Of a stretch of DNA of 33,151 nt, positions 1-33,151 are shown piece by piece. The first letter of the stretch is position 1, and each line of letters opens with the position of its first letter. Made by a program: the position numbers and the translations under genes. The stretch covers positions 1-33,151 of the forward strand of contig CALBRH010000011.1 of the NCBI GenBank assembly GCA_937899865.1. Reading direction: 5' to 3'. The notes beneath the pieces are model-generated. The model searched no databases. It was not told the origin of the DNA and saw only the letters and a list, made by a program, of their open reading frames with translations. Source of the stretch: an uncultured euryarchaeote. Its GTDB lineage: Archaea; Thermoplasmatota; Poseidoniia; Poseidoniales; Poseidoniaceae.

Positions 1-1184
1 ATTGACTCTGGACTTTTTGCTAAATCCTTCACAATATTCTTTTGATGGGATTCAACAGTACCTCCACCAATTTCCAATAACTTTGAATCTCTCCACAAGC
101 GCTCAACGTGATATTCTCCAACATAACCGTAACCGCCTAAAACTTGAATTGCAGAATCTGCAATCTCCTTTGCAGCAGTTGCGGCAAACAATTTCACTCC
201 ATCTGAATCAAGACGATGACCGGCTTTTCCTAGAGTCATATTGGCTGCAGTATCATAAACGTAAGAACGCATAGCTCGGTACTTTGCCCATGAGTCTCCA
301 ATGTGCTTTTGGATTTGGCCAAAGTCTCTTATTTGGCTACCAAACGCAGTACGATCGGTTGCATATTGATTCATTTCTGCTAAACATCTGCGAGCAATTC
401 CAAGAGACATAGCAGCAAGTGTCAACCTTTCAACTTCAAGATTGCACATCATGTGAATAAGTGATTCGCCAGTTTCACCAACTAAGTTTTCTGCAGGAAC
501 AATACAATCATCAAATACTAATTCAGCAGTATTAGAAGCCCTCATTCCAGTTTTATCGTAGATTTTCTGCCCGACTGAATAACCTGGCATTCCTGCCTCA
601 ACCAAGAATGTTGAAAGTTGAACTCTCCCCTTATCATCAGTTCCAGTACGTGCATAGACCCAAACAACATCAGCAGGAGTTCCAGCTTCATCTAAACAAC
701 CATTGGTAATCCACATTTTTCTACCATTGAGTTTCCAAGAACCATCAGATTGTTGAACAGCACTTGTTGATAAGCCAAGCACATCTGTTCCTGCATCTGG
801 CTCAGACATTGCCATTGCTCCAATCCATTCACCTGAGCAAACCTTTGGTAGAATCCTTGCTTTTTGCTCATCATTACCGTTGAAAGCAATATTGTTGACA
901 AAAAGCATAGCATGAGCTAGATATGCTAATGCAAATCCAGGGTCAGATGCTGATAATTCCTCATGAATAATTGCACATGCGGTAGCATCAAGACCTGCTC
1001 CACCATATTCTTCCGGTGCACTAATTCCCAATAATCCAAGTTCACCCATGGATCTTAGAAGTTCTAAATTGAATAACTCTTTTTTGTCGTGTTCAAAGGC
1101 TTGTGGCTCAACACATTCCTCAACCCAATCTCTAATCATTGAGCGAAGCATTGCATGTTCTTCACTTGGATTTGCGATATCCAT
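1..1184 (-). CDS. ivd: Isovaleryl-CoA dehydrogenase (acyl-CoA dehydrogenase family); 3' end runs off the left edge, no stop in window
   Basis: Hand translation of the minus strand, absent from the ORF track: MDIANPSEEHAMLRSMIRDW...GLLGISAPEEYGGAGLD...AMAMSEPDAGTDV...LNGRKMWITNG...MMCNLEVERL...AIQVLGGYGYVGEYHVERLWRDSKLLEIGGGT. The LEVER Glu and EIGGG match the IVD pattern. A GTGGT SD-like motif lies upstream of the ATG at 1184. Confidence 0.9.
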   Translation of the reverse strand, partial: MDIANPSEEHAMLRSMIRDWVEECVEPQAFEHDKKELFNLELLRSMGELGLLGISAPEEYGGAGLDATACAIIHEELSASDPGFALAYLAHAMLFVNNIAFNGNDEQKARILPKVCSGEWIGAMAMSEPDAGTDVLGLSTSAVQQSDGSWKLNGRKMWITNGCLDEAGTPADVVWVYARTGTDDKGRVQLSTFLVEAGMPGYSVGQKIYDKTGMRASNTAELVFDDCIVPAENLVGETGESLIHMMCNLEVERLTLAAMSLGIARRCLAEMNQYATDRTAFGSQIRDFGQIQKHIGDSWAKYRAMRSYVYDTAANMTLGKAGHRLDSDGVKLFAATAAKEIADSAIQVLGGYGYVGEYHVERLWRDSKLLEIGGGTVESHQKNIVKDLAKSPES

Positions 1185-1235
1185 AACTACCACTATCAAG
1201 GCCGAAAAGGTCTCCCTTTTTGACAATTTGTAGAA

Positions 1236-1754
1236 TTATCTTCCAAAAAATCGACGCTTTTTCTTAGTTTTGCCACGTCTATTTGATTCTTCGCGGGCTG
1301 AACGCCTTAGTTCATCTTCCATACCAAGAGATGGTCTGGCACGAGTTGAAGGTGGTGCTCCTCTTCTTCTAATATTAGGTGAAGGGCCTCGTGAAGATTT
1401 CTTTACCCGTCTGATTCTCAAGGTTTGACTATCATTCTGTTTACGAGCAATTTTCCTTGCTCTAGTTCCAACATGTCGGAGATGTCCATTGAATACTTTT
1501 GGCTCGGCAACACTTTTGTCATGATTGATACCAACTTGTTCTAAAACTTGTTTGGCTAATGACTTAGGCGATCTATTTGCAATAACTTCATCGACAATCC
1601 TTGTCGCAAGATTGGCAAATGATTCATCATTTTCAACTATCGGTTTTGGCTTGACTTCAAGCTTAATTTCATCTTGATTAACTTCTGCTTCAGAAACCTC
1701 TTTGAGAATAGTTTCACTAAAATTATTGGTTAATGTTTCTTGCTCCCGCTCCAT
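1236..1754 (-). CDS. Hypothetical protein with acidic N-half and Arg/Lys-rich low-complexity C-half
   Basis: Open frame of 172 aa. The start was moved to ATG 1754 because a GGGGTG SD-like motif precedes it. No family recognised. Confidence 0.7.
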   Translation of the reverse strand: MEREQETLTNNFSETILKEVSEAEVNQDEIKLEVKPKPIVENDESFANLATRIVDEVIANRSPKSLAKQVLEQVGINHDKSVAEPKVFNGHLRHVGTRARKIARKQNDSQTLRIRRVKKSSRGPSPNIRRRGAPPSTRARPSLGMEDELRRSAREESNRRGKTKKKRRFFGR

Positions 1755-1786
1755 ACAGTGCACCCCATCAATGATGATTTAGTCAA

Positions 1787-1809
1787 TTTAGGTATAAATA
1801 TAACCTAAA
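1787..1809. promoter_or_regulatory. Inverted repeat TTTAGGT-N9-ACCTAAA enclosing a TATA-like A/T run upstream of the 1754 start
   Basis: Perfect 7-bp arms at 1787-1793 and 1803-1809 around ATAAATATA, 33-55 nt upstream of the minus-strand ATG. Confidence 0.35.
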
Positions 1810-1860
1810 CCACAAGGTGATTTGATACAATTTGTCGAGTTGTTTTGTATTACCAAAACA

Positions 1861-2097
1861 TCAGATAGGAGTCCTAATGCCCATTGCTCGAGCAACACAC
1901 CATCCAGATCTACCCTCATAGATTCCAAGTGCTCCTCCGGCAAATAATCCAAATGTTGACATGATAGTGAACCAATTTGAAGGAACTACATCGAAGTACA
2001 GCAAACCAACTGCAATAACTCCCATAATCAAAGATATCGAGCCCCCAACTAAACGAACAAATTTCCCTTTGGCACCTATGTTACACTCTCTTGCCAT
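1861..2097 (-). CDS. Small two-TM membrane protein, DUF2892/YgaP-like
   Basis: MARECNIGAKGKFVRLVGG, then two hydrophobic segments, then GWCVARAMGIRTP. The N-x-G-x4-R and G-x-C patterns are typical of DUF2892. Start set at ATG 2097. Confidence 0.65.
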   Translation of the reverse strand: MARECNIGAKGKFVRLVGGSISLIMGVIAVGLLYFDVVPSNWFTIMSTFGLFAGGALGIYEGRSGWCVARAMGIRTPI

Positions 2098-2183
2098 GAC
2101 TATACATTGAATGATATGATTATAAACAGTTGTTTTGTAATTACCTAACAATAAATGATATAGTAAGAACAGAACGGGCAAAT

Positions 2184-2357
2184 GTGTCATTTAGAGCATG
2201 TATGTTTTGTCATAGCATCAGGGTATACCCATATCTTGGATTTATGACTGGACAACAGTATCAATGTCAAGATTGTGAAGAAATCTCTCCACTGGTATTA
2301 GAATTTGACACTGAGGAAGATTTTACCAATTTCCTTACACAATTAGAAGAGGAGTAA
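2184..2357 (+). CDS. Small archaeal zinc-finger protein (CxxC...CxxC)
   Basis: From GTG 2184: MSFRACMFCHSIRVYPYLGFMTGQQYQCQDCEEISPLVLEF with an acidic tail. Two CxxC pairs. Stop is 6 nt before the next gene. Confidence 0.7.
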   Translation: MSFRACMFCHSIRVYPYLGFMTGQQYQCQDCEEISPLVLEFDTEEDFTNFLTQLEEE

Positions 2358-2363
2358 ATTGTC

Positions 2364-2933
2364 ATGGATGTTATTTCTCACTGGTTTTGGGGCATGGCGG
2401 TTACGCATGGCAAAATAAAGGGGAGGTTTTCTGGAGCTATGGGGGTTATACCCGATCTTATGGCTTTTCTACCAGTAACAATAATTTCAATTTTTACTGG
2501 CCACAGAAATCCTCGAGTCGATGATACTACTACAACTGAGGATTTTCACCCTCTATCATGGGAAATATACCAGTGGAGCCATAGTGCAATCACGGTTTTG
2601 GTCTGTTTCTTAGCGACATGGTGGTACTTAGAAAAATATGGAACGCCAAAATTCCTCAGCAGATTCTACCTTGCGACAATGAGTGCAAAAAAACAGGCAT
2701 TTTTGATTTGGCTACCTTGGTTGTTAAACATCATCACCGATATTCCTTCACATACAGCTCAATTTTTCCCAACACCAGTATTTCATCCGATTTCGGATTG
2801 GAAATATGATGGTACAAGATGGTCAACACCATCAATATGGTTCACCAATCTTGGGATTTTACTCTTCGTTTGGGCGATAATGATTGTTTTAGAAAGGAAA
2901 CGTAAAGCAAATTCTAAAATTGTAACAGAGTAA
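2364..2933 (+). CDS. Membrane-bound metal-dependent hydrolase-like protein (YdjM/DUF457-like)
   Basis: N-terminal MDxxSH, PDL, SHS and DxxxH motifs set among several hydrophobic segments. Confidence 0.6.
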   Translation: MDVISHWFWGMAVTHGKIKGRFSGAMGVIPDLMAFLPVTIISIFTGHRNPRVDDTTTTEDFHPLSWEIYQWSHSAITVLVCFLATWWYLEKYGTPKFLSRFYLATMSAKKQAFLIWLPWLLNIITDIPSHTAQFFPTPVFHPISDWKYDGTRWSTPSIWFTNLGILLFVWAIMIVLERKRKANSKIVTE

Positions 2934-2990
2934 ATAGATAGCCAAGTTTACCATACACATATTCAAGACTGTGAAACAAACCCTCGTTGC

Positions 2991-4514
2991 ATGGCAGGTC
3001 TTGAATCGCTGAATTGGATTAGTCGATTTATCGACGAAACTCCTGGTGATTCAGAACATGGCGGTAAGCCACGACAAGTACCTGGTGTATGTTATTCACA
3101 AGTCCAGCCAACCAATCCGCCAAAAGCAAAACTACGACTTTGGTCACAAGAAATGGCAAGGCAACTTGGTATTGATGATGGTGATGATTTCGTATTGGGT
3201 GGGGGCAATGTTGTGAAAGGAATGAAGCCTTATGCTCAAAGATATGGCGGGCATCAATTTGGCAATTGGGCGCATCAATTAGGCGATGGAAGAGCAATTA
3301 CATTAGGAGAAGTACAACTTCCAGATGAAGTACTTGAGTTACAATTGAAAGGTGCTGGAATCACTCCTTATTCTCGATTTGCAGATGGTAAAGCAGTTCT
3401 TCGCTCATCTATTAGGGAGTTCCTTTGTAGCGAAGCAATGTTTCATCTCAATGTACCAACTACAAGAGCTCTAAGTTTAGTGACAACTGGTGAAATGGTC
3501 GTTCGAGATATGATGTATGATGGCAACCCTGCACCAGAAATTGGTGCAGTAGTTTGCCGAGTAGCTCCGAGTTTTATTCGCTTTGGTAGCTTTCAAATTC
3601 ATACCGCTGATGGCAATTATGATACTTTGAAAATTCTACTTAATCATACGATAAAACATCATTTCCCCAACCATTCAATCGATAATGATGAAGGAATTGT
3701 CAAATGGTTAAAGCACATAGCTGAAACTACTGCTGAAATGATCGCACATTGGATGCGAGTAGGTTTTGTTCATGGTGTAATGAATACCGATAATATGTCG
3801 ATACATGGCTTAACTATTGACTATGGGCCATACGGTTGGTTGGAAGACTACAATCCTAACTGGACACCCAATACTACTGATTCTTCAACTCGACGTTACC
3901 GTTATGGCCAACAAGCACAAATTGGCGCTTGGAATATTGCAAGACTGGCTGAAGCGGTTGCACCGTTGATGGATGATGTACAATCACTATACTCGGTATT
4001 GGAACACTTTGAGAATAAATACATTGAATTTCAAAACTCTATGTGGTCAGAGAAATTAGGTATCGATGACTTCAAGGAATCTGATGAAGCGATGATTATT
4101 GAATTGGATTCAATGTTACAGAAAGTTGAAACAGATATGACTATTTTCTTTAGGATATTATCCCACATAAAAAAGCCTGATATCGAACTATTGTCTGAAG
4201 CATTTTACGATAGTGAAAGTATACCAGCAGATGAATGGAATCAGTGGTTAGGTAAATGGTGGCAAAGAGTAGATGGAAAGCCAAACCGAAAAAATATGCT
4301 ACAGTCTAATCCAAAATATGTTCTACGTAATTGGATGGCTCAACTGGCGATTGATGCTGCTGAAAAAGAAGACTACTCAGTTTGTGAAGAACTTTACAAT
4401 TTACTAAAAAATCCATATGATGAGCAACCAGAATTTGAAGAAAAGTGGTTCCAAAAGAGACCTGAATGGGCTAGACATCGAGTTGGATGTTCTATGTTGT
4501 CATGCTCAAGTTGA
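2991..4514 (+). CDS. selO: Protein adenylyltransferase SelO (YdiU/UPF0061)
   Basis: YGGHQFG, GQLGDGRA-like HQLGDGRA, LQLKGAGITPYSRFADGKAVLRSSIREFLCSE, GFVHGVMNTDN, IDYGPYG, NPKYVLRNW and C-terminal GCSMLSCSS. Confidence 0.95.
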   Translation: MAGLESLNWISRFIDETPGDSEHGGKPRQVPGVCYSQVQPTNPPKAKLRLWSQEMARQLGIDDGDDFVLGGGNVVKGMKPYAQRYGGHQFGNWAHQLGDGRAITLGEVQLPDEVLELQLKGAGITPYSRFADGKAVLRSSIREFLCSEAMFHLNVPTTRALSLVTTGEMVVRDMMYDGNPAPEIGAVVCRVAPSFIRFGSFQIHTADGNYDTLKILLNHTIKHHFPNHSIDNDEGIVKWLKHIAETTAEMIAHWMRVGFVHGVMNTDNMSIHGLTIDYGPYGWLEDYNPNWTPNTTDSSTRRYRYGQQAQIGAWNIARLAEAVAPLMDDVQSLYSVLEHFENKYIEFQNSMWSEKLGIDDFKESDEAMIIELDSMLQKVETDMTIFFRILSHIKKPDIELLSEAFYDSESIPADEWNQWLGKWWQRVDGKPNRKNMLQSNPKYVLRNWMAQLAIDAAEKEDYSVCEELYNLLKNPYDEQPEFEEKWFQKRPEWARHRVGCSMLSCSS

Positions 4515-4582
4515 GTAAATAGAATCCTAATAGATTGATTATCTCCGAAGTGATGAAATCCTTGACCCACCTAACAGTGTTA

Positions 4583-5692
4583 ATGGCGAACAAATGGTTT
4601 TCTAAATCTTATTCGGAAGCGGCTGGTAGATTTTTAATAGGCTGTGACTTGTTAAGAGAAAATAATCACAATGTCCAAAATGAACGCTTATTTTTAGGAT
4701 TAAAAGGTCCTGAGGAGGAACCTCTAGCAATAGATGTCGCCATAGTGGGTAATCTTTCTAGTGGTAAAATCTTACTTTCAAGTTCTGGAATTCATGGCGT
4801 AGAAGGGTACCCCGGTAGTGCAATTCAGCTTTCTGTCATAGATAATCTAGCCAAGCAAGAACCATTTGATAGTCATGCAGTAATATTCATCCACTGTATA
4901 AATCCGTATGGAATGGCATGGTGGAGAAGATTTAATGAAAACAATGTCGACCTAAATCGAAATTTTTTGCGAAGTGATCAGGAATATTCTGGAGTTCCAG
5001 AAGGTTATCACCATATTAGAGATTTTTTCAATCCCAAAACCCCACCACCAAAACGTGAAATGATGTTTATGTTAAAGGCTATCAAACTCATTTTAAAACA
5101 TGGTTTTAACAATGTCAAACAATGGGTCGCTGAAGGTCAATATGAATACCCTAAAGCCATTCAATATGGTGGCATAGAACTTCAACCAGGGCCAAAACTG
5201 TTGCTTAATTGGCTAGATGTAAAACTCAAAGATGCAACGAATATATGGGCAATAGATTTGCATACTGGACTTGGTCCAAGTGGACATGATACTCTACTGG
5301 TTTCAGCAAATACTACAGATGAACAATATCAGAAATTGAACAATATGTTTCCAAAGCATGTAGAAAGTTTAGACCCAAATGCAGGTGTTGGATATGAGAT
5401 TGTTGGAGATTTACATCAAGGTCTTGAAGATCGATATGATAACATTAAATGGATTTCAATTACTCAAGAATTTGGAACATTTAAGCCAGTCAAAGTAATT
5501 AGAGCAAGTCGGGAGGAAAATCGTTGGACTCAATGGGGTCAATACGATACTGAACGTGAAGCAAAAGAACACTGGAGTAGACTAAGAATGCTACGAACTT
5601 TCAATCCTGATGACAGTACTTGGCAGCAAAAAATAATTTCACGTGGCAATATTGTATTTGATTCAGCACTTGCTGATCTGATAACAGATTGA
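4583..5692 (+). CDS. M14-like zinc carboxypeptidase/deacylase family protein (DUF2817)
   Basis: SSGIHGVEG (HxxE), INPYG, NENNVDLNRN, DLHTGLG and EFGT motifs. Start uncertain (4535, 4553 or 4583). Confidence 0.85.
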   Translation: MANKWFSKSYSEAAGRFLIGCDLLRENNHNVQNERLFLGLKGPEEEPLAIDVAIVGNLSSGKILLSSSGIHGVEGYPGSAIQLSVIDNLAKQEPFDSHAVIFIHCINPYGMAWWRRFNENNVDLNRNFLRSDQEYSGVPEGYHHIRDFFNPKTPPPKREMMFMLKAIKLILKHGFNNVKQWVAEGQYEYPKAIQYGGIELQPGPKLLLNWLDVKLKDATNIWAIDLHTGLGPSGHDTLLVSANTTDEQYQKLNNMFPKHVESLDPNAGVGYEIVGDLHQGLEDRYDNIKWISITQEFGTFKPVKVIRASREENRWTQWGQYDTEREAKEHWSRLRMLRTFNPDDSTWQQKIISRGNIVFDSALADLITD

Positions 5693-5704
5693 GTTCTCTA
5701 TAAA

Positions 5705-6028
5705 TCACTCACCAGGCAAACTCATCGAAGGGAGTTCGGCATTTACTGCTGAATCCATTTCATCAACAGAAATTAGGGGCGTTAAGTTACCATTAAACAC
5801 TCCAGATGCACCAACATGTAGTGCTAGTTTTATTGCAGCTGATTCGGAAGGTAAGTCAGCAATCATAATGAAATCTGTGTTACCGTAACACCAATAGTAT
5901 GATTCTAATGAACCACCCATTTCTGAGAGAATTCTCAAAGTTTCTTGCTTTCTTGCTGTTCCTCCATCTTTCAATAATCCTGCTGCACCTTGCGAGGTGT
6001 AATTTCCTGAATACATATACTTAGGCAT
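5705..6028 (-). CDS. GYD domain protein
   Basis: MPKYMYSGNYTSQG...GGSLESYYWCYGNTDFIMIADLP...TPL matches the GYD family layout, with GNTD in place of GxYD. Confidence 0.82.
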   Translation of the reverse strand: MPKYMYSGNYTSQGAAGLLKDGGTARKQETLRILSEMGGSLESYYWCYGNTDFIMIADLPSESAAIKLALHVGASGVFNGNLTPLISVDEMDSAVNAELPSMSLPGE

Positions 6029-6152
6029 GTTATAGGGATAAATTCTCAACTATATATGTCATTCCAATTATTTGAAAAACCATTTTTAGTCTCTTAATGG
6101 ACATTATCTGTGAATACCAAAATTATATATCCTTGACTAATTTAAAAATATC

Positions 6153-7199
6153 ATGCCTAACAGATTGTCTGTCATTATTGTTGCTTCACTTTTTATTCTT
6201 CTTTCTAATTCTAGTATCGCTCAAAGTACTTCAGAATCTACTGATTCAGAATCTACTGATTCAGAATTACCAGATTTTATACTAGAACCCGCATGGGATG
6301 AAAGTATTCCGTGGTCTAAATATTTAGGTAAAAATGATGGAAGTAATACTATTGCATTCAACGTCACAAATATTGGTGGAGATGTGCCTGAGGATTGTTT
6401 TAATAACTGTTCAATTAGATATTGGATAGATAATGGAACTGATAGTGAATCAACTTTTTCTTATCATTTCGGCAGCCACATTAATACGTCAGATAGTGGA
6501 AATGAAAAATTAAGGAATTTGTTTGAAGGCAATATAACAAGATGGAGTGTTCCAAATTCTTGGTATGGCAATCATACAGTTACTGCTTGTATTGATGCAG
6601 GACATGATGTGGAGGAATCAAATGAAGATAACAACTGTTGGGAAGGTTCCTTCAATTGGTTGCCAGACTTAAGATGGCATCAAGGGAACCCTGAAGGCAC
6701 GTTTGTAAGTTGGTTAACTGCTAGAGGAGATAATGGTAGTTTCGACCCCATTGAAGCGGAGAATGATTTCTTCATTCAATCTGGTAAACTTAGGATTGTA
6801 ACAGCATATGGGTGCGCTGTTAACAGTACATATGGCAATTGTTCTTATGGTGGCAACTTCATCCAAATGAGTGTAACTGTCGATGGTGAAGAAATAGAAT
6901 GGTGGAATCATAGTTCTTGGGGTGCGAATTCTGAAGCAGGTGAGTCAATCTTGACAGATGCTACATTTATTGAAACTTCTAGTGTGGTTCGTGTTTGTTT
7001 TGATCCAAATAACCTGATTGAGGAATCTAATGAGGATAATAATTGTCTTGAGAAGACGCTCGTTAACGAAACCGAAGAGACTGATGAAGAAGATTCGGAT
7101 GAAGAAAGAGGACTTCCTGCACCTTCTTTTATCGCCACTATTGGTGTATTGGCATTAGCTGCTGTTGCTTCAAGAAATATTAGCAGAGATAAGAACTAA
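6153..7199 (+). CDS. Secreted surface protein with two CARDB-like modules and a C-terminal sorting-signal-like tail (LPAPS + TM + basic residues)
   Basis: N-terminal hydrophobic signal. Duplicated motif CIDAGHDVEESNEDNNC / CFDPNNLIEESNEDNNC. Acidic linker, then GLPAPSFIATIGVLALAAVASRNISRDKN. Confidence 0.8.
   Translation: MPNRLSVIIVASLFILLSNSSIAQSTSESTDSESTDSELPDFILEPAWDESIPWSKYLGKNDGSNTIAFNVTNIGGDVPEDCFNNCSIRYWIDNGTDSESTFSYHFGSHINTSDSGNEKLRNLFEGNITRWSVPNSWYGNHTVTACIDAGHDVEESNEDNNCWEGSFNWLPDLRWHQGNPEGTFVSWLTARGDNGSFDPIEAENDFFIQSGKLRIVTAYGCAVNSTYGNCSYGGNFIQMSVTVDGEEIEWWNHSSWGANSEAGESILTDATFIETSSVVRVCFDPNNLIEESNEDNNCLEKTLVNETEETDEEDSDEERGLPAPSFIATIGVLALAAVASRNISRDKN
6231..6267 (+). repeat. In-frame 15-bp tandem repeat (TCAGAATCTACTGAT x2 plus a partial copy; SESTD linker)
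   Basis: Direct reading: tcagaatctactgat tcagaatctactgat tcagaat. Confidence 0.9.
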
Positions 7200-7260
7200 G
7201 AGATTCTGTTTTAGAACTAATCAAACACTTGCAATTTTCTATATAACAGTTGATTGAGAG

Positions 7261-7333
7261 TGCTCGTACCGGGATTTGAACCCGGGTCAAAGGAATGAGA
7301 GTCCTTTATGATGGGCCACTACACTATACGAGC
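7261..7333 (-). tRNA. tRNA-Glu (CUC), no intron, CCA not encoded
   Basis: Reverse complement GCTCGTA TA GTGT AGTGGCCC ATCAT AAAGGA CTCTCAT TCCTTT GAC CCGGG TTCAAAT CCCGG TACGAGC A folds as a cloverleaf with anticodon CTC. Confidence 0.97.
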
Positions 7334-7423
7334 AAGGCAAACCTGCCGTCAAGACTCATGTATTTAGAAATCTCCCTTATGTTATAATCCAAAATATCAC
7401 ATATTCTGTTTACTTTAACTAAA

Positions 7424-7469
7424 AAGTGAAAGTGAAAAAGGCTTGCTGCAAGCGTTTTCATTTTCACTT
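7424..7469. promoter_or_regulatory. 46-bp imperfect palindrome, candidate operator or hairpin
   Basis: AAGTGAAAGTGAAAAAGGCTTGC-T-GCAAGCGTTTTCATTTTCACTT. The arms match except for one substitution and one small bulge/mismatch. Confidence 0.6.
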
Positions 7470-7523
7470 ACACAACACCGACTCAATCCTTTATTGATAT
7501 ACCACAGCCTGCACGTTTGCTTC

Positions 7524-7781
7524 ATGAACAATCAAACAAATTACCAAGAAAAGATTGCCTTTGGAGATTTGATAGAGACTGAAACTATCAATAATAACTC
7601 TGTTTGGAATAATAAGTTGACTACCAAATTCGCCCACCCCAGTGGCAGAATCCCATCCCATTCTGCTGCTGTGGGGTGGCAACCCCTTTACATGCCAGGA
7701 ATGAATAAGTTAGAGCCTGTTTTCTCTTCCACAATTCACGGCTTGGTTAGAAGAGTTAGAAGTAATAGAGGTGAGGCCTGA
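7524..7781 (+). CDS. Small hypothetical protein translationally coupled to the DUF3860-like gene
   Basis: 85-aa frame from ATG 7524. Its TGA overlaps the next ATG (TGATG), and its 3' end carries that gene's GAGGTGA SD. Confidence 0.55.
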   Translation: MNNQTNYQEKIAFGDLIETETINNNSVWNNKLTTKFAHPSGRIPSHSAAVGWQPLYMPGMNKLEPVFSSTIHGLVRRVRSNRGEA

Positions 7782-8017
7782 TGAGTAGAACTCGAAGACT
7801 ACGAACTGAGATCGCAGATTTCCTTAGCTCTGTAGGTGAGGCAAATACTACTACTATACTTGAGCACGTTAACAAGCGGTTTCGCTGGGGTGCTACAATG
7901 AATCAACTTGGTAACGTACTAGCAAGAGATACTCGGTTTTCTAAAGTTGGTTTTGATGAAGGCACTGATGTAGGTGGTTTCAGAACTCGTGTTTGTGTGT
8001 GGTCAATGGCTTCATGA
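7781..8017 (+). CDS. Small winged-helix protein, DUF3860-like
   Basis: TRRLRTEIADFL..GEANTTTILEHVN...GATMNQLGNVLARD...KVG...VCVW resembles, from memory, the marine-metagenome DUF3860 (PDB 2OD5) family. Strong SD GAGGTGA. Confidence 0.75.
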   Translation: MSRTRRLRTEIADFLSSVGEANTTTILEHVNKRFRWGATMNQLGNVLARDTRFSKVGFDEGTDVGGFRTRVCVWSMAS

Positions 8018-8054
8018 CGAACAATATCAAAACCTACCTAATAGTGCATAATGC

Positions 8055-8933
8055 ATGGGCGGAACTATTCAATCGTATCTTCAACTGATGCGAATGAAGA
8101 ATGTTCTATTGGCATCAATCACAGTACCATTAGGTGCGCAGTTTGCTGTTGGCGATTCCTGGCTAAGCGATCAATTACTTGAAGTGACATCCCAGATATT
8201 AGCGGTCATTTTCTTCATCGGTGCTGGTAACACTATGAATGACATCAAAGACATAGATATCGACCGTGAGGCTCATCCTGAAAGACCATTAGCATCTGGA
8301 GCAATTAGTATTGGTAGTGCTAATAACTTTGCAAAGTTATTGTGGCTAATGAGTATAACTTGTGTTGCTTTAGGGGCTTATTCTCTGCATAGTGATGATA
8401 AATCAATTATTGAATTAGTGTTGATTTATGTCATTGCCATAACCCTGATGATGACTTATGATCATGGCCCTACATTGAAAAATACAGGTTTGAAAGGCAA
8501 CATATCAATTTCAATAATGGTTGGTGCAGTCATCCTATATGGCGCTGCAAGCGTTGGTAATTTGTGGACAAGTCTTGTTTGGTGGACTGCAGGAGTAGTA
8601 TTCTTTGCCAATCTTGCCAGAGAGATTATCAAAGATTGTCAAGATATGGAAGCTGATGAAGGAAACCGACAAACATTACCGATGTCGTTTGGTTTGGTGA
8701 AGTCAAGAATGGCTGCTTATGTCGTGGTAATGGCTGCTTTAGTTTGCCTTTACATACCATATTGGAAAGGTCCGTTTGAATTCAATCAATTATTATTCCA
8801 GACACCAGCAATACTGATGCTAATTACTTTGAATAGAGAATTAGCAGAAGGTAACGATTACCAAGCTGCATCTAAAATTAGAATTGCAATGCTATTAGGA
8901 TTGGTTGGATTCATAGTTCCAATGTATGTTTAA
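8055..8933 (+). CDS. UbiA-family prenyltransferase, probable digeranylgeranylglyceryl phosphate synthase (DGGGPS)
   Basis: NDIKDIDIDREAHPERPLASG and REIIKDCQDMEAD...TLP Asp-rich motifs, with many TM segments. Confidence 0.85.
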   Translation: MGGTIQSYLQLMRMKNVLLASITVPLGAQFAVGDSWLSDQLLEVTSQILAVIFFIGAGNTMNDIKDIDIDREAHPERPLASGAISIGSANNFAKLLWLMSITCVALGAYSLHSDDKSIIELVLIYVIAITLMMTYDHGPTLKNTGLKGNISISIMVGAVILYGAASVGNLWTSLVWWTAGVVFFANLAREIIKDCQDMEADEGNRQTLPMSFGLVKSRMAAYVVVMAALVCLYIPYWKGPFEFNQLLFQTPAILMLITLNRELAEGNDYQAASKIRIAMLLGLVGFIVPMYV

Positions 8934-9902
8934 TCATTCGAGTCCCATGAAATCGCCCATGGTCTCCCAAGCCTCGAAACTTACTAAGTAAGCAAGTAAT
9001 GACATCTGAGCCCACATACGATTTTCTGCTTGGTCGAAGACAATAGAATTATCATGATCCATTACCCAATCAGTAACTTCATCTCCTCGGTGGGCAGGTA
9101 AGCAATGCATAAACTTCCAATCATCATTCATGTTACTCACTAATTTTTCATTAACTTGAAATCCTTCGAAAGACTTCATTTTATCCTTCATGTGCTCTTC
9201 GCCCATTGAAATAAAAACATCAGTATATACTACATCAGCACCAGTAACCGCTTCAACTGGATCGTTAGTAACAATAACTTTACTACCATTTTTATCAGCC
9301 AAATCCTTAGTTCTTTGAACAACATCCTCTGCTGGCTCATAACCTTCAGGAATTGCATAATGGATATCTATTCCAAGCATGGCACAAGCAAGCATCAAAT
9401 CATGTAGTACATTGTTTCCATCGCCAACCCAAGCAACCTTCAGGCCTTCTAAATCAGTGCAATGTTCTAAAACAGTCATCAAATCTGCTGCTGCTTGACA
9501 TGGGTGGTGCTTATCTGAAAGTGCATTCAATACTGGAACATCAGCATATTTAGCTAACTCTGCAACATCGTCATGCGAAAAACACCGATAGGTCATAGCA
9601 CCCAAAAATCTTGACAAAACTTGTGATGTATCTCCGACCGTTTCTGATTTTCCTAACTGAATATCATTCTTCAGTAGAGTTAATGGATATCCTCCCAATC
9701 TATTGATGCCAACTTCGAAGGATACTCTCGTCCTAGTACTCGGCTTCTCATAGATTGAACCAACTGCTAGCGTATCAAGTGGTAAGAAATTGATTGCAAC
9801 ATCATCTCCCTCTTTCCAAAGTCTCTTGAATTCAATTGCCCATTTGAGAATCATCTCAAAGTCTTGTTCTACATCATCGATTGCCAATAAATGTCTTGTC
9901 AT
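8934..9902 (-). CDS. argF: Ornithine carbamoyltransferase
   Basis: STRTR, HPCQ, GDGNN, DVFISMG (SMG loop) and MHCLP motifs. Confidence 0.95.
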   Translation of the reverse strand: MTRHLLAIDDVEQDFEMILKWAIEFKRLWKEGDDVAINFLPLDTLAVGSIYEKPSTRTRVSFEVGINRLGGYPLTLLKNDIQLGKSETVGDTSQVLSRFLGAMTYRCFSHDDVAELAKYADVPVLNALSDKHHPCQAAADLMTVLEHCTDLEGLKVAWVGDGNNVLHDLMLACAMLGIDIHYAIPEGYEPAEDVVQRTKDLADKNGSKVIVTNDPVEAVTGADVVYTDVFISMGEEHMKDKMKSFEGFQVNEKLVSNMNDDWKFMHCLPAHRGDEVTDWVMDHDNSIVFDQAENRMWAQMSLLAYLVSFEAWETMGDFMGLE

Positions 9903-9947
9903 GAACCTTCGAGTTCAAGGCGGCTTCTAAGATTTCTTGAATGAAAA

Positions 9948-10766
9948 TCAATTTCTTTCGTGTTCTATATCTTGAGCAAAACCATCTCTTGCATCACCCA
10001 TTCCGCCGAATAAGGCTTGAGCAAAAGTAAGTACATCTGCAAGCCCTTCTTCTAGCTCTGATGATAGTGGAGTTAATCCTGGTGCTTGAGCAAATTCTTG
10101 CATCATTCTAAGTTGATTGATAGCAAATTCTGTTCTTTGACCACCAGCCTCATCGTAAAGTGCCATCTCAAGGATTTCTAATCGTTCGGACCACTCAAGG
10201 ATTTTTTCTAATTCCTCAGGTTCAAGAAGATCTGACTTTGAAAGAAAGTTCTTGGTTGGAAGACCTAATCTAAATTCAACAATACTCGACAAAAGCATCT
10301 GTGAAACAAACCCAGATGGTGAGCGTGAAAGCATAGGATCAAAGAGATAGATTATCGCTGATTGGTTTCTACCAAGCACCTCAATCAAGTGGTTACTTGC
10401 TTCTCTGAAGGCAAATAATTCAACTTGTCCAGGAGTATCGACTATCATCAATTCACCTGACAAAGCATGTAATTGTTCTGCAACATCACCTGCTTGAGCA
10501 GCCAGCAAATCAGCGGCTAAAATTTGAGCACCATTAGGTCCCAAATCATATTCAGTCATTACCTCTGTCAATGATATTAGATCTCTTACATCAAATTCAG
10601 CATCATAGTGAACTCTTTCTGCTCCAGGGTCTAAGTTTACTGCGATTGCATCGGTTTCCAAAAAACGTGACCAGCGTTGAAATGCAGTTACTAAAGATGA
10701 CTTTCCAGCACCAGCTGTACCGACAACGAAGATTACAGGAGGAGTACCACTATCAAGACCGACCAT
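9948..10766 (-). CDS. GPN-loop GTPase
   Basis: GTAGAGKS P-loop, NLDPG, LGPNG (GPN loop), DTPGQVELF, SKSD. ATG at 10766 preferred over TTG at 10772. Confidence 0.92.
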   Translation of the reverse strand: MVGLDSGTPPVIFVVGTAGAGKSSLVTAFQRWSRFLETDAIAVNLDPGAERVHYDAEFDVRDLISLTEVMTEYDLGPNGAQILAADLLAAQAGDVAEQLHALSGELMIVDTPGQVELFAFREASNHLIEVLGRNQSAIIYLFDPMLSRSPSGFVSQMLLSSIVEFRLGLPTKNFLSKSDLLEPEELEKILEWSERLEILEMALYDEAGGQRTEFAINQLRMMQEFAQAPGLTPLSSELEEGLADVLTFAQALFGGMGDARDGFAQDIEHERN

Positions 10767-10923
10767 GTTCAACGCTTTTGCGCCTCATAAATCAAGTTGC
10801 TTATTACTACCAACAAATATGTCATAAATTGACCTTTTTTTGTCAAACCTTTGGCCATAATAGTTATGTGCTACGCACAAATGGCAGAACTGCCGCATTG
10901 TTATTTTGCGCGGAGGAATCAAA

Positions 10924-13821
10924 ATGTCAGAAGAAGAACCGCCTATGCCCCCTGGATTGCCACCTATGCCACCTATGCCACCTATGCCACCTGCTGATGC
11001 ACCTTTAGATGCACCACCGGCACCGCTAGGTATGCCACCTATGCCACCAATGCCTCCTATGGACGGGCCACCGGCTCCTCCTGAAATGCCACCAATGGAA
11101 GAAGAACATGAGTCTGAGGATTCTTCTGAAGAATCTGCAGAACCAATGATGGATGATGCTCCTACTCCTCCTGAAATGCCACCAATGCCTCCTATGGACG
11201 GGCCACCGGCTCCTCCTGAAATGCCGCCAATGCCTCCAATGGACGGACCACCGGCTCCTCCTGAAATGTCAGCTGCTGACGTACTACTTGCTCCACCGGC
11301 TCCACCTGAGATGCCACCTATGGATGCACCACCTGCGCCTCCTGAAGTTTCTGCTGCCGACCTTTTGTTAGCTCCACCAAGCCCTGCTGAAGAATCTACT
11401 GATGAAGAAGTAGAAACTTCACCTGCTGATTTACTACTTTCTCCAAATGCAGACATACCTGCTGAAGAAAGTGAAGCTGAGCAAGAAAATATGTCACCTG
11501 ATGACTTGTCTGGCGAACAAGCTGGAGCAACAATTAGATCAAGAGATGAGGTAGAAAAGGTACCTGGTGACAAACTTGAAGGAAGCCTACATGAAGTTGA
11601 AACTGCAACACTAACTTCTGATGGAGAAATTGTTAAGCAATCTGTTAAAGGTACTTTGACAATTAATAATCCATCAAGTGATGACAGAATTTACGACATT
11701 GATGTAATCTTAGACAATGCTGAATCAACCGATATCGGTGGAGACCATGTTTCTGTCGATGAACTTGAAGCTGGCAAGAATTACAGCATGAAATATAAGG
11801 TTGAAGGAATGCGATTAATGGCCCTTAGAGAACGCCTTGACACTAATCCTGCAAGATCTCAAGAGCGCTCTTTATCTGTTTCACATGGTGAAGAAGGAGG
11901 CCCAATTGCTCTTGAAATAGAGGTTGAGAATTTATCTTCAGTAAACTTAGAAAACGTTGAAGTTAGTAGACCTATTCCAAGTGAAATTACTTTTGAAAAC
12001 ACTGGAGATGCCACACTTGAAGGAAGTACATTGGCTTGGAATGTTGGTACACTCTCGCCTGGCGAAAAGCAGGTTTTAGCAATAGAAGGAAGAATTGTTG
12101 TAACCGGAACCAAGACTATCAAAGCAGGTTCAGCATCAGCAACTTATACCGCAGATTCAACTCTATCCAATTTGAACTTTAGAGAACTAGATGCATTCTG
12201 CCGAGGATTTACCTACATGAGAGTAAGAGAAGATGAAAGACCAGATAACTGGATTTGTAAAACTATTTTCGAAAACCGCTCATCTTTCGCTGTCGACCTA
12301 GTCAAGTTACAGGTTAGAATGAAAGGTAGCAATGAGTTGCTATTTGATGTTCATGATGTTGAGCAAGATGTACTACCTAACGGGAAGTGGGAATCTGAAG
12401 AAAGAACTGTTGTAGCAACTTCTGAGCCAGATTTCACCTATGACCTATCTTACACAATCCTACCTCATGCTGTAAGATCTACTGAAGGTTCAATGAAGCT
12501 TCAAGAAAGTTCATTTGATGTACTTGAAGCAGATGTCAAAAAGAGTTACTCAACATCTGGATTAAGGTCATACAGAAACCAAAAAGTTGGTGCTTCAATA
12601 ACATTAGCCAATAATGGTTCAGCAACAATCAACCTGATGAGAATCACCGATGATATTCCTGGACTTTTCGATGCACCTGACCTTGAAACAATGAAAATAA
12701 ATGTTGCTGGTAAAGAACTTGACCCGGAACAATACAAAGCAGAAATTAGCAGTGGAATCACTCTTGAGAAAGAGCACAAATCTCCTGATGGGGATGGCCA
12801 TACAATGACCATGACTATTGGAACTAGAGGACCTCTTGGATTAGAACCTGGTAAAGAGATTACAATTAGTTATGATTTGATTGCTCCAGACCCATCTCCT
12901 CAAAATGAGAAGGTAGTTGCACCGCTTAGAGCAGAATTCAGTGCAGAAAGATTCGGACCAGTATGTGGTAGAGATTGTGCTGATGCTCCATCGATTAAGG
13001 TAATTCACAATAGAAGAGATTTCTCCGCTGGTAAGCAAGCAATTCCACTAGGTGGAAAAGGTCGCTATGAAGTATTGATTTTGTTCGAGAACAATGGCGA
13101 TACTGCATTACAGGACATCTATATCAATGATGTAATTCCAACTAATTTTGAAATTAAGGATTGGTATATCAAGGGTGCTAATGGAAAGCGCGATGATTGT
13201 GAAATAACTACCGAAGAAGTTGACTCTGGAACCCAAGCAAGTTGGATGGTCCCAATGGTAGGAAAGGGTGAGAGATTGGAAGTTTGCTTTGAAATCAAAG
13301 GTAATGGTGAAGTTGACGGTGACGTTTTGAATAAGTTCCACGGTGTACACTTTGGAGATGAAATTGAATCTGATGATTTACCTGAAACCATTTCTGAGGA
13401 AGATCCTGTTGAAGAAGCATCCTCCGACGATGATACAACTGATGCCGCAGATGAATCTGAAGATAAACCTAAGGTCACTTGGAGAGAAGATGTTCTATTG
13501 AGAGTAATGGATGCTCATAACATAGATGTAGAGCATAGAGATGCATTTGTTGAGCATGCGGTAAACTTCGATGCAGATGATAATGGATATTTGAAGAAGG
13601 CTGAACTTGAAGATGCTGCTAAGGCATGGAATGAACAGTCTACAGGTGATGATGCTGAAGAAGTTGAAACTGTTGAAGAAGAAGTCGAAGCTGCTGAAGA
13701 AGTCGTAGAAGAACCAAGTGAGGCACCTGAGGGTGGAAAAGCATGCCCAGTATGCCCTACAACATGTGCTGATGATGCTGATACTTGTGCAACCTGCGGA
13801 TTTTCTTTCGCTGACTTGTGA
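10924..13821 (+). CDS. 965-aa multidomain cytoplasmic protein: Pro/Met-rich repeats, putative mu-homology-like domain, about three Ig/DUF11-like domains, EF-hand, C-terminal Zn ribbon
   Basis: Long open frame with SD GGAGG before ATG 10924. No signal peptide or TM seen. Canonical EF-hand loop DADDNGYLKKAE (13570-13605). CPVC...CATC Zn ribbon (13744-13797). The domain calls are motif-based inference. Confidence 0.9.
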   Translation: MSEEEPPMPPGLPPMPPMPPMPPADAPLDAPPAPLGMPPMPPMPPMDGPPAPPEMPPMEEEHESEDSSEESAEPMMDDAPTPPEMPPMPPMDGPPAPPEMPPMPPMDGPPAPPEMSAADVLLAPPAPPEMPPMDAPPAPPEVSAADLLLAPPSPAEESTDEEVETSPADLLLSPNADIPAEESEAEQENMSPDDLSGEQAGATIRSRDEVEKVPGDKLEGSLHEVETATLTSDGEIVKQSVKGTLTINNPSSDDRIYDIDVILDNAESTDIGGDHVSVDELEAGKNYSMKYKVEGMRLMALRERLDTNPARSQERSLSVSHGEEGGPIALEIEVENLSSVNLENVEVSRPIPSEITFENTGDATLEGSTLAWNVGTLSPGEKQVLAIEGRIVVTGTKTIKAGSASATYTADSTLSNLNFRELDAFCRGFTYMRVREDERPDNWICKTIFENRSSFAVDLVKLQVRMKGSNELLFDVHDVEQDVLPNGKWESEERTVVATSEPDFTYDLSYTILPHAVRSTEGSMKLQESSFDVLEADVKKSYSTSGLRSYRNQKVGASITLANNGSATINLMRITDDIPGLFDAPDLETMKINVAGKELDPEQYKAEISSGITLEKEHKSPDGDGHTMTMTIGTRGPLGLEPGKEITISYDLIAPDPSPQNEKVVAPLRAEFSAERFGPVCGRDCADAPSIKVIHNRRDFSAGKQAIPLGGKGRYEVLILFENNGDTALQDIYINDVIPTNFEIKDWYIKGANGKRDDCEITTEEVDSGTQASWMVPMVGKGERLEVCFEIKGNGEVDGDVLNKFHGVHFGDEIESDDLPETISEEDPVEEASSDDDTTDAADESEDKPKVTWREDVLLRVMDAHNIDVEHRDAFVEHAVNFDADDNGYLKKAELEDAAKAWNEQSTGDDAEEVETVEEEVEAAEEVVEEPSEAPEGGKACPVCPTTCADDADTCATCGFSFADL
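10959..10992 (+). repeat. 9-bp tandem repeat GCCACCTAT x3.8 (PPM peptide repeat)
   Basis: Direct reading of the sequence. Confidence 0.9.
11041..11265 (+). repeat. Three copies of a 45-bp coding repeat (MPPMPPMDGPPAPPE)
   Basis: Copies at 11041-11085 and 11176-11220 are identical. The copy at 11221-11265 differs by three synonymous changes. Confidence 0.92.
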
Positions 13822-13827
13822 ACAAAA

Positions 13828-14250
13828 TCACATTGTTGGCAAAGACCAGTTTGGCCAAACCTCGCTTTGAGAATCACTAGATACTATTACGATCACTTGT
13901 CTAGGAATACTAGACAAAAATTGCTCAATTGGAGTAGTAGTTGATGGAGGCATAATTCCGTCCCTAAGATCTACTGCAAGCCAGGCATCTGGATATTGTT
14001 CCATCCAAGCATTTAGTTCAGCCTCAATGCCTTGAGGAGGCACTCCTTGTCTTACGCTCGCCAAAAACTCCCAGCCATTGATACAATGTCTTTCCTCATC
14101 TGTCCACATGAATACTCTTGGCTGATTTGGCAATAATGAGATTTGTTCAATTGCCTCTAACTGTGTTACACAAACCGGCTGAAATGGCATAGGCATCGGT
14201 AGTGGATGTTTCCAATTGGAGTCAACTTCAAGCGGTTCCTTGCGGCGCAT
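13828..14250 (-). CDS. Hypothetical protein (140 aa)
   Basis: Open frame with protein-like composition filling the gap between genes, with GGTGG upstream of the ATG. No family recognised. Confidence 0.72.
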   Translation of the reverse strand: MRRKEPLEVDSNWKHPLPMPMPFQPVCVTQLEAIEQISLLPNQPRVFMWTDEERHCINGWEFLASVRQGVPPQGIEAELNAWMEQYPDAWLAVDLRDGIMPPSTTTPIEQFLSSIPRQVIVIVSSDSQSEVWPNWSLPTM

Positions 14251-14357
14251 GTGGCCACCTATGATGGTTCATGGTTTGAACATCACGGCTCGATGATTGA
14301 TTAGAGAAGGTAAAAATCAATGCCAACCTTCATGCCCTTGGTTAAATTACGGCCACC

Positions 14358-15284
14358 ATGGCAAACAGTAACACTCCTCCACCTCAGCCGCCTGGTGGTT
14401 CGATGATGATGATGCTAATGGTCATGATTTTGATGACTTTGCTAATTATGAATCCAGGTATTAGGTCAACAATGGGTGGGATAGCTGACCCAATATTATC
14501 ACCGGTTCTACCTGAAGAATCCTTTTTCATCATGACGGTGTTAATACTCGGAACTTTTTCCATGTTGATGAATACGATATTGCGAAGTTTTTTCCTCGAT
14601 CCTATTGAACAGGCTCACATAGGACATCGTCAAGGTCAAATTAGGAGAATGATGAATGATGCAAGGATTTCACGTGACCCAATATTGCAAGAAAAAGCAA
14701 CAATAATGCAACAACAAATGATGCCAGAGCAATTGAAAGTGCAGATGGGTGCAATGAAACCAATGATGTTTACCATGATCATAATTATCGCAGTATTTTC
14801 GTGGTTGACTACAACTGTAGAAACATTTAGAGTTGATTATGTATCTTTACCGTGGGCATCTGAATGGAATCTACTATCTGACAAATTCTTGTTTTTCCCA
14901 GCATGGATTTGTGCCTATATCTGTATGAGTGCCCCTTTTGGCAGAGTTGTAGATAGGCACATTAAGTTGTTCAGATACAGAAGTCATCCAGTAGTTAATT
15001 CGGGAGAAAAACTGAAAGAGCCTTTGCTTCACTTAGTTGCAAACCAAGGGAAATCTGTTGACAAAAACGCTCAAAGAAGAAGACAGAGAAGTAAGTCCCA
15101 ATCAAAGAAAAAGGCTAATTCAAAGAAAACTGAAAAGACCGAGACTACTAAAAATACCAAAAATAAATCAAAAACCTACTCCAGTGTACAAGGACTTACC
15201 TGTCCGGAATGCGGTAGTGACATGATCAGTAAAGCAGGACCACGAAAGAAAAAATGTGATGTTTGCCGGCACCAATGGGTGTGA
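14358..15284 (+). CDS. DUF106 / EMC3-TMCO1 family (archaeal Oxa1-superfamily insertase) with a Lys/Arg-rich tail and C-terminal Zn ribbon
   Basis: TM, coiled coil (QQQMMPEQLKVQ), MKPMMFTMIIII..FSWL, LPW and W..YI.MS pattern. Lies immediately upstream of cmk, the usual archaeal context. Confidence 0.85.
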   Translation: MANSNTPPPQPPGGSMMMMLMVMILMTLLIMNPGIRSTMGGIADPILSPVLPEESFFIMTVLILGTFSMLMNTILRSFFLDPIEQAHIGHRQGQIRRMMNDARISRDPILQEKATIMQQQMMPEQLKVQMGAMKPMMFTMIIIIAVFSWLTTTVETFRVDYVSLPWASEWNLLSDKFLFFPAWICAYICMSAPFGRVVDRHIKLFRYRSHPVVNSGEKLKEPLLHLVANQGKSVDKNAQRRRQRSKSQSKKKANSKKTEKTETTKNTKNKSKTYSSVQGLTCPECGSDMISKAGPRKKKCDVCRHQWV

Positions 15285-15286
15285 TT

Positions 15287-15820
15287 ATGAATAAAGTTAC
15301 CATTTCAGGACACCCTGGAAGTGGTACATCTACACTAGTTGAGGGACTAAAGAATAATTTCGGATGGAAGTCGATTAATGGAGGAGAAATCTTCCGTAAT
15401 GAAGCAAAAAATCGTGGAGTTAGTTTAGCAGAATTTGGACAAATTTGTTCAGAAGATGAATCTGTAGATTTGCAACTGGATGATATACTTAGGCAGCATA
15501 TTGCTGATAATTCAATCAACATTGTAGAATCAAGATTAGCAGGATGGTGGGCTTACAAAATGAAAAGTGATTGTATTAGAATTTGGCTCAAAGTTTCAGA
15601 GCATGAAAGAGCAAATAGAGTCACTAATAGGGAAGGTATTTCGCTTGAAGAAGCAAAAAAAGCTAATGCGAAAAGACTGATGGTAGATAATGAAAGATAT
15701 CAAAAAATGTACGATTTAACTCCCGATGACCCTACCCCTTATACCCATATTATTGATGCAACAGATATCACAGCACAACAGGTACTGGAAAAAGTGATTG
15801 CAATATTAGGTGATTATTAG
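15287..15820 (+). CDS. cmk: Archaeal cytidylate kinase
   Basis: ITISGxPGSG-like VTISGHPGSGTST, GEIFR, VESRLAGW, R..RV..REG, RYQKMY, IIDAT. Confidence 0.92.
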   Translation: MNKVTISGHPGSGTSTLVEGLKNNFGWKSINGGEIFRNEAKNRGVSLAEFGQICSEDESVDLQLDDILRQHIADNSINIVESRLAGWWAYKMKSDCIRIWLKVSEHERANRVTNREGISLEEAKKANAKRLMVDNERYQKMYDLTPDDPTPYTHIIDATDITAQQVLEKVIAILGDY

Positions 15821-16780
15821 ATGGCAAGAGTAAGATTAGGGGAAGAATCAAAATCATCTAGTCACGGACTAGACCCTGAAAACTTGACTATTGAACAACT
15901 TCTTGCTTCTGGTTTCATACTTTTAGATAAACCTCCAGGCCCCACATCTCATCAAATTGCTTCTTGGGTCAGAGATATGCTTGGCCTAGAAAAACTTGGA
16001 CATGGAGGAACACTTGACCCATTTGCTACAGGAGTATTGCCCTTGATGGCTGGTAAATCAATGAAATTGACCAAGGGTATTTTGAAAACCGATAAAACTT
16101 ACATTGCGGTTTTGAAATTCGCTGAAAAACCAAAACTTGAGCAATTGAATGATGTCATCAACAAGTTAACTGGGCGTATTTACAATGTGCCACCTGAAAT
16201 TTCTGCCGTTAAAGTTCAAGTTAGAACAAGAAAAATCTATCACTTTGAATTGATTGAATTAGCAGAGAAAGAAGCAATTGTAAAAATCATTTGTGAAGCT
16301 GGAACATACATTAGAACAATTGCTCGTGATATGGGGCTTTTGCTAGGTTACAAAGTTGATCTAAAAGAACTGAGAAGAGAAAATTCTGGCAGATTTACTC
16401 TTGCAGACTGTGTCACTTTACAGCAAATTGCTGATGCTATTTGGTTATGGAAAGAATGTGATAATCCAGCAGCAATGAATAAAATTATTCATCCAACAGA
16501 AAAATTGCTACTTGACAAACCATATATTATTGTCAAAGACAGTGCAGCAAGTGCACTCTGCCATGGCGCACCTTTGCTTAGACCTGGGCTGATTGAGGTA
16601 AGTGATAAATTAACAAGTGGACTTGAAGTAGCAGCATTTACCTCAAAAAATGAAATTGTTGGAATAGTAAAGATGAGTAAAGGTTTCACTGAAATATCCT
16701 CAACAACCAATGGCGAAATAGGTAAACCTGCTATGATCTTGATGGAGCAGGAAAGATATCCTCCTCAATGGAATAAATGA
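15821..16780 (+). CDS. cbf5: H/ACA RNA-guided / tRNA pseudouridine synthase Cbf5 (TruB family, with PUA domain)
   Basis: LDKPPGPTSHQ, GHGGTLDP (catalytic Asp), CEAGTYIR and C-terminal PUA (ALCHGAPLLRPG). Confidence 0.95.
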   Translation: MARVRLGEESKSSSHGLDPENLTIEQLLASGFILLDKPPGPTSHQIASWVRDMLGLEKLGHGGTLDPFATGVLPLMAGKSMKLTKGILKTDKTYIAVLKFAEKPKLEQLNDVINKLTGRIYNVPPEISAVKVQVRTRKIYHFELIELAEKEAIVKIICEAGTYIRTIARDMGLLLGYKVDLKELRRENSGRFTLADCVTLQQIADAIWLWKECDNPAAMNKIIHPTEKLLLDKPYIIVKDSAASALCHGAPLLRPGLIEVSDKLTSGLEVAAFTSKNEIVGIVKMSKGFTEISSTTNGEIGKPAMILMEQERYPPQWNK

Positions 16781-16987
16781 CCTAAGTCAAGCTTCAACAT
16801 ACTCTTCGTAGATATATTCCTCTGTTTCTATTCTTAATTTCAATTCTGACATGTTCCCACATCCACTTTGTCAACCTTAGTTGAACGACCCCCACAGTCT
16901 CAAAGTAAACTCTCCTTTTACATAACACATATCAAATTATAGGGTTATTTTGACATTATCCGACAATAGATATTTGAAAAATTAAAC

Positions 16988-19363
16988 TTACAATTTCTTT
17001 ATTTTCCCTGGTGCAAATGCTGAAAATAATATGACAACTAATGCTATAACTACAAGAGTAATTATCCATAAGGTACTAGTTGAAATTAGTGATTTAGATG
17101 ATGTTTCATATGAATTAGCTTCCAATACTTCGATTGAAATTGTTTCAATATTATTTGATTCATCACTTTCCAAAATCTCGTTAACCCTATCTAATTCAAC
17201 AGTAAGGGATTTTGTCCCAGAATCTGTCTGCTTCCAATCACAAGTCACTACTCCAAGTTCTCCAGATTTAAGCATCACAATTGACTTAATTCCAATTAAT
17301 GTATCCCCAGATTGACACCTTACGGATATTAATGAAGCATCGCTATTGCCTGAATTTCTTACATAGACTCTGACTGGAACTACATCTCCTTCAATAATCT
17401 TTGATGAATCTACTACAATATCTTCAATGTAAAGTTCAGCAAGTGTAAGTACTTCTAGAACTAAAGTTTGGTTAACGCATGAGTTTTGATCACAAACAGT
17501 CACTACTATCGGAGTTGATGAGGAAGTAGTTGGTGGTGAAACTGTAATTGTTGAAGTTGACAAATCAACAACCGCCCAAGATTTATCGGTTATGACTGTA
17601 AGACCAGTTGAATCAATATCAAAGTAGGAAAATTGTATAGTTGTTGAAACACCAGATTCTACCGGAACAATTGATGGAAATTCATCCATTTGCGGCTTGT
17701 CATCAACTTCTTCAACGTAAACAATAAAAGTTTCAGTCCACATATTTGCAGACTCATCTCTAACATCAACTGTAACTGTTGTCACTCCAAACTGTTCAGG
17801 CATCAAAACTAATTTGATATCATCTTGTACCATAGTAGCGCTCAACAATGAATCGTCAGCAACTGTAAATGATACTGAGAGATTTTCTGAATTTGTTCTA
17901 TCATCAACACATCTATCGAGGAATGGTATCAAAATTCCCAACCCATCTTCGACAAAGTACTGTGGACCAATAGTCTGGCAGACTGGATCTTCGTCCCATT
18001 CAACTTCAAAACCGCCAGATACTGCCATCGAAGTAATCTCAAGCAAAGTAGTGCTCTGTTCACCGGATGAATCCCAATTAAACCATGCCTGCAACTTTAT
18101 TGTCAAATCGTTGACCCCAGAATCTAAGAATTGGCCGATTGAAACACTTACACTAAATGTGGTTAATTGATTAATCAGTTGATAAGAGGCTTCTTCGCCA
18201 TTTACAAATACCTTCCAACGTGAATAATCTGTTGCAAGTCCATCTAGCGAACCAAAGACTCTACCATCTATTACAAGCGTGGGATCATTATAATCTAATT
18301 TAATCGAAGATATGCATGCATCTGATGATTTCACTCTAACTCTAATGATTTCACTATCGATTAAATCATTGCTACTTACAGAAACATAATCAGTAAAATC
18401 AATTCCATTAACCGATTCTGATACTTCAATTAGATAATTGCCACTGCTATCGACTTGAAAATGAATACGACCAAAATTTTGACCTGGTTGAGATGTCAAT
18501 ATTTCACTTGTCCAAACTCCTTCTACTCCTTGATTTACTGGAGAAAGACCACAATTAGAGATTTGCAAATTATCAAAATATCCTGCTTCAAAATTGAGTG
18601 GAAGTATTGGCATATCAAAACCTTGTGAAGTAGATTCTACAGATGCCCATTCGGTACCATACCATGGATATTCAACTATCACTGAAAAACCAACAGCATC
18701 GACATCCAACTGTGTATCATCAGTAGAACCAAGAGACACGTAATCTAATGTAACAATTAGATTTTGTAAATCGCTCCAGCTCCAGTCTGCTTTATCAGTT
18801 ATATTTTCAGACCATATTGTCCCATTCATGTAGTCAATTGCGTTTTGAGTATTTACATAGGTGACTAACTCATGATAATCGCCACCATTATTCATGGAAA
18901 ACCTAACTTGGTCTTGTAATAATGCACCAGGAATGTGAAATGCCACTAGGATATTCACAGCAATTATTTCATATTGATCATAAGATGTTGTGTCAAAATC
19001 TGTTACTTCAATCACAGGCCCTCTAGTGTAAGTATAACTCAAATCAGGTGCGCCATTGACATTCTGAGAATTAGTTGGTGAAGTTTGGGACCAAAATTTT
19101 ACTGGTTGCAGATTTGCTGGTCGTGAATGTTCAAATGTGATACGATCATCTTCTACCATTGATACAGTATAATCAGCATTATCCTGCGTAAAAGTAATCT
19201 TATTATCGAGATACCAGGTACTATCAGATGAGATTTCACCTTGAGGAAAAATATCTACATCATTAGTTGAATGAACACTCCTAGCCACAGCATTCATACT
19301 AGTTGAGCACAACAAAATTGACAAAATTATCAACACTTGAATTCTATTAGTCATGCTTCGCAT
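16988..19363 (-). CDS. Large membrane-anchored surface protein (signal peptide, cadherin/Ig-like repeats, CARDB, C-terminal TM)
   Basis: Hydrophobic N-terminus. EDPV...VED...PEQFGVTTVTVDVRD...VEEVDDKP cadherin-like repeat. RVYVRNSG...ELDRVNEILESDESNN CARDB motif. TM followed by KIKKL. Confidence 0.8.
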   Translation of the reverse strand: MRSMTNRIQVLIILSILLCSTSMNAVARSVHSTNDVDIFPQGEISSDSTWYLDNKITFTQDNADYTVSMVEDDRITFEHSRPANLQPVKFWSQTSPTNSQNVNGAPDLSYTYTRGPVIEVTDFDTTSYDQYEIIAVNILVAFHIPGALLQDQVRFSMNNGGDYHELVTYVNTQNAIDYMNGTIWSENITDKADWSWSDLQNLIVTLDYVSLGSTDDTQLDVDAVGFSVIVEYPWYGTEWASVESTSQGFDMPILPLNFEAGYFDNLQISNCGLSPVNQGVEGVWTSEILTSQPGQNFGRIHFQVDSSGNYLIEVSESVNGIDFTDYVSVSSNDLIDSEIIRVRVKSSDACISSIKLDYNDPTLVIDGRVFGSLDGLATDYSRWKVFVNGEEASYQLINQLTTFSVSVSIGQFLDSGVNDLTIKLQAWFNWDSSGEQSTTLLEITSMAVSGGFEVEWDEDPVCQTIGPQYFVEDGLGILIPFLDRCVDDRTNSENLSVSFTVADDSLLSATMVQDDIKLVLMPEQFGVTTVTVDVRDESANMWTETFIVYVEEVDDKPQMDEFPSIVPVESGVSTTIQFSYFDIDSTGLTVITDKSWAVVDLSTSTITVSPPTTSSSTPIVVTVCDQNSCVNQTLVLEVLTLAELYIEDIVVDSSKIIEGDVVPVRVYVRNSGNSDASLISVRCQSGDTLIGIKSIVMLKSGELGVVTCDWKQTDSGTKSLTVELDRVNEILESDESNNIETISIEVLEANSYETSSKSLISTSTLWIITLVVIALVVILFSAFAPGKIKKL

Positions 19364-19491
19364 GAATAGTGGTAGTGGCGATGTACTAAAGAAATAAAGG
19401 GTGAATAGTTCAACAAATGTTTAATTTAAGATTGTTAATTAAGAATCGGATTATTGAAATACCACACAATTTACGACGAACTACTCTAGAT

Positions 19492-19567
19492 GGCTGTGGT
19501 GGTGTAGGGGTTAGCACGGGGGATTGTGGTTCCCCCAGCCCGGGTTCAATTCCCGGCCACGGCCCCA
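19492..19567 (+). tRNA. tRNA-His (GUG) with genome-encoded G-1 and CCA
   Basis: G GCTGTGG TG GTGT AGGGGTT AGCAC G GGGGA TTGTGGT TCCCC CAGC CCGGG TTCAATT CCCGG CCACGGC C CCA. Anticodon GTG at 19526-19528. Confidence 0.97.
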
Positions 19568-19568
19568 T

Positions 19569-20201
19569 TTAATCTTCAAGTTCATTTTTATCTATTGAAT
19601 GGCCCATACGTTCTACCTTGGTTTCTAGATACGCTCTATTTGATTCGCCAACACCCACTACAAGTGTTTCTCTATTAACAACATCAATACCATATGATCT
19701 CAATTGTTCAATTTTGTTTGGATTATTAGTCAAAAGTGTAACCTTTTCAATTTCCAAACTTTTTAGCATGTTAGCAGCAATTTGGTAATCTCTAGCATCA
19801 CCTGGATAGCCAAGCATAAGATTTGCATCTAAAGTGTCCGCACCCTTATCTTGGAGATGATATGCTTGAATTTTAGCGTGAAGGCCAATTCCTCTACCTT
19901 CTTGTCTTAGGTATAATAGGCATCCCCAGCCCTTATCCCTAATAGCATCTAAAGCAGCATGTAATTGTGGTCCACAATCACATCTAAGGCTACCGAAAGC
20001 ATCGCCAGTTAAACATTCAGAATGTACTCTAATTAGAACAGGATCTGGCCCTTGCATGTCTCCAAGTGTCAAGGCGACGTGATCAAAACCTGTAGATTTT
20101 TCATGAAAAACTCTAATCATAAATTCACCAAATGTGGTAGGAAGTTTAGCCCTACTTGGAATATCGGAATGATTTTCAGTTATTTCCTTTACATCAGTCA
20201 T
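19569..20201 (-). CDS. ribA: GTP cyclohydrolase II
   Basis: RVHSECLTGD..GSLRCDCG (three Zn-binding Cys), RQEGRGIGL, D.R.Y, LLTNNP.K. Confidence 0.95.
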   Translation of the reverse strand: MTDVKEITENHSDIPSRAKLPTTFGEFMIRVFHEKSTGFDHVALTLGDMQGPDPVLIRVHSECLTGDAFGSLRCDCGPQLHAALDAIRDKGWGCLLYLRQEGRGIGLHAKIQAYHLQDKGADTLDANLMLGYPGDARDYQIAANMLKSLEIEKVTLLTNNPNKIEQLRSYGIDVVNRETLVVGVGESNRAYLETKVERMGHSIDKNELED

Positions 20202-20449
20202 TTTTTCACCTCTATTATGAAAAAATATTCACCAGATTCATGAACTACTTCTCTTAGCAAATGTTCTGTTCGCCCCAAATACATTGGAATATCATGTAAA
20301 GTCTCTGGATCATCAGATTTTACACCAATTATATCCCCTGTTGAAAGTGATTGTAGGGCTTTTTTTGTCTCATTTAAGGGTACAGGGCAATAAAATCCCA
20401 ATACATCAAGATGATGAGTTAGTTTATGTTGTAATCCATCACTAGTCAT
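20198..20449 (-). CDS. tusA: TusA/SirA-family sulfur carrier protein
   Basis: LDVLGFYCPVP (CPxP), SDDPET..DIP. Stop overlaps the ribA start (ATGA). Confidence 0.88.
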   Translation of the reverse strand: MTSDGLQHKLTHHLDVLGFYCPVPLNETKKALQSLSTGDIIGVKSDDPETLHDIPMYLGRTEHLLREVVHESGEYFFIIEVKK

Positions 20450-20550
20450 TGTCGTATCAAACTACTCAAAAGGTATTGATATACAAACAATCCGATTTAC
20501 AAATATTGAGTATACCGCATATTCATGTGTATTGACCCTCACGGAGTATC

Positions 20551-21513
20551 ATGACCAAGACCTCTTCTAGAGCTGTTAAGTCTCAAGATATGTCTTGGGG
20601 TGAAGTGCTAGAATTATCAAAGTCTTATCTCAAAATCCCTCTAGCATTATTGTTTATTGAGGCGATATACTGGTTTATCACACAACCCTCTAACACACTT
20701 GTACCAATTCAAATCAGTGAAGCGTGGATATGGAGTGAATTAACTAATCTAATTTATGGCGAGGGTACAGCAACACTGACAACAAATAATGGCTGGATGA
20801 TTCAAGTAAACTTGCATAATGATATTTTTCCAGGATTTACAGACACAGTAGCATTGTATGTTTCTGATGAATGTGCTGGAGTACATGAAATGTTATTCAT
20901 ATCAACATTGATAATTATGACTGATGGAGTTTCGCAAAAAGTGAAACTTCGCTCTATTGCTGTAATGTGTGGAATAGTATATGTCCTCAATATAGTAAGG
21001 CTTGTAGCATTCTATCCAATTGCTGTTGACTCTTGCTCACTTGACCCTAACAATCCAAGTTGTCTTAATCCTGTTTGGCAATATCACGAAGCAATTTACA
21101 ACTGGGGATTCTTGTTAGTATTGGTAGTAATGTGGTTGATTTGGTTCTTGAAAGTTAGAGGAACTTCAACATCGATTGATTCAAGTTCTGAAAAATACCA
21201 CATTTCTTTTAGAAAATCTTGGAGTAAAGTTCACTATGCAATCTTAGGATTTGTGTTGTTAATGTTAATCTCATCTGCATACTCTGTAACTAATAATGAG
21301 GAAGCAATGCAAGCAAAAGAAACTTTAGACTTCTGTTCTTTTTCTAGTATTTCTACTAATCAATGTATGGCAGCGCAAAATACATGGAATAATGCAATCA
21401 ATACCGCATGGTCAATGGCGTTTATTGGACTACTGATCGCTGCAGGAGTAGCGATTAAAATTGATAAGCGTGATACATCAAGCAAAGAAAGTGCTTTGTC
21501 TGAATCAGAGTAA
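20551..21513 (+). CDS. Archaeosortase/exosortase family membrane transpeptidase with a C-terminal two-TM extension
   Basis: Multi-TM protein with VSDECAG (Cys), LNIVRL (Arg) and YHE (His) in the exosortase order and spacing. Confidence 0.78.
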   Translation: MTKTSSRAVKSQDMSWGEVLELSKSYLKIPLALLFIEAIYWFITQPSNTLVPIQISEAWIWSELTNLIYGEGTATLTTNNGWMIQVNLHNDIFPGFTDTVALYVSDECAGVHEMLFISTLIIMTDGVSQKVKLRSIAVMCGIVYVLNIVRLVAFYPIAVDSCSLDPNNPSCLNPVWQYHEAIYNWGFLLVLVVMWLIWFLKVRGTSTSIDSSSEKYHISFRKSWSKVHYAILGFVLLMLISSAYSVTNNEEAMQAKETLDFCSFSSISTNQCMAAQNTWNNAINTAWSMAFIGLLIAAGVAIKIDKRDTSSKESALSESE

Positions 21514-22929
21514 TCATACTTGAGCTGACATCTTAAGTCCGTCAAGTTCATACTTTTCAATCGCTTTCAATGCTAGTGAGACTTTCGATGAATGAACATT
21601 TACCAATGCATAATCATCCTCGAATTCGATCTGTCCAATTGCTAATTCATCGCAGCGCATTTTTTCTGCAAGCCATTGAGAGATAATTCTGCCAGACAAA
21701 TTAATTCCTGTATCTGATGTCAGTTTAATCGGTACAAATCCGAACACATCTGCTGATTCCATGAAATCATCTTTGTAAGATATCAAATCCTTTTGTACGC
21801 CTTCAGGTAAATTTGGAACATCTGTTGACAATATATCTAATCCGTATGTAGCAATAATTCGTGACAATTGGCCTGCATCATTCTTAGAAACCAAACTCCA
21901 TGCTTGGCCTTCTCTACCAATTCTACCAGTTCTACCAATTCGATGGATAAAACTGTCCATGTCATCTGGAATGTCATAGTTCACTACCAAAGTAATACCA
22001 TCTACATCAATCCCTCTTGCCGCAACATCGGTGGCAATAATAGTTTTAATTTCACCACTCTTAAACAAATTCAAAATCTTCTCACGCTGATTTTGTGACA
22101 AATCACCATGAAGACCATTTACTTCGATTCCGGTTCTAGATAGCTTTTGAACCGCAAGATCGACCATCCTTTTTGTATTGCAGAAAACAATTGTTTGATC
22201 TTCTTCACTAGTATTTGCTAAAAGCCTTGACAAAGCCCATAATTTGTTTGCTCTTCCAACATTAATACTGTACATCTTAATTGGAGGAATATCTAATTCT
22301 TCCGTGTTTGTTAGGACAAATTCCGGTTCATGCATAAATTCGTATGCTGCGTCAAGAATCTCTTGTGGGAACGTTGCAGAGAATAACAGAGTTTGTTCTC
22401 TAGATGACATTCTCTCAATGACCCATGTGATATCAGGGAAAAATCCCATGTCAAGCATTCTATCAGCTTCATCAAGACAAAAGATTGTAGGACTTGATAA
22501 ATCAATAAAATCACGCTTTGTCATATCCATTACTCTACCAGGAGTACCAACAATAATATCAACACCATTGCCTAATTGACGTGCTTGCTTTTCCAAATCA
22601 GTACCACCATATACAGTAGCAATTTCAAGTCCCAAATCACCCTGAATACTGTTCATTTCAACTGAAACTTGATTTGCTAACTCTCTAGTTGGTGCTAGAA
22701 TCAATGCTTGAAGTTTACCAGTTGGCTGACATGCCTCAATTATTGGAATGCCAAATGCCCCTGTTTTACCAGAACCTGTCCTTGCTTGTCCAATAACATC
22801 ATGGCCAGCAAGAGCAATCGGTATAGTGTCTCTTTGAACTGTAGTTGTTTGTTCCCATCCAAGGCTTTTAACGCCTTTCAAGGTCGATTTTTTTAACTCC
22901 CAATTATCGAATCTTTGATTTGTGAACAT
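21514..22929 (-). CDS. DEAD-box RNA helicase with a DbpA-like C-terminal RNA-binding domain
   Basis: ARTGSGKT, PTRELA, TPGR, DEAD, SAT, ATDVAARGID, HRIGRTGR, and C-terminal IGQIEFEDDYALVNV. Confidence 0.95.
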   Translation of the reverse strand: MFTNQRFDNWELKKSTLKGVKSLGWEQTTTVQRDTIPIALAGHDVIGQARTGSGKTGAFGIPIIEACQPTGKLQALILAPTRELANQVSVEMNSIQGDLGLEIATVYGGTDLEKQARQLGNGVDIIVGTPGRVMDMTKRDFIDLSSPTIFCLDEADRMLDMGFFPDITWVIERMSSREQTLLFSATFPQEILDAAYEFMHEPEFVLTNTEELDIPPIKMYSINVGRANKLWALSRLLANTSEEDQTIVFCNTKRMVDLAVQKLSRTGIEVNGLHGDLSQNQREKILNLFKSGEIKTIIATDVAARGIDVDGITLVVNYDIPDDMDSFIHRIGRTGRIGREGQAWSLVSKNDAGQLSRIIATYGLDILSTDVPNLPEGVQKDLISYKDDFMESADVFGFVPIKLTSDTGINLSGRIISQWLAEKMRCDELAIGQIEFEDDYALVNVHSSKVSLALKAIEKYELDGLKMSAQV

Positions 22930-22933
22930 TCTT

Positions 22934-22980
22934 TCACCTCCGCCCTAAGTACACAATAGGTCACCGGGCGTTGGTGACCT
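22934..22980 (-). promoter_or_regulatory. 5' leader hairpin, possible pseudoknot, plus SD of the DEAD-box helicase
   Basis: 8-bp perfect stem (22958-22965 with 22973-22980). The loop is complementary to 22941-22945, next to SD GGAGGTGA at 22934-22941. Confidence 0.5.
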
Positions 22981-22989
22981 CACATCAAT

Positions 22990-23205
22990 TTAGAAATTGT
23001 CTTGCTCAGCGATTTCCTGTTGTAAAATACCCATCCAATATTTGCGGGCATTTTCTCTGTTCAGTGGTCTACGAGTTTGACGTACATGCTCTAAAATATA
23101 TTGTCTAAACTTCAAAGCCTTGTTCCTGTTAACTCCTTTTGGAGTAATTCCATCCCAAAGTCTGTCAAATTGTTCAGCCTTATCATTGAACTGTGCGTCA
23201 CTCAT
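22990..23205 (-). CDS. Small hypothetical protein (71 aa)
   Basis: Clean ORF with GGTGA SD and helical amphipathic composition. No family recognised. Confidence 0.8.
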   Translation of the reverse strand: MSDAQFNDKAEQFDRLWDGITPKGVNRNKALKFRQYILEHVRQTRRPLNRENARKYWMGILQQEIAEQDNF

Positions 23206-23274
23206 AACTTCACCATAAGCAGGTTGGCCAACGACGGCCCCTTCTTAACAATGCCGACATAAAAATACATTCAT

Positions 23275-24564
23275 TCAGTACTCATCATCGTCATATCCCA
23301 TCATATCATCTTGAGATACACTACGATACAAATCAGTGACTTTCTTCTGCTTCAGTGGTTGTTTTTTCTCCTCTGAATCATCATCTTGATTTGGCTTATT
23401 TGGCATTATTGGCTCTAATCCAATGCTTTTACCTGCTGCTTCAGCTACCTCTCGATCTAATTTGGGCACTGCAGGAGCAGGGGCAAGAAAACGATTCTTT
23501 TGGGCTTCGGAACCTTCTATAGAATCATCAGTAGCATAATCTGTCAAGGATTTGATCAATTGTTTATCAGTCTCAGATTTCAACAAGTCAATTGCGATTC
23601 CTCTTAGCACTTCTTCGCCATAAAGTATTGGCAACATATCAATACACGCACGACGAACTGCATTATCCTTAGAAGAAGCACCCTTTAGAATCAATTCTCT
23701 AGCTCTGCCACTATCTTTGTCAAGTGAACGTATGGTCTTTACAGCACTAATTCTTACTTGAGAATCACTATCAGCCAATGCTCTTTCGGAGAAAATTGTC
23801 GCTATCCTAGTATCAATTTTTGCTAACCTTGGCAAAGTCTTAGCAGCAGCACGACGAACCCTTGGGTCATCATCATTCAATGCCCATGAAACTAAATCCC
23901 ATCCAATGTGGCCTGCTTTAACTAATACCTTTCCTAATAACTTAGCACCCTTTAGCCTTAAATTCGCATCTGCTTCCAAAAATAATTCATCTATATGGTC
24001 GCAAGCAACCTCTGGCCATGCCTCACAAAGTAATTCTAAACCTTTGAAAGCAAATTTGCTCCTATTTGGCTCGAATGAACGTAACTCATTATGAATAATA
24101 ATATCAACACCTGATGGAAACACTGGTGCTGAAATTGAAAGTGCCTCGCTAGCTGCTTGACGGACTGATAAATCGTCATCATCAAGTAATACAGAAAGCC
24201 AATCGAATAGTTCATCAGATTTTTGAGTTGCAACCTCTGGAAGTGCTTTGAGAGCAGAGACTCGTACACTTGCCTTGTCATTCTCAAGAGCCATTAACAA
24301 ACTCTTGTGAGCTTCTATAGCCTTTGAACCTTTTATTCTTGTCAAACCAAGAATACCATCTTCTCTGCTCAAATTGTAACTCTTAGAACGCCATGAAACT
24401 TGATAACCTGGAATTTCACCATTAGCTAACGGAATAATATCCAAATCATTAATGGCCAACCAAGGCCCTTCTAAAGTTTCAATAAACTGCTTTTTTGACT
24501 TGGATTTTGTAACATTGAGTGGTTTGCCAGTTCTAGGGTCTCTAGCAATATATTCTCTACTCAT
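23275..24564 (-). CDS. HEAT-repeat (alpha-solenoid) protein
   Basis: Repeated L.D....VR..A...L units (LENDKASVRVSALKAL, LDDDDLSVRQAASEAL, LNDDDPRVRRAAAKTL, LADSDSQVRISAVKTI, SSKDNAVRRACIDML) and an acidic tail. Confidence 0.88.
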   Translation of the reverse strand: MSREYIARDPRTGKPLNVTKSKSKKQFIETLEGPWLAINDLDIIPLANGEIPGYQVSWRSKSYNLSREDGILGLTRIKGSKAIEAHKSLLMALENDKASVRVSALKALPEVATQKSDELFDWLSVLLDDDDLSVRQAASEALSISAPVFPSGVDIIIHNELRSFEPNRSKFAFKGLELLCEAWPEVACDHIDELFLEADANLRLKGAKLLGKVLVKAGHIGWDLVSWALNDDDPRVRRAAAKTLPRLAKIDTRIATIFSERALADSDSQVRISAVKTIRSLDKDSGRARELILKGASSKDNAVRRACIDMLPILYGEEVLRGIAIDLLKSETDKQLIKSLTDYATDDSIEGSEAQKNRFLAPAPAVPKLDREVAEAAGKSIGLEPIMPNKPNQDDDSEEKKQPLKQKKVTDLYRSVSQDDMMGYDDDEY

Positions 24565-24672
24565 TACTAATCCCCCAATAAGCCGCGCAAGAAGCGCAAA
24601 GCAATGAACCTGTTGATTAAAATAAATTGATTAAACAATTAGATTCAAAAGAATAACTCTCCTCTCAAATAC

Positions 24673-25245
24673 ATGACGGATGAAAACTTTGATGATGTTC
24701 GTCGTGTAATTTCTTTGTGTTTTAGAGGCCTTGATAGTATTTCAGATCTTGATTTAGAACGAATACTATCATTTGACATGGAGTGGTTGTCTCCTGAAGA
24801 GGCTGAAACAGCAGTCAGTAATTTCATTGACAAGGGGTGGCTTACTGGAAGTAGAGACAAACTTTCACCAGCATTTGACACCAAGAGCGTTACAACACCC
24901 ATAGGTTGGTTTCCAAGACCTTCTAGATTACTCCACCCAGTTGACTTTGGAAAACAGGAAACTGTTGAAGAACCACAAATACCCTCGAATGATTCGAAGA
25001 TTGTGCCTGCTAAGCAACAAAATGACATCAAACCTGCCAGTAATCTTGACCCTAGAGAAAAGCTTGCTAATAGATTAAAGAAATATATTGCTAGACAAGC
25101 TAAGATACCAATTGATGAGATAGAACGCAGAACAGAACGTAAACAAAAAGCATTGAATTACGCATCAAATTGGCTATGTTTAGCATTGATTGCAAGAGAG
25201 CAAAATCTTGAGATGGAACAAATTATTACTGCTTTATCAAGCTAA
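24673..25245 (+). CDS. DUF2240-like conserved archaeal protein
   Basis: LSFDMEWLSPEEA......I..GWL......L.P.FD...V..P.GW.P pattern, recalled for DUF2240. Confidence 0.72.
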   Translation: MTDENFDDVRRVISLCFRGLDSISDLDLERILSFDMEWLSPEEAETAVSNFIDKGWLTGSRDKLSPAFDTKSVTTPIGWFPRPSRLLHPVDFGKQETVEEPQIPSNDSKIVPAKQQNDIKPASNLDPREKLANRLKKYIARQAKIPIDEIERRTERKQKALNYASNWLCLALIAREQNLEMEQIITALSS

Positions 25246-27846
25246 ATCATCTAATTGAGGTTCAAACTCTTTCTCAATAACATCTTCTTCCTTGCTTCGA
25301 GCAGATAATTCCATCAAAACAGGCAATAGTACCAAAGATAGTAGTAACGAAAATATTACTGTAATCGCTGTAATTAATCCAAAATCCTGAATGATTGGCA
25401 TTGGTGAAAACAGCAATACCATGAAACCTAATGAAGTTGTTAATGCACTCATCAATAATGCTACGCCTGTAGTTGATAATGAGGCTCTAAGAGCATCCCA
25501 GTGATTGTTTCTACGTTGCAATTCAACTTCAAATCGCCTCCACATGTGAATAGAATAATCTATACCAATTCCCAATGTTAGTGCAGTAACCATTACAGTT
25601 AGAACATTCCACTTTAATCCAATTGCTGCCATAGAACCAACTACCCAGAGCGAAGCGATACCCACCGGGAAAAGAATGACAATTGCAGGCATAATTCTTC
25701 TAGTTAACAAAAATAATACCAAAAAGGACACAGATAAGGAAATTAGAGTTGATTCTACTTGAGAACTTGATAGTCCATCAAGCACTGTTTGAAGCATAGC
25801 AAGATCACCTGTAACATACAATTTTGCATTATCTGCTAAATTATATCTTAGAGTTCCAGACTTATCTACATCTCCAAGCATATTTTCAAATTCCAAGACC
25901 ACCTGTTCTGATTCAGTAGATGTTTTTGCTTCAACTCTAATTTCGTTTCTTAGATTCATCACCTTGCCATCTTCAAGGTAAACACTGTTTCTAACACGCT
26001 CGGACCATGTTTCACCACTTAATGCATCAGCAATTGAATCATTATTAGATAGAGATAAAAATGCAACAGAAAGGTCACATTCTTGGTTGTAATCCTTGAC
26101 ATAAACACCACCATCCTGGAAAACTTCCAAATTGTGTTCATCACCAAAACTAGAATCTCTTAAAATTGCATCGCGCAAGACAACATATGGCCCCTCGTAT
26201 GACGGTGAAGGGAAAGTACCATCAGTCCCAACTACATCATGATTTGATTCTAAATCTCCGTGTAAACCTCTAAGTTCAGTTAGTAAATCTTCATCAGCAA
26301 TAATTTCATTTTGATTATCACTTGGCTCAAATAAAACATAGATTAATTTCCACCCTGCGCTATCATAGTTATCACTAAGGTCTTGCCTAACATCCATTAT
26401 TTCCATTTCAGAATCTACAAAATCACCCAAATCAAAGTTGGTTTCCAGTGATGCTGCACCGAGCACAGAAGCTCCAGACAAAAATACCACTACTAAGAAA
26501 ATACCAACTTGTTGTTTTTGTTGGACTTTCACTAAATTGTTAGTTAAAGATGGTAACGTAAAAGGCTTAGACTTTCTCGAATACTTTTCACTGTCAATTA
26601 ATACATGTAATGCACCAACAACCAATGTGGATGTTATGAAGGCACATACAACACCCATTGCAAGAGCAAAACCAAATGTCTTCAAAGGTGGAAGAGGAGA
26701 TATCATATTAGCTAAAAACGCTGCTACAGTAGTTATCACGGCAAGAGACAGCGGTACTGATAATTTAGCACAGGCTCTAAGCCAAGATTCTGCTGGATCG
26801 GGATATTGTTCTCTAAGCGTACTATTCGCTCTCTGCAAGTGGATTGCATAATCTATTCCTAAACCTAGAACAAGAGGTGCAACAGCAACCTCTAGAGCAG
26901 AAAACTCTACACCGATTACATTTAGTAAACCATATGTCCAAATTAATGCACTTGTTAAACCAACAAGTGGGAATGTAACGTCTCTAAAAGACCTAAATGT
27001 GAAAACTAACAAAATCACTACAACAATTAATGCTAAGAAAACCAAGAGTGTGACATTATCGAGTGTTCTATCATCTATGTCACTTGAAAGTAAATCCAAA
27101 GATACTACGCCATAATCAAGTGATGAATCTTCAGATAATTCACCTAGCAAATTACGAAATTGAATTTGCACAGATTTTCTTTCTTCTTCAGTCAATTCAG
27201 GATCTATTTCTAGCACCCACAATGTCGAAGATGCAAAAGGAGTTCCATCTCCTTCACCTGTTGAGAGATAATCACAGGTTGGATTGATGTCAAGATCTTT
27301 GTGTAGTAGAGCCGAAGATGCATAGGTTGCTGCAGACAAAAATTGGTCATCACTAGTTAGTCTGCATTCTACATCTTCGTCAATGATTAAATCAATTAAT
27401 TGATTCCAGTCAGTAATTGTTGAAAGGTTAGTTTGATTACCTTCTTCATCTAAAGCAGTTTGCAAAATACTTGGTGTCGTTGTCCAAACTACTACTGAAT
27501 CACTGGTTTTTTCAGATAGAAGTTTCAATTGATCATAATGCTGAAGCATTAATTGAATATTTTCGATAGTTAGAATATTGCTTTCATCGTCTACTTCGAT
27601 GTTCACAAACATTGGTCTAGATTCGTTTGGAAAGTTTTGATGTATCCTCTCATGCGCTGAATATTCTTCCGAATCAGGAGTAAATGCATCTAAGTCGGTA
27701 TTAAATGTAGGTGGGTTGTAAACTAAATTTGCCAATAAAGCACCCGTGATAATCATGGTTACTATCACTATTACCAATGAAAACTTTCGGAATTTATCAG
27801 AAAATCCCGCCATGGACTCTTCAAGTGATGTAGTGTCCATAGCCAT
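25237..27846 (-). CDS. MMPL/RND-superfamily membrane transporter
   Basis: Two pseudo-repeats, each with one TM, a large extracellular loop and five TMs. LVLGLGIDYAIH and LTLGIGIDYSIH motifs. Start uncertain (27888, 27846, 27840 or 27813). Confidence 0.92.
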   Translation of the reverse strand: MAMDTTSLEESMAGFSDKFRKFSLVIVIVTMIITGALLANLVYNPPTFNTDLDAFTPDSEEYSAHERIHQNFPNESRPMFVNIEVDDESNILTIENIQLMLQHYDQLKLLSEKTSDSVVVWTTTPSILQTALDEEGNQTNLSTITDWNQLIDLIIDEDVECRLTSDDQFLSAATYASSALLHKDLDINPTCDYLSTGEGDGTPFASSTLWVLEIDPELTEEERKSVQIQFRNLLGELSEDSSLDYGVVSLDLLSSDIDDRTLDNVTLLVFLALIVVVILLVFTFRSFRDVTFPLVGLTSALIWTYGLLNVIGVEFSALEVAVAPLVLGLGIDYAIHLQRANSTLREQYPDPAESWLRACAKLSVPLSLAVITTVAAFLANMISPLPPLKTFGFALAMGVVCAFITSTLVVGALHVLIDSEKYSRKSKPFTLPSLTNNLVKVQQKQQVGIFLVVVFLSGASVLGAASLETNFDLGDFVDSEMEIMDVRQDLSDNYDSAGWKLIYVLFEPSDNQNEIIADEDLLTELRGLHGDLESNHDVVGTDGTFPSPSYEGPYVVLRDAILRDSSFGDEHNLEVFQDGGVYVKDYNQECDLSVAFLSLSNNDSIADALSGETWSERVRNSVYLEDGKVMNLRNEIRVEAKTSTESEQVVLEFENMLGDVDKSGTLRYNLADNAKLYVTGDLAMLQTVLDGLSSSQVESTLISLSVSFLVLFLLTRRIMPAIVILFPVGIASLWVVGSMAAIGLKWNVLTVMVTALTLGIGIDYSIHMWRRFEVELQRRNNHWDALRASLSTTGVALLMSALTTSLGFMVLLFSPMPIIQDFGLITAITVIFSLLLSLVLLPVLMELSARSKEEDVIEKEFEPQLDDLA

Positions 27847-27964
27847 TCCACATGGATTAGGTAAAAAAGCAAGGCGGTTGTAATACAATTAAATCTTTCA
27901 AATTAGTCAAATTTTTTTTGACACAAGGTTCAAAACAGGTTGATATTTCGCGTGCATGTTCGTC

Positions 27965-28222
27965 ATGCCAGTGAAAGTGCTAATTAAGGAAAAAAATGAA
28001 CTCCGATTGAGAATTATTGGAGAGAGCCATACTAGTCTGCAAATGCTTAGAGAGCGACTAAATAGCAGCACTGATATTGAATATGCCAACTATTTCCCAG
28101 GACACCCAGAGTTGGATGACCCTGAATTTTACATTAGAACTTCTGGCAAGAAATCTGCTGATAAAATATTGAGTGATTTGGTAAGTTCAATATCTAAAGA
28201 ATTCTCAGATATCAGTCTTTGA
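27965..28222 (+). CDS. rpoL: DNA-directed RNA polymerase subunit L (Rpo11)
   Basis: NELRLRIIGESHT..QMLRERL......YA.Y...HP..D.P.FYIRT. Confidence 0.9.
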   Translation: MPVKVLIKEKNELRLRIIGESHTSLQMLRERLNSSTDIEYANYFPGHPELDDPEFYIRTSGKKSADKILSDLVSSISKEFSDISL

Positions 28223-28233
28223 AGGCGATTATA

Positions 28234-29634
28234 ATGTCATTCTTAGACCCTGTGGCTAAAGCCATAGGACTCGAAGGTTATGCAACTGATACAATTGGAA
28301 TTGGTGGCGTTCTAAAGGCCAGAGTATCTGACTTCCGTGTTGATGAAATAGCAACTTCGATTAGTCTAGATTCAAGAGGAAGATTCACAGTCGCTAGAAT
28401 AACGTTAACAAATTGGGAAACAAACAAATTTTGTAATAATCTTGCTAAGCGACTTGGAATATCAAGAAATAGAATTTTCTTTGCTGGAACCAAAGATAAG
28501 CGTGCTGTTACTCAACAAATCTTCATCATTGATGCTACACAACATAAAGTTGCACAGGTAGAAATACCTGATGTAGAAATTGAAATTCTTGGTCGAACTC
28601 ATCAAAAAATTGGTTTTGGTAATCATAGAGGTAACAGATTTACTATTATTGTAAGAGGATGTTGTCATCCTGATGGAACACCTATGACTGAAGAAGAAGC
28701 TTTGAATGAATCAGAAAATATAAGAGAAAAACTCAAATTTTCACTTGGAGAAGGACTTTTCCCAAATTGGATCGGACCACAAAGATTTGGTTCTGGCCGC
28801 CCAGTTACTGCTGAAGTGGGAAAGCATGTATTGAATGGCAACTTTGAACAAGCAGTCTTGACATACCTCTCTATGGAAGGCTTTGAAGAAAATGAAGATG
28901 TTGCTTTGTTTAGGAAATATATCAGGGACAATGGCCCTTGTGAAGAAGCATTAGAACTAGCACCTAAATGGTTAGGTTTTGAATCTAGAATGCTAAAACA
29001 CTTGTTAGACAATCCTGATGATTATTTGGGAGCGTTTAAAAATCTACCAAATAACTTACAATTAATGACTATTCATGCTGCACAGTCCATTGTTTTCAAT
29101 AAATCACTCAATCATAGAATTACTTCTGGATTGCCAATTTCTACACCAGTTGAAGGCGACTTAGTAGGAAGGATTGATGAAAAGGGACAACTAAACGTTA
29201 GTAGTTGCGTCACTGTTGATGCTAGAACATTACCAAGAATTACAAGAAATTGTCAACTTGGACGTTTAGTTACTACTGGGCCACTTCCTGGCAGCGAAAT
29301 TTATGTTTCAGAGGGTGAGTCAAAAGAAATTGAATTGTCTGCGATAAACGATTCTGGCTTAGGTAAAATCGATTGGTCTGTTGATGAAATACCTAGATTG
29401 TCTTCAAAAGGTACGAGAAGAGCTTTGGTATCAAGTTTCAATGAACTTTTCATTGATTCGGTTCCAATTGCGATGGATGAATCTCTAGGTGAAAAATGGA
29501 ATAAAGGTCCAACAGATAATAGCCGATGGCATCCAGAAGGAGCTTGTTTGAGATTTAGATTTACTTTATCATCCGGAAGTTACGCTACTACTCTATTAAG
29601 AGAATTTATGCAGTGCCCTTTGAATCAACTGTGA
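28234..29634 (+). CDS. truD: tRNA pseudouridine(13) synthase TruD/Pus7
   Basis: DFRVDE, AGTKDKRAVTQQ (catalytic Asp), GNRFTI, PNWIGPQRFG, F.LSSGSYATTLLRE. Confidence 0.93.
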   Translation: MSFLDPVAKAIGLEGYATDTIGIGGVLKARVSDFRVDEIATSISLDSRGRFTVARITLTNWETNKFCNNLAKRLGISRNRIFFAGTKDKRAVTQQIFIIDATQHKVAQVEIPDVEIEILGRTHQKIGFGNHRGNRFTIIVRGCCHPDGTPMTEEEALNESENIREKLKFSLGEGLFPNWIGPQRFGSGRPVTAEVGKHVLNGNFEQAVLTYLSMEGFEENEDVALFRKYIRDNGPCEEALELAPKWLGFESRMLKHLLDNPDDYLGAFKNLPNNLQLMTIHAAQSIVFNKSLNHRITSGLPISTPVEGDLVGRIDEKGQLNVSSCVTVDARTLPRITRNCQLGRLVTTGPLPGSEIYVSEGESKEIELSAINDSGLGKIDWSVDEIPRLSSKGTRRALVSSFNELFIDSVPIAMDESLGEKWNKGPTDNSRWHPEGACLRFRFTLSSGSYATTLLREFMQCPLNQL

Positions 29635-29907
29635 TCAAAGTAGACCCATGGAGAGAACTTCTATTTCTCCGACGCCTTCTTTAGCAGACATCAAAGATTC
29701 GAACTCGTCTGTAAGACCTGGCCCATCATTCATAACAACATGAACTTGGACAAATTTGAGACCAAATGCTAATGGCTTTACCTCTACTGATTGAACATCA
29801 TAGACATCATTTGCTAATCCCCTGACATATTCTGCAATAGCATCAGGATTAATATCCTCTACATCTGAATCTGGATTTAATTTGTAAGTCATTGCTACCA
29901 TACCCAT
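29635..29907 (-). CDS. ef1b: Archaeal translation elongation factor 1-beta
   Basis: KLNP.S, EVKPLAFGLK, D......E.......GV..IEV. SD GAGGTGA upstream. Confidence 0.93.
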   Translation of the reverse strand: MGMVAMTYKLNPDSDVEDINPDAIAEYVRGLANDVYDVQSVEVKPLAFGLKFVQVHVVMNDGPGLTDEFESLMSAKEGVGEIEVLSMGLL

Positions 29908-29916
29908 AATATCACC

Positions 29917-30087
29917 TCATGGACCTTGATAACCGCATTCTGAGCAATTGTAGATTACTCCTTGGTTTCTACAACGTGGACTTCTTCCAATAGATACTGT
30001 GTCACACCCTGGGCAAGGGAATGTTGTTGAACCATTCTCTACCAAAGGTACTCCAGATGATGTACAATTTGTCGCTCTTTCACTCAT
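29917..30087 (-). CDS. Small Zn-ribbon RNA-binding-type protein (DUF1610 / HVO_2753-like), 56 aa, not in the ORF track
   Basis: Hand translation: MSERATNCTSSGVPLVENGSTTFPCPGCDTVSIGRSPRCRNQGVIYNCSECGYQGP*. The F.CP.C and Y.C..CG..GP ending and the position directly upstream of EF-1beta are characteristic. Confidence 0.9.
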   Translation of the reverse strand: MSERATNCTSSGVPLVENGSTTFPCPGCDTVSIGRSPRCRNQGVIYNCSECGYQGP

Positions 30088-30177
30088 GACTACGCCTCAG
30101 GAACAACTTGCCCACGACCTTCCCTTCTTTATGGTTGCGTGAGAATAAACAGGCATAATTTGTGTAAAAATTGCTAA

Positions 30178-30522
30178 TTATCTGTCAATAACTCGTAACT
30201 TTCCATTGAATCCTGTACTTACAACTAGTTCGCCATCCCTCATTTGACACCAACCTGATTCCAATCTTACGATATCTCCAATCCTAACATTATCGATTTG
30301 TTCATTCCATAGGACTATTCCAACCAAACCGGTTTCATCTCGACCACATGCTGCGGCAACAGGTCCAGTATATTTTTCAGAATAAATTAGCCTTCGTGGA
30401 TAAATTCTAAGGATAATCAAATCAAGGCGCCTTACTGGTTTGTTAGGTTTCAAATCTTTTACCAATAGCCTATTTTTGTTGCTTAAAAATAACTTCTTCT
30501 TCGGAGCTTTACTTGTTTTCAT
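30178..30522 (-). CDS. Single OB-fold ssDNA-binding protein (SSB/RPA-like)
   Basis: VKDLKPN...RDETG.V.IVLW.......GD.V.LE.GW.....G...V..G..G resembles crenarchaeal-type SSB. Start uncertain. Confidence 0.8.
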   Translation of the reverse strand: MKTSKAPKKKLFLSNKNRLLVKDLKPNKPVRRLDLIILRIYPRRLIYSEKYTGPVAAACGRDETGLVGIVLWNEQIDNVRIGDIVRLESGWCQMRDGELVVSTGFNGKLRVIDR

Positions 30523-30560
30523 ATTTGTTGAAAACAACATCAATGTTGATAAAAGTAGAC

Positions 30561-31289
30561 TTATTTTTTCTTTCTTACTTTGAAAGATGTGAATACTTTT
30601 TGCTCTACTTCTTCTTCGTTAGGATTTAATTTTAAATCCAATAATGACTCATATGTTTGTCTAATTGATGTATCTCGTTTTACCCAAGGCATGTAGTTTC
30701 GACAAACAAGGTATACCTCTGATGAAGAATTGCGGGATGCCATCGGAGAGAACCTTTTGATTTCTGAAAAATATGGTTTCACAGATGTGATCAATTCTTC
30801 TATTCCAACTCCTTGGAATACTTTTGATGTAAAGGAACCTCCTTTGCATAATAAATCTAAGGAAAAATCTAGAACATCTGCAACTAATGTCATCGCAATT
30901 GCTTGGTCAACATCCCAATTACCAGTAATGTCGGGAGAAATATCTGAAACAATAGTATTGATTACTCGCTTGTTTAATTCTTCAAGAATTCTCTCTTGAG
31001 TGCTTGATTCAGTAATGTCACCAACCAACAATAAAGCTCCTTCTACTGGCTGGCAAGGTTCTAGATCAACACCTATTACAACGCCATCCTCGCCAGTTAA
31101 CTCGACGGCTACTTGGGCCCAACCACCAGGATGACAACCAACATCTAGTACTACATCCCCCTCACGAATCAACTTGAATTTCTCTTGGATTTGCAATAAT
31201 TTGAATGCTGATCGTGCACGATATCCACTTGATTTAGCCTGACGGCGCCAAGAATCACGTTTATGATTCTCAATCCAATGGTCAGCCAT
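30561..31289 (-). CDS. rlmE: 23S rRNA Um2552 2'-O-methyltransferase (RlmE/FtsJ)
   Basis: GYRARSAFKL, VLDVGCHPGGWAQ, GVDL, GDIT, SDISP, KVFQG, ASR..SSEVY (K-D-K-E tetrad). Confidence 0.93.
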   Translation of the reverse strand: MADHWIENHKRDSWRRQAKSSGYRARSAFKLLQIQEKFKLIREGDVVLDVGCHPGGWAQVAVELTGEDGVVIGVDLEPCQPVEGALLLVGDITESSTQERILEELNKRVINTIVSDISPDITGNWDVDQAIAMTLVADVLDFSLDLLCKGGSFTSKVFQGVGIEELITSVKPYFSEIKRFSPMASRNSSSEVYLVCRNYMPWVKRDTSIRQTYESLLDLKLNPNEEEVEQKVFTSFKVRKKK

Positions 31290-31384
31290 ATTGTCCCCTC
31301 AATCAATCCTTGAGCATCTTACAAATGAAGTTAGCCTAACTTATCAGACATATAATGAAAGAGTTGGAGGTTTTCCGCTATGAC

Positions 31385-32341
31385 ATGGGGGGAAGCAATT
31401 CTGCAATCGCTTTCCAACGAACAATATGTCTAATATTAACAGCCATTATAATGATTCAATTGTTTTCTCAATTATCTCACGCTGAAGTAAAAAATTATGC
31501 TGAAGATTGGGATGAAGATATTACTATAACTGGTGGAAGAACTATTCTAGTTGAGGAAATAAGCGCCACATGGTGCACTAGTTGTGCAGAAATTGATCCA
31601 TTCTTGCAGCAGGTTGCTGATGCCCATGGCTCGAGAATCAGTATCGTAACATATCATCCTACAGATGGAGAGGATGCATTTCAACCTGAAGCAGCCAAGT
31701 ATAGAATTGAACGTATGAAATCGATAAACTCTGATGTAGGAGCAACACCAAGTTTTGTTGTCGAAAGCGGAGAATTAAGAGTTGGCCCAGATTCATGGCC
31801 TGATGTTCAAAAGGATATTCTCAAAGAGGAAACAAGCAGACAAGAGTTTAGCAAATTATCATTCACAATAAGTAAACTTGGTCAACAATATTCTGCGACT
31901 ATAGGTAGCATAGAACTACTTGAAGTTGAATATGAAACTCAACTAACATTCATGTTAATGGCTCATGAGATGGAAGTTCCGGATGAATTCTTTAATCCCG
32001 GAGAAGATTACCGAGATCGAGTTGTTATTGCTACCTCAAGTTGCAATCTAAACTCAAATTCCTTATCCAATGTAGGTTTTTCAAATGTTTCAGGAACAAA
32101 TTGTCTTGATGATTTCACTGTCAATTTCCCGGCAAATGGCAAATTTAGTTTGATATTAATTCATGAATCTACAGATTCATCAGTTCAATTAAATTCTAAT
32201 TATGGCTCAACACTTGGAGTTGTTGAATTTGCTTATCGAGATATTGAAATTAAAAATGATTCAAATTTTATGCCGTTGGTGTTCTTTTCTTTGATTGCGA
32301 TTGGTACCATATTGGTAATTTATGACAGAAAAAATGCTTGA
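31385..32341 (+). CDS. Exported, membrane-anchored thioredoxin-fold protein (CxxC; DUF1223/Omp28-like)
   Basis: Signal-like N-terminus, VEEISATWCTSC, YHP, TPSFVV, and a C-terminal TM followed by RK. Start uncertain (31355 or 31385). Confidence 0.7.
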   Translation: MGGSNSAIAFQRTICLILTAIIMIQLFSQLSHAEVKNYAEDWDEDITITGGRTILVEEISATWCTSCAEIDPFLQQVADAHGSRISIVTYHPTDGEDAFQPEAAKYRIERMKSINSDVGATPSFVVESGELRVGPDSWPDVQKDILKEETSRQEFSKLSFTISKLGQQYSATIGSIELLEVEYETQLTFMLMAHEMEVPDEFFNPGEDYRDRVVIATSSCNLNSNSLSNVGFSNVSGTNCLDDFTVNFPANGKFSLILIHESTDSSVQLNSNYGSTLGVVEFAYRDIEIKNDSNFMPLVFFSLIAIGTILVIYDRKNA

Positions 32342-32435
32342 AAAATCCGAAATAAGCGAAATTACTTCCCTAAACCGGTAACTTTCTTGAACATCCAGTA
32401 GAATACTTGATAACCTATCACGTCAATTAACTATC

Positions 32436-32708
32436 ATGGAGGAATCATGGGACGACGTTTCTTGGGAAGAAAAAGATGTGCGATTGAAAGAATGGTATGT
32501 AGAATACATTGCTGTAGTTAATGATCAAAAATACCACCACATGTCTATTCTTTATGGTGAAGATATGCAAGATGTGCAAAGAAGTTTATTGCACGAAGTT
32601 AGAAGAAATTACAATTCTACAGATAGAATTGATATTACAGTAGTAAAGATGAAAGTGACTGAAGTTCAGACCGATGCCGCGCTATTCGAAGGAATTTACG
32701 TTCCTTAA
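32436..32708 (+). CDS. Small acidic hypothetical protein (90 aa)
   Basis: Clean ORF with protein-like alternating beta/alpha pattern. No family recognised. Confidence 0.7.
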   Translation: MEESWDDVSWEEKDVRLKEWYVEYIAVVNDQKYHHMSILYGEDMQDVQRSLLHEVRRNYNSTDRIDITVVKMKVTEVQTDAALFEGIYVP

Positions 32709-33151
32709 CTTCTAGCTTGGAAGATAATGGCGATTTCTTTGCCATCAACCAATAAGTAGTCATCAAACTCGTCATTTGCGATGCCGTCAACTGTCATTAT
32801 CAATTCATGAGTGTTGCTGACTCTGTAATCAAAAATTCCTGTCTCATTGAAATGAACTCCCCAAATATCAAAGAAAACACCAATTGGCATGTCTACATTG
32901 GCTTCTGTTTCAATATGTAATTTACCAGTTGCATCATGAGTATGTACCGTATGCATGTTACCACCCTGCTCATTACAAATTTCCGAATTTATCCCCATGT
33001 TTTCAGGAATCTCTCTTTCCTCGCCATTGATGTAGATTGACAGCATTGAATGGTCATGACGACCTAATTGCATTTCATGAGTTACACATTCCTTTGATAA
33101 TGGATCTGGATTATCAGCAGTACTTGGAAGAGGTATAAATTCGTCCGATTC
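32705..33151 (-). CDS. His-rich putative metal-binding domain protein; 5' end lies beyond the right edge
   Basis: The frame stays open to 33151 (ESDEFIPLPSTADNPDPLSKECVTHEMQLG...). Motifs HDH..L.I.ING....IP..MGI...C, HTVHTHD.TGKLHIE and FFDIWG. Confidence 0.72.
   Translation of the reverse strand, partial: ESDEFIPLPSTADNPDPLSKECVTHEMQLGRHDHSMLSIYINGEEREIPENMGINSEICNEQGGNMHTVHTHDATGKLHIETEANVDMPIGVFFDIWGVHFNETGIFDYRVSNTHELIMTVDGIANDEFDDYLLVDGKEIAIIFQARS

Follow-up and report, generated by a model that had tools for sequence, protein, structure and literature searches.

Clathrin adaptors, COPI and muniscins bind cargo and accessory proteins through mu-homology domains (MHDs), and the locus studied here raises the question of whether such a domain is also encoded by a marine archaeon outside the Asgard group and, if so, what it might do there. 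The window, that is the entire 33,151-nucleotide stretch of DNA analyzed (contig CALBRH010000011.1), holds a gene for a soluble, very acidic protein of 965 amino acids with a net charge of -126, as calculated from composition. The listed open reading frame opens at a TTG six codons upstream of the ATG at 10924; homologues share the N terminus MSEEEPPMPP, which marks this ATG as the real start. Residues 218-425, to which the initial annotation had assigned an MHD-like domain, are counted from the same ATG. The 965-aa protein contains no hydrophobic segment (top 19-residue Kyte-Doolittle mean, 0.76) and no signal peptide, membrane segment or sorting signal. Its features are as follows.

10924-13821, + strand: whole gene, 965 aa, ATG start, stop codon counted in
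10930-11520, + strand: disordered Pro/Met/acidic arm, 33% Pro, built of PPMPPM-D/E-APPAPPE units (from composition)
11263-11298, 11344-11379 and 11413-11445 (within 11263-11445), + strand: three A-D-[LV]-L-L-(A-P-P) motifs
11560-12297, + strand: predicted mu-homology-like module of two beta sandwiches, aa 213-458
11560-11847, + strand: predicted first sandwich, subdomain A-like, six strands (DSSP strands at model residues 21-108)
11590-11664, + strand: motif 1 (frame 1 translation)
11770-11802, + strand: motif 2 (frame 1 translation)
11890-12171, + strand: predicted second sandwich, subdomain B-like, a DUF11 domain by sequence
11941-11982, + strand: motif 3 (frame 1 translation)
12031-12054, + strand: conserved Trp segment after motif 3 (frame 1 translation)
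12157-12198, + strand: motif 4 (frame 1 translation)
12205-12288, + strand: two predicted strands after the DUF11 sandwich (DSSP strands 230-238 and 245-253)
12298-13389, + strand: three further Ig-like sandwiches in the model, at about aa 459-528, 532-695 and 695-822
13390-13818, + strand: acidic tail, kept in Marine Group II homologues
13480-13638, + strand: conserved helical segment of the tail, holding the EF-hand-type loop
13570-13605, + strand: EF-hand-type loop (EF-hand_7 at E 0.036 only)
13744-13797, + strand: C-terminal CxxC...CxxC zinc ribbon (UPF0547 at E 0.2)

Sequence matches and predicted fold of the module

The four motifs claimed for 11575-12200 were all found, in the order given and inside one gene. 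HMMER alignment placed motifs 1, 3 and 4 in register with AP-2 mu2, as had been proposed, while motif 2 fell outside the printed alignment. Judged from sequence alone, the motif match to MHDs is marginal. The family profile aligned to mu2 with 16 bits over the stretch of motifs 3-4 and with 4 bits over that of motif 1, and the Pfam model Adap_comp_sub (PF00928) matched the protein at E 4e-4 to 1e-3 (19-20.3 bits; 16.8 bits in the genome scan), below its gathering threshold of 31.6 bits. This match covers profile positions 24-236 of 259 and thus runs through both sandwiches. Across the family, most PF00928 matches are restricted to profile positions 114-229, that is the DUF11 sandwich, and the two relatives that pass the threshold (34.9 and 35.2 bits) do so on the DUF11-like half only. 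A generic giant DUF11 protein with 15 repeats reached 57.9 bits with the same model. Searched alone, the first sandwich matched neither PF00928 nor any other Pfam family, and the post-DUF11 segment gave no MHD match.

By comparison, the DUF11 assignment (PF01345) is clear, with 46.5 bits against a cut-off of 24.6 at aa 329-422, counted here from the listed TTG start, and it is the sole family above its cut-off in the Pfam scan; TIGR01451 scored 29.4 bits against a cut-off of 24. In the same line, the nearest language-model clusters in the Protein Atlas are archaeal DUF11 proteins (0.93-0.98), with eukaryotic Adap_comp_sub at only 0.79, no more than a lead. At the level of sequence, support for an MHD is weak and partly non-specific, most of the Adap_comp_sub signal being DUF11-like. 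A PDB sequence search with the whole protein returned only weak EF-hand matches (E >= 0.4), and a Pfam match to LppM (E 0.0025-0.0047) lay under the cut-off.

Structure prediction points more firmly to an MHD. In an AlphaFold2 model of aa 199-474 (pLDDT 92, pTM 0.80), the predicted all-beta, two-sandwich module can be overlaid as a whole on solved MHDs, which ranked above everything else in three structural searches (best Foldseek match, E 5e-8 over ~247 columns). The top matches were the MHDs of AP-1/2/3/4 mu, delta-COP, SGIP1, Syp1 and FCHo1, each covering both sandwiches at an identity of 11-18%, whereas the best non-MHD matches took in one sandwich of ~100 residues. All two-sandwich matches at low rmsd (~200 residues, 3 Å) were MHDs, from four separate MHD families. 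In the mu2 structure, the second sandwich is inserted in the first and the C-terminal strands return to the first, a return that is a hallmark of MHDs. For the archaeal module, this return was judged from alignment ranges only, and these vary by target: the mu1, mu2 and mu3 alignments extend to model residue 256-261 and take in the two post-DUF11 strands, whereas those of mu4, SGIP1 and Syp1 end at residue 225-231, yet reach the C-terminal strands of their targets.

Conservation was seen in both the first sandwich and the post-DUF11 strands. The first sandwich bears the family signature N-x-S-x-x-D-R-I-[WY]-D, with E, G, N, S, R, Y and E columns that are invariant or nearly so; the post-DUF11 strands hold P-D-x-W-x-C-x-x-x-F-E-N-x-S-x-F, with near-invariant P, W, N, S and F. 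The module very probably adopts an MHD-like fold, as far as the models can tell. The domain proposed in the initial annotation is supported at this level, with the qualifications that a true DUF11 domain makes up its second half and that the predicted folded module is longer than the ~210 aa suggested, spanning ~245 aa (11560-12297).

The three sandwiches that follow behave differently. The last two are DUF11/TIGR01451-like, with a TIGR01451 match, and the model of aa 434-824 (pLDDT 92.8) has its closest folds among pilins, adhesins and integrin legs, MHDs matching the last sandwich only, over 110 residues. Reading these sandwiches as an adaptin ear or appendage was rejected: AP3B1_C matched two relatives below the cut-off (E 4e-4 and 3.5e-3) and the gamma-ear match had E 0.22, all of which we ascribe to generic cross-matching of sandwiches, and the closest folds were those of pilins and integrins.

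Family, flanking regions and genomic surroundings

Eme et al. 2023 (Nature 618:992, PMC10307638, Supplementary Table 3) listed Asgard proteins under 'Adap_comp_sub (PF00928)' as candidate eukaryotic signature proteins, in agreement with the earlier remark that prokaryotic relatives have been discussed mainly for Asgard archaea; we found no further literature on MHDs, Adap_comp_sub or PF00928 in prokaryotes. The window protein almost certainly belongs to the same family as these candidates. Asgard-named members match it in phmmer with E 6e-18 to 1e-13, and the Asgard candidates share the signatures N-x-S-x-x-[DN]-R-I-W and P-x-x-W-x-C-x-x-x-F-x-N-x-S-x-F, both of which are also visible in the Jordarchaeia sequence given in Table S3 (PMC10307638). 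It is an archaeal family of soluble multi-sandwich proteins, published so far for Asgard archaea only.

The close homologues are named Poseidoniaceae or Thalassarchaeaceae, confirming the non-Asgard lineage. Within Poseidoniales, the order also called Marine Group II, the family is near-universal (108 of 121 genomes), and it is also present in another Thermoplasmatota family. An alignment of 55 family sequences is conserved over ~600 columns, comprising the MHD-like module and the three sandwiches, and the whole ~250-aa module is retained as one block by proteins 600-1100 aa long. In the tree, a long stem leads to a separate clade made up of the Marine Group II sequences, and the Marine Group II loci share no neighbor genes with those of other Thermoplasmatota. 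The window sequence is present in marine RNA libraries, as assembled contigs that carry no strand, start or level information and could include DNA carry-over. In Poseidoniales the family member is thus a core gene and apparently expressed.

No Pfam family matched the proline-rich arm. Its DNA contains tandem repeats of 9, 45 and 81 bp, the repeat number differing among homologues. Diverged homologues from Marine Group II carry related motifs in their own arms, namely ADLLLAPP, ADALLAPP, ADPLLAPP and ADDLLAP. A complex prediction of aa 199-965 with the protein's own arm, including the three AD-x-LL motifs, scored 0.00; run without controls, it is uninformative either way. Profilin, SH3_1 and WW were not detected in the genome as candidate arm receptors, which is likewise uninformative since the Profilin and WW controls matched nowhere and the SH3_1 control was weak (two genomes, below cut-off). 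The Actin model matched two genome proteins of 344 and 359 aa and was discarded as unspecific, as it also matches 7 of 14 control genomes, all bacteria.

We also looked for partners of a vesicle coat in the genome, which is 91% complete. Arf gave no match above E 0.01, its control matching 13 of 14 genomes; Clathrin gave no match; and Adaptin_N hit only a generic HEAT protein below threshold (15-22 bits). The longin-type domain Clat_adaptor_s (PF01217) is absent from the window protein, the N terminus of which is the proline-rich arm. It had no match in the genome scan either, but its control matched no genome, so that genome-wide absence is uninformative. No other adaptor or coat parts were found in the genome. 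The gene lies in a housekeeping block that is conserved throughout the order, next to an EMC3/TMCO1-type insertase gene. Other CARDB surface proteins are encoded in the same window.

Possible roles and their alternatives

A predicted MHD-like fold in itself carries no information on coat function. The protein is unlikely to act as a subunit in an AP- or COPI-type coat, because the longin domain is missing and neither large and small adaptor subunits nor Arf were found. The structural and family reading, taken together with a cytoplasmic role outside any coat, is the account that we consider somewhat more probable than not, and we rate common ancestry of the module with eukaryotic MHDs slightly better than even. 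What the protein does is a more tentative matter, approached through fold and architecture only: it may possibly serve as a cytoplasmic, motif-binding interaction scaffold. A rigid platform made of the MHD-like module and the three Ig-like domains would recognize partner proteins or short peptide motifs in the manner of eukaryotic MHDs, the flexible proline-rich arm would present several AD-x-LL-APP motifs to a putative receptor, and the EF-hand-like segment with the zinc ribbon could provide a further, possibly regulated, attachment point.

The module could instead belong to a string of ordinary Ig-like/DUF11 sandwiches whose first pair resembles an MHD through a common arrangement or convergence and has no special kinship with adaptors, an account that we consider unlikely, if well short of negligible. 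It would explain why no family but DUF11 exceeds its cut-off, why a generic DUF11 giant also matches PF00928, why that signal is missing from the first sandwich alone, why archaeal DUF11 clusters lie nearest and why identity to solved MHDs is so low. It does not account for the absence from the PDB of any tandem-Ig protein matching both sandwiches together, for the restriction of low-rmsd two-sandwich matches to four separate MHD families, for the different behavior of the protein's other sandwiches or for a Pfam alignment that spans both halves of the module.

Much less probable is a working proto-adaptor, in which the module would select membrane cargo or bind lipid and the arm would recruit coat or remodeling machinery, as part of a simple trafficking or membrane-sorting system. 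The predicted MHD fold and the adjoining insertase gene fit such a role. In muniscins, too, a disordered proline-rich region adjoins the MHD, and the leucine pairs of the arm resemble the leucine-pair motifs of clathrin-box and dileucine ligands. The missing longin domain, the lack of Arf with a working control, the lack of Clathrin matches and an Adaptin_N signal coming only from a HEAT protein all count against it, as do the strong acidity, which disfavors binding to acidic lipids, and the conserved housekeeping neighborhood. Least probable of all, a secreted or surface adhesin would be the usual setting for DUF11 repeats and would suit the DUF11/TIGR01451 domains, the pilin- and adhesin-like folds of the C-terminal half and the CARDB surface proteins within the window; it is at odds with the lack of a signal peptide, membrane segment and sorting signal, with short-form relatives that also start without signal peptides, and with the terminal cysteine zinc ribbon and the EF-hand-like segment.

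Returning to the cytoplasmic, non-coat reading, its wider meaning concerns how archaeal MHD look-alikes are interpreted. They have been reported for Asgard archaea only, in a candidate table, and serve as an argument that trafficking parts arose in Asgard archaea. Finding the same family near-universal in Poseidoniales and in a second Thermoplasmatota family, with other adaptor parts not found, weakens the argument that an MHD implies a proto-coat, and prompts the question of an ancient archaeal family as opposed to one spread by transfer. For domain surveys, the cross-matching of the Adap_comp_sub model to ordinary DUF11 repeats means that sequence matches are insufficient and structure is needed. 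A speculative and rather unlikely extension is that the MHD is no invention of Asgard archaea plus eukaryotes but arose in archaea through the joining of a DUF11-type sandwich to another sandwich within a cytosolic scaffold that predates the Asgard lineage or spread freely beyond it. If this were true, the MHD as a 'eukaryotic signature' would need re-dating, the domain's ancestral job could be studied in Marine Group II in the absence of coats, and the scaffold would count among the core proteins both of an archaeal group that is among the most abundant in the surface ocean and of a second Thermoplasmatota family.

Comparison with known systems

The Asgard candidates align with the window protein end to end over the MHD-like module and the three further sandwiches. 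The Marine Group II form has, in addition, a polyproline arm of 150-400 aa, an acidic tail with the EF-hand-like segment and a zinc ribbon. In many Asgard forms, an N-terminal domain of ~100 aa that looks helical from its sequence is found instead. Compared with the MHDs of AP-2 mu2 (for example PDB 5WRK, 2PR9, 1BW8), mu1, mu3, mu4 and delta-COP, the module has an identity of 11-15%. The window protein lacks the N-terminal longin domain of AP mu and delta-COP, whose partner subunits were not found, and continues with three more sandwiches, whereas in mu and delta-COP the MHD ends the protein. At the positions of F174 and D176, which we take to be the mu2 tyrosine-motif pocket residues, a weak and hence unreliable HMMER alignment places E and S.

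Muniscins (FCHo1/2, SGIP1 and yeast Syp1) differ in that the window protein has no F-BAR or membrane-binding domain and no known Eps15-type partner, its disordered arm is N-terminal and its MHD-like module does not form the C-terminal end. With DUF11/TIGR01451 repeat proteins (PF01345) it shares second and later sandwiches that are DUF11 by sequence, the DUF11 part of the module matching repeats of giant surface proteins. In contrast to these proteins, it has no export signal and thus falls outside their secreted or surface context, and it pairs one DUF11 copy with a distinct first sandwich into a predicted MHD-like unit.

Architecture of the gene and its product

The interval 11575-12200, which the initial annotation had assigned to a putative mu-homology domain (MHD), is enclosed by one long plus-strand gene, and in-frame translation recovered all four motifs reported for it, in the same order. 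An ORF listing places the gene at 10906-13821 with a TTG start. As homologues begin at a Met six codons further on (MSEEEPPMPP...), we set the gene to 10924-13821 (965 aa); the residue numbers of the annotation count from this Met. The protein comprises the following parts:

10930-11520, plus strand: N-terminal Pro/Met/acidic arm, 33% Pro, made of short DNA repeats
Between arm and tail, plus strand: folded core of ~610 aa
C-terminal, plus strand: acidic tail, a conserved helical segment with an EF-hand-like loop followed by a four-cysteine zinc ribbon

The product is extremely acidic (net charge about -126), and no hydrophobic segment was found in its 965 residues (top 19-residue hydropathy mean, 0.76). 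Three A-D-[LV]-L-L motifs punctuate the arm, and the EF-hand loop looks canonical, with Pfam support of just E 0.036. Across Marine Group II, conservation is about equal among the four core domains, and arm and tail are variable; the AD-x-LL-APP motif type, EF-hand-like segment and zinc ribbon are kept in most homologues examined.

Opposite the arm, a Gly/Ser-rich ORF of 262 aa (10785-11573, minus strand) reads the proline codons in antisense and is most unlikely to be a real gene. Within the arm, 57 bases (11235-11293) are skipped in one metatranscriptome contig (run X1), with a few letters replaced, which looks like strain variation in repeat number rather than processing. Of the 108 genomes with a match, at least 18 have the module match starting a few hundred bases or less from a contig end (for example, G080:C26:102, G048:C6:568 and G064:C11:157). 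The repeat arm seems to break assemblies; many database copies therefore lack part of the N-terminus, which makes their lengths (755-1143 aa) unreliable.

Sequence and structure of the first core module

DUF11 (PF01345) is the sole Pfam family above cut-off (aa 329-422, numbered from the TTG; E 5.5e-12). Adap_comp_sub (PF00928), Pfam's MHD family, matched the fragment at E 4e-4 to 1e-3 (19-20 bits), under its 31.6-bit cut-off, with an alignment spanning profile positions 24-236 of 259 and thus both module halves. An exhaustive phmmer search gathered 831 relatives in two classes, namely proteins of ~600-1100 aa matching the entire 250-aa module and giant DUF11 repeat proteins matching its second half only. 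A 55-sequence alignment of the whole-module class, conserved over ~600 columns, revealed one signature in the first sandwich (N-x-S-x-x-D-R-I-W-D) and another after the second (P-D-x-W-x-C-x-x-x-F-E-N-x-S-x-F). PF00928 was matched at E <= 0.01 by 24 of these 55 members (best, 1.9e-10), and two of ten rescanned singly exceeded its cut-off (34.9 and 35.2 bits). When the family profile was run against all PDB sequences, the best 25 matches were AP-2, AP-3 and AP-4 mu subunits and delta-COP (top E 3e-4); the proposed register of the four motifs with adaptors was borne out in part, for the first, third and fourth, in the printed alignment.

Several observations indicate that the PF00928 model partly recognizes DUF11-type sandwiches in general: nearly all matches of the relatives are limited to profile positions ~114-229, the residues that DUF11 matches; of five ordinary DUF11 giants scanned as a control, one matched as well; and the window protein's first sandwich, scanned alone, gave no PF00928 match. 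The last two points favor the main rival explanation, in which the MHD likeness is merely a favored pairing of a DUF11 sandwich with another sandwich. By sequence alone, an MHD is not separable from "DUF11 plus something", and Pfam-only surveys for prokaryotic MHDs can yield false positives. P0147, an ordinary protein of 2426 aa with 15 DUF11 repeats, reached 57.9 bits (cut-off, 31.6) at profile positions 130-194; either the second MHD sandwich is a DUF11-type domain or the PF00928 model is leaky.

Structure prediction speaks against mere pairing. AlphaFold2, given aa 199-474 and the 55-sequence alignment, returned an all-beta, 16-strand model with high confidence (pLDDT 92.1, pTM 0.80). The top matches in a Foldseek search of the PDB were MHDs only: AP-2 mu2 came first (E 5e-8, TM 0.56-0.62, ~247 columns), then delta-COP, mu4, mu3 and mu1. 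As an internal control, we modeled the remaining core (aa 434-824; pLDDT 92.8). Its three sandwiches matched pilins, adhesins and integrin legs, and an MHD match was confined to the last, DUF11-like sandwich (110 residues). Because the protein's other sandwiches behave in this way, the predicted two-sandwich arrangement of the first module appears specifically MHD-like, and we consider the pairing explanation unlikely. The second MHD sandwich looks like a DUF11-type domain. Judging by alignment ranges, the two strands that follow the DUF11 sandwich (12205-12288) fall inside the mu1, mu2 and mu3 alignments and outside those with mu4, SGIP1 and Syp1. In mu2, the strands following the second sandwich return to the first.

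Distribution, phylogeny and gene neighborhood

The assignment to a non-Asgard lineage agrees with the names of close homologues (Candidatus Poseidoniaceae, Thalassarchaeaceae). Within Poseidoniales, the module occurs in 108 of 121 sampled genomes, 52 of 56 high-quality genomes and 19 of 21 genera. Full-module matches in other Thermoplasmatota (26-30% identity, proteins of ~670-710 aa) cover all 15 genomes of one family and also occur in three more families; the window-module query drew no match in most of the remaining ones. Named representatives of the family are Asgard (Njordarchaeales, Promethearchaeota, Sigynarchaeum, Sifarchaeia). The source records of two family members, P0061 and P0293, assign them to Flavobacteriales and Deltaproteobacteria. 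Both come from short, partial contigs, and they either share 76% identity with the query or fall among archaeal copies clustered at 90% identity; these labels are probably binning errors.

In a quick maximum-likelihood tree, Marine Group II formed a single, well-supported clade with a long stem, other Thermoplasmatota a separate clade and Asgard sequences several, with an unresolved backbone. A tree holding all Thermoplasmatota together, a group partly chosen after the first tree was seen, was not rejected and outscored the free-search tree (p-AU 0.68). Given this backbone and the unrejected constraint, the tree tests are compatible with both vertical descent and transfer.

The Poseidoniales locus is a block of housekeeping genes conserved across the order's two main families: UbiA-type prenyltransferase, ornithine carbamoyltransferase, GPN-loop GTPase, MHD-like gene, 140-aa protein, EMC3/TMCO1-type insertase, cytidylate kinase and Cbf5. 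In other Thermoplasmatota, the gene divergently adjoins an NFACT/Rqc2-type (ribosome quality control) gene at seven of seven loci from two families. Neither setting indicates a dedicated partner.

Window 13828-14250, minus strand: 140-aa ORF without a Pfam family, convergent with the MHD-like gene; present in four of seven Poseidoniales loci compared, all of the window's own family
Window 14358-15284, plus strand: EMC3/TMCO1 (DUF106)-type insertase homologue, two genes downstream of the MHD-like gene
L021:5722-7854, minus strand, and L023:9545-11575, plus strand: MHD-like family gene in other Thermoplasmatota; same position in L022 and L024-L027

The insertase homologue has a C-terminal zinc ribbon of its own (CxxC...CxxC) in addition to a Lys-rich tail. 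The window's G+C content is 38%, against 47-62% in syntenic loci of the same genus and order (L014-L020), a wide range for one GTDB genus.

Possible role and relation to known coat proteins

In the window's genome (91% complete), Arf gave no match, with a working control; Clathrin gave none; and neither Clat_adaptor_s nor its control gave any. Adaptin_N produced one signal, well under cut-off, from a generic HEAT protein. This HEAT-repeat protein (429 aa; 23275-24564, minus strand) lies ~9.5 kb from the MHD-like gene; its Adaptin_N match (22 bits; cut-off, 37) looks like generic HEAT similarity. The protein does not look like a member of an AP or COPI complex, as the longin domain is absent and partner subunits were not found. 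Two studies of marine metatranscriptomes yielded contigs that cover the gene (95-100% identity), consistent with expression; contigs of this kind show neither strand nor freedom from DNA carry-over.

As a mechanism, we tentatively propose a cytoplasmic interaction scaffold, a role we consider possible but short of probable: the rigid beta platform would bind partner proteins or short motifs; other components would be tethered by the flexible, multivalent arm and by the zinc-ribbon tail. A genuine role in membrane sorting is conceivable but unsupported.

We found no literature report of an MHD in organisms other than eukaryotes and Asgard archaea. A public Marine Group II genome has probably contained the gene for years under no MHD-like label. 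Asgard homologues are known for all AP-complex domains, including the mu-subunit C-terminal domain; they are "sparsely distributed", with no fusions among them, and Adap_comp_sub occurs 44 times in Supplementary Table 3 (Eme et al. 2023, PMC10307638). Marine Group II genomes were in that study's reference taxon set, and its candidate table holds Asgard proteins only (PMC10307638). The first Adap_comp_sub entry of Supplementary Table 3, from Jordarchaeia (PMC10307638), bears both family signatures. On the best-supported reading, which is structural and evolutionary, the window protein represents, in Poseidoniales, an archaeal family of MHD-like proteins.
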